A stretch of DNA of 64,000 nt from Callorhinchus milii (Eukaryota): assembly GCF_018977255.1 (NCBI RefSeq), contig NW_024704742.1:125428001-125492000 (forward strand). Reading direction: 5' to 3'. A model generated the notes under the pieces. The model made no database searches and was not told the origin of the DNA. It saw nothing but the letters and a program-made list of their open reading frames with translations. Positions 1 to 64,000 of this stretch are shown piece after piece (the first letter of the stretch is position 1; the number at the start of each line of letters is the position of its first letter). Position numbers and translations under genes: made by a program.

Positions 1-131
1 TGGCTGCCGCGTTCGCCCACAAATATACAGTCAATTCACTTTACAGTGTGTTCTGTGAAGCGCTTTGGGACGTCCTCCCGACATGAAAAGCGCTATATCA
101 AATCAAGGATTATTATTATTATATTATTATT
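1..131 (+). mobile_element. SINE family A, 3' part (cut by window edge)
   Basis: TGGCTGCCGCG...TGTGAAGCGCTTTGGGACGTCC...GCGCTATATCAAAT followed by (ATT)n tail; matches the 3' end of full copies such as 28577-28891. Confidence 0.9.
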
Positions 132-228
132 AACATTTTTATACCCTTTAGAATACAGAATACAATGATTCAATGAGATCATCTGTCATATCTTCTCCAA
201 ATATTTGCAACTCTTGCAATCCCTCCCA

Positions 229-418
229 TAATAATCCCTTCAAAAATAATTATTGGTCACTGCATCCACGGATGTTTGCGGGATACTGCTGTGTGCAAAT
301 GGCTGACGCGTTTCTGCCACAAAATACACAGTCAATATATTCTGTGAAGCTCTTTGAGACATCTAGAAGATGCGAAAAAGCGCTATATCAAATGCAAAGA
401 TTATTATTATTATTTTTA
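229..418 (+). mobile_element. SINE 3' part
   Basis: Same body and tail module, ending GCGCTATATCAAATGCAAAGATTATTATT. Confidence 0.85.
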
Positions 419-769
419 GCTGAAATATCTAATGCATTAATTTAATCGTTATTCAATGTACTTTGAATGCAGCACTGGTCCCTCCTGACTCAGGAGTGAT
501 GTGATCCAACGCATCTGTATTGAATTAACGTTCAAGCACTGAAGCCTCAGCCCAAGGATTCCAGCTGGGACTGGGATTCCCCCGTATAAACATGTAACAC
601 AGAGGGGCTAGTTTTACCACTTAACGAACAATCCACACAACTTTCATTGGAATTTCGGCTTTGAACAGAGAGGAACAGACTTCATATGACCTTTTTTCAG
701 CAAGTACCTTAGTTTTGCTTGCTGCAGGATCCATTCATGAGTCATTACAACTAGTAGACTGTTTAAAGG

Positions 770-957
770 AAAACAAAACACAAAATACTGCAGATGCTGG
801 AAATCTGAAAATAAAAACAGAAGTAGTTGGGAACACTCAGCAGGTCAGGCCCCAGTTCTGACGAAGGGTCGTGGACCCGAAACGTTGACTCACTTTCCTT
901 TCTCCATAGATGCTGCCTGACCTGCTGAGTGTTTCCAGCTACATTTTGTTTTTGTTT
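770..957. mobile_element. Palindromic Penelope-like terminal-repeat element enclosing a hammerhead motif
   Basis: Inverted arms 808-850 and 915-957 with a perfect 19-bp core AACACTCAGCAGGTCAGGC; related copies at 6698-6790, 27557-27863 and 40580-40660. Confidence 0.7.
854..890 (+). ncRNA. Minimal type I hammerhead ribozyme motif
   Basis: AGTT-CTGACGA-A-GGGTC-GTG-GACCC-GAAA-CGTT-GACT: both core boxes, 5-bp stem II, stem I AGTT/GACT, palindromic ACGT at stem III. Confidence 0.65.
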
Positions 958-1959
958 AAAGGAAAACGCCAGGTTGAATGCTGACATTTAGCTAATTAAA
1001 TATGATTTAACCGAAACCTATCACAGAAGCAACAAGAGCTCCCACTCTGAATTGAGTCTGAACAGATCTGTAGCCAAGAAAACTGGACATGAAAATCTCA
1101 TAGTGTAAACACAGTACAGATCCTTTCTCATTCTGAGTTGTGTGCTATGTACAGTATTTTACACGAGGAACGCTTAATAGTAATGCCCCTGCATACATGA
1201 TCTGCACAGTGTGTATCTGGCAAACTCAATTTTAGCAACATAATGAGACACATCACAATTGTGTGGGAATTGACAGACTCATTAATACTTGGTTACATTT
1301 CACCATCCAGTTGTGAATATTCCTTTAACTTGCTCTGAAACTTGACTATGTGATACGAGCAAAAAAAAAAGGGACATGTAAAGTGGACATAAAGAATAAA
1401 ACACAGAATATGGTTCTGGTTGCCTTTGTATTGATTCTGAGAGTGTCAGAAAGGTCCTTGGTCATGCCCTACCAAAGCATACTAATTTGCTAGATCAGGT
1501 CTGTCAGAATATCGACTGGAGCCAAGAAGCTATGGTGGCAGCTTTTGTGCTCTGTGCAGCAGGGAATCCTGTCTGTGAAATAGGATTATCAGGGGGTCAT
1601 GCAGGCAGTCAAAGTGCGTCCATCACTTTCCTTCTGCTAATGCATTGGGGCGGACTCATGTATGTGATTGAGATGTACTAGACAGGAGGCATGCCAGGGA
1701 GGAAATCAAAGACATGCATGGGGAGCCTGATGGGCTACTGTGAGCCATAAATATGCAGTGAGGAGAGTAGGGCCTTCGAACACATGAAATGTGTTTCCCG
1801 GGTCAGTTTCGTACAATATCTTGGATGTGCTAAGTTTATGTTTAATTTAAAGTTGCAAGCTTTGAATGTAGGCGTTCCCTTTTAGTTGTTGAGGAAAGGG
1901 AATTGTGTTTCTGATAAAGGATCTATACTGTTGAATGTAAAATGTTTCCAATTCTTGTT

Positions 1960-2290
1960 GCTAGAAACATAGACATTTACAGCATACTATTTGACCCATT
2001 GTGCCCTTGCTCGCGCTCTGAAAGACTATCCATTCTTTGCCCATTCTCTGCCTTTGCCTCATACTCTTTTACATCTCTCTTTTTCAAAGATTTATCAAAT
2101 TTCCTCAGTCCTTTGTCCATCCTCCCAACATGAAAGGCACTAATATAAATATAAATCATATTGTACTGTATAAAAAATAATATTGATTCTGTCTCAACCA
2201 TTGTTAAATGTACATTTCACATCCTAACAACTACTTTGGAAAAAAATTCTCCTAACCTCTCCCTTTGTTCATTTGGTAAATTACCTTACA
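1960..2290 (-). mobile_element. Degraded CR1 LINE 3' end
   Basis: Reverse-complement CR1 3' motifs (TTCACATCCTAACAAC..., AAAAAATTCTCCTAAC), similar to 21290-21560. Confidence 0.45.
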
Positions 2291-2313
2291 TCTGTACCCT
2301 CAAGTTACTGATT

Positions 2314-2630
2314 CTTTACTCCACCAGCCTCTGTTTACCTAACAGTAAGTAGGAACCCAGTTGATAATCGATTGGTAGATTGCTTTCCGGGGGGTAATAA
2401 GCCTCAATTCTAGAGAGAAAGGCTGCAACCTGTCCAGTTTTTTATGTTGGCACTTGAGCTCACAGTCCTGGCTGGCATTTTAGTGCCATAACACGGGTTC
2501 ACTGCATTATCAGGTGCTATCATTTGAATAAGACTTTAAACCAAGGTCTTGTCTGCTTGCTCAGGTAGATGTTAAAGATCCCACAATGCTATTCGAAAGG
2601 AGAAGCAAATTCCTCACAGTGTCTTAGCCA
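2314..2630 (+). mobile_element. SINE fragments (family A CORE-like segment, then family B body)
   Basis: GCCTCTGTTTACCTAACAGTAAGTAGGAACCCAG, then GATGTTAAAGATCCCACAATGCTATTCG. Confidence 0.7.
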
Positions 2631-3004
2631 TATTTAAATATTTAACAAATATAAATAGCTGAGATATGAACAATTAAAAAAATGTAAAGATTGTAAAGTA
2701 CTGCTGCGCAAAATGACAGGGGCTTTTGCAGTAACAAATCATAGCTTGTTACTCTCAGTCTGGAAGGTCCTGGGCTATGTCAGTCTCAAAGCAGTAATGT
2801 TCACGAGATACTACACAGGTTAGAATCAAAGCAGAGATCTCAACACAACTGTCACATTTTAGCTCTGGCTTGTCATAAGCTATAGAAAAATGACAGTACT
2901 TTTACACAGCTCAGCAGCTGTCTTGTCAAATATCCATGAACTACAGGAGGGGTATCAGCCTGGTTCAATAGGTAGCATCAGATCATAGACCTCATCTTCA
3001 AGCT

Positions 3005-3165
3005 TTATAGTTCTCCAATCATCCTGCACCTAGAGTATTGCTTAGCATTCTGGTTGCCGCACCAAATGTCGAAAGGCAGTGAAGAGAATAGCATATTAAA
3101 GGAATGACTTACTAGCAATGATTAGACAAGCTAGTGGTCTTGAGAGAAGATATCTCAGAGGGGTG
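3005..3165 (+). mobile_element. CR1 LINE ORF2 C-terminal remnant
   Basis: CACCTAGAGTATTGC (HLEYC-like) and GAGAGAAGATATCTCAGAGGG (ERRxLRG-like). Confidence 0.55.
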
Positions 3166-3607
3166 CCAGGGAATGGATGGATTTCCATAGGAAAATGCGG
3201 GGTGGGGTGTGGGGGTTAGTACCATAACCAATGTCTCTCAATACAGAGACTATAGTGAAATCAGTGAAAGAACCAATTCTGAAGACAGAAGCATCGCAGT
3301 GGAGATGCAGATCACAGACTGCAATGGCTCATGTAGCAGGTGTGATAGGGTCCTTCTGGTTCAAAGATTGAAACCTGTGACAGGCTCAACGCTAAAAGCT
3401 GCACTCTCTTAATTTCCAGACCATAATAAGAATTGTATCAGATTGAACACCAAAAGAGGGAGTTTCCTAGTGTAATAAAATCAAGAGCAGACTTGACACA
3501 AAAGACCTCAGTCTCCCAGTCCTGGCTGAAATGAATCCTATAACCAAAGGCACTGGTTACCACCGATCCAATAAATGAATTTATGGCTGCAATAATAATC
3601 TCCTAAA

Positions 3608-3620
3608 CCCCCCCCACCCA

Positions 3621-3651
<31 letters not shown>
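3608..3651. repeat. Poly-C / (CA)n simple repeat
   Basis: Directly visible. Confidence 0.95.
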
Positions 3652-3737
3652 ATGGGTGAATCATACCTGTTTTTATTTAAAGGCAGCAATGGCACAGTTT
3701 TGAGTTACAGGCCCTGAATAGGATTTGTAATATAGGG

Positions 3738-4573
3738 ACCAATTTTGCATCATATCTTAATTAAGAAATAGTGAACATAGCATCAATTTCTTAATTAAGA
3801 AATCTGGACCTCTGACCCTGACTCACGGGAACGCTCCTAACTGATGCACTGATTTACTTTTAGAGCAGAGATTCTGTTGAGTTGGAGTAACTTGCATAAT
3901 GATTTCCAGTAACTAAAAGTCCACGCTCCTTCCAGTAATTGGCCTGGAATTAGACTGTCCTATTTCTAAATGGATTTCTTAATTGAGAATACAATGACAA
4001 TTAACTCCATTGTGGAAACTATATTCAGTCATAAACCACATTGACCTTTATAGATTAAGGCTAATTTCAGAAGTCATTATTTAACTGGAAGAGCTGTAGG
4101 GGAATATTTATTTTCTATTAAATTTAATATTTGATCCATTTCAGTTTATGTAACAGATTAATGTCAATCAGTGCCAAAATGAACGTAGGCTGTAAGTTTC
4201 ACAACGGTAACAGTTTTTTTTATAAAATCAAATGGCACACTTTGTTAAACTCTCACTAAACCTTATAGTAAATCCTGTGAAGTGTTTTGAGATGACCTTC
4301 TGATGTAAAAAGTGGAGTGCCAAATGCATGGATTATTGTTATTTTTAATAAAGCATAATAATTATTGGGGTAAATGTTGCAGTATTTTTTAATTAAGAAA
4401 TCCGAGTGAGTACGTCTTCAGGTAACTGGAAGCTGATGCTCATCCTCGCACTCCAACTCGAGGGAATCCTGTCCCAATAATACATTGAGCTGGAGGGGGC
4501 ATTCTGTGAGTTAGTGGCATTACATCCGGATGTCTTAAATAAGAAATTCATTAAGAAATGATGCAATATTGGT
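3738..4573. mobile_element. Old foldback / MITE-like element with long inverted arms
   Basis: Terminal ACCAATTTTGCATCATATCTTA versus TAAGAAATGATGCAATATTGGT; internal arms align in reverse complement; recurrent TTAATTAAGAAAT motif. Confidence 0.6.
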
Positions 4574-5664
4574 ATTTTTCAACCACTTCATTAGCCCCAT
4601 GTGTTAAATGATTTTTTTTCGTAAACCCATTAGATATCATTTCATGTCTCTTACCTATGATAGTGTCTAGTTCAAGCTTTCGACTGAGAGCTTGGTAAGT
4701 ACTTCACGCATGTTGTGGCAGTAATTCCAAGCTGTGACAGAACCTTCATTTGTCTGGTGCCTGGTCTTAAAGCAGACAGACCTATTGATCTCATAAAACA
4801 GTTTTCAAACTAGCATTAGCATACACTTGCATGGTTTTGTAATGTTTTTCAAAGTCATCAAAACAAATCCCCTTCATACACAAAGACACCAGATTGAGTA
4901 CAATGAGGAGAATCCCTTCTGCTTGATGCACATAATGGAAAAAGGATATGAAACTTATTGACCTGCCGTATCAAATTATGAGGTTGATTGTCAGCTCTAT
5001 GTTGGAGGGGCGAGGGAGGTTGTCATCCGTAATTGTTAACATTATTACTAGGATACACTGAATGTTCATTTTACTTACAATGTACTGTGAAAATTATATT
5101 CTCTCTTAATATATTTTATCTCTACTCCGCTTTTACAGTATTTATCATGTCCTCTAAAATTGTCCTTGTTTTAATCTGTCTGCTAAACTCTTACACTATT
5201 GATCTCTCTCATCTCCATCTTGATCTTTGTTCTTTGGTATATTTTCTAACTTCTTGATCCTTGGCCCTTATCGCCTCCCTGTCTCTCTTGTTTATTAAAT
5301 TCTGCCAGTAAATACCCATTTTTATATATGTCCTTTAGTTCTTTCCAGTCTTTGTCTACCACTGCTGCTCCTTGCCCTTCAATGCCTGTCTTTGTCTTTC
5401 CTTGTCTCCCACATCTTAGACAATTTTCATTTGTCAGCCATCTGAGCAGTGCTAACCTGACATAATTTAGGTATCAGCCTGGCAACAGAGTTATATACAG
5501 AGTTGGTAAAGAAGCACAATTTGAGAATACAGGAAAAGGCCATTCAGCCAATTGAGCCTGCAACGGTTTATTAAATTGCAAGACATATTTCAAATCTATT
5601 TTGTTGCCTTTTCCTGTCTTGTCTCCACAATCCTTAGGACCATTAATACACTTAATATTGGAAG

Positions 5665-5860
5665 AAACTGGTTCTCTTTTCGAATAGTGGTATGGGATCT
5701 TTAATATCAACCTGATCAGGCAGACAGAACCTTGATTTAGCATTTCATTTGAAGAATAGACCTTGGAATGTCAACTTAGACTATGATCTCAAAGCGTTGA
5801 GTGGAACTTGAACCCATAACCTTCTTCCTCAGAGATGAAAGTGCTACTGAGCCAGGCTGA
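5665..5860 (-). mobile_element. SINE family B (Deu-domain-like), head and body
   Basis: GGGATCTTTAATATC...CTTGAACCCATAACCTTC...GTGCTACTGAGCCA. Confidence 0.75.
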
Positions 5861-6697
5861 GAAATTGTAACTTTTTCAGTCAAAGGCGAGTGCTAACAAA
5901 ATACACTAACACTGTGAGAGAAATGTTTATAATTCCCAAAGTTTCAATTGAATATCACAAGAATTTATTCAAGGAATACCAATGAAAATCAATGTAAGGC
6001 TGTGCATTGCAAAATTTGAAACAGCCGCCATGTATGTTCTAGCCATTCAATTCACTACACTTTACTACCATTTACAGGGAAGCTCCTTGAGATATTTTTC
6101 TGATGTAAAACACACTGTATCAAATCAAAATTTGTTAATATTTGATAAGTAAAAATCTTTATAATTATTATAATACTGAGCAGTGAGTAAAATTTATGGA
6201 AGCTATTTAATTGCTATCTATTAAGCAGCCTTTTTCATTCAAGTCATTTTAGTTTTGAGGCAATTAAACAAATCTCGAGGTATTCAAACATTTACAGGCG
6301 TGCAAAGTTCACATATCACTGTAGCTAACTCTGCATTCTAAATCCAAGGAGAATTCTGATGGAATTCTAAAGCCTTTGATCCATTCATAACATTAAATTT
6401 AAAAAATCCCGTTCTGCATATAAAATATTCTCCATAGATCTACTTTGCAAATTGCACAATGCAATGAATGTAGCTGGCCTGTTGCGAAATTGTCTAGAGA
6501 CTGCAGCAGGTTAGTTTTAATCTGCTTTGTGTAAATGCGTGTGTGTTGTACTTAAGTATATTCAGTTCTTGTGTTGGGATTGAATTGCTGATTCAATTGA
6601 ATAATGACCCGTGGTCCTGATTACATTCATCTGCAGTCTACGGAGATCATAATCCTGATCCAAGGATGGTAGTTCTTGACAAACATGTTATGGGTTT

Positions 6698-6790
6698 AAA
6701 CGAAAAGGAAAACTGCAATGGGCTGGAAATCAAAACAGTACTGCTGGAAATTCTGGGCAGGTCAGTCAGCATCCGATAGAGAGAGTAAGT
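6698..6790. mobile_element. Degraded arm of the hammerhead-bearing palindromic element
   Basis: ACTGCA...GCTGGAAATC...TGCTGGAAATTCTGGGCAGGTCAGTCAGCATC, similar to 770-850. Confidence 0.55.
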
Positions 6791-6804
6791 GTATATGCAC
6801 CAAT

Positions 6805-7125
6805 TAGACAAGCTAGGGTGGACAAGCAGAGGGAAAGATTTCCAGACAGCAATATCAATGGCAAACCATGTGGCTTTAGCTGGTTAGACTCCAACAGTAC
6901 CCCAACACACATTCTGGGGTTCCCAAGCCTTGGCACTTGCCAACCTGTGCCTAATACCTTCCGGAATTAGGTAAGCAAGATGCATCCCTCCAGGGAGAGA
7001 ATGTGCATTCCATTCTAACAATGTAGCTCTAGGATTTCCATGTGTAGGTGGGATGCATAGAAATCTCAGCTTGGTTTAGATACTCTTAAGCATGGTAATG
7101 GGATTCTGCATGTGACCAAAAAAAA
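6805..7125 (+). repeat. Unclassified dispersed repeat (family X; orientation arbitrary)
   Basis: Aligns in reverse complement to 15462-15800 and 50310-50492, and directly to 23326-23482. Confidence 0.75.
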
Positions 7126-7500
7126 GTCTTGAGAGAAGACATTTTCAGAGGAGACCTTTTGGAGGTGTATACAATTTTAAATGGGATTGAAAATTCTGTC
7201 CTTATCCAATGTCCACATCGTCCGCACTCCCCAGCCAGAATCTCCAGGTTGTGATTTCAGTGAGCGAATCACTATTTCGGTGAGCGAATAGTGAACCTGT
7301 GGAACAGGCTCCCTGGGGAGACGGTTGAATCAGGACGTGTTGATTCTTTCAAATACAGATTAGACAGTTTTCTTTTAGGAAATATTATGGGATATAGTAC
7401 ATAGGTAGTTTGGAACATATGTGCATGCGACCCCCAGGAAAGTGGAAGGCGAACTGGATGGACCTTGTGTTTTTTTCGTTTAGCATTTCTCATGTTCTTA
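7126..7500 (+). mobile_element. CR1 LINE 3' end
   Basis: AGAGGAGACCTTTTGGAGGTGTATACAATT (RGDLxEVY) and GTGAACCTGTGGAACAGGCTCCC (VNLWNRLP), then CR1-like 3' UTR. Confidence 0.75.
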
Positions 7501-8749
7501 TGTGATCACAAGCTTCAAATTCCACATGGTCTTAGCCTGTCAGACCATTTTGTCCTGACACTTAAAATTGCAGAAATATTTTGATATCACACCATATTAC
7601 ATTGTTGAAGCATCGCAAAGTGCTTCACCAGATGTAAAGTGTAGTGACTGTATATGTGCAGGCAAAACGGCATCTAGTTTACATACAGCAATGTTCTACA
7701 AACCACCATGATGTGAATGACCAATTTTAACCATGAAATTGTTGGCTAAGACATCAGGAGAAATTCGCTTCTCTTTTCAATTAGTGCGTAGGATCTTTTG
7801 CCCATAAAATACACAGTCAAACCATTTTACAGTATATCCTGTGAAGCGCTTTGAGATGTCTCATCAAAGTGATAAGGCGCTGAATCAAATGCTTATGTTC
7901 TTAAGCAAGGATTATTATATTATTACCTTAATGTCTCCATCTTTTGCTTCCTTGACACATCTGCTGAGACAGTCCATGCTTTCAGGTTGCAGGAAGTGCT
8001 TTAACCCGAACACAAAAGTATTTGCCTTTCCCTCCTTTTAGCATGTTTTTGTTTGTTTAATTTGCGGAGCAGGTGTCTTATAGGTTTTACCCTGTTATAG
8101 CTTCATCCAGGAAACGCAGGCAGATAAAGCAACCCAGACACTCGATTCACGGCACCATTTTTATTCTCTCAATGGGACCATCTGGTAACTGAAAAGAATG
8201 CTTTGCAGGTTTGCTCACACAATTCTCCATCTGAAATGCTGGCAATCTCAGCTCTGCTTGTGTACCATAAGTGCTGTTATTATACTAATGCCATTTTATT
8301 TTTATCCTTGTCATTGCTTCAGGTCCACTGCTGTGCTGTGATAAGTTACCAGATTAATGCTAACATTTTACATCAAGCTGATGAACATTACTGCTTTAAG
8401 GAGCGAGCCATGTTACACTGCTATTTGCTCCTTGTACAGTGTCTGCATTACCAAAACGTAAATAAGCGTGTTTTGTATTTCGTAGCTGAAACCGATCGTT
8501 TCAAATATTTCAAAAATGTATTTAATGTTTTTAGTAAAATTGGCAAGTTCAGATAGATTAAAATTGCTATATGGTTCTTCTACATTTGCAGATCAGAATA
8601 ATAATAATCCTTGCATTTGATGTAGTGTCTTATCATGTCTTCGAGATGTTTCAAAGCACTTCACAGTAATTAAAGTGAGTTTTCTCTGTTTTTTTAAAAC
8701 CAATTAATAATAATAATTGTAATATAATGCAGTAAATGCAAGACTTATA

Positions 8750-9140
8750 ATAATAATTATTATTATTTAGTGCTGATAATCATTATTGTGATTTAGTGCC
8801 TTATCACAGCATTGCAACGTCTCAAAGTACTTCACAGGATTTTACCATTGGGTATTTGCACAAACACAGCAGTCAATTTGCATACATCAATGTTCCTCAA
8901 ACAGCCATGAAACAAATCACCAGAGTACCAGGAGAAATTCCCTTCTCATTACGAATTATGCCATGGGATCTTTAACATCCAGCCAAATGTGGCCTCAGTT
9001 TAACGTTTCGTCTGAAGGATGGAACCTCAAACAATGCAGCAAAACTCCAGCACTGCATTGGAATGTCATCTTAGAATATATGACTTCCAAGTCTATAAAT
9101 AGGGCTAAACCCATGGCATTATGACTCAGGCGAGAGTGCT
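8750..9140 (-). mobile_element. SINE family B
   Basis: Tail, body GCCATGGGATCTTTAACATCC and head TGACTCAGGCGAGAGTGCT. Confidence 0.75.
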
Positions 9141-9575
9141 GTTAAAGATGGTAGCAGAGACTTCATCCTTTTTTACATTCATCTAGGGATATGGGCAATG
9201 TTTATTGCCCATCCCAGGTGTCCTGATTGGGCGGTGAACGGGCTTTCTCCTTTAACCTCCGCAGTCCTTGTAGAAATAGAGCAAAGGATCGGTAGAGCCC
9301 TTTGAAGCAAGCTGCCTATGTGTCCTTACGATCAGGTAATGGTGTTAGTGAAGAAAAATGCAAAGAGTTTATTCCACTACAGGAACTGTACAAATCTTAG
9401 AGCTTTTATGATAAGCATAGCCCTTGGTGCATCAGTCCTTGTCTTTATCCAGTTCAGTTTGGCCAGGGAAGTGCAGTTTGTGCCATGCACATTGTAAGTT
9501 GCATTGATATCTGGAACTCTGGTGACTTTCAGGTGAATTCTAACTTACCATTATTTGGAATTACCATTATAACTA

Positions 9576-9969
9576 AATAATAATAATAATCCTTGCATTT
9601 GATTTAGCGCTTGTCATGTCTTCTAGACGTCCCAAAGTGCTTCACAGAATAATAATAATAATAATCCTTGCATTTGATAGAGCGCTTTTCACGTCGGGAG
9701 GACGTCCCAAAGCGCTTCACAGAACACACTGTAAAGTGAATTGACTGTATATTTGTGGGCGAACACGGCAGCCAATTGCGCACAGCAATGTCCCACAAAC
9801 AGTCGTAGATTGAAAATGACCAATTTATTATTGTTTTTGGTTTTGGAGGGATTATTATTAGGCTCTGTGTGGAGTAAGGAAACTTGCCCAAGGTTTCACT
9901 CTGCCTGGAATTGAACTCAGGTCTCTCGCTTGCAAAGCGAGTGCTCTAACCACTGAGCTACAGGACTCC
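9576..9969 (-). mobile_element. Full SINE family A (tRNA-Ala-like head) with duplicated 3' tail
   Basis: Minus-strand head GGAGTCCTGTAGCTCAGTGGTTAGAGCACTCGCTTTGCAAGCGAGAGACCTGAGTTCAATTCC (A box, B box, TGC loop); two tails, at 9576-9648 and from 9649. Confidence 0.92.
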
Positions 9970-10499
9970 ACAGAATATGCTGTAATATATAACATCTATA
10001 ATATTGTATATAACATCTATAATAAATATAACATCTATAATAAAACCACATTGTTAGCTCACTTGCCAGTACACTTGACTCAGTAGAATCATGTTATGTT
10101 AACCTCCTTATCATTCCTAACTTTTAGCAGCTGGCATTGACCAGAAACTGCTTTCTTCAGCCAATAATAACATTGTAACAGGATAGAGGTTAGTGTGCTC
10201 CAGTGAAACAGTGACTATTCCCAGAATAACTAGCGATCACACTTATATGAATTAACCTTTTAACAGTCATTGGATTGTTGTTTTTGTGGCAGCTTGATTT
10301 GGATATTATCTTCTTCTGATTCTCACTGAGAAAAGAAAACATTTGACATACTAATGAGATTATTTCTGGGAGCATCTCCTGTCAAGTGAACATGGATGAG
10401 ACTTGGCTCTGTGGGAACATTCAGACTAAAAGAAAACCTCAGAGAGTGGGTCTTCGATTCGGGTTAGAAATAAGATGAAGTGAGATATTAAGTGTTCAC

Positions 10500-10581
10500 T
10501 AACTCAGCACACTGATGTGCATCTATTAAAACACTAAGAGTAACTCAGCACACTGATGTGCATCTATTAAAACACTAAGAG
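10500..10581. repeat. Perfect 41-bp tandem duplication
   Basis: TAACTCAGCACACTGATGTGCATCTATTAAAACACTAAGAG twice. Confidence 0.95.
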
Positions 10582-10660
10582 TGGCTTTATTGTTTTACTT
10601 GCTCCTTTACTTCAAGTATTGTATTTTATAACAAAATAGCTTCAATCCAAGAATTGAACA

Positions 10661-11188
10661 TCTATCTGCTTCTATACTAATAAAACAACATTTTTTGTCT
10701 GTCTGGTCTGTCTGTCTGTCTGCGTGCGCGTCAAGATGGATCTCAATAATTGATTGACGTAGAGACATGATTGATACCCCAATCGGAAAGGTCTTGTAAT
10801 TGGGAGTGACATGGACATATCTGTTTTCAGGTATCTCCTATTGTTCATGAGTTATCACCTAACATGTATTTCAGTTTTGTGTTTTTTTGCTGCAGTTATA
10901 CCTGGTGGCTGTTCAGTCAAGATAGCGCTGTAATATCGTGCGTCACAGAGCATGTACGTATGTACGCACGCACTGCAGTTACACCTGGTTGAAATTGAAG
11001 ATTTCCAGGTAATTATCACCGACATCACTTCCTGTTTGCAGGATGTGTACAAAGCAGGAAATAGGGTTAATGGCAAACCCATGACCTCAGAATCAGACAT
11101 TTTTCTGTTAGGGAACTGATCGGCACACAGGGAGTGAGCCAGCCACCTGTGCACATGTGTAGTAAAACCAACTTTCATGGCTCGCTAG
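10661..11188 (+). mobile_element. Putative non-autonomous Helitron-like element
   Basis: A|TC start, TCTATACTAATAAAA, a (GTCT)n tract, relatively CpG-rich interior, candidate CTAG end at 11185-11188. Confidence 0.4.
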
Positions 11189-11414
11189 AGTGTTGGTTGG
11201 GATTTTATGAATCCCAAACACAAGCCTTACCGTAAATGCAACTACAAGTTGTTGTTCAAATGCATAATTACACACATGATGAATTTTCCATTATAAACTC
11301 AAGATGCCAAAATTAATACATTTCTTGAGAGGCAGAGAAGAACCCAACTAATATTTTTAGTGCTCCGAGATGCTACCCTGCGTGAAGGGCCCTAAATAAA
11401 TACAAGTTAATTTT

Positions 11415-11600
11415 AATGATAATAATAATCGTTGCCTTTGATATTGCACATTGTCTTGTTGAGTTGTTTCAAAGCGCTTCACAGGATATATTGTAAAGTG
11501 GACTGACACAGGATATATCGTAAAGTGTATATTTTGTGGGTAAAATGCAGCAGCCAGATGCGCACAGCAACATTCCACCAACAGCCATGGAGTGAGTGTT
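11415..11600 (-). mobile_element. SINE 3' part with an internal short duplication
   Basis: Tail motif; CAGGATATAT(T/C)GTAAAGTG present twice. Confidence 0.8.
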
Positions 11601-12699
11601 GTTGTTGTATATTATGTACTTTCTGTGTCTTACACAAGGTTCCTTCAGACACAATCCCCTTTCCTGGTTCACTGAAAACTGTGTTCCACTTCCTAGTCCC
11701 TTCACATGTGGAGTCCAGTAGCATTCTTCAATCCCACTTACCGTGGTCTATTCACCTTCTCCTTTCTCTATGGGTCCCTTATGTTACTACTATCCTCTGA
11801 GAGACTTCCCATTTGCTTGTTCTTTTGCTATACCTTGAGCTGTTGCACACATATGTTAAAGTTAAAGATGAATGATCACTTATGTAGGTTCAGTAATGAG
11901 CATAGTAATGTGTTTTGTTTGCTCAGTTCCTGCACGTTTTCATGTAGTGTTTTTAAAAAATCATGAATAAACACTTTATATATAAAATGCCTTCAGTTTC
12001 ACCCAAAATTAGATATTCATTTCACAGCACCAATTTGGGATGGCGGGTGGTTGATTGTACATTTTGCAGTACAAACAACAAGGCCATTTAAAATGCAGGA
12101 TTATTATAGGTGAAGCCAAACAATTATCAAATGGCTCATTAGAATCCACCCTGTGGTATGGAGCTTAAAGCTACTAGTGCTGAAGACAGTGAACCCAGCC
12201 AGACTAGTGCTGAACAATAGCAGAGCATATTGGGTTACCTAACCTCTTATCCCACTGGTATTATTGAGGAAGGTGTGCTGTTCCACAAAGGTAAACATGG
12301 TTCTTGTTTGCCTGAATGCAGGAATACAGATAAATGAAATGCAAGTTTTGGAATAAATCCAAATTCATCTATAAAAAAATTTACGTTTCATTTCGCCCCA
12401 GTCCCTGGTGTTTTGTCAATCACGCGCCAGTAGACTTGCATTTGTTTATCAAGGAATTTGTTTCAAACACTATTATGTGCAATTTTTAGTTTATGATATT
12501 AGCATTATGAGCAACAGGAATGTCACAAAAGTGAAGGACTTTCATTCAAAATTATCTCAGTGCAATTCTGCATTTACAGGATTACCGTCAGAGCTTTCAT
12601 TTACAGAGCAACTTGCATGTAAGAGAATGTCTTATAGCACTGAACCAAATGAGAAATAATTTGAAACAAAGTGATTGCTATGCAGGCAAATAACAATAA

Positions 12700-13077
12700 T
12701 AATTGTGATAATCCTTGCATTTGATATAGCGCCTTATCACGTCTTTGAGACATCTCAAAGCGCTTCACAGCATATACTGTAAAGTTAATTGACTGTATAT
12801 TTTATTTGTGGGCGAAACGCAGCAGCCAATTGCGCAGAGCAGTGTCCCACAAACAGTCACGGATTGAGTGACCAATTTATTATTTTATTTTTTTGAATCA
12901 ATTGTTACCCCTGGAAAAGTGATCCGCCAATCAACTAACAACTGGTTTCTACTTACTCCTAGGTAAACAGAGGCGTGTGGAGTAAAGAAACTTGTCCAAT
13001 GTTTCGCCCTGATGGGAATCGAACCCAGGTCTCTCGCTTGCGAGGCGAGTGCTCTAACTGCTAAGCTACAGGACTCC
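12700..13077 (-). mobile_element. Full SINE family A (long form with CORE-like segment)
   Basis: tRNA-like head ending GCTACAGGACTCC, segment CTAGGTAAACAGAGGCGTGTGGAGTAA, and L2-type tail. Confidence 0.92.
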
Positions 13078-14934
13078 AAAAGTGAAAGTTGGTTTGACCC
13101 AGCAACATTTCCACAACCATGAATAAGAGAAAACACATTTTTGGGGAGAGAATTTAAATGTGGAAGCGATATTGCTCAAGATAAAATGGAGAAACTCCCA
13201 CCGCTCTTTGAAATAGCAACGCAGTATTTTTTAACATGAACCTGAATCACAGGGCAGATGTGACCTCTGTTTAAAACAACAACTTGCATTTCTACAGCAC
13301 CCTTTACACAGGATAGCCTCTCAGATTGCTGCACAGTAACAGGGTTGGGCATCGAGAGAGGGAGGAAGGGGACGTGACCATAGGAGCGATTGAAGAGGTA
13401 AGCCTTAAAAATGTAATGATCCAATCAAAATACACACCAGAAAACTAAATATAAGAATTCTGCCTTTAACTAGATCATTTTCTGTTGGTACCATAAGGAA
13501 TTGTTGTATGTAAGAGAGAACGAGCTTAAATGGGTGTCTCTAGCACATGGGAGCTAGAATCAGAATGTGTCATCTTAAACAAAACAGAAATAATGCATAA
13601 ATATTACAGCTGGTGAATGAATGATGCACCTGGACATGGCAAAAATACCAGCTCTTGTGTTTGAGATGTTCTTAGTCACCCTTTGTTAAAGCATAATGTA
13701 TTCAATGTACCAACCTCAATGAAAAAATAAGAGTGTTTGCTTAATTGATTTATTGGCCAATAATACAACTAAGCTCAAAGCCTACTTATTGTTGATTTAT
13801 TACTGAAACAAGCTCAAGATTTAATGCCACAACAAACCTTTTTGTTCCAATAAAGCTCCAGGGCATGGTATTTCCCTTTACTTGAAAGTGAGGATTTGCT
13901 GCTCACCGTTTGTTTCCTGGAGCAAACACCTCACAAATTGATGTATCTGTCCTCTGAGATTTTCACGGAGGCATTACAGCTTTTTAAAATATTAATATGT
14001 GAGCACATTTAGCGGAAAGTAGCTACTCTGGAAGTCTCTTGTGGCTGCTATGCAGGTCACCAGAGACTGCCAGCCTCTCAAAAGCAAGTGATTTGGTCTA
14101 AGTGTGGCATTAAGATGAGCTTTTGGATTTTATGAAATGACCTTTTTACCGAGTCACATTTTCAGATGAAATTGCAATAATATGCGGTCGTTTTGCCTGC
14201 TTATTTTATTTTGAGTTTAGCTTGTGTTCCTGTTCCCCACAAAATGTCAACTGCACTGCAGCCAGCGATCATCTCTGAACACTGATTAGGTAGGACTGGA
14301 CGTCACATCTTGTTATAGCACTCTATAGCCGCAGGATCTCCTCTGAGATTCAGAAAGGACACGCACTGATTCTTTCCATGGTAAAAATGGAAGATGAAGT
14401 ACAACATGGGTAGTAAATCTTACTCAGAGGTCAGAATTTTTTCTTAACACAAGTCCAGACCAAGTTTCAAATTCCAGGGGAGACTGACCGAAGAAAGAAA
14501 AGACAAGTTGTGCATTTATTACACAAACAGCTTTTCAAAGCAAGAGCGCTAATATATTACAATGAGGGATAGAAATATGCCTAATGGTTTCAAAACACAG
14601 ATCAACATTGCAATCTAAACCTGAGGGCATGTGTTTGGAAAGCTTTATGTGACTAATCACATCCATTATTTGTTTAGTTTCAGTTTCTCAGTCAGCAACC
14701 TGCAGAGGAAGCAGCAGGAGAAGTCTCAGTACGTATGGTCTCTCTATGATCATCTGTTCATTTGCAACTAATATGTTTATCTCTTTTTACATGGAATAGA
14801 AACACTAGGGATGACGTCATTCTTTCTGCTACAGCACATTTTATCCCATGTTTTCTTTCTTCCTTCCTTCCTCCCTGCCTTAATTCATTTTTTCTAAAAA
14901 AAAGCTGAATTTGCATTATGGCTCAGAGCTCTTT

Positions 14935-15259
14935 GATAGAAATGAGAACAAATATTGTTTTAACTGATTCCATAGAGAGAAATAAATTAATTGTGGTGCC
15001 CATGCTCTTCAGACACAAATGGACAATAATCACCAGAAGGACAAGAGGGGATGTTAGAAAGTTGATTTCACATTGGGCGTTGTTAGAGTGTGGAATGGCT
15101 TACCACAAGTCACTATTGCAGTGAAGTTCATTACAACATTTAAAAGGGTATGAGTCAGATACCTGAAGAAATCTAATTATAAAAGGGTATGGGGAAATAA
15201 GAGAGAAATGGGATTAAAATAGATAACTCCAGTGGCAAACTCACACCAGCAGAGACATG

Positions 15260-15356
<97 letters not shown>

Positions 15357-15390
15357 TGATGGGCTGTATGGACACCTTCTGTGCGATAAA
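14935..15390 (+). mobile_element. CR1 LINE 3' end interrupted by (AAT)n
   Basis: GTTGTTAGAGTGTGGAATGGCTTACCA (VVRVWNGLP); 3' UTR motif ACATGA/TGGGCTGTATGG...CTTCTGTGC is split by the microsatellite. Confidence 0.65.
15259..15360. repeat. (AAT)n microsatellite, about 100 bp
   Basis: Directly visible. Confidence 0.98.
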
Positions 15391-15461
15391 CTTTCTATTT
15401 TCTATGGTGTAACCCTGCACTGGTGAACAGTCTTTTCAACATTGGTCAATGTGGCAAATAG

Positions 15462-15800
15462 ATTTTTTTTGGTCAGCTGGGTGTCTAGATGGAAACCCAC
15501 CACCGTGCTTAAGAGTATATCCAAATCAGACTGAGTGTTCCACATATGCATGCTATCTACGAATGGAAATTTCCCTGTGTCTGGAAAGGAATTTGCACTC
15601 TCTCCTGGAGGGATGCACCCTATTTATTTAACTCTGGAGAGTATTAAGTTGGCAAGAGTCAATGTTTGGGGACCCCAGCGTGTGCTTTGGGGTACTGCTG
15701 GAATCTAACCAGCTAAAACTAATAGCTTGCCAGTGAGATCACTGCCTAGGAAGCTTCCTGCTGCTTGTTCAGGTGGGACCATCCTACCTATAATGGGTTT
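15462..15800 (-). repeat. Family X dispersed repeat
   Basis: CTAACCAGCTAAAAC at 15705-15719 and colinear similarity to the reverse complement of 6805-7125. Confidence 0.75.
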
Positions 15801-17469
15801 GCTATACAGGGTTGACAAGTAATTGTAGTTTTTAAAAAAAAGCTAGATTGTACAGCGAGATCTTATAGTCGCCTTTCTTCCCTAGGCCTTTGTTATAATT
15901 GAATCCAGATTGATAGGATAAATCCAGGATACATTTCAGCTACAAAACATTAAAAAATTCCACTTTACAGTAGACCCTGTGAAATACTTTGAAATATCCT
16001 CCCAACATGAAAGGCGCTATATCAAATGTAAGGATTATTAATTATTATCAAAAGTAAAATAAGCTTGAGCGTGAGCCTCATGACATAAAATTGTTCCCAC
16101 CCTAACTCTTTAATAACATTAAAAACATAACAGATATTTGGCCCTAATGATCGTGCCTCAGCGCAAATGCTCAGTTGCAACAACAATTTGCATTTATATA
16201 GTGCCCCTCACGCAGGGTAGTGTCCCAGAGTGTTTAATATCAACAAATTCTTCAGCTCCCGGAAAGGGATTTTGAAGCAGGAAAAGCACAGGCTGTTTCC
16301 CATTCCGAATCCCTTCACTCCTGGAAGTGATCACTTACAGCAGCATAAATGGAGCACGGCTGCATTACTGCCTGACCTAGGAGTGCTCGAAGCTTGACAC
16401 TGGGTGCCTGAAATGGGAAAGTGCTCCATTTCCCGGCACTAATATCCCCCACTTTGCTGAGCACAAAAATCCACAAGAGCAAAGCTGTGAAGAAGGCTTT
16501 CCCTCCTCATGCCGACTCCTGCTGAAATGTTTTAAACTGAAGCTGCTCACTAACGTGTCTGCCCACTGCCTCCGCTTTAGCCTTCCCCAATCAAGTACCC
16601 TCAGCAGTAGAATGCTAAATCTGTCAGTGGACTTCACTGCTCTTTCCTCGTGCTGTTCTTTGAGTCACCAAATAGCACTCCCACACCCATTACATAGGCC
16701 AGCACTCCTCAACATGACCATGTTCATTGCTTCATTTCTCACCATTGTCACTCCTCCCATAGTCTGCTGGAGCTTTCTCTACTCATCTCACCAGGTCATG
16801 GTATTACTCTCTCAGTCCCTCGCTCGGTCTGTTCTTCCCTATCTCTGATTACACCCTGCCCAGCCATGCTATTGTGACCTAATGAGTACACGACCTGATA
16901 AAGGGAGCCGAGAGGGGTGGGGAGAGGAAAGATGACCTAAAGAACAAAGAGAGGGAGGAAACAAGTTGGAGAGACTCTGTGAAAGAGTTACAGAGAACGG
17001 GGATATAAAAACAGTCACTGCACTTTACAATGTATCCTGTGAAGCGCTTTGGGACAGCCTCTTAATGTGAAGGGTGCTTTACCAATTATAAGTATTATTA
17101 TTATTACTTTATTGAAATATCTCAAAGGGCATCACATGATTTATTTTTGAATAGTGCCGTGGGATCTTTAATGTCCATTTGAACAGTCCATCTGAAAGAC
17201 AGCAGCTCTGACAATGCAGCACCTCCCCAGCATTACACTGGACTAACAGCCTAGATGTAAGTAACTGCAGCAGATTAGCCCTCTGTGTATGCATGTGTCT
17301 GTATACCTGTAAACAAACAGAGTGATATATGTAGTGGGTAAATTATCACATAATGCATAATATATAAAATATATAATGGTTTTTCACACCAATAGCTCAT
17401 TGACAGATTGTTCTCTGAAGCCTATCATGATGCACCTCAGCATGTAAGAGACAAAAGATTATGTTTAAT

Positions 17470-17655
17470 AAATAATAATAATAATAATAATAACAATCCT
17501 TACATTTGGTATAGAGCCTTTCACATCAGAGAAAATCCCAAAGCACTTCACAAGATATGCTGTAAAGTGCGGTGAATGTGTTTTGTGGGCTAACTGAGCA
17601 GTCAATGTGCACATACAATGTCCCACAAACAGCTGTGAAGTGAATTACCAGTGTT
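17470..17655 (-). mobile_element. SINE 3' part
   Basis: (AAT)n then CCTTACATTTGGTATAG...CAAAGCACTTCACA...TGTCCCACAAACAGC. Confidence 0.8.
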
Positions 17656-18724
17656 ATTTTTTAATTCCCTGATATCAGGTATCAAGGAGCCAAAGGAGAG
17701 AGAAGGTTACATCCATCTGTAAAATAGGGATCTGACTCACAGATCCAAAGAACAGCAACAAAAGTGAAGTGTTTTCCACTTTGGTTCCTATAAATGCTCT
17801 AGTGTGATGCGGGGGAGACTCTGTTTTAAAAGGATGACAGCGAACAGATATACTTTCTGTTCTTCTTTAACTGTCCTGGTGGATGTTAAAGATCCTTTAG
17901 CATTTTCAGAATTAGACCTAATAAGGCTGGTGCTCATTTTGTCCTTGAGCAGTCATTAAAGGCAGATAATAGAATTTCACTATTTCTGAGTAAAACAATG
18001 CTATAATGGATCATTCCCTGTCGCTAGGTTGATGATGGTATCCCTTCAGCCGTTCTCTCCTCTTTCACTGTAGGCCTTAGCAGGACACATGACAATTATC
18101 GGCGTGAAAGTGCTGGTAGTGTGAACTTCTTTGTTTTGTGATAGCTACAAATTAAACTGCTACTGAGGGAGAAAGGTTACAGGTTACCAACATGCTATTC
18201 AGAGGCAGGGAAAAGATGGACAAAGGAAGATGAACACAAAAGAAAAGCTCAATGGAAATACAGAGATGGGGAACAAAATCACAGACATAACATATTATCT
18301 GAAAGCAAGAAAGGAAAAAGGAAATTAACAGGATCGTAGAAAAGACAGGGAAACGCCAGAAGAATATATATAAAAAATATGAAAACAAATTAATAGTAAA
18401 ACAAAAGGAAAAAGAAGATCAAAATAGAAATGAAAGGAATGTGTAATTTTATTTACAAAAGAAATTCTTCCTTGAACTTGGCTAGTCATTAGAAACAGAA
18501 ACAGAATTGGACAGAAGGGAACAAACCCAGGTATATAACAGTGCTGCATTAAGCATATGACTTTGCTATAGTTCCTCTTACTGCTTTTGAGTGAGAAAAG
18601 CAGAGCTCACAAATGTAGACTCAAATGGATAGACATTTTTCCATGCTTACTTGGGTGAAATTTCCAATGATAGAAATCAGAAGAGGGGATTTAAAAATCT
18701 AAAATGTGGCACAATACAGTCTTT

Positions 18725-20502
18725 CTCCATCGCTGCCCCCATCTCCTCACTGAGCCTCACCAGCCCAGCGGGCTAACATTGGCTCGCTGAACACTCCTGT
18801 CCACTCTGAATCTCAGCGTGCGCACATTGGCTGCCGCAATTCACCCGAGCCCATCCCCCCCTATACTCCTTCGACCCTATCTCTTCCTTCTCCCTCACCA
18901 CGACTGTCCACAAACTCAAACCCACCACCTGCTCCCTCAATCCCATCCCCATCTCTCACCTCGTCTCCCAGCTCCACCTTCTGGGCCCCCCTCCTGTCCG
19001 ATGTCATCAACCTCTCCCTGTCCACCAGTTCAGTTCCCACCTGCCTAAAAAGGATGTCATCACTCCCATCCTGAAAAAAACCTTCCCTGGATCCATCCCT
19101 CCTCTACAGCTACCGCCCCATCTCTAACCTTCCATTCCTCTCCAAGGTCCTAGAATGAGTTGTCGCGTCCCAGCTCCGTTCCTTTCTCTCTCGCCATTCC
19201 CTCTTTGAACTCCTCCAATCCGGCTTCCGCACTGCCCACAGCACGGAAACAGCCCTGGTCAAAGTCACTGATGACATTCTGAACATCTGTGATGAGGGCT
19301 CCCTCTGCCTCCTTGTCCTCCTCGACCTCTCTGCCGCCTTCGACACTATCGACCACTCCATCCTCATACACCGCCTCTCCGCTTTATACAATCTTCACGG
19401 ATCTGCCCTTGCCTGGTTCAATTCCTATCTCTCTCACTGTCTCCACTTCGTTGCCGCTAACGGTTTCTCCTCCAGCCCCCACATTGTCACGTCTGGTGTC
19501 CCCCAGGGCTCTGTCCTTGGCCCTCTCCTCTTTAATATCTACATGCTCCCCCTTGGTGACATCATCTGCAGACATAGGGTCAACTTCCATATGTATGCGG
19601 ATGACACCCAACTCTATCTTTCTGCCTCCACCCTCAACTCCAGGACCACTGCTGTCCTGACAGACTGCCTGTCGGACATCAAGTCCTGGATGAGGGTAAA
19701 TTTCTTACAGTTGAATGTGAACAAGACTGAGGCCCTCCTGATTGGCTCGCGCCAATGCCTCAGCACCTCAGGCTCTGGCAACATCAGCCTCCATGTTGCA
19801 CACTACAACTCACCAAGCCAGTCAGGAACCTAGGTGTCTTGTTCGACCCTCAACTGTCTTTTCTCCCCCACATTCAAGCCATGACCCACTCTGCCTTCCC
19901 TCATCTCCGTAACTTCACCGGACTCCGCCACTACCTCACCCCTGAAACTCTTGTTCATGCCTTCATCACCTCCAGGCTCGACTATGCAAACGCCCTACTT
20001 GTCGGCCTTCCCAACTCCTCCCTCCACAGGCTGCAGATAATCCAGAACTCTGCAGCCCATGTCCTCTCCCGCACCAAACTCCATGACCCCATCTCCCCCA
20101 CTCTCGCCCGATTCTACTGTCTCCCTATCCTTCAGAGGATCCAGTTCAAGATCCTGTTCCTCACATATAAAGCCCTCCATGGCCTTGCCCCACCTTACCT
20201 CTGCGACCTCCTAACCCCCTACCAACCCGCCCGTTCCCTCTGTTCAGCCGGCTCTGCCCTGTTCCACGTCCCCCAACCTACTCGCCCCCCTTTGAAATTC
20301 CATCCCCCAGTCACTCCGCCTCACCCCCTCCTTAGCCTCCTTCAAGTCCTGCCTCAAGACCCTCCTCTTCGACCATGCCATCGGCCACCCCGCTTCCCCT
20401 CCCCTCCTTTCCCCCCACAACCCCAGCTCGGGTCTGTCCAGTGCTTTGGGACGTCCTCCTGACGTGAAAGGCACTATACAAATATAATCTTGTTGTTGTT
20501 GT
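18725..20502 (+). mobile_element. L2-clade LINE, 5'-truncated, with a disrupted reverse-transcriptase region and 3' tail
   Basis: Translations YRPISNLPFLSKVLE*, QSGFRTAHSTETAL, DLSAAFDTIDH, GVPQGSVLGPLLF, FHMYADDTQLY, SRLDYANALL; stop codon and frameshifts; tail GCTTTGGGACGTCC...(TTG)n. Confidence 0.95.
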
Positions 20503-20761
20503 TCTTAAACCCCATCTGGCTGACTTGCATTACTTTTGGAGATAATTCAAAAGGAATTGCAAGATTCCTTTTAGCCATTGTCATTGTCACTGATTCTACA
20601 CAGTAGTTATTTATCAAACTTGCTGCTTTACATGTGTATGTTGACTTTGTCACAGTGCAGAATATCAAACCAGTTACAAACACCAAATATGCAGTGTAGC
20701 TGGAGAGTAAGAGAGAGCACAGAGAGAGCACAGCATTCAGGTAGAAATAGTTTAAAATAGT

Positions 20762-21072
20762 ATAATAATAATCCTTACATTTGATGTATTGCCTGTATCA
20801 AGTTGGTGAGATGTCTTAAAGCACTTCACAGAGTGTGCTGTAAAGTGAATTGACTGTTTTTCATTATTATTATTACTTTTTTTGAAGGAATTATTAGCCC
20901 CGGAAAAGCAATCCGCCAATCGACTAACAACCGGGTTCCTACTTCTATTACATAAACAAAGGCATGTAGAGCAAGGAAACGTGCCTAAGGTTTCATCCTG
21001 CCAGGAATCGAACCCAGGTTGTCTCGTTTGCAAGGCGTGTGCTCTATCCAATACAATACAGAACACTACAGG
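20762..21072 (-). mobile_element. SINE family A, internally deleted
   Basis: Head GGAATCGAACCCAGG...TTGCAAGGCG, CORE-like segment and tail. Confidence 0.85.
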
Positions 21073-21289
21073 TTAAGAACATGTATCTCTTTTATTTTTG
21101 TGACTCACATTTCCCCTCTATTGACAATCTGGATGATTTTGTCTATTCCACTATTCCATTCTGTTCTGCTGTTGTTACTAATAACAAATATCTCTAACAC
21201 ATCTGTCAATCTTCCCTTCTTTGGATTCAAATAAAGAAAAATGTGATACTTCATAATTCTCATAATAGATTTGATGTGATCATCGTCAC

Positions 21290-21560
21290 ATTGTTCCTTG
21301 TCATGCCCGTGTTGGTTCTATGAAAAATGTTTCCATTGCGCCCCATTCTCCTGCCTTTCCCCAAATCGTGGTGAGATATTTATCTAATTCCCTCTTAAAG
21401 GCTAATAGGGATTCTGCCTGAAACTTTGTTTTATATACAACATTCCACATCCTAACAACCTCCTTACCCTTTGTGTAAAAATATGTCTCCTAATCTCTTC
21501 CTCTGCTTTATTGGCAATTGTCTTGAATCTGCGCCCTCTAGTTACCAACTCACGGACCAG
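21290..21560 (-). mobile_element. CR1 3' end remnant
   Basis: CCCCATTCTCCTGCCTTTCCCC...TTATCTAATTCCCTCTTAAAG...CATTCCACATCCTAACAAC. Confidence 0.6.
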
Positions 21561-21746
21561 TGGAATTTATGTCTCTCTGTTTATGTTGTCAAAGTACTTG
21601 GCCAGAAAGGCTGCCCATGGGTTATAGGATATGACAAGGCTTTAACATGGATATGATGTTGATGTAGTTTAGTGCAATTTATTACATTTTCTTCTGTTTG
21701 TGGGCAAATGAAAGGTCTGTCAGATAGTTTTTCATGTCCATTGAAG

Positions 21747-21928
21747 TAATAATAATAATCCTTGAATTTGATATAGCACTTTTCACATCTTCTAGACATT
21801 CAAAGTGCTTCACAGAATATACTGTAAAGTGAATTGACTACATTTTTGTGGGCGAAATGTGGCAGCCAATTGCGCACAGCAGTGTCTCACAAACAGTCAT
21901 GGATTGAAGTGAGCAAATTATTATTATT
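21747..21928 (-). mobile_element. SINE family A 3' part
   Basis: Tail plus body GGCAGCCAATTGCGCACAGCAGTG. Confidence 0.88.
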
Positions 21929-22479
21929 TGTACAGACCACCATAAGTCATGTTATCAATGTAATATTGACCTCATGCTGAAAGACATTTGGATCCCGCTT
22001 TCTTGTTGTCCAGCACCTTTCCTGACTGTCCAGTGCCTTAGCATGTCCTCCCGACATAAAAGACAATATATAAATATCATTTGTTATTATTTTTGTTGCT
22101 GTTTGAAGCTCTGAATTAAAATATAAAATAATTGTATCAAATGAGCAAACAGTTTTCATTTAACCCCAATAATAAATGCATTTAGAACTAGTTTAAAAAA
22201 AGAAAGAAGTGAAATTGAATGTGGAATTTGTTAATTTTCAGCAGTGATAATTATCACCTCAACAAATTATCACCACAAAGTGATTCACACAGCTGACCTG
22301 GGAGCTTGACTCCAGGATGGAGTTCGAGAGAGCAGAGTCTAGTGGCTGAATGCTCACCCAACAATGGTGAGGGGGAATCAGACAGAGGACATGAAGCAGT
22401 CCAGAGTTAGCTGAGGGGATGGAGCAACCAGGGCAGTAGGGTTTCAGGATCTCGATGATAAATGTGGGCAAACAAATTG

Positions 22480-23000
22480 AAGGAAGACTTACTAGAGGTG
22501 TAAATGAAATAAGGCAATGGGCTAAAGAATGTCAGCAAGATTTTAAAGTAATATGAATGAATGAATACTGGAACAGGAAACAGTAAATGTGTACAAACTG
22601 AAGAGAAGGGTCCATTAGGAAAGGATGGATAGGAAAAAATATTTAGGTGTTATTGATCATTCACTGAAAGGTTAATGTGCAGCTGTTGTCAACATTTCAA
22701 CCAATATTAGGATGCATCACAATGGCATTTGACTATAAATCAATACAAGTTATGCCCATTCGGACAGATCATTGGTGGTGTCACACTTAGAACACTTTGC
22801 TCAGAAGGACCTTGTTGTATAAGAGATACTTCAGTGAAGATCAGCAACAATGATTCTAGGAATTAAGGTAAATTATGAGGCGAAACATAAGGAGCTCAAT
22901 TTATTTTAGCTTGAAAAATTGATATGGGGGACAGGAGCTAAATGTTTTACAATGTTGAGAGGTGTAAATGATACAGGTGTAAAAAGGCTGTTTGACTTGA
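22480..23000 (+). mobile_element. Highly degraded CR1 ORF2 remnant
   Basis: ATATTAGGATGCATC (ILGCI), CACTTAGAACAC (HLEH), AATTATGAGG...AAGGAGCTCAATTTATTTT. Confidence 0.5.
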
Positions 23001-23325
23001 ACCATCATTTTAGATTCTAGAACTAAAGACAGATACAGAACTAACAGACCTCAGTAAGTCAGGGATTTGCTTTTCCACCAAAGTTATGGATTTTCAGATT
23101 TCAAGTGTCAGGTTGGCTCAGTTGGACACACTCTCAGCTTGAGTCAGAAGGTTGCGAATCGGAATCTTGGTAGTTCATTTCCTAATCCAGGCAAGTTCAC
23201 CAGAACTCCAAGTCGCTGGTGATGATGGTCAGTTAGTCTGACTTATCAACAGGACTTGGAGGAGCAGACTTATCTCTGGGGGCTGGAATTCTTCCCATTC
23301 AGCTTCTGTTAACTTTGCATGGCAA

Positions 23326-23482
23326 AGCCCTAAAAGGTAGGGTGGTCCTAGCTGGACAAGCAGTGGGAATGCACACTCTGGGATCCCAAACCCTTGACTC
23401 TTGCTAACCTGCGTCTAATATGAAGAATTAGGTGAGCAGGGTGTAGTGGTTAATCCTGGGAGAGATGTGCAATCCAAACCAT
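23326..23482 (+). repeat. Family X repeat, internally deleted
   Basis: GCTGGACAAGCAGTGGGAA...CACACTCTGGGATCCCAAACCCTTGACTCTTGCTAACCTG. Confidence 0.65.
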
Positions 23483-23994
23483 AGAGTTTGGTTTGCTACA
23501 TTTAAATATGGTGATAGGTTTTACATGCACCAACCAAAAATAGTTGCAAGTTGTATATCTGTTTTATACCACAGGGTATAGTGGAAATGACAAATAATGT
23601 TAGCAATAGATCCTGAGAGAAATGAACTGAAGATTGAATATGGGGTGTGCTGGTAATCCATGTGAAGACAGGCACAATGTTGTAATAAAAATGATTTCCC
23701 CTACAAAGAAATGAAATATTAGGGAAAGTTTCCAGTTGACAGCAGAACACATATTGTCATTAATTTCATGACAGGTAGGACATAATTAAATTTTACAGCA
23801 GAATATTTCAGTTCAGGCGAGTTGGTTAAGGTCACTAATCCATTCAGAGTAATTTATTTCTCTGCAAATGAACATGCATTTAACTGAACCCTATATCTAC
23901 TTCAGAAAGTTAATATTTCTTCTATAGCTGTCAAAATTGGTCGTACTCTGCAACTAAAGAGAGTTCAGTCAGTATTTATCAAGGTGTCAAGAAT

Positions 23995-24310
23995 AAAATA
24001 ATCTTTGCCTTTGATATTGTCTCTATAATGTTGAGAACATCTCAAAGCGCTTCACAAAGTTTTCTGTTAAGTGTAGTGACTGTGTATTTACAGGTGACTG
24101 TGGCAGTCAATTTCCACACAGCAATGTGCCACAAACAGCCATAAAGTGAATGACCAATTTTATCTAGGGTGCTGGTGGCCAGGAAACAGGAAGAATCTCC
24201 CTTCTCTTTTCAAAGAATGCCCTGGGACCTTTAACATCCACCTGAACAGAGAGACCGAACCTTGATTTAAAGTATTATCAGCCAAGACTGTGAGCTCGAA
24301 GTCCTGACGT
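23995..24310 (-). mobile_element. SINE family B
   Basis: Tail and body GAATGACCAATTTTAT...CTTTAACATCCACCTGAACAG. Confidence 0.8.
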
Positions 24311-24334
24311 GGAGCCTGAATCAATGTAGACACA

Positions 24335-24606
24335 GGTCTCCTCCTTGTCCCCTGAACCCTCTGCCCTACTATCAGCGGCTGTGCTTTCAGCCACTGCGCC
24401 CTGAAGCTGTGGAACTCTCTCCCTCAATCCCTTTACCTTGCCCCCTCTCTCCCCATTTTCAGGTTGTGCTTGAAGATCTTCCTTTTCGATTGTGCCTATG
24501 ATCACCTTCCCCATCCCCTGGCTCGGCATCGTGCTCTGCTACTGTTAAGCTCTTCAAAATGCTGTCCGGCCTGAAGGGCCCTATACAAATGCAAGTTGTT
24601 GTTGTT
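24335..24606 (+). mobile_element. L2 3' end fragment
   Basis: GCTTTCAGCCAC...TGGAACTCTCTCCCTCAATCC...CCTATACAAATGCAAG(TTG)n. Confidence 0.8.
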
Positions 24607-24824
24607 GGATGCCGCAACATTGCACTTTTTCACTTTTTTAAATTTCTCTAAAATTACTGTACTCTTAATGTTATGTGTTAGAAAACCATTTAATGTGGTG
24701 CAATAACAAATAATAATAATAATAATAATCCTTGCATTTGATATAGTGCCTTATGACGTAATTGAGACATCTCAAAGCATTTCACAGAAATTATTGTAAA
24801 GTGGATTAACTGTGTATTTCCACC

Positions 24825-25125
24825 AGCCGCTGCCTCTGCTCGGCCGGCTGCGGCCTCCTCTATGTCCCTCGGGCCCTCCGCTCCATTGGCAGCCATGCTT
24901 ACAGCCACTACGCCCCAAAGCTCTGGAACTCCCTCCCTCAAACCCTCAATCCCTCCGCCTTGTCCCCTCCCTCCCCACTTACAAATCTCTCCCAAATCCC
25001 TTCCTTTTGATCGTGCTTATGGTCACCTACTTCTCCCCCTGGCTCGGAGTCAGACTCTGCTAATGTCAAGCACTCTGAGACGCCACCACACGTGAAGGGC
25101 GCTACATAAAAGCAAGTTGTTGTTC
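24825..25125 (+). mobile_element. L2 3' end fragment inserted in a minus-strand SINE (24708-25250)
   Basis: CTCTGGAACTCCCTCCC...GGGCGCTACATAAAAGCAAG(TTG)n; SINE tail on the left and SINE body on the right. Confidence 0.75.
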
Positions 25126-25249
25126 TTGAAATGCGGCAGCCAATCACACACAGTAGTGTCCCACAAACAGTTATGAATTGAGTGAACAAATTAATATTAT
25201 TTTTTAAAATTTATTTTTGTGTTGAAGGGATTGTTACCCCCTGGAAGGG

Positions 25250-27126
25250 CAATCACTTCATCTCCCTCAACTCCACAATCCCTCTCTTCACTGCTACCCA
25301 ACCCACCTCCATCTCCTACTGTCCCTGGAAAAAAATCTCTCCCCCTTGGAGTCATCTGAACTCCTTCCCCTCTGGGCTTCCTCCCAAAAAGACGTATATT
25401 CCTCGGTCACTCTTCTCCACAGCTCCTTCTCCACCACTCTCAATTCCCTTGCTCCCTTCACTTTCCGAACTATCTCCTACTCAGGAAAACCCCCATGGTG
25501 TACCAGTCACTTCTGCTCCCTTGAAGCACAGGTGCGTGCCGCTGAACGCACCTTGCTTAAATCGAACCTCATGGTCCATCGGCAGATCTGGCTGGACCTT
25601 ATCAAATCTTACCGCTCCACTCTCGCCTCCGCCAAATCATTGTGCTACTCCAAGACAATCTTGGAGGCCAAGGACAATCCCAGGCTCCTCATCTCCATAA
25701 TCAACCAACTCCTCCGGCCACCCTCTCACGTCACGCCCATCTTCACATCCAATGCCAACTGCGAGATCTTGATGGACTTCCTTGAATCCAAAGTTGAGGG
25801 GATCCATTCAGCTGCCCTGCCCTTCCATCTACCACCCCCTCCCCATCTCCTCCTCTCAACCCAGCCCCTACCCATCCCTCCCTCCACACCTTTGAACCTG
25901 TCTCCCCCTCCTCTCTTATCACCACTCAAACCTGCATGAAACCGACCATCTGCTTCCTCTACCCCATCCCGACCCCTCTCCTTACCTCCCAGCTCCACCT
26001 CCTTGCTCCTCTACTCACAGATATCATAAACCGCTCCCTGTCCACTGGTAAAGTTCCCACCCCATTAAAAATGGCCGTCATCAGTCCTATCCTTAAAAAA
26101 CTCAGCCTGGACCCATTCCTGCTCTCAAACTACCGCTCCATCTCCAACCTCCCTTTCCTCTCCAAGGTCATGGAATGAATCGTTGTTTCCCAGCTTCGCT
26201 CATTCCTCTCCCGCCACTCCCTTCACGAACCCCTCCAAGTCCTGGACGAGAGCTAACTTTCTTCAGTTGAACATCAACAAGACCGAGGCCCCCCTGATTG
26301 GCTCCATCAGCGCCTCCACACCTCAAGCGCTGACAGCATCACCATCCATGATTGCACACTCCACCTTACTAAGCCAGTCCAGAACCAATCATTGGTGTCT
26401 TGTTTGACCCTCAACTATCCTTTCTACCCCACATCTATGCCATGACCTGCTCTGCCTTCCCCCACATCCACAACATCACCTGTCTCCGCCACTGTCTCAC
26501 ACCGCAAGCCACCAAAACCCTCATACATACATTCATAACATCGAAGCTTGACTATGCAAACTCCTTGCTTGTCGGCCTCCCCAACTCCTCCCTCCATAGG
26601 CTGCAGATCATCCAAAACTCTGCAGCCTGTGTAATTCTCCCGAACCAGGTTCTGTGACTCTATTACCCCATCGTCGCCCAACTCCACTGGCTTCCCATCA
26701 CTCAGAAGATACAGTTCAAGTTCCTCACCTTCAAAGTCCTCCATGGCCTTGCTCCTCCTACCTCTGCGACCTCCTAAGCCTCTACAATCCTGCCCTCTCC
26801 CTCCGCTCAGCGGGCTCTGGCCTGCTTCACGTACCCCGCCTCGCCCGCACCGCCATTAGTGGGCGGGCCTTCTGTCACTCTTCCCCACCCTCTGGAACTC
26901 CATCCCGCAATCCATCCACCTCGCTCCCTCCCTTGCCTCCTTCAAGACCCATCTCAAGACCCTCCTCTTCAACCCTGCTTTCGATCACCCTGCTTCATCT
27001 CCCGCCCTCCACCCTCCCCAATCCAGACCCCCAGCTCAAGTCTGAAACACTGGTTGTCCAACACCTTGGGACGTCCTCTCAATGCAAAAGGCGCTATACA
27101 AATGTAATTTTGTTGTTGTTGTTGTT
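25250..27126 (+). mobile_element. L2 LINE with internal deletion of the RT core
   Basis: AERTLLKS...ILEAKDNPRLL, NYRSISNLPFLSKVME, then a jump to KSWTRANFLQLN; SKLDYANSLL; (TTG)n tail. Confidence 0.92.
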
Positions 27127-27556
27127 AAGGAACACCTGCAAATTTGTTCCTATTACTTTATTAGAGTAAGTCCTTGTCAGGTCTGCTCTTATCCTCTGAT
27201 GCCCCCACAGCTGCTTCCTCATGATCAGCCAGCTAGTTGCCATGGAAAAAAACTAACAGAACTGACTTTATATACAGTAGTTGGCTTTCTGGCCAATGCC
27301 ATTGAAACAAAGTAATCACTTCAAATAAATTTTAACTCAGCATGTGGGAAACCCAATGTAAGCTACGAATGTACTTTACTCTAAACATTGCTAATTGTGG
27401 TGATAATTAACCCAAGCATTAATACTGTTGTAAAATGGTCAAACCTGGCAAATACATTTTATTCCACTGAGGCAGGTACTGCTGGCAGCAAGCAGTTCTT
27501 TACTACACCAGAGCTGCGATCATTGACAGACCAATAGAAAACTCTACACAAGGATT

Positions 27557-27863
27557 AAACCAAAAACAAAAGTCGCTGTGAACGCTCAGCAGGTCAGGCA
27601 TCATCTATGGAGAAAGGAAAGTAAGTCAACGTTTCGAGTCCAACGACTATTGGCACAGTGGTAACATTCCCGCCTTGGAGTCAGTTAGTTGTGGGTTCAA
27701 GCTACACATCGGGATTTGGAATCGCATAATTAAGCTGATGAAGAGTTGTGGACCCAAAAACGTTGACTCACTTTCCTTTCTCAATACATGCTGCCTGACC
27801 TGCTGATTGTTCCCAGCGACTTCTGTTTTCGTTTTCAGATTTCCAGCATCTGCAGTATTTTGT
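27557..27863. mobile_element. Palindromic hammerhead-bearing element with a SINE head at its centre
   Basis: Inverted arms 27557-27647 and 27735-27863; degenerate hammerhead CTGATGAAGAGTTGTGGACCCAAAAACGTTGACT; centre matches the SINE B head at about 30875. Confidence 0.75.
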
Positions 27864-28299
27864 GGGGGGTTTTCTACTCAAGGCTAGTCAGATGTATAAG
27901 AGTGAAACACTCCCAGTTGCTTTATATTGCAGGGTTCCTGCCGAGGTTGGGACTGCATTACAATGTAAAAGAAGTAAAAATAAGATCACACCATCTGCAC
28001 TCTGCTGTTACACCATAACATTGCTTATAGAAATAGCTCCTCCAATAAGCAGGAGGGCAAGATGGCGGTGGAGACGGGGGGTGGGGAGTGGAGTCTGATA
28101 GCTAAATGAGTCAGGGCAAGGTTTCTCGTCTTCTGTGAGCCAAACAAGACCTTGATATCCTCTCATAAGGTAGGAGCAGAAAACATTGGATATCAAATTA
28201 CATCTGAGTAGAAATGTAGACAAGAAGGAAAGGCTGCACTGCTGCTGGCAGTTTCCAACATCCACAAATTGGCCGAGATAGTAGAATTGCACCCATATT

Positions 28300-28560
28300 A
28301 ACAACAACAACAAGATTTCATTTATAGAGCGCCTTTCACGTCAGGAGGACGTCCCAAGGCCCTGGACAGTTGGGTCAGGACCCGAGCAGGGGGGAAATGG
28401 TCAGGGTGAGGGGAGGGAAGGGAGGGAGCGAGGAGGGGGTAGAGAGTCGAGAGGAGAGCTGAAGGCACGGTCAAAGAGAAAGGTTTTGAGACTGGCCTTG
28501 AAGGAGGAAAGGGAGGAAGCAAGGCGAAGGCACTGGGGGATGGAGTTCCAGAGCCGAGGG
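28300..28560 (-). mobile_element. L2 3' end fragment
   Basis: (AAC)n tail, GCGCCTTTCACGTCAGGAGGACGTCCCAAG, GGATGGAGTTCCAGAG. Confidence 0.85.
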
Positions 28561-28576
28561 GCATATCCCAAATCGT

Positions 28577-28891
28577 GGAGTACTGTAGCTCAGAGGTTAG
28601 AGCACTCGCCTTGCAAGCAAGACACCTGGGTTCAATTCCGGGCTGGGCAAAATCTTGGGCAAGTTTCCTTACTCCACACGTCTAATAATAATCCCTCCAA
28701 AACAAAACAATAATAAATTGGTCATTTTCAATCCACGACTGTTTGTGGGACACTGCTGTGCGCAATTGGCTGCCGCGTTTCGCCCACAAATATACAGTCG
28801 ATTCACTTTACAGCATATTCTGTGAAGCGCTTTGAGACATCTAGAAGACGTGAAAAATGCTATGTCAAATGCAAGGATTATTATTATTATT
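28577..28891 (+). mobile_element. Full SINE family A (short form)
   Basis: GGAGTACTGTAGCTCAGAGGTTAGAGCAC...GGTTCAATTCC head, body, and (ATT)n tail. Confidence 0.92.
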
Positions 28892-28999
28892 AAATCAAAG
28901 TTACCAGTATATTTATGAATACAATAAAATTCAATCAGATTAGGAATGATTCACAAGCTGGTCACTTCCCCAATGTGCTTAATGATCAAAACAGGTGAC

Positions 29000-29338
29000 A
29001 GCCTGGCTTTGTTGGAAGCACACATAGTCCAAGTTGATTCACCAACACAGTGCCATCCTTCGGATAAAACATGAAACTGGGGTCCCATCTGCCTGTTGAA
29101 GTGGACGTTAAAGATCGTATAGCACCACTCAAAAAGAAAAGAGAGTTTCTCTAAATGGCCTGATCAACAATCCCCCAAATAAAATTGATCATTGTGTGTG
29201 ATGTTGCTGTGTGCAAATTGGCTGCTATGTTTATCTACAAATACATAGTCACTACATTTCACAGCAAATCCTGTGAAGTGCTTTCAATGTCTTCCTGAAC
29301 ATGCACTATACAAAATGCAAAAGATATTATTTTTATTG
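29000..29338 (+). mobile_element. SINE family B
   Basis: GGACGTTAAAGATC...CCCCCAAATAAAATTG...CAAATTGGCTGC, then tail. Confidence 0.75.
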
Positions 29339-29884
29339 ATAATAAAATCAAAAGCCAACTCTCCCAAATCAACAGCATGCAACACTATTGTACCTTTAAA
29401 AGATAACAGCATGGGTTGCTGATATTTATCTGTGTAGTCATGCCAATTGCATGTTGGATTAGCAGTGGTATTAAGATTTTGCCATGGTTACCCTAAGACC
29501 TAATGTACTGCACACTCTTGTGTTTTGACAGTGTGAGAGAAGATTGAGTGGCTCTGTAACACATTTTCTCAGCACAGGAGGTTCTGGAACAGAAATACTT
29601 TTTGGGTCCATGTGTAAAATGCAAGAAAATGCATTGATGAAGCATGACTTAGGAAATGATGGAACCTGAATTAATGTGTCTACACCCTTACCCTGGCTGG
29701 CTCGCTAACTCTTCCAAGCTAGTAACATTGTCATCAGCACTCAATTATTTCAACTAAGTATTCAAAAGAAAATAACAGTAACAACTAACTAGATATGAAC
29801 TATTATTAATAATAAATATTATTATTGGTATAAAATAATTTGCTAAGTATTAATATATTAATATATTAATGACATAATTTTAAA

Positions 29885-30170
29885 AAATAATCTTTGCATT
29901 TCATATTGTGCCTCTCATGTTGGGAGGATATCTCATAGCACTTAGCAGTATTTGCGGCAAAAGTGTAGTGACTGTGTATTTTTTAGGTGAACATGACAGA
30001 ATTGCCCCATAAAAGCCATGAAGTAAATGTTTAATTTTTCTGGGGGACTGTTGGCCAGGACACCAAGAGAAACTGCCTTCTCTTTTCAAGTAGTATCATG
30101 GGATCTTTAACGTCCGCCTGAACAGGCAAAGAGGACCTTCATTGAACGCTTCACCTGAAGGATAGCATCT
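29885..30170 (-). mobile_element. SINE family B
   Basis: Tail; TGTTGGCCAGGACACC; CATGGGATCTTTAACGTCC. Confidence 0.75.
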
Positions 30171-30873
30171 TATCTGAAGGATGAACAATGTTACTTTTAA
30201 AGGAGTTAATGAAAATTAATTGCAACGATTTTAAGGGGGACTGTTAGTGGCAGTAGCTCTTTTATCAGAATAGACCTAATGTGTTTGTTGTGTGCAATTT
30301 TTCAAATGTCTTCCAGGATCACATCATCGCAGACTGAAACCCAAAGACGGGTTGGAATAAGACTATGGCTTCCTTCGTGTAATACCAGTTTCAAAGATAT
30401 GTTTTAAGGACTGGTTTAAGGATTTAATATTAATGGTTTACAAATTTTAAACAAAAAAGTTAGTAGAAAAGTGACAGTCATCCAAACTGCAAGGGAAATT
30501 ATTACCAATTGTGAAATCTTACTTGAAGCAAATTTTTCACAAAATGTGTATATGTGTAAAAAGATATCCCAGTCAGCAGTGTGAAATGCTTTAAGATGAC
30601 CTCCCAAAATGAAAGGCTCTCCATAAATGTGAATTGTTGTTGATGATTGATTCAGGTTCCACAAGTGGTCAGAAATTTTTCATCAGTGTGATCTGTAACA
30701 TATTTGACAATGGGATTTCCCCATTATACCTCACTTTACCATAGTCGCTACAAACATCAACCAATGGTGTATGATGAAGGAATACTTCCAACAATTGACT
30801 GGTCTAATGGTTTGTGAATAAATACCTCCTGATTTCAGAAAAATGATTTCTCCTTCAGCTGTTTTCAGATCAA

Positions 30874-31350
30874 CAACAACTATTGGTGCAGTGGTAACAT
30901 TCCTGCCTTGGAGTCAGAAGGTTGTGGGTTCAAGCTCTACATAGGCACTTGGAGTCACATAGTCCCATCTGCCTGTTCAGATGGATGTTAAAGATCCCAT
31001 AGCACTATTTGAAAAGAGACGGGAGTTTCTCCCAGTGTCCTGGCCAACAATTCCCCAAATAAAATAAGTTACTCACTCCATGGCTGTTTGTGGGACATTG
31101 CTGTATGCAACTGGCTGCTGTCACCCATAAAATAAAAGATGCACGGATTATTATTATAATAATAATAATAATCTTTGCATTTGATATAGTGCCTTTTCAC
31201 GTCTTCTAGATGTCTCAAAGCGCGTCACAGAAAATACTGTAAAGTGAATTGGCTGTATATTTTATGGGCGAAACACGGCTGCCAGTTGCACACAGCAGTG
31301 TCCCACAAACAGCCATGGAGTGAGTAACCTATTTTATTTGGGGGATTGTA
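30874..31350. mobile_element. Tail-to-tail SINE pair (plus-strand B 30874-31157; minus-strand 31158-31350)
   Basis: Head GCAGTGGTAAC...GGGTTCAAG; shared ATT/AAT junction; inverted body copies. Confidence 0.85.
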
Positions 31351-32902
31351 ACTACAAATTGGAAGGATGTTCAAAGGTACTTTCCCAAAGATCAGAATTT
31401 GGTTTTAGTTCAGTGAAGCACTTGATTCTTTGTTATCATCCTCAGCCACTAGAATGTCTTTTAACTTTAAATAATTATTTTTAAAACAATTTTTAAGCCC
31501 GCAAAAAAGCACAAAATCCACACTCTCCACTGCATAACTGAAGGCTTTCCCAAACCCTCCACGGATTCAGGATTGACTGCTTGAGTTGAGAGAAAGGTAC
31601 CAATCTCCTCACGATTTCCATTGGGGATCTATAACTGCTGCTGTAGGTGTAGCAACAGAAGAAAAATAATACTGATTCTCTCAGAACCTTGTCTCAAAAA
31701 TGTAAACAGATACTTATTTCAAACAGACTTTAGTATTTGTTATGGTTTTTTTCTAGCAACTGTCTGGTGCCAGGCCGTTTTCCTGTGACCTACCTCCTTT
31801 TTATAAACATATATAATCCAGAGGCCTGAAATTCCACCTCGTCTCAGCCTTAAGACCATGTTATATTAAAATTTAAAGATGGTGCAAAATAATCCCAAAT
31901 ATTTCAATTCAAGTTTATTTAGAAACTGTTTTCTATCAGTTCCTAAAAGGAAATGGCTTCCAAATTTAGACTCAATTTAAAAATCTTCCACAATTCTGTA
32001 CAACTTAATTTTTAAGACTAAATTGCCTCACAGCCATGACGAGGTAGATGTCGAGGCTGTTGGTTTCCCGCCTTGTGACTGACCCCCTTGACTGTTCACC
32101 AAAACAATGTAAATTCTTTATTCCAAGTGCATCGTGTATTTACTAAGCTAAAGGGTTGTGATTGTGGTGCAGGTTCAGGAAAATATATAAATATTGATTT
32201 CACAACTTGGAAGATACAATAAAAGACTGACCCTCCCTCACCCTTTTAGTGAAACAATGCCATAAATAAATTTTATCTCCACTTCTCCAGTACTTCGATC
32301 GTTGTTTAATTCATCCAGTGAACTATCTTCATTATCGCTGTGCGGTTGGATCGGGTGATATGACAAGGATAACGTAAGAGATGCTGTGTTTTGTGCAAAT
32401 TACTGCACTGGATGCTATGCTACATCAAGCAAAATCTTTATTTATGGTGCACTCCAAAAGGACCATTTATAACAAACAAACATTATCCTAGAGCTAAAGG
32501 CCACAACTGACAAATGTTGTTTATATAAATTCTTACTTGCAATGAAAACAAAATCAATAAATGCAATTCTGAAGTCAGGGAAAAATATCTTTCCACCATT
32601 TTGGGTCATGGCCCATTCATTTATTCACTTCTCCTACTTAGAGAGAAGACTTTATTTCCCACAATATTAACAGGATTCGTTTATATTAATTAGGTTTCAT
32701 CAGAGAACCAATTCTCTTTCTTTCAGGAGAAGTTAGATGCAGGTGAAATGGATCATCTGTTGCAGATGTTCAGGCCATCACACTATGTTATTAATCTCTC
32801 CACTGGCTTTTGAAGCAGAATTTACTAGGAGATCTAAGTAGTGCAGCTTTCAAGTCACATCATTTGTGGTTGGCTGTCTTCGAACAGTGCAGTATGTTTT
32901 TA

Positions 32903-33190
32903 TAATAATAATAATCCTTGCACCTGATATAGTGTTGTATCACATCATCGAGATGTCTCAAAGTGCTTCACAGGATATATTGTAAAGTGGTGTGACTGTG
33001 TATATTTTGTGGGTGAACACAGCAGCCAATTTCTGCACAGCAAAGCCCTATAAACAGCCATGGACTGAGTGACCAATTTTATTTGGTGGACACTAGGATA
33101 AACTCCCTTCTCTTTTTGAATAGTGCCATGGGATCTTTAACACCCACCTGAACAGGTAGATGGGACCTTGGTTTAACATCTCATCTGAAC
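32903..33190 (-). mobile_element. SINE family B
   Basis: Tail; body; GTGCCATGGGATCTTTAAC. Confidence 0.85.
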
Positions 33191-34289
33191 TATTCTATCT
33201 ATGGAATCGTAAAATTCTGAATGAAGAGTTTTAGCTGGCAGCTACGTTTAAGCTGTGCTTCACTACTGAATCTGTACCGTTCCTCTCCAGTATTTGGCTG
33301 GCCACAAGTATTTTTCTCAGAGAAAATGCCCTTTAGGCAATAATAATATTATGATTGTGGTCATGGCACGTTTACAATGAGCTACACCAACTTATTGGCT
33401 GGTAGTACTTCACAGGATATATTGTGAAGTGATGTGATTGCCAACAATCCCCGAAATAAAATTGGTCACTATGGCTGTTTGTGAAGCATTGATATGCATA
33501 AATTGGCTGCTGTGTTCACCCACAAAATACACACACTCACATCACTTCACAGCCAGCACGAATAATAAGCCTAAACTTGGAAATGATGCTTATCAACACC
33601 ACTAAACAGACTGGAATTCCTGTTAGATTGTTCTGGTGTCAGTAATTCCAACTCATGTCCTTGGACATGTTAAGACTCTTAAATGTTAAGACTATGTGGA
33701 ATTTGGCAAACATTCTTAATTTGGAAGCCAATTTCCTGCAAGAAAAACGAGAAAACTTTCTTCGAAATTGAGATTGAGTTCAAGATGATGATGTAGAGCT
33801 GTAGCTTACACATTAGGAGTTCATCACTGCTTTGAATCCTGCTCTATGCTGAGTTTGCTGGTCTCAGCCAAGATTACATGGTGGAGAGTTTTAATTTGCT
33901 CTGGCCTTTCCTGGATAATGGAGGGAAAAATCAGCCTGATTGAACCATAAAGGGTGAGGTTTCAGGCGACTCTGATTAGAACCGTAGAACTGTATTTCGC
34001 CCACAAAATACACAGTCAATTCACTTTACGCTATATTCTGTGAAGTGCTTTGAGACTTTTCAATGGCTTGATAAGGTGCAATATCAAATGCAAGGATTAT
34101 TATTTTTATTATCAAAAACCCTTGTAATTTTAATGATTTCAAGCAAGTCATCCCTCAACCATTTTTGATCCAGCAAAAAAAAAATCCCAGTTCCTCCAGC
34201 CTCCACTCATTGGAGTGTCAGTCCTGGAAACTCACCGAATTGAACGCGGACAGGTTTGGATACTTGACATTTTCCAGCCCAATCCTCAT

Positions 34290-34627
34290 GGATCCCTGTA
34301 GCTCAGTGGTTAGAGCACTCGACCCGCAAAGGAGAGACCTGGGTCCGATTCCAGGTAGGGTGAAACGTTGGGCAAATTTCCTTATTCCGCATGCCTCTGT
34401 TGACCTAGCAGTAAATAGGTTGTTAGTCGATTGGTGGATTGCTTTTATGGGGGTAATAATTTCTTCAATAAAAAAATAAATTGGTCCGTCAATCCACAAC
34501 TCTTTGCGGGACACTGCTGTGCGTAATTGACTGCCACGTTTCACTCACAAAATATATACTCTGTGAGATGTCTCGAAGACATGATAAGGTGCTATATCAA
34601 ATGGAAGGATTATTATTGTCATTATTT
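34290..34627 (+). mobile_element. SINE family A (long form)
   Basis: CTGTAGCTCAGTGGTTAGAGCACTC head, CORE-like segment and tail. Confidence 0.88.
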
Positions 34628-35344
34628 ACTACTAGCCAAGCTACTCATCCCAGGAATCATCCTAGTAAATCTCCTTTGTTCTCCTTTGCATCCTCTCTAA
34701 TGCTTTGACATCTTTCCTAAAGTGGGGTGACCAATACTAGGTACAGATTAGCCAATGGAAAATCATCCAAGCTTCCAGCTGTTGATCACTAAATAATGAC
34801 TCTACTGGTGGCTCTCAGGGTTGACAGGCAATGCTCCCTCCTCCATTACATAGCTCATCTACAATCACTGTCGCTTGAATGATGGCTACCTGAACAAGAT
34901 GCTGGATGGTGACCGGCTCCATTGGCATTGAATTTCCAGCGGAAAAGAAAGCATCTCGAGAAGAGAGGAGGAAAGAGATTGGTGAGAACGAAAGGACTCT
35001 AACATTGAATATCATATAATGGAATATTTAAAGGGGGAACAGTAACTCGCTATATGTGTTTCTTAAGGAGCAAAAACAATCTTGAGAATCCAAGTGTTCT
35101 GAGATCTAAGATGGTTCCTGCAGTCGTCTTCAACAAAATAACCAATGGACTGGTAAGCAGCAACGTTGCCAAGTCATTAATTTCATAGCCTTTTTCCATT
35201 ATGGATGACAGTGTAAAAGCAAGCTGGTAAAGTGCTGTATTGAAACCTTTGAAGTATTCTGTTAATTTGATTAATATGCAGTCACATCCTACTATAATGC
35301 ACTCTTCCTTATGCATTTTAAATGAAAAATGCAGAGCGGCTCAC

Positions 35345-35366
35345 CTTGCTTCTGCAACTCTGCATC
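35345..35366 (-). other. Candidate 22-nt exon
   Basis: Minus strand tgttttttctttgtcttcag|GATGCAGAGTTGCAGAAGCAAG|gtgagc. Confidence 0.35.
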
Positions 35367-35517
35367 CTGAAGACAAAGAAAAAACATTTTATAGAGATCC
35401 TGACATCAAAGAGCCAAACTAATTGTTTATAACCAATTGTTTTAGAGATTAATGATTTTCACATCAAAACCTAAATACCAATTGTCAATCTGAAAGTACC
35501 ACTAACCTCAGTACAGT

Positions 35518-35920
35518 GTTAGCCTGGATCAGTTGGTAGCGCTCTCACCTTTGAGTCAAGATAGTTGTGGGTTCAAGGACCACTTTGGGACTTTGAGCTC
35601 AGTCCAGGCCGACACTTCTATGCAGTCCTGTGGGATCACTGTATTGTTGGAGATGACGTCCTTCAGACGAGATACTAAACCAAGATTCCATCTACCTGTA
35701 TTAAATATTCCATTGGACTATTCAAAAAGAAAAACAAGGTTTTACTTGATGTCCTGGCCAACAATCCGTTTGGTAAAATTGGTCATTCATTGCTATTTGT
35801 GTGATGTGTATAAAATTGGCTGCCGCATTTTCCAACAAAATTCTCAGGTGAATCCTATAAAACACTTTTTTTATAGGATGACAAAATGATACGGTGATTT
35901 AACAAATGTAATGATTATCA
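35518..35920 (+). mobile_element. SINE family B, near full length
   Basis: CAGTTGGTAGCGCTCTCACCTTTGAGTCA...GTGGGTTCAAG head and body. Confidence 0.8.
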
Positions 35921-36732
35921 TCATCCACGGTCATCATCATCAATGGCCTATGGGTTTTGAGATTTTATTAAAAAAAGCTGACTTTTATTCTCATAAAGGA
36001 GAAGATGATTGGTTCTGGGGCAAGAACTCTTTTCAGTTTGGGCATTCAGAATCTTGAATTCAGTGTTATCTTTGAAGTGGGTTTTCTATAGTTCTTAACA
36101 TAACTTAGGGTTAGGGTTAGGCTTCAAAATTAGACTGTATTTAAAAAATTGTCAGATTCTGGATTCCCTGAAATATTACTTAAATATAGTAAATCCACAT
36201 GAAATTTCTACCACAAAAGCCCTATGAATCTTAAATATGAAGCCTATTTTATTCAGTATCTCATTCATTATTTAGTTTGTGAAGATGTTATTTCACAGAG
36301 TTTGGTTGGTTGAATGGCAAAGGTTGTTGGTTCAAACTCTGATGGAATTTGAGGTCATCTCAGCCCTTATGCTTTTGAGGTCAATAAAATAATTACCATG
36401 TCTGAAAAATATCCTCCTGCAGGAGAAAGTAAGTGGGGGGGGTCTCCCTAGGGTTGAGGTGGCTCAAGACAGGTACTCAGTAATTCAAGTTACATCAATG
36501 AGACATATGCTGCTAACTGTGCCAGTTTCTCCATCCAACCAGTTCAGAATTGAACCACCATATTTGATTTTAACAGAGTAAGTGGTACTTTCTTTTGGTT
36601 CTAGTTGCTAGAAATTGTCTTAAAATTTAAAAAAATCCAAATTATTTTCAGGCCATAGTCTCCCCCACATGAAAAAGCACAAAATCCTTGTTCTCCGTGG
36701 GCGTTTTAAAGACTTTACTAATCCTCAGGAGC

Positions 36733-37925
36733 AACAATAACAACAACAACAACAAAATTACATTTATAGAGCGCCTTTCACAACGGGAGGATGTCCCAAG
36801 GCGTTGGACAGTCAGGGGTCAGGACCCAAGCATGGGGGAGGGGTGGGGTAGGGGTGAGGGAAGGCAGAGAGGTGGGAGGATGACTGAAGTCACGATTGAA
36901 GAGGAGGGTCTTGAGACCAGCCTTGAAGGAAGCAAAAGAGGAAGCAAGGCAAAGGGACTGTGGGATGGAGTTCCAGAGTGTGGGGGCAGAGAGGCTGAAA
37001 GCTCGGCCACCAATGGTAGGGCGGGTCAAGTGGGAGACATGGAGCAGGCCGGAGCCCACTGAATGGAGGCAGTGGGCAGGTTGGTAGGGAGTTAACAGGT
37101 CAGAAAGGTATGAAGGGGCAAGGCCATGGATGGCCTTGAAAGTAAGGACAAGGATCTTAAACACGATCCTCTGAGGGATGGGGAGCCAGTGGAATCGGGC
37201 AAGGGTGGGAATGATGGGGTCATGGAGTCTGGTGCACGAGAGTACACAAGCTGCAGAGTTTTGGATGAGCTGTAGCCTGTGAAGGGATGCGTTGGGAAGG
37301 CCGATGAGGAAGGAATTTCCATAATCAAGCCTTGATGTGACGAATGCGTGGTTAAGGGTTTCAGCAGCCTGAGGGGTGAGGCAGTGGCGGAGTCTGGCAA
37401 TGTTGTGGAGGTGGTGGTAGACAGTTCTGGTCATGGCGTGGATGTGGGGGAGAAAGGACAGTTCAGGGTCAAACATGACACCCAGGTTCCTGACTGGCTT
37501 AGTGAGGTTGAGAGTGCAGCTGCCAGCGGCCGAGATGCGGAGGCCTGGCGCGAGCCAATCAGAAAGGCCTCGGTCTTGCTGACGTTCAGCTGGAGAAAGT
37601 TGTCCCTCTTCCAGGACTTGATGTCGGACAGGCAGTTGGTCAGAACGCCAGTAGTCTCCGAGTTGAGGATGGAGGCAGAGAGATAGAGTTGGCTGTTATC
37701 CGCATACATGTGGAAATTTAGCCCATGTCTGCGGATGATGTCGCCAGGGGGAGCATGTAGAGGGTGAAAAGGAGGGGACCGAGGACAGAGCCCTGAGGAA
37801 CACAGTATGAGACGGTGTGGGGGCTGGAGGAGAAGCTGTTAGCTGAGATAAAGTGGTAGCGGTCTGAAAGGTAGGACTTGAACCAGTCAAGGACAGAAAC
37901 TTGAAAGTTGAGATGGGAGGAGAGG
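36733..37925 (-). mobile_element. L2 LINE 3' portion
   Basis: Minus ORFs VPQGSVLGPLLF, MYADNSQLY, TSRLDYGNS, LWNSIP; (AAC)n tail at about 36733-36755. Confidence 0.93.
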
Positions 37926-38804
37926 CAGTGGTTACCCCGCGTTAAGGGCACTATATAAATGAAAGTGTTATCATTCTTCTATTGATGCAAGGATTATTAT
38001 AAGATTATTAGTATGCTATTTTTTAGACAAATTTAGAGATGTCCTACAAGAGATGCACCTTAAAATGTCTTCCAGCTTTCTGTTGTTTGGTGCCTCTTCC
38101 ACAGTTCAGTACCCAAACAGGCTCAATATCAGCATGAATCAGCCTTTACTGTATGAATGGCAGAGTTTTACAGCCTATTTGTGCAGCTAGTATCCCAGTT
38201 TTAGTCCATGAATTCAGAGAGACTTTAAGACAGAAAATTTGTTCAAGGAACAGCATGCCTGACACCTGCAGGAAGGAAGCCTACAGAAACAATACAGCAG
38301 CAATCACCTTACTTAAAGAAGGAGAAGAACCTCAGGTGTCTTTTTTCAGTACAAATTAACCACCCGCATATATTAATATGAAAATGAAGTACATATCTTC
38401 GACTCCATCAGTCACTTTCCACCCTCCCACCCAAAGCTGCCACTGCACCAGGAGCCACTCCGTTGATGTGGGATGTAGAGACTGTATGCATTGGGCAGCA
38501 ATTGCATTGGATGAGATAGAAGATGGTGATTTGGATTAGCCTGACTGGTGACCCAGAGGCATTTGAGTTGAGAATATCTGACCTGGTTTAGTACTGCTAT
38601 GTACTGAGCCAGCACTAAATCTCCCTGGTTGCATGGCTTCTGTTTTGGCAGCTAGGCAAGTCTGAGATACAAATGGCAGGTAAAAGCTGCATTGTCATAT
38701 GTGTCATCCTACAGATGAGATGTTCACTTACACAATACAAAATACAATTTGAGGCGTCACCCCGACTTGAAAGGTGCTGTATTAAATGTATTATTATTAT
38801 TACA

Positions 38805-39060
38805 AGTTCCAATTTATGTACAGAGATTTTTAAAGATTTCTTAAAAAAACAAGCTTCCAAATTCAGACTGAATTTAAGATTTTTCCAGATTTCTGTGCAA
38901 TCTGAAATTTTAAGACAAAATGGTCTTACAGGTTAATGAGAAGGTTGAATTTAAGACATCCAATTTCAGTACAAAATGAAAAATTGGTTTATCTGTTGTG
39001 AGACAATTGTATAATAATGTAGTGGCATTCAGAACTAGACAGAAATCTAGGCCTGAAACT
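38805..39060. repeat. Remnant of an AT-rich dispersed repeat, possibly DNA-transposon derived
   Basis: TTCCAAATTCAGACTGAATTTAAGA...TTTTAAGACAAAAT recurs at about 31957-32025 and 47720-47790. Confidence 0.45.
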
Positions 39061-39599
39061 TGATGGTAGAGGGAAATTTCCTTTGTGCAGGAGAGGTTTA
39101 TTTGCAACCGAGAAAATTAGTCTTTTGGATAATAAACCAACTTTGAGCATTATTACTTCCAATTTACTGCTCCATTACCTTTAGTGTCCACATGCTGGGG
39201 AAGGCTACTTCTAATACAGTCTTACTTGAACAAACTAGTTTCAAAAGGAAAAGTCTTTATAAATAAGACATTTTGTTCACTTGCTGTGCCTTATATTTAC
39301 AGGAATGTCATATCAGAAGGAGCACCCGAACAGCCAACTAACAGCTTCAGGTTTTATTTTAAAAGCCTTAATTTAAAGCGTCACTAAAAATATAGAAACC
39401 AGGGACCCTGACTATCATCTGACAGAGTGTCCTGGCTAAGCAGAAGAGCATTACAATGCATTGAGCTCAGACCTACAGGTTAATATGAAAAGAAAAAATG
39501 GGCAGACGAGAAAAGAAAACTTGGATTCTAACTTGGATCCTTCTCAGATCTCCTTGGAGGAATATGTACAGTAATTTTTAGCAAACGTCCCTATGCCTG

Positions 39600-39840
39600 A
39601 TAATAATCCCTTAAGAAAAAAAACCCATAACAATGATAAATTGGTCACTTCTATCCATGACTGTTTTGTGGGACACTGCTGTGTGCAATTGGCTGCCGCG
39701 TTTCTTCTACAAAAAATATGCGGTCAATTCACTTTACAGTATATTCTGTGAAGCACTTTGAGACGTCTAGAAGATGTGAAAAATGCTATATTAAATGCAA
39801 GGATTGTTATTATTATTAATATTATTATTATTATTATTAT
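39600..39840 (+). mobile_element. SINE family A 3' part
   Basis: Body and long (ATT)n tail. Confidence 0.88.
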
Positions 39841-40264
39841 GCCTTGGCAGTGTGGGTTTGAACACAGCTTTTAAAGATAGTTGAAAATGTTCCATACTGT
39901 GTGAATTTGTCATGGTTTACAGTGAATTCACTTTAAAAAGTTCAAACCAATTCTCAGCGCATATATCCACAGTTGAAAGTTAACCTCACTTCAAGTACTA
40001 ACTTAACACTATTCATAATAATGCTTGCACTTGATATATATTATTGTGTCTTCGATATGTCTCAAAGCACTTTGCAGGTTTTACTGTAGTACGCCTAAAG
40101 TTAATATCCAATTTTATCTGTAGATTTGTTGGCCAGGACACCAGAACAAATACCCTTTACTTTTCGAATAGTGCCATAGGATCTTTAGCATCCACCTTAA
40201 CAGATAGTTTAATGTCTCATCTAAAGCATTGTATTGAAGTGTCAATTTTTTTAAAAAAAATTGA

Positions 40265-40420
40265 ACAATATTTAAGGCATGGATAGATTTTTAGGTAAGA
40301 GTATCAAGGGATATGGGGCAAAGGCAGGTAATTGGAGTTGAGGTACAGATCAGCCTTGATCTAATAGAATGGCGGAACATGCTTGAGGGTCGGAATGGCC
40401 TACTCCTGGTCCTATGTTAC
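40265..40420 (+). mobile_element. CR1 LINE 3' UTR
   Basis: GATAGATTTTTAG...CAAGGGATATGGG...GATCAGCCTTGATC...GAATGGCCTACTCCTGGTCCTATGTT. Confidence 0.75.
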
Positions 40421-41597
40421 TAGTAAGCCCCCCACATCAGAACTACAAACTCACATTGTGATCCTACAATGTAAGTTTGAAGTCCTGATATGGGGCTTAC
40501 TGGAGAGAAACTTATAAATGTCTGTCACCTGTCCTCCTGTGTTTCTGACCTGTGTTAGATTGACCACATAGAATATGAAACCTGCTGGAAATCCACAGGA
40601 AATCAAGAAGCCCCTGAAAGAGAAGGACAGGTTAATATTCCATCATGACCCTTCATCACAAATGAATGTCAGTATGCAGAATCCCCAATATAGATACAAG
40701 TGCATGGACAGAAAAAAGAATTGTAAACCACTATCACCAATTATTTTTGTTTCTCAGAAGGTAATTTGCTGACCAGGAAGCTGAGGAAGGTAACAAAGTG
40801 CTGTGATGTACAGCTAAGTTGAGAGCAAGCTCTTCAAGTAAGTTAAGCTGGTGTAAGCTCTTTATTTCTGGTATTAGAAAAGGTAGAGTGCTGGAGACTA
40901 GCAAGTACCTGCTCAGCTAGGGATGATCCATGACACAGAACAGCTTAGAGAAGGAAGTAGAAAAAAATAACAAATCCTTAAAAGATGGAATCAACCTTTT
41001 CGGATTGACAATTCAAGAACGTTGAAAAAATTAAAAGACTGTATGTATGGGTTGTTTTAAGATGAAATATTCACAGATATCCCAAACAGCATTGTTCAGT
41101 GCTGTAGGCTTTTTTTTAGTTTATGGCTGTTTTTTAAATAGAAATGATAATTTTATTCACCAGCACAATGTTGTGAATAGCACAATAGTTAAGAAAAAAT
41201 ATCATAAATGATAAGTGTTGTCATAATCCATGGATTTTTCTTTGGTCAACCTGACACATGTGGAAACCCATTCAATACAATATAATTTACATTTATTTAG
41301 CGCCTTTCATGTCCCAATATTCTTTAAACCCATCACTATGCTGAAGAATATCGAAACCAGACTAAGTTCCACTTATGTACATCAAGTACACATGAAAATT
41401 TCCCTGTCTCTTATGGGAGGACAAAGGTGTAATTATTTTTATGACTCAGAAAATTGTCTGTAGTCTTGGTCTGCTTTAGTAATTCATGAATGGATTCACA
41501 ATGTTCAAGCTTCAGACAGACAAGAAAGACTGGGTAAATTATAAGAAAAAATTCCTCATCCCAACATACCTAATTCTAACAGTTTTTTTTAACTTTT

Positions 41598-42022
41598 ATA
41601 ATAATAATAATAATCATCTCTGCCTTTGACATAGCACCTTATCACATCATTGAAACATCTCAAAGGATTTTTATGTGAAGTGTAGTGACTATATATTTTT
41701 ATAGGTGATACAGCAGCCAATTTGCACACAGCAATATCTTACCGACATTTACGATGCAAATTACCAATTTTATCTGGGGTATTGTTGGCTAAAACAGCGG
41801 GAGAAACTCACTTTTTTTCAAATAGTGAACATCCACCTTAAGAGGCAGATTTAACTTGGCTTATCATCTCAAGCAAAGGAAGGCACTTTCAACTATGTAG
41901 AATTGCCCCAGCAGTGCATTGGAATGTCAGCATAGACTGTGAGTCTCAAAATCCCAATGTGAGGCTTGAACCCACAACCTTCTGACTCAGAGGCGAGAGA
42001 GCTTCCAACTGAGCTAGCTGAT
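41598..42022 (-). mobile_element. Full SINE family B
   Basis: Head GCTTGAACCCACAACCTTCTGACTCAGAGGCGAGAG...CAACTGAGC, body and tail. Confidence 0.85.
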
Positions 42023-42781
42023 ACAACCTCCTAGAATTCTACTGCAGTCTGACTAACAGTTGGGGTTGTTTCATCTTTTCCCAGATGACAGTGTCATTAC
42101 TCACTTGTGTTATTCTGCTGACATTCAGTTGTAAATTCAGATTTTCCAGAGCATATAAAGAAAGAAGCAAAGCGGTCCAGAGAGGACCATGAAGTCAAAT
42201 TGGCTGCTTCAGTGTTTATTCTTTTAAAGCAAATAAAGGTCATATTAAAGGTGATGAAAACAGAGACTGTTGCAAATTGAACCCACAGCTCAGTGAATGT
42301 AGCACTCAATTCATTTCACACCTTCTACGATCTGGGGTTTCAGCCTCAGTGGGGAGTATGGCTCCAACCCATTTATGGAAAAGTGTGATGAATTTTGTCA
42401 TTTCTCAGCCAGGCTAATAAATGATGCATTCAGACATTTTAAAAAAAGAAAAAAATAATAATTTATTTGGCAGTCTTTGTATTTTACAAGGTCTAGGGTA
42501 GTGTTTGCCAATCTTATTGGTTAGCCAGCAACATAAATTTTCTTGATTGAATATTTATTCCATAAATCAAGAAATATTCAATCAAGAAAAACCTGGATCA
42601 AACCGATCAAACACGGACTTACCTTAATTTGTGTGCAAATGTTCCAGGGGTGGGAGGTGGCTTCTTGATGGCCCGGAACCAGCTGTAGGCCATGGGTTGG
42701 CTAGCACTCATCTCAGGCAACAGTCCAACAGTACAGACTGCATGTCAATCTGGCTCGGTGTGTGTCCATCTGGTTTAGTTG

Positions 42782-43495
42782 TGTCAGCCTCGCGCAGCTG
42801 GCGGCACTCTTGCCTCTGAATTAGAAAGTGATGAGTTCAAGACCCATGTCAGGGCATGGAACTCCTAATCTAGACTGACACCCAATGAAGTGTGTTTCAT
42901 TGTTGGAGATATTCTCCTTCTGATAAGATGTTAAACAACAACAAACAACAAAATTACATTTGTATAGCACATTTCACGTCAGGAGGATGTCCCAAGTTGC
43001 TGGAGAAGCAGTGTTTCGGACCCAAACTGGTTGCTGGGATCGGGGAGGGTGGAGGGCAGGGGCGGAAGGAGGGTGACTGAAAGCACAGTCGAAGAGAAGG
43101 TCTTAAGATGGATCTTGAAGGAGGCAAGGGAATGGGTGAGGTGGAGGGACTGCAGGATGGAGTTCCAGAGGGCGGAAGCAATGTGGCTGAAGGCCCACCC
43201 GCCAATGGTGGGGCGGCGAGGCGGGGACATGAAGCAGACCCTGTCTGATTAGGTGAACATTAAAGATCCCAGGGTACTAATCAAAAAGTGGAAATTTTTC
43301 CTGGCTAACAATCCCAAAAATAAAAATGGTCATTCACTTCATGGCTGGTAGAGGCAACATTGTTGTGTGCAAATTTTCTCTTGCATTTGTCTGCACATCA
43401 TTCCACTTGATAGTATATCCTGTGAAGTGCTTGGTGATGTCCCATCAATATGAAAGGCGTTATATCAAATGTAAAGATTTTTCTAATTATTATTA
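42782..43495 (+). mobile_element. SINE family B interrupted by a minus-strand L2 3' fragment (42935-43237)
   Basis: SINE head and body on either side; L2 (AAC)n tail and GGATGGAGTTCCAGAG inside. Confidence 0.8.
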
Positions 43496-45274
43496 ATAAT
43501 ACAAGAGTCAGTGCAGGAGCATTTTTGTAAAATGTTATCCTGATCCTCAGTTAATACAATACACAACTACTTTTTTTCATATTCTGAATTATAAATATTA
43601 TAGACAGTGATCTGAGGCCTTCGGTCACGCACATGTTTATTGAACAGTGATATTTATTTAGAAATGAATGTGGAGTCATAATAAAAGGCTTCTTTTCCAT
43701 GTATATGGGAGATCAGCTACAGCTAACAGTTTAGTTTCTATTAGTTCCCTAAGCATATGGACACCCACAACAACAACTTGCATCCATATAGTGCCCTTCA
43801 TAATCAGAGGCATCTCAGAGACAATGGTGGAGCCCATCTTTAATTGTTGGAGTGATGCTGATGTGTGAACACTCACATGTTTTTCCCCCCAGGCTGTTTT
43901 ACTTCCAGCTTAAACCCAGAATGCACAGGTCTTAAATTCTACCTTGTCTTTGTTTTTAATAATGCCAATGAAATGGAGATTCTAGCATAGGTAGAGTGAA
44001 ACCAGTCAGTGTTATATGTAACGGCTTTGGCAACGTCGGCCAATAAAGGGAATTCATTAATAAGCAAGTAATCCTTGCATTTGAAATTGTGCCCTTCACA
44101 TCTGGAACATGTCTCAAAACACTTCAGAAAATTTGGTGTAAAGTCCAGTGACTGTATATTTTGTAGTCATTCCCTTGTGTAATTATACATTGCCAAAGAC
44201 TGCATGTAATTTCAGCCCAAGGATTTCACCATCAAAAGATAAGCAAATTGTTTACTGAAGTTGCATTGAATTCAAAAAAATGGTGCTTTCTAATGGGATT
44301 CTTTCATAGCAGGAAATCCTGAGTACATCACAAATATCTTCTGATGCATGGGATCTCGGCTCCAAAAGCAGAAGGTGTTCCACAGGCTGGGGTGACAAAA
44401 TTCTAAGTTATTTAAGTTTCTTATTGAGGAATCCAATTAGAGATTGTTCCATATTAGACCACAATGGATTTAAACTAATCACACAAACTTCAGAAAAGAG
44501 TGAGGTGCATTTGGATTTTGCACAAGGTGCATCTAAAGGTCTATAAGCTTTTGCGTGTATTGCCTCACAAACACAACTTCTAATATTGATGCTCAGCTTC
44601 CCTAGAGGCTCCCAACCCATACCCAACACCTCCGCAGCTTTTATCTCACTGTCTGAGCACCAATGTCAGCTGTACAATTCTTCAGCAACTTGAGATCTGA
44701 CAGATGCCTGTTCTTTTTGACTAGAATTGGTGGCTATACAAGTCTTACTGGGTCACCCAGATTGACATAGAACTGTGGTGACACCACGCTTCTACCACTG
44801 GTGATCAATGCAATTCACAGAAGACTTCTTCAGATGAAGTCAGGAGAACAATTACACACAGAGAGATTGATTGAACTGTGCGAGCGTACCTTGTGCAGAG
44901 CACAGCTGATTTTGTTTCACTTCAGATTAAAGTAATAGCAGGATTTGCTGAGCTGACTCTTCAGTGCTCCAATTCTAGCAGACATTGAAATAATAGTTTT
45001 GATTTATGGATTTGTTGTTTTTAATTAATAATGTAAAATCAGTCCAAGACCAAACAATAATGCAATACAATACTGATAGACTCACTCAAAGTAAGCACAA
45101 GAATGGATCATATGAAGGTCATGTTGCAGTGGTGAGGGTGTTCTCCTCAGAAGATGGTTAAGGTATTTGAGGAGTTATTATATCCCTCAAGGTATTTGAG
45201 GGGTTATTACTTATCGGTAAATAGAGTAGATCAGCTTGTAGGAGCGAGCGAGTGTGGGATAGGTTCTAATTTGA

Positions 45275-45815
45275 ATGATCCTTGCATTTGATATGGCGAC
45301 TTATCACATTGTCAAAATGTCTCAAAATGCTTCACAGGATTTACCGCAGAGTGTAGGACTGTATCATTGTTCTACAAAAGCCCATGAAGTGAATGACCAA
45401 TTTTATTTGGGGGAATTGCTGACCAGGATACCAGTAGAAACTCCTTTCTCTTTTCGAACAGTACCATTGTTTCTTTAACATCCACTTGAGCAGGAACCTT
45501 GGATTAATAGCTTATACAAAGGATGGCATCTCCCACAATCCAGCACATCCACCAAAACAACATTGGAGTATCAAATATGAGTTCAAAGCCCCAGTGTAAA
45601 ATGTTCCATGCCACTATTTGAAAGGAGAGGAAGGAAGTTTCTCCCAATCACCAAGCAGACTGTTGGGCATTCATGGATGCATGTGGGACTTTGCTGGTGC
45701 AAATGGCTGCTGTGTTCACCCTGAACAGTCATTTCACTTGACAGTAATTACTTGTGAAACAGTTTGAAATGTTTTGATGTAATAAGGCACTATAAAAATG
45801 CAAGTTCTCTCTTTA
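45275..45815. mobile_element. Adjacent SINE B copies (minus 45275-45598; plus 45604-45815)
   Basis: Tail and body motifs in opposite orientations. Confidence 0.7.
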
Positions 45816-46793
45816 TTTCTGCATTTAGTGGCTTAACACTGCTGGACAGGGGCTACTAAGGAAAAAACATTTGTGTAAAACTACCTCTGATGAGACATCA
45901 TGAAGTTCCACTCCAGTGACATTAAGAAAAGGGGTGGCTCAGATAAAGCATAAAGCACAATAGTAAATGATGACAGAGAGGCATTAGTAAGATTCCTGAG
46001 GACAGAGGTCTCCTTTTATGACACTTAGAATTATGTGACAACTTAATGTGCCTTTCTTGCATTTATCTCCATCTTTTTACATGTTTGTCTTTTTCTTCTC
46101 CATAACATTGCCTAGAACACACTGCGGTGCTGGAAAAAAAATAACATTACAGCAATACACCTACAAAGACATCAGGATAGCTTTATTTTTCAACTATTAG
46201 ATATAACTTACTGAAACAAATGCAAAAAACACATTTTAAATTAAAAAGAATACAGTGTATTATATTTTCCTTTCATTTGCCTTCCCTATTCTCTCGCTCT
46301 CTTTTTTTTTATTTTTACTTATTTTTTTGTTCTATTGTTTACTGTTGTAATATTTTATTCATGTCTACTTCTAAATTTAAATCTTTTTTTCCAGCTTTCA
46401 CTGGGCATTTTATTAACATGGTAACAACCCTGTCCTTCAGATGAGAAGTTAAAGCCAGGTGCAGATGAACTTTAAAGATAAATAATAATTCTTGCATTTG
46501 GTATAAAGTCTCTTGTACCCTTTCTCAGGAGGACCTCTCAAATCTCTTCATAGGATTTACTTCAAAGTGCGGTGACTGTGTATTTTGCAGACGAACACAT
46601 TTTATAGAAGATATGATTCGAAAAGAGAAGGGTGTTTCTTCCCAGGGCTCAAAGCAAAAGTCCTCCAGAATAATAGGTTATTGTGGGATCTCACTGCCAC
46701 AAATCATTGCCAAAAACCTTTAAAAACAGTCACTATACTTAGCAATAATTACTTGTGACGCAATTTTAGATATTGTTGTGTACTAAAATGCTT

Positions 46794-47158
46794 AATAATA
46801 ATAATCATCCTTGCATTTGTTATAGCATTTGATCTTAAAGCTCTTCACGGAATATACTGTAAAGTGAATTGACTGTTTATTTTGTGGGCAAAACCCAGGA
46901 ACCAATTGTGCACAGCACTATCCCACAACCAGTCGTGGATTGAAGTGACCAATTTATTATTATTATTATTTATTTGAAGGAATTATTACCACCGGAAAGT
47001 CGATCCGTCAATTAACTAACAACCATGTTCCTACTTACTCCTAGGTAAACAGAGGCGTGTGGAGTAAAGAAACTTCCCAACATTTTGCCCTGCCAGGGAT
47101 CGAACCCAGGTCTCTTGCTTGCAAAGCGACTGCTCTAACCACTGAGCAACAAGAGTCC
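46794..47158 (-). mobile_element. Full SINE family A (long form)
   Basis: GGGATCGAACCCAGGTCTCTTGCTTGCAAAGCG head, CORE-like segment and tail. Confidence 0.9.
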
Positions 47159-49459
47159 ACAAGTTTTACAGTGGCAGTTTCAAGGCAGAAGGAGACAATT
47201 GGGTCTGTCCAGCTTACCCATACCCTATCCAACTTCCCATAATGAGTGGTGGGAGCAAATCTAATATTGAGCCAGTGTAAAGCTAACAGGCTGTAGATGG
47301 CCATGTTGTACCATCACTGTGGTACAAGTGGTCAGTCATCGACCAAATATTCCTATCTAAAAGAGGAATTGGATGTCATAAAAGTGAATGCACATCTGTA
47401 ACATCCAAAGAGGATTAACCCTAAACATCTCAATAAGCCCACTGTGCCTTGTCACATCACACATGGACTTTTCCTTGCTCCTTGTCCACACTCCTTGCTG
47501 TTTTCTCTAGCTCCATCATTCACAAGCTGCAATTCATCCAAAACTCCACTGCCCACATCTTCACCTGCACAAAACTCTGCACTCCCATCATCCGTTCCTC
47601 ACCAGTTTCCACTAATGGGGTGATTTTTCCTAAATTTAAGATCGCCTAATTGTGTAAGATCTAGAGGACGTGAAAAGCGCTATATCAAATGCAAGGATTA
47701 TTATTTTTATTATAAAATTCTTCCAAATTAGGACTGAATTTAAGAATTTTAATGACACTACACGATATTACATTTTAAGACAAAATAGTTGAAGCGCTAT
47801 GGGATGCAACCCCATGTGAAGGGTGCTATATATATGCAAGTTGTTTGTGTTTACAGGCTAAGACTAGAATTGCGGGCCTCAAAGGTGCAGAACTAAAAGA
47901 CACAAGTGTGCAATTAGCTGCCTTCAGCAAGCCTGGAGATGAGGTAATTTCTTTCACTGAGTAATAGCATGGCAGGCATGTGGAATCAAAACCATTTCAT
48001 GCTAGGTCAACTAGTTCCTTTTAAAAGGTTTTGGTTGATAATCCAGAATAGTATTGAATGCTGTGGGGATCAATATAAGCAGAATCAAATATTCTGTGGA
48101 GTGCTATAGCTCCATGGCTGCTGGGACTATGGAAATACTGATTGTGGAATATAGTGCATTAGGACTAAATAATGTATCCTATAATATTAGATTCATATCC
48201 TGCATCTTCACCACATTATCTTAGGGGAGTTAGTTAGAAAACCTTTCACAGAGCTTTATATTCCTGAAAGTTTTGTCTATGGGTTATGGTAAATTGGTAC
48301 TTGACTTATTGAATGGGAAAGTCTAAAGGGGATGAATTTCTTTTTTGTCTACCAATGAGCTGTGAAAAATTGTTTAAGTGATAATTATCACCATTTTTTC
48401 ACCCCACACTCAAAAAGAATGCTTCAAGGCGACTTCTAATAGTCCCATAACATACAAGAAGCTTATTGTTTACAGCTCTTTCCCAATAGCTAGTAATATA
48501 TATCTTCAAGAATATTTCAAACTTCCCTTTGAATGTCCATTCACTTCATGACAGTTTGTGGATCTTGTCTGCTGCATTTGCCGACAAAATACAGTCACTG
48601 CACTTTGCAGTAACCCCTACATGCGGGAGTCTAGATGCGGACTTTTTCCATTTCAGGCCAGAAAGGTACAAATTTTGGATACTCAGAATCCAGTAAACCA
48701 GCGGTTTACCATATATAAATTTAAATTGTATTGAATTATTTTATCGTCTTTTCCATCTGCACTCCCATCTTTAAAGGCTCATTAAACTTCTAGGTCTCTC
48801 TGTTCTGCCACTCTGCTTTGTCACAGTTCTCTAAATACTGTTGTGATAAAGCTCAGCAAAGATATTATTTATGATTCACGTGATATAAAGTTAGGAGTTT
48901 CTGGTTAGAAAATTATTGAATACTGTAATGATTTCCTCCTTTTTAATCGATGCAATATATAAATATATATATATTATTTTACCAAAAGTAGATTTATTGG
49001 ATCCACGATTATATGTGTATGTTTCAGAGTGTGATGAGTGTTATTTCTGAGCAGCTACTAACATAAACAACAAGTCACTGGGGGATATCAAGTTGCACTG
49101 TCCATGAGCTCCGCTCCTGGGGGTAAATGTCAGGCTTGAGCCACAACTAGTTTGCTCTACAGTAATCCATAGCTCCTACATTTTGTATCTGTTTCATGCT
49201 ACATGTTTAAAAACACTTTTAAAATGCTTTCAAAGTTATTTAATGAAAATTGCCAGACATTTGTAGCATAGAAATACTCCAAAACATATTTCTATACTTG
49301 CACATCCTGGATCTCTGGCTGTTAAAACTAAAATAATTTGTTTGCAATATTCAACAATAGCAATAACTTGAATTTATATATCGCCCTTCATGCAGGTAGA
49401 TTGTCGAAGCTCTTTGGTGTGGTTTGAACAGAAGGAAACGTGAAAGAGTCAGTACACAG

Positions 49460-50035
49460 TAGACTGAACAGCACAGAAACCGGATCACTCAGCTCATTCA
49501 GTCCGTGGCTTTTGTATTCCACATGAGTCTCCATCCATTCCTCATTCCCTCCCATACACTTCTATTCCCATCTCACTCAGGTCATATCTAGTTTCCTTTT
49601 AAATGGTTTCTGCTTCAACCACTGATTCAGGCAGCGGGTTCCACAATCTCACTACTCTGTGTGAAGTAGTTTCTCCTAAATTCTCTTTTAAATCCCCTAG
49701 ATGTTATTTTATACTTGTGTCCCCTGGTTACAGACTCGCCAACAAGTGGGAACAATCTATATTTATGCTATGCTTATTGAACCGATTTATAATTTTAAAC
49801 ACCTCTATCATATTAAGCTCCCCTTAAATATTTCTTCTCTAATGAAAAGGCCTAACCTATCCAGTCTATAAAGATAGCAATATCCTGCCAGCTGTGGTAT
49901 CATCCTAACAACCCTAAGCTGCACTCTCTCTATCGCTGCTAGATCCTTCTTATAGTGTGGTGACCAGAATTTGACACAGTGACCCAGAGTACTCCAAATG
50001 TGACCCATACAAATTCAACATTACCTGCAAACTTT
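49460..50035 (-). mobile_element. CR1 LINE 3' portion
   Basis: Minus ORF CVKFWSPHYKKDLAAIERVQ...RLDRLGLF, typical of the CR1 ORF2 C-terminus. Confidence 0.85.
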
Positions 50036-50309
50036 TGCTGAATTTTTTTCAAACAGTAAGTCTGTTAGAAAATGGATTGTTTGTAATAAAGGGGAGAAAA
50101 CGTACCGGTACCCCACAAGATGAAATGATGGTAACAGGGGAGGTTCCAGAAAAATGCAAAAGCCGAAAATATGAAGGAGAGTTTATTTAAAACTGGGATT
50201 TACATGGATCGGGTCTAGCAATGTACTATGTCCTCAGTATTTGTAAGTGACCACATGAAAGGTGCTATACAAATTTAATTTTGTTGTTGCTGTTGTTATT
50301 GTTGTGGTG

Positions 50310-50492
50310 AAGCTCTGGCAAATGAGTATTAGGTGCAGGTTGCCAAGAGGCAAGGCTTGGGGACCTCAGAGTGTGGGTTGGAGTACTACTGGCGTCTAAC
50401 CAGCTAAAACCACATAGCTTGCCATTGATTTTGGTGTCTGGCAAGCTTTCCCACTGCTTCTCCAGCTAGGACTATCCAACCCATTAGGGTTC
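50310..50492 (-). repeat. Family X dispersed repeat
   Basis: CTAACCAGCTAAAAC at 50396-50410, colinear with 15630-15800. Confidence 0.75.
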
Positions 50493-51997
50493 TGGCTTGA
50501 TTCTATCATGTCACTCATGTAAAAACGAACCTCCCAAGGCATTTTACAAAATATAATTGATTAGAAATGAAAGTATAGAAGCAAAATATATAACAAAATC
50601 CGATTACAAGTGTGATTTGAGTTGGGAAAAATAGTTACCTCAAGCTGTTGGTCTTCTTATTATTATATATGGTGAAGCTTTAGAGCTTCAGGTAACTGTT
50701 AACAACCAACAGTTTTATGTGCCGTGTGGAGCACTTAGCGAAGCTCTGTGCACGTATGTGGAGCAAAACTAGGGGAGAGTCCACTGCAGACCTGACATTA
50801 TACTCGCAGGAAAGCAGCTCCTAACCCTCCAATATAGGTGGTGGTTTGATATCATGACTTTAGAATAACTGAGACATTTAGTGGACTACTACAGCAGGGC
50901 ATCACATGGTGAGATACGTTAATCTGCGTTTTGGTCATTACCAACACTTCATCCTCAACAGTTTGAAAATCGTTTTGACTTAAAGACCAAACTGCTGGTA
51001 ATAAAGCACTGCTCCTCTGTGCACATGTGTGATATAAACACAGCTGGCTTTTGTTCAACACACGTGGTGTAAAACTACCATAATTGCTATAATTCCCTCT
51101 AAAGGTTTTACAATTGTGCCAGGCCTTAAATATCTGAGCAAGAGGTGTTAAATGACAAGCTTATGCATGAGTAGTTTGTATCTGATTAACCCTGGATGAA
51201 TCATGAATGGTGCTGTAATGAATTCTTGGTCAACAAGCAACCTTGTATTAATGTAAACTTATTGCAGACCTGCCACATATTCAGAAACAGTAGTATGCTT
51301 GTCATGAAGCAATAATGCTTCTCATTGCTGTTGATTTCATGTTGCTACCCACTCTCATGACAATGAAAATTGAATATTTATAATAGCTATATTGTCGATG
51401 ACAATTACAGCAGCTCAATTTGAGACTGCAGTCCTGAATAAACATTTAGCTATAACAAAAATGGCCCAGAGTTCCTTTTGATAGGCAGGAATGGCATTAC
51501 TGACAAAGAACCTTTATGCCTACTGTTCGTTCCTTTTCCACTATTGGCAATAATCAGAGATAAGAAGCTTCAAAATGGCCAGCAAGAGGATTCTGAAGTA
51601 TGGTCTTTGCTCTTAGTTAGAGCAGCTAATGTACATCTAGTCAAGTGGCTTAGGAGGGAATGAAGGGCAACAAGAGGAAGCTATTTTCTCTTTCCCAATT
51701 TCTCTGCAAACACAAAGCTAGAGCCTTCCCCCATGGAGGATAGGATGTGTGTGAGATAGATATAGCAGGTAGGGTACAGGAAAAGAACAAGGAACTGGAA
51801 TTAAGGATTACAGCTCCATTGAAAGTGGCAAGGTCAAAGATGAAGATAATCAGGAGATTTTAAAGATGGATAGAGAGGGAACAAAGTGAAGAGTTTTAAT
51901 GATGGGTTCCAGAAGGTAGGATTGGTGGCTGAAGACTGAGGGGGGAAATGTGGTATGTGATATAATAATTACTTCACAACGCATTCTTATCCATTTC

Positions 51998-52214
51998 AAT
52001 AATAATAATAATCCTTGCATTTGATGCAGCACCTTCATTTTCAGGCAATGATTCAAAGCACTTCACAGGATTTACTGTAAAGTGGAGGAAAGTTTTCTCC
52101 ACTGTGTGTTTTGTAGGCAATCAGCAGCCAATTTGCACACAGCAACGGCTCACAAACAGCCATGAAGTGAATGACCAATTTTAATTTGGAGGATTGTTGG
52201 CCAGGACACTTCTT
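51998..52214 (-). mobile_element. SINE family B 3' part (body duplicated at 52609-52725)
   Basis: Tail and body motifs. Confidence 0.82.
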
Positions 52215-53913
52215 TCAGAATTTTATGCAAAGGTTTCATAATTTGTTTTTGATGTTGTAAAACCAATTGCTAAACACCAATAACATTAATTCTTAAGTGA
52301 AGCCACAGAACACATAATAACAAGATTCAATAACAGTTTATTGTTCAGCCATCTGACATACTAAAATGTCGGTAACAACCTCAATTTCCCACATGAGCTA
52401 ATTGAATGTATTAAACAGAAACAACCAATTTATATAAAGGTTTCATACAAACTCTGAAAGTTACCAATAAACTTTGATTTCACCATGTAAGCAATAAATT
52501 CTGTCTGCCGACACACAAACTCATGTGTGCCCAAACACGTGCACACACATTATCACAGAATATGAAAACTGCAGCTCTAAGCCACTTCTATAATTATGGA
52601 TGAACAAGTCTCCACTGTGTGTCGTAGGCAATCAGCAGCCAATTTGGACACAGCAATGGCTCACAAACAGCCATGAAGCGAATGACCAATTTTATTTTGG
52701 AGGATTGTTGGCCAGGACACTTCTTAGATAGTGAAAACTATTACCTATTAGGGGGTGGCACATGTTTCCAACCAAGTGGTTTCTTCCTTTTCAAACACCA
52801 GTCTCCGCCATTATTTTTTACTTTTCAAGCGGACAATTTTTGCTTTAAAAATTGTAAGCCTTATAACAGCTGCTTAAGGTAGTTTTAGTTCAATATTTGT
52901 TTTCCAATATTGATGTGTGAAAGTGGGGTGAAATCCACACTTTCCCCCTGCCAAACATTTGCTGTTTACCAATCAGTGGCCTAGGTAGATGTAAAAATTC
53001 AGTTAGGGTTTCCGCTCTAGATTAAAATCCTACTAGAAAATTCTCGTGTATGCCTGTTTGGTAAGGACTAGGTCAGATCCTACTGTGATACCGTCCATGC
53101 TTGAAATAACCTGCACACTTATGGTCAAGCTCACACCTGAAGAATGAAACAGTTAGACAAGATACTAGAGAGCAATTGGCACTCAATGTGAATCTTTACT
53201 ATCAGAACACTGGAGTAAAGTGGGGAATGTTTTTTAAAAAGCCTATGAGAAACTGTGTGTTTACAACTGTCAGGAAAGGATAGGATCCGGCTTTCACAGT
53301 CACACAGCCTGCCCACACTTCCACTTTGTGCTTGAGAATCGAAATTCACATCAAGGAATTATCTGGTCCCATTGCCTGAAATCTGAACGAATAAAGCAGA
53401 AAAAGATAGAATTAGTCAAATGCTAGAATAAGCATGAATACAGAATGGGGGAAGCAGAGAAAAGTAGAATTAAAAAGTAATAAAAGGAAAACAGAAATTA
53501 TATTTTCCACTTCATGTCAAAATGAAATTCTAACTGCCTGCAGAGTCGGATGATAAAGATCCCCTGACTTTAGCTGAAACTTCAAAACTGCACAGTTAAG
53601 GCTGTAAAATTATTTAATTTTATTGAAATTTTTTCCCTGCATTTAGTTTAGTGGTTTACGGTAAATATTAAAAAATCATAAGAGTGAGCTGGATGAAGAA
53701 AGCCCTTCAGCCCATTTGATCTCACACACCCTACCATCCATCTCTATAACATCAAGCTGTTTGTTAAATAAGTCCAGCATCCACCCAAGTTGTGGTTTTC
53801 AATAACACATTCTTCAATAACTTAATTCAAAATCCAGAGCGTGTAAGAGTGTGACAGAATATGAGCTTAAAATACATCCATAATTCTTCCTACATTTGAT
53901 ATAGTGCTATCAT

Positions 53914-54290
53914 GGAGTCCTGTAGCTTAGCTTAGCACTCGCCTTGCAAACGAGAGGAACTGGGTTCAATTCCCGGCAGTGCGAAATGTTGGGCAAGTTT
54001 CCTAACTCCACACGCCTCTGTTTTCTTAGCAGTAAGTAGGAACCCAGTTGTTAGTCGATTGGCAGATCGCTTTTCTGAGCGTAATAATTCTTTCAAAAAT
54101 AAATAAATAATAATTTGGTCACTTAATCCATGACTGTTTATGGGACATTGCTGTGCGTAATTGGCTGCCGCATTTCGCCCAAAAAATATACAGTCAATTT
54201 ACTTTACAGTATATTCTGCGAAGCGCTTTGAAACGCTAGAAGACATGATAAGGCGATAATAAATGATATTACAATATCAAATGTAAGGAT
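53914..54290 (+). mobile_element. Full SINE family A (long form)
   Basis: GGAGTCCTGTAGC...GGGTTCAATTCC, TTGGGCAAGTT...GCCTCTGTTT and tail. Confidence 0.9.
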
Positions 54291-54475
54291 TGTGTGTTTC
54301 AAAATACAAGGATTATTGTAGTATTTCACATCCAGATGACAACAACAATAACAACGTTAATTTATATGGTGCCTTCAGGCGGGAGAGAATCTCAGAGTGC
54401 ATAACAGTGGTGGAGTTTGACACTGAGTCGAGGAGAATGGGGAGTGTTGCAAAGCACTTCATAGGATTTACTGAA

Positions 54476-55258
54476 ACCCACCCTCGATCCCTCTAATCTG
54501 TTACACCACTGTCCCATTTCCAACCTACCTTTCCTTGCCAAAGTCCTGGAACGCATTGTTGCAGGTCAACTGTGGACACATCTCTCCCTCCACGCCCTCC
54601 TCGAGCCCCTGCGGTCTGGTTTTTGCCCTGCCCACAGCACAGATACAGCGCTTGTCAAAGTCACAAAAAACGTGCTCTCTATCTGTGACCTCTGCCTCCT
54701 CGTACTCCTGTTTGTCAACTCCTGCCTGGATTACTCAAACACACTCCTCGCTGGTCTCCCCAGCTCCACTATTCAAAAGATCCAGCTATTCAGAACTCTG
54801 CCGCCCGCATACTGATCCAGACCAAACTCTGTACCCACATCTCACCAGTTCTGGCCAGGCTCCACTTGTTCTCCATCACCAAATGGATCGACTTCAAGAT
54901 GCTCAAACTCGTGTTCAAATCCCTTCCTTCACTCTATGGCACCTCCCTACCTCTCCGACCTCCTCACTCCCCAATCCACCATCCGGCACCTCCTGCTCAT
55001 CCCTCGCTCCCTCAGTCCCATCATCAGAGGTCGCGCTTTCAGCCACTACACCCCAAAACTCTGGAACACTCTCCCTCAATCCCCCCGCCTTGCCCCCTCT
55101 CTCCCTCTTTTTAAGTACTGCCTGAAAACCTTCCTCTTCGACCGTGCTTATGGCCACCACCCTACTGCCCGGCTCAGAATCAGGCTCTACCACTGTTAAG
55201 CGTTCTGAGACGTATCCCTGCATGGAGGGCACCATATAAGTGCAAGTTGTTATTGTTA
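54476..55258 (+). mobile_element. Internally deleted L2 LINE
   Basis: CCCATTTCCAACCTACCTTTCCTTGCCAAAGTCCTGGAA (PISNLPFLAKVLE), RAFSHYTPKLWNTLP and L2 tail. Confidence 0.85.
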
Positions 55259-55264
55259 TATTAT

Positions 55265-55529
55265 AAGGTGCAGTGACTGTGTGTTTTTGTTGGCAAATAA
55301 CCAATTTGCGCACAGAAATGTCCCAAACCATCCATGAAATGAATGACCAATTTTATTTGGGGATGTTAGCTGAGGCATGGGAGAAACTCCCTTCTCTTTT
55401 CAAAAAATGCCATGGGATCTTTAACATCCACCTGAGCAGAGAGACAGGACAAGCTTCACATCCTCAGCACCGGGCTGGATTGTGAACCTAGACTATGAAT
55501 TCAGACTCCTGACGTGAGGTGTGAACCCG

Positions 55530-55561
<32 letters not shown>

Positions 55562-55571
55562 AACTGAGCCA
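55265..55571 (-). mobile_element. SINE family B
   Basis: TGCCATGGGATCTTTAACATCCACCTG...AACCTTCTGACTCAGAGGCAAGAGTGCTACCAACTGAGCCA. Confidence 0.85.
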
Positions 55572-56269
55572 TATTGTTACGTGACAAAGATGTGAGATTT
55601 AAACCTCCTGGCAGTCGAAAGGTGAACATATCCACAATCTTTGATATAGTTTGTATACCTTTTATAGATACCTGTTAGGAGCCTGATGATTATTTTGTTT
55701 CCGTACATTTAAGTTATATCACTTTTCGATACAGTATTAGGAACTGTGGGCAGCATCCATCAATTTTATTTTACAAACAAAGGTTGTGCTGAATTGTACA
55801 GTCTGCAGTAATAGTAGTTCACATTTAGTGCTTATCGTGAAATATTTCTTTTGATACCAGAATTGGCCTTGGTGTATTACGGCTAAGTTTCATTTGTACG
55901 CTGTAAATTAACCACATGTCTTCTTCCCAAGGCAGCAAATTATCAATTAAGGTATTTATTAATAGGCGTTAGTGAATAAATAAGCTCGCTAATGACATTG
56001 CAGTGCTTTTATGTTTTCTAAACATGTATGCAATTAAGGCATATTTCAAGTAGGGCTTAATATCTTCTCTGGAAAAGCAATCCCAAATCACAAATTTAGC
56101 ATATATATTCTGCCACAAATTACACTAGTGTAATTGACTGAGTGATTGGAATTTAATAATGTTGACTATAATGCAAGCATAGAGAGAATTTAACACTTGT
56201 GAGGCATAATTGCTATATGTCATGTTTTACATTTATGTTGCACCTTTCACGGTGGGAGAACATCTCAAA

Positions 56270-56560
56270 GGGGAGGAGAAAATCAACAAATGCATGGTCA
56301 AAGAGATACGGCTTGAGAGGGCTTTGAATGTAGGGAAGGAGAGAGCGAGTTGGGGGAATGGAGTTCCAGAGAATGAAGATGTGTAGCTTTTACAAACATT
56401 GCATTAGGTTGTTTATTGAAAGAAACAGTAACACATTGGGTGTCATCCATATACATATGGAAGTGAACCCCCACGCCTGTGAAAGACATCACCAATTGGG
56501 AGCATGTAGATGAGGAAAAGGAGGATAGAACCTGCAGAACATTGCACAAGAGAGGAGGTC
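56270..56560 (-). mobile_element. Degraded L2 fragments
   Basis: Minus translations YMLPIGDV and FHMYMDDTQ. Confidence 0.7.
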
Positions 56561-56824
56561 ATCAGACATGGCATGAAGTTGCTAAGACAGGAGGTAGTAA
56601 AATTACAAATGTACAGATTCTTAGAAATGTACCAGGGAGGAGAAACAGTCGAGAAGGATGGAGTGGCCCACAATGCCTTTTAGATAAATGATTGATAAGT
56701 CATACTACTCAGTTAAATGCACCAACTGACTTGCTGTTGTATGGAAAGGTCCCAGTGCCATGCAAATGGTTAAAACCAATCTGAACACCACAAAAAAAAC
56801 AACTGAGACAACTCAGCCTTATGA

Positions 56825-57480
56825 AACAACAACAACTTGCACTTATATAACGCCCTCCACGCAGGGTAGCATCTCAGAATGCTTAAAAGTGGCAGAGCCG
56901 GGGTGGGAGGTGATCGTAAGCATGGTCGAAAAGGAAGGTTTTCAGGCGGGACTTAAAAAAGGGGACAGAGGGGATAAGGCGGAGGGATTGAGGGAGAGTT
57001 TTCTAGAGTTTCAGGGTGTAGTGGCTGAAAGCGTGACCTCCGATAGTAGTGCAGAGAAGTAGGAAGGTGCCAGGGAGTGGATGGCGTGGTTAACTGTGTT
57101 GAATGGGGCAGAGAGATCCAGGAGGATGAGGAGGCAGAGGGAGCCCTGGTCACTGATAGAGAGGACTTTGACAAGTGCTGTCTCTGTGCTCTGGGCAGGG
57201 CGAAAACCAGACTGCAGGGGCTCGAGGAGGGAGAGGTGTGACCGAAGTTGACCTGTAACAATGCATTCCAGGACTTTAGCAAGGAAGAGTAGGTTGGAAG
57301 TGGGATGGTAATGTGAGAGATTAGAGGGATCAAGGGTTAGCTTTTTGAGGATGGGTGAGATAACAGCGTTTTTTAGAGGGGAGTGGAACCGAGCCTGGGG
57401 ATAGAGACTGGTTGACCAGCAGGGGGGAGAGGATGGGGAGTTGAGTGACCAGCAGCTGGGTGAGGAGGGGGTTGTGGCAG
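56825..57480 (-). mobile_element. Internally deleted L2 LINE
   Basis: Reverse complement closely matches 54476-55258; (AAC)n tail at about 56825. Confidence 0.85.
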
Positions 57481-57569
57481 CAGTTGGTGAACTTCACCTG
57501 CTGCCAGAAAACCAGCGAAGTTCAGACCAGTTTGGATGTGTTCCACAACCATTCCAAGATTTATTATGC

Positions 57570-58222
57570 TAACAAGGGACAAGGAGGAAGCAGGAGCCAA
57601 CAGAGTGGAGACTGCAGGTAGTGGAGTAGGAAGTAAGGAGGTCTGAGAGGTAGAGGAATACCAGGGCATGAAGGGTTTTATAGATGAGTGAGAGGATCTT
57701 GAAGTCTGAGATAGGGGGCCAGTGGCGCCTGGTGAGGACTGGTGTAATGGTGGTATGGTGTTTAGTGGGGGTAATTATATGCGCAGCAAAGTTTTGAATT
57801 AGTTGGATTTTGTGGATAGTTGAACGGAGAAGACCAGTGCGGAGTGCCTTTCAGTGGTGGAGGCGGGAGGTGACGAAAGCATGGATGTTTTCGGCTGCAT
57901 TGGATGTGAGGTATGATCAGAGGCAGGCAATGTGGAGGAAAGCAGTCCTGGTCAGGGACCAGATGTCGGATAGGAAGGACATCTGGGGATTGAACCTGAT
58001 CCCTAGGTTACACACAGATTATGTAAGACTTAGGGTTAGGCCGAGGAGGTTGAGGAGGTCAGAACTACAGGAGAGAAGACATTGACGGGAGCCAAGGAGT
58101 AAGGCTTCTTTCTTGTTAATATTCAACTGCAGTAAGTTAGCGCTCATCCGGACCTTGATGTCTGACAAGCAAGCTGACAGAACATCAGCGGACCTGGAGT
58201 CACAACTGGAGGAGAAGTAGAT
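57570..58222 (-). mobile_element. L2 LINE 3' ORF2 remnant
   Basis: ATATTCAACTGCAGTAAGTTAGCGCTCATCC (minus: WMSANLLQLNI) and L2 C-terminal motifs. Confidence 0.75.
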
Positions 58223-58289
58223 TCAAACTCAAAAGAGGGATAGATGACTGATTGAGAGTTATGATAGATAGAATAGCATAAGCAGGGTG

Positions 58290-58490
58290 TCCAGGTCAAC
58301 AATACCCCAGATAAAATTGATCATTCGCTTCATGGCTGTTTATGGGACATTGCTGTGGGCAAATTGACTGCCGTGTTCACCTACAAAATACATTCACTTC
58401 ACAGTAAATCCTGTGAAGTGCTTTGAGACATCCTCCCGATGTGAAGGATACTATACCAAAATGCAAGGATTATTGAATGTTATGATTATT
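58290..58490 (+). mobile_element. SINE family B 3' part
   Basis: Body and tail motifs. Confidence 0.8.
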
Positions 58491-58566
58491 ATTTAGTTTT
58501 TTTAAATAAATATAGGTTAGGTCTGGCCAGATGGACTGTTATAATCTTATCCCATCCTGTACATAC

Positions 58567-58683
58567 CTTTGTTGCTGTGCTCCCAGGTCATTGTTGAACA
58601 TGAACTGTATGAGCCAGGAGGCAAATTCTGTTTGAAATATCTGTGTTTCCAGGCACTCAGTCATATAGAAATAGTCTGCTCTA
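58567..58683 (-). other. Candidate exon (117 nt, phase 2-2, open)
   Basis: ttccagttcctgcacag|TAGAGC...CAACAAAG|gtatgt; encodes RADYFYMTECLETQIFQTEFASWLIQFMFNNDLGAQQQ, which I do not recognise. Confidence 0.35.
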
Positions 58684-59110
58684 CTGTGCAGGAACTGGAA
58701 CAACTGATTGGTACATGTACGTGTTTGATTTATAATTATCCAACAATTGCAATTCTTTACGAAATTTACAAATGTAATTACATTTCTAAGTGCCTTCCTT
58801 GAAAAGCAGTCACAATCATACACAAGAACAATAATTATTGCGTTCCTAACCAGCCCTGCAATATTAAATGTCCTTAATTTGAATGGGGCATGAGTGTGTG
58901 TATATGTGTGTGGAAGGGGTGGGGGTGTCTACTAGTTTACTCTTGTATGCAGACAGTGGAAAAGGCGTCAGAAAGCAAGGCTGGGAATCAAATAACCTTC
59001 AGTGCTTAGGATGTCATGTACTATTTATCTAACCTCCTGGCCCACTGCTGTTGTTCCTGAGCCAGTGTAAATTTATCAGCAGGCGTCTGGCAGGTGCAGG
59101 TGAGACTCAC

Positions 59111-59188
59111 AGTGTCCAGAAACTTGTCCCCAGTCTCAGTTTAACTCTTTCACGGCAGCCTTCTGATTTCTCGTCATCTCTGCAAAGT
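59111..59188 (-). other. Candidate exon (78 nt, phase 2-2, open)
   Basis: Pyrimidine tract...gttacag|ACTTTGC...GGACACT|gtgagt; encodes LCRDDEKSEGCRERVKLRLGTSFWT. Confidence 0.35.
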
Positions 59189-59553
59189 CTGTAACTCACC
59201 AAAGCACAAAAGCAAAGAGAGCATCACAAATTATACAAGGAGCAGGCAAATGGCGAATAAAAAAAGTTGTTTAACAAATATTTTAATAACTACCAGCAAT
59301 TTTGCGTTGCTATATTGAACAGATTGATGACAAAATGCTATTTTTGGAAGTAGATGGTTAAATTTTGGGGTTGCTATGGTTATTATCTGCCAGACGATTT
59401 CAAAGCTTGTCATCATGATGTGTTTAATTTATAAACCCGATCCAGTCCAACGGCTCCACAAAAAAGGCCCAGAGATATTTTCTTCATAACTTTCCTTGAT
59501 TTATTTTTCAATGTCAGAAAGACAGGACATTCATCACGCCAATGTCTCTTCAC

Positions 59554-59597
59554 CTTGAGATGATGACATTTAGTCTCCTTCCACAAAGGAGATATTC
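59554..59597 (-). other. Candidate exon (44 nt)
   Basis: ccctttttcag|GAATATC...TCTCAAG|gtgaag; strong acceptor, weaker donor. Confidence 0.25.
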
Positions 59598-59972
59598 CTG
59601 AAAAAGGGATCAACCTCACATTAGCCCAGTGGATACAGTATAATAAATGAAAGGTCTGCTTTGTTTCAGTGACTCAATCGACTGGCTGTTTACATTCTAA
59701 ACTCAACCCTTCAGAATTTGTGGTAAGGTGTTAAAGGCTCCTAGAGTTGAAACCAATGTCATGTCATGGCATCTTTAAATATCACACATTTTGCGTAAAA
59801 TGGGTAAATATTAATTGAACTAAAATAATTTTTCGTAAACTGTTGTTGGACACGTGGTACCAGATGGTAGATCTTTGCACGAGAGAAAAGATTAGAATTT
59901 ATAGCAATCGTGTATCCATTCTGTGGGGTTTTGGCCTTAACGCTTTTTTGGCATGAAGACAGCCCACAAGCT

Positions 59973-60131
59973 TAATAATATTAATAATAATAATAATAAT
60001 AATCCTTGCATTTGATATAGCACCTTATCACATCTTCGAGATGTCCCAAAATGCTTCACAGAATATACTGTAAAGTGAATTGACTGTACATTTTGTGGGC
60101 AAGTGCTCTAACCCCTATGCTACAGGACTCC
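59973..60131 (-). mobile_element. Internally deleted SINE A (head joined to tail)
   Basis: Tail...TTTTGTGGGC|AAGTGCTCTAAC...GCTACAGGACTCC. Confidence 0.8.
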
Positions 60132-62223
60132 ACAAGATGGACCACAATAATCTTTTCCAGTCTTGGTACATTTTTGTATAACTCTTGAGAAGTTGCTGAA
60201 CACTCTCAGTTCTCACTGACTTTTTTTTTTACATTCCACTCATCCCACAGGATTCTAGAGTTTGGTCGAACTAAGATCAGCTGTTTGGCTCCAGGTTTGG
60301 TTTTACATAATCATAATATTTTATAGGATTGGGATAAAATAAAAGGAAAGTGAGTGGGTTGCTACATGTGTTGTCTGGTCAAGTTAACATTTGCACTTAA
60401 AATATGTTATGAGTAATGGTCCAGAGCAGTACTGAACACTACTATTTTCCGCTTGATTTTAAGATGGAAATAGTATTAGGAAAGTCCACAGTGTCTGTAA
60501 AAAAAATACAAAATAGAATAAATGTGTACAGCTTAACAGAACCTGGGATATTCATTCCATTAATGCAAATAGGTTGCATTAATAATAATAATCCTTGCCT
60601 TTGATGTAGCGCCTTAGATGTCTCAAAGCGCTTCACAGAGTATATTGTAAAGTAAATTGGCTGTGTATTTTGTGGGCGAAACATATTTTGTGATTGCCCT
60701 TTGTTTCTGCACTTTATTGTTCCAGTGTGTCAACTAGGGACGGTTCCAGCTTTTGCAAGGTAGATACAGAGCAAATGTGAATGTAACAGTGTCGTGTAAA
60801 TAAAGCAGGAAAGTTGTCATTCTCAACTTCAACGGTGGGTGGGCTGTCCTAACAGTCCTGAGGGGCAATTTGTCACCCGTGTTGAGACATTGAAGAGCCA
60901 GCTACATTGTCAGCCATCCCCCCACCTCTGAAATCTGTTTAAACTAGGGTGTTATAGACCAGGAAAAGCTCTGATCTTGTACCTAGATTTTGCTTGTCCA
61001 CCTCATTTCCCAACTATTTTCACTTAACTAATTGACGACTGAAAAACTATGCTTTCTTTTGTGAAGTGAGACTTTACAATAAAATAAGTGCTACAAAGTA
61101 AAACATGCAAAGTGGAACTAAGTATAATAACTGGGTGAATTTGCGTTTTATTGTGGATGGAGCTGGCACACAAATATTATTTGATCCTCTAAGTTTGATG
61201 TACAATAAGGAACGTGTCCATTGTCTCTCAAATTGCCTAAAGCAAGGTAGACTTGGAGCGGAGTTTCCAGGGGAGAACCACTTAATATTTTTCTCTCGAC
61301 TCTTAAATCTGTAAGATTTTTTACCCCTCCTCCCTCTGAATTCTGTCTACCTGCATTGCAAACAATAGTTTCTCCTTTATTCAGTTTCTCAGCCAAAGCC
61401 AACAGTGAGAATATTAGGATAATAGGAAATGGATTTGTGTGGATTATTTTAAAACACTCAGAAATTCAAGCTGAATGGGGTGTATTTATGAGACTGATTC
61501 ACTCTTCAATATTGCTCCATGAGATCATATTAATAAATTATATTGGGAATCTCAATATTTCCTTTTTTTTCCCCACAAAAAATATGGTCTTTCACTAAGA
61601 AGTGATGTAATATAGTGTATCAACTGGCGACGTAACTACATCACCTGATTTTCATTGTAAGTAAATATGTGATCATTTGATATGGGAGGGTCAACATGTT
61701 GTATAACCATATGGCATACTTGCTTTAATTCTGTTACAATTTTCCAGATATTTACTGATAGAAACCTGAATACACAACAGGATTTGAGGAAGTGTGCACT
61801 ACAAATGAAGAATGCAGATGAGAAAGTTCACCCAGGTGTTTGCCTGGCAGAATCCCCCCATCTCCTTTACCATCTCTTCTTTTATTTAACAGGCTGGTAG
61901 ACCTGGTTGCAAATGGTTTTCTCTTGGTCCTAAAGCCCACTTAGTTTCAAGACATTTTGAGATCAATGAAAAAATCGGCACAAATCACCTGAGATTTATA
62001 AATTTTAAGCACATTGAAGTTATTGGAAATGTGAACATGGATTATTGTAGTGCTATAATTAGTAAATTAGCTTTTTTCTTCATAATTTCATAACATGGCA
62101 GTTATTTAGGAGTGACAATATCTTCAATAAAACATTCTTCTCCCTGTTTGTGATAGAAGAAATGTATACAGGGGCATCTTCCTTTCCTACAAAGCTCCAG
62201 CTATGGGGCGATCTGTCCCACTT

Positions 62224-62425
62224 AATAATAATAATCCTTGCATTTGATATAGCATCTTATCATATCTTCAAGACGTCTCAAAGCACTTCACAGGATAGAC
62301 TGTAAAGTGAATTGACTGTGCATTTTGTGGGCGAAATGCGGCAGCCAATTACGCACAGCAGTGTCCCACAAACAATCGTAGATTGAGTGACCAAATGAAT
62401 ATATTTTTTGAAGGGATTATTAACC
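62224..62425 (-). mobile_element. SINE family A 3' part
   Basis: Tail and body motifs. Confidence 0.88.
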
Positions 62426-62521
62426 CTTGTTTTATATAGTTTTTTTGATTAGCCAGGTGTCTGACACATGCAGAAACCCATCACCATGCTTAAGAGCATC
62501 CAAACCATATAGTATTTTACT

Positions 62522-63115
62522 GACTGGCAATGGAGTGATGTGCCTGACCCTTAATTGTTTAAAATCCCATGTGACTGGGGCTGTGTCAGTCTAAAGTGTG
62601 CTGATCCGGTTCTGTTACACAGTGGAACTGGGCTGTCTTGTCTGCCTGACTATTGTTCTGACTGTATAGAAATCGCATCAACCAAGCACACTGGTAAAGT
62701 TTATGTTGCTGTTTCTGAAGCTGCTGTCTTGAGTGTATAGAGGCAGAATCCACTTGACTTTATCTTGATATCATTACACATTAACCGAGACAGGCTCAGT
62801 CAGTGGGGATCTGATTGTGCAGATGTAGACTGCAGCTCCACTCTTTCTCTCTCCCTAACTATTATTCGGCTGATATGTGTAATAAAGCTGAAGCACTTTC
62901 TCTGCCTGGCACAAACTAACCTAACTGTACACAGACTGGATGAAGTTTGACCATAAATATATTCCGAGTTTGCCTGACTTCATGTGGTCTCCGTGGACTC
63001 GTGACACAGAGAAGTTCGTCTGATATGAAGATGAACAGGGAATGGAGCCCTTTTTGTGATTCTGCATCGATCTGGTTACAGAGAGCCTCAGACCTGGCTA
63101 CTGTATATTGATCTG

Positions 63116-63154
<39 letters not shown>

Positions 63155-63260
63155 GAAACCAGAGTGGCTTGCCTGACTCTATAGTAATCGGATTATATAG
63201 AGACTGGAGCTGGTGCAGTCTGCCTGACGTTCTGCTGCCCTGAATACATCAGGCTGGACT
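62522..63260. repeat. Degenerate ~50-bp minisatellite containing a (TG)n run at about 63120-63151
   Basis: Recurrent CTGG(A)...TGCCTGAC...(A)CTGTA unit. Confidence 0.55.
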
Positions 63261-63269
63261 GCCAACCTC

Positions 63270-63400
63270 AGTGATCCGATTGGGAATTTTCCTTTAATCC
63301 CATCGCGATCTGCTGTCCCCGCTTCTCAGCTCCAATAACACTAATGCACCGCCCTTATTGGCTGCATTAGACAGATGTCCCTTCTCAAATCCGATTGCCA
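63270..63400. promoter_or_regulatory. Promoter-like motif cluster
   Basis: CCAAT/ATTGG at 63279, 63332 and 63357; CCGCCC at 63349; GGGAATTTTCC at 63282; CpG visibly more frequent from here to the window end. Confidence 0.45.
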
Positions 63401-64000
63401 GTAATACTTTCACTCGTATTAAACGCAGACACCTCCTTTTACTTTTTTTAAAAAAAATAACATTGATACAGTGGCACACACAGCTGGGCAGTGTTCGTTT
63501 ATTAAAGTGCACAGAGGCATTTCACCCCCACCGCACACAGCGATTCTGCAGATCAAATCCACATCACACCGTTTACTAATGCAAAGCCCCCAAAAGCGGT
63601 CATTTTGTTTCCATGTAAAATGTCGTGGGATATCAGTCGAATACAATTGCTAAATATTTCAATGGCAAAACGCTGGGGTTGCACAAAATACGTCGCAATC
63701 AATACAAACGATTTTTTAAAAAAAATTCTAACAATTACCTGTGTACATATTGCATCTGAATTGGAAAACGCCACTTTGTTATGTGAAATGATGGGATTTG
63801 CTCTCCTCTTAAATCGTGGGCACATTTTACCACATGCAAATAATGTCGTAACTCGTAATGCATCGGATAAACTTCCAAATGAATGTACCAATGGGTAAAA
63901 CAGCGAGACATAGAAGGGTGAGATACATCACAGGGTTTATGTAACAAGAGGTTGCAACGCTTATTATGGTGTTAAATTTCATCAAACGCATTCAAATAAT

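Follow-up and report, generated by a model that had tools for sequence, protein, structure and literature searches.

Penelope-like elements (PLEs) of metazoans carry minimal hammerhead ribozymes (min-HHRs), which Cervera and De la Pena (2014, PMC4209133) describe as type I motifs that lack loop III and have a palindromic 15.2-16.2 segment, one extra base between positions 9 and 10.1, a G10.1-C11.1 pair and a 4-bp helix I. In that description the motifs are mostly solitary and dispersed, and they sometimes occur as opposite-strand pairs 100-700 bp apart. Insertions of endonuclease-positive PLEs, as presented for Penelope/Poseidon, Neptune and Nematis (Craig et al. 2021, PMC8557442; PMC3846280; Frangieh et al. 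2024, PMC11167929), are 5'-truncated with an adjacent inverted copy, lie in an AT-rich target with a target duplication, bear a 30-40-nt tail at one end, and have, in the terminal repeat, an ATG that falls inside the ribozyme or downstream of it. The accounts in PMC8557442 and PMC8969392 place a truncated inverted copy at the 5' end and find the 30-40-bp tail often at one end only. Rotifer PLEs, as described in PMC3846280, have inverted pLTRs and target-site duplications of 8-10 bp, and their pLTR holds the first 12 codons of the ORF, or 22 with the tail. Animal non-LTR retrozymes, in the preprint that presents them (bioRxiv 10.64898/2026.07.22.740005), are non-coding, derived from PLE pLTRs and equipped with a type I hammerhead. 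They form tandem head-to-tail units with a ribozyme in each, solo 'monomer' derivatives of them are described, and they are present in the one cartilaginous fish sampled.

The kind of insertion that we report here (locus A) is already known. We read positions 775-952 of the window, the 64-kb stretch of DNA that was analysed, as very probably a single, old and heavily truncated insertion of the pLTR of an endonuclease-bearing PLE, whose hammerhead is its usual motif, present here as a passenger and most likely not cutting in vivo. Locus A shares with the min-HHRs of PMC4209133 all the structural features listed above and their solitary occurrence, and differs in a helix II of 5 bp against 7-8 in the Schistosoma families, in that the parent ORF was not found in the window, and in belonging to a family that is not named in the text of that paper accessible to us. 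The 5' truncation, the adjacent inverted copy, the one-sided tail, the target duplication, the AT-rich target and the ATG are those of endonuclease-positive PLE insertions; by comparison, locus A is extremely short (178 bp, without an ORF body) and its duplication measures up to 15 nt, or 6 less the microhomologies at the ends, against the rotifer value. With the non-LTR retrozymes it has in common its non-coding nature, a type I hammerhead and derivation from a PLE pLTR, whereas it has one motif and head-to-head arms.

The DNA around the insert is about 40% GC and contains many tRNA-like repeat heads and pieces of LINE reverse transcriptase (RT), and we therefore regard the window as vertebrate-type non-coding DNA, with repeats that presumably resemble those of cartilaginous fish. 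Five Rfam tRNA matches of 34-56 bits (9896-9967, 13004-13075, 28579-28650, 47089-47153 and 53916-53984), closely similar and with mismatched stems, appear to be the heads of a single tRNA-derived SINE family. A SINE-tail-like repeat tail of ~170 nt occurs dozens of times in the window, and at 31047-31349 two SINE-tail-like repeats lie inverted and close together (88% over 92 nt). Broken LINE RT pieces with strong GC skew occupy 19159-20462, 25226-27169, 36778-37978, 54465-55199 and 56953-57493 and are unrelated to the hammerhead; a Pfam search of the 248 window frames of at least 62 aa gave four RVT_1 matches (at 19.2, 37.4-38.0 and 57.0 kb). From their YADD motif context we take these matches to be of L2/CR1 type, and the pieces are L2/CR1-like. 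Two further Pfam matches in the same frames were below threshold and were rejected as chance.

Two copies of the end of one repeat family lie head to head at locus A (Table 1). The first-pass annotation had described inverted arms of ~43 bp; the arms are indeed present (809-850 and 915-957, differing by 4 substitutions and 1 indel over 43 aligned columns), and the palindromic stretch folds at z = -8.9, but the symmetry does not hold, since the left arm runs 38 unpaired bases further, at 771-808. Read on the minus strand, the left part corresponds to the final ~80 bases of the family. Of these, 42 mirror the right arm; the other 38, absent there, match the copy at 27793-27864 at its 3' end with 93% identity. 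The forward copy has 87-89% identity with the family copies at 27.5-27.9 kb, ends at the same family point as the copy at 27555-27647, and overlaps the left inverted copy by 2 nt (GC). The insert is bounded by an exact 15-nt direct repeat (760-774 and 953-967) that the annotation did not contain; a 15/15 match was seen in 0 of 3000 random position pairs. Because the outer ends of the element overlap this repeat by 4 and 5 bases (771-774 and 953-957), the true stagger is 6-15 nt.

Table 1. Features of locus A and of the other family copies in the 64-kb window.
Feature	Position	Strand	Evidence
Target-site duplication, left copy, at most 15 nt; 771-774 also fits element end	760..774	+	Exact repeat; present once at the empty site (X5, X6)
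38-nt tail, extreme 3' end of the family, on this arm only; 5-bp hairpin	771..808	-	Match to copy 27793-27864, loose contig ends, fold
Inverted, strongly 5'-truncated second family end (left arm), without ribozyme	809..850	-	Reverse complement of 915-957
Head-to-head junction, 2-nt overlap GC	849..850	.	Upstream continuation in contigs; left arm ends at 850
5'-truncated family end in forward orientation, resembling a pLTR, without tail; 953-957 compatible with target repeat as well	849..957	+	Copies at 27.5-27.9 kb
Minimal type I hammerhead, predicted cut 886/887	854..890	+	Sequence reading, pattern search, descriptor scan
Branch-point-like YTNAY (A888, 21 nt before AG), pyrimidine tract, AG; possible 3' end of parent 5'-UTR intron	885..909	+	Acceptor filter
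ATG with 16 open codons, perhaps the start of the parent ORF	910..957	+	Translation; analogy with the rotifer elements described in PMC3846280
Target-site duplication, right copy	953..967	+	Direct repeat, contigs, random pairs
Older diverged relative D, no ribozyme remaining	6722..6788	-	nhmmer, E 7.7e-6
Family copy C, tailless, truncated inside stem II, without CUGANGA	27555..27647	-	Sequence comparison, nhmmer
Spacer between C and B, piece of another repeat	27641..27738	+	27641-27728 84% identical to 30874-30961
Family copy B, with tail; ribozyme disrupted by loss of G12 and of the stem I 5' strand, an additional A and mismatches in stem II	27735..27872	+	
Probable older relative E, decayed hammerhead-like stretch, then YTNAY, pyrimidine tract, AG	40584..40664	-	Weak local match

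As read from the sequence, the forward copy contains a complete minimal type I hammerhead with an intact core. Stem I (854-857/887-890) has 4 bp, with one G-U pair adjoining the cleavage site; CUGACGA spans 858-864 and is followed by an unpaired extra A (865); stem II (866-870/874-878) has 5 bp and a 3-nt loop, G10.1-C11.1 being 866/878; GAAA lies at 879-882 and the UH core at 885-886, with U17 at 886. ACGU at 882-885 is its own reverse complement, and helix III is possible only as a dimer. The predicted scissile bond is 886/887, after GUU. The first-pass annotation had named the same cores, stems, extra A and self-complementary ACGU, all of which we found on re-reading, and its cleavage after GUU at 886 agrees with our bond as a position in the sequence. 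Its view of the motif as a Penelope-type minimal hammerhead with a palindromic stem III is borne out by the core, the extra A, G10.1-C11.1 and the palindrome. It had also likened the extra A to viroid hammerheads; A865 is there, but the PLE motif is the better parallel, going by the description in PMC4209133.

A minimal-hammerhead descriptor run on both strands of the 64 kb gave 854-890 as its single match. The same descriptor found a mean of 0.013 matches per window in 300 dinucleotide shuffles, and 0 with equally long stems; a plain pattern search of the window gave 1 match against 0.01 expected. The Rfam hammerhead families have the catalytic core in common with 854-890, yet the Infernal search proposed in the annotation did not recover it: no hammerhead model matched at the gathering score anywhere in the window, and the 8 weak matches obtained for 600-1100 at E up to 10 included no hammerhead.

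Contigs of four public sequencing runs (X1, X5, X6 and X17, out of 24 listed) were aligned to the window. X1 is possibly the source sample, and so not independent; it bridges both insert junctions with 0 differences. X5 and X6 come from two related organisms, in each of which one contig spans 538-774 and resumes 3 letters later at 972, so that 775-967, comprising the insert and one repeat copy, is absent and the orthologous site is empty. The flanks of this site differ from the window by 10-15% in the related organisms (36 of 237 and 10 of 97 letters in X5). Given the empty site and the target duplication, locus A is a lineage-specific insertion. Contigs of X17, possibly RNA, cover the repeat and not the unique flanks 520-744 and 970-1240, and have no bearing on expression.

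The family of 849-957 is abundant in all three organisms. Matching contigs numbered 12,298 in X1, 26,225 in X5, 26,497 in X6 and 4,229 in X17 (contig counts, not copy numbers), and nearly all contig depth lies on 770-944, the unique flanks being represented by single contigs. Loose contig ends accumulate before 771-775 in all four runs. Upstream of 849, shared family sequence continues in 95, 211, 279 and 33 contigs of X1, X5, X6 and X17 (agreement 0.59-0.78, 30 nt visible). Because this sequence is found in four of four runs, the family must be longer, and the copy at 849-957 is 5'-truncated. The upstream family motif is absent from the 64-kb window at up to 3 mismatches. A 21-nt family pattern had 0 loci in viral contigs; six metagenome loci of this pattern were rejected as chance, being 60-66% GC, microbial-looking and matched over 21-31 bases only. 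At 808 we observed a one-base length variant of an A-run in 89 X1 contigs (~12% of depth) and at ~5% in X5 and X6.

Within the window, nhmmer found five family segments at three loci (E < 1e-5), and a weak sixth lies at 40584-40664, in line with the four or more remnants counted in the annotation. This sixth segment had a local score of 44, the best tile outside loci A-D (the next unrelated tile scored 36), and was absent from the nhmmer results at E 10. Among these copies the whole ribozyme is found at locus A only, the motif being broken in two of the three clear copies that overlap it (three copies, window only). The copies start at different points (the equivalents of 849, 858 and 868) and have two common 3' ends. 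An inverted copy adjoins the 5' end at both of the two-armed loci in the window, and at both exactly one arm bears the 38-nt tail, with identical end points; the tailed arm is the minus copy at locus A and the plus copy at B/C. At the latter locus (27555-27872) a ~90-nt fragment of a different repeat separates the minus copy, which lacks the tail, from the tailed plus copy, giving a junction unlike that of locus A, and the pair is flanked by a 10/11 direct repeat (27543-27553/27873-27883; 12 of 3000 by chance). The spacer is presumably SINE-head-like, and its match to 30874-30961 reaches a few bases beyond the usual start of the repeat head. Both joins of 27543-27883 show short overlaps, which suggests that the template was switched in the course of insertion or that the piece was copied from the locus at a distance of 3.2 kb.

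Joints between the two orientations also vary among copies elsewhere. In X5, left-arm position 810 is joined to 855, 856, 857, 864, 873, 880, 903, 910 or 912 (among the matches listed, 12 of 179). A left boundary near 855 with unrelated flanks is frequent, occurring in 143, 245 and 313 contigs of three of the four runs (agreement 0.34-0.36). A joint between an inverted arm ending at 894 and a forward copy from 854-855 recurs in X5 and X6, in 6-10 contigs each. The 855 hot spot may owe its origin to microhomology near stem I, given that the three bases at 854-856 and those at 892-894 are reverse complements of each other.

PLE membership is argued from the architecture and the motif, since no RT or GIY-YIG frame is linked to the family. 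The annotation had proposed a search for a linked GIY-YIG/RT Penelope ORF. None was found in the window: the 248 frames gave 0 GIY-YIG matches in Pfam, and none is expected in a 178-bp stub. A protein search with the 40-aa frame that holds the candidate start, which is a weak test, gave one candidate and none at E <= 10. By the tandem arrangement that defines retrozymes, which the annotation had also named, locus A is not one of them, as the 64 kb hold one intact motif, the arms are inverted rather than in tandem, and the left arm lacks the motif. Our literature search found no paper naming the 849-957 family (repeat libraries lay outside the search), and the only match for Penelope hammerheads in sharks used 'shark' for a shape.

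A different reading of these data is that a ~190-bp palindromic unit, or a short RNA starting at ~855, constitutes a non-autonomous mobile element with a life cycle of its own, for which a PLE provides mobility in trans. The frequent 855 boundary and the recurring 854-855/894 joints agree with this reading, as do the lack of an ORF in the searches just described and the length variant at 808, which would put the candidate ORF start out of frame; non-autonomous PLE derivatives are moreover described in the accounts of PMC8557442 and bioRxiv 2026.07.22.740005. We nevertheless consider it unlikely, because the junctions vary among copies and between the two window loci, the family runs on upstream of 849 with the locus A copy starting inside that sequence, and the tailed arm is not the same at loci A and B/C. 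The upstream extension and the variable junctions indicate instead that the palindrome was made at insertion. What survives of the annotation's non-autonomous, ribozyme-bearing family is thus a retro-inserted repeat family with several remnants in the window, and not the ~190-bp palindrome as the element itself. Inverted arms together with a target duplication could also point to a miniature inverted-repeat or fold-back DNA transposon whose hammerhead-like middle is coincidental. This is barely credible for locus A, where the arms are neither terminal nor equal, given the 38-nt overhang, and are both internal pieces of one linear family also found unpaired; the variable junctions contradict fixed terminal inverted repeats, and the motif is expected by chance at the 0.013 per window given above.

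For the truncated PLE end that we favour, a route of insertion can be proposed from PLE biochemistry. An RT/GIY-YIG protein would have nicked both strands of the AT-rich site 6-15 nt apart, and two cDNAs would have been primed from opposite strands, from the end region of the uncut element RNA. One cDNA may have begun at an outer start site, so as to include the tail, and the other at an inner site 38 nt earlier; they would have stopped after ~80 and 105-109 nt and been joined head to head via the 2-nt overlap, the longer one having by chance reached a little beyond the ribozyme. The hammerhead of the parent element probably cleaves tandem transcripts, either as a dimer or aided by protein. 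The model is the anole Poseidon protein, which, in the work reported in PMC11167929, cuts and extends both strands of AT-rich DNA and uses mainly uncut RNA, with two internal RT start sites bounding the tail; the hammerhead of that element cuts only with the protein present. The insertion, truncation, inversion and one-sided tail at locus A are observed directly, while for the enzyme and the order of the steps we infer from analogy. Both locus A arms have T940, against a G in the loose-end consensus of X1/X17 as well as in copies B and C, and this suggests one template lineage for both arms. Position 887 is not among the loose ends listed (24 of 931), so we see no sign there of cleaved RNA as the usual template. 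The inverted arms might also have arisen by self-priming on an antisense template, an alternative published for PLE inversions (discussed in PMC3846280).

Judged by sequence alone, this copy may be capable of cleavage in vitro. Its predicted folds, which speak against the active form, come from energy models that for hammerheads leave out core tertiary contacts and protein help. In the isolated 37-mer, stem I forms with probability 0.54-0.78 and stem II with more than 0.98, but in the most stable fold core bases 860-863 are also paired, with 883-886. Within the whole insert the pairing probabilities drop to 0.02 for stem I and 0.07 for stem II. Two separately folded 37-mers (-21.6 kcal/mol together) and the most stable alternative dimer (-28.3) are both predicted to be favoured over the double-hammerhead dimer (-14.5). 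Assuming the ~6% divergence per arm, the 15 core bases would remain intact with p = 0.41 and all 37 with p = 0.11 (rough values that ignore CpG, for a copy that was chosen because it is intact), so that the intact core is within neutral expectation. All 4 CpG of the motif are kept at 854-890, where copy B has lost 3 of 4, and the locus A motif is in this respect slightly more intact than average.

The intact core, stems and CpG, and the formation of both stems in the isolated 37-mer, are what one would expect of a working ribozyme maintained by selection that cleaves a host transcript through trans-dimers or aided by a chaperone. Such a role is very unlikely here: the insertion is lineage-specific, no partner motif occurs in 64 kb, the best 37-mer fold occupies the core, and the intactness needs no selection. 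Published activities point the same way. The reports of PMC4209133 and PMC6765202 give no monomer activity and low dimer activity for min-HHRs, one of nine Xenopus dimers cleaved in vitro and the other eight did not (data of bioRxiv 2026.07.22.740005), and for the anole element the results in PMC11167929 include no RNA-seq ends at the hammerhead site. The hammerhead at 854-890 is therefore most likely a solitary passenger that, judging from these models, is decaying neutrally and would not cleave in vivo.

The surroundings of the cleavage site resemble a splice acceptor (Table 1). The scissile bond falls inside the YTNAY motif, which a stem I strand of the ribozyme also covers, and the AG is directly followed by the ATG at 910. 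A simple acceptor filter passes 22 of 8267 AG sites in the window, this one included, while shuffles give 12.5 passing sites, 0.43 of which are then followed by ATG. The same order of parts recurs in copy C and, weakly, in the 40.6-kb relative. We saw no donor site, splice junction or ORF to go with it. Where the tail begins, each of the two tailed copies has another acceptor-like AG (805, minus strand; 27838, plus strand), and T-richness alone may for this reason explain the acceptor look. PLEs hold a 5'-UTR intron whose role is called obscure in the accounts of PMC2377424 and PMC8557442, and in Drosophila virilis the intron end abuts helix I, according to PMC4209133. From the sequence it is conceivable, though we give it little chance, that the parent ribozyme sits at the 3' end of such an intron and that folding and cutting of the hammerhead and recognition by the spliceosome would exclude each other, making a switch between spliced mRNA and an unspliced, intron-retaining template. 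Our literature search found no statement of an overlap between branch point or acceptor and the cleavage site of a PLE hammerhead.

As such, locus A is of little weight, being one more decayed PLE end among very many. It is a clean specimen nonetheless, with an empty site, a 15-nt duplication with end overlaps of 4-5 nt, and a tailed and tailless pair of copies, and it lets the two-start, two-strand priming model of PLE insertion be read from a genome. If the branch-point overlap is functional, PLE hammerheads and intron retention would both acquire a role that can be tested, and a splice-or-cut switch, if true, would join two puzzles of these elements: what the hammerhead does and why the intron is retained.
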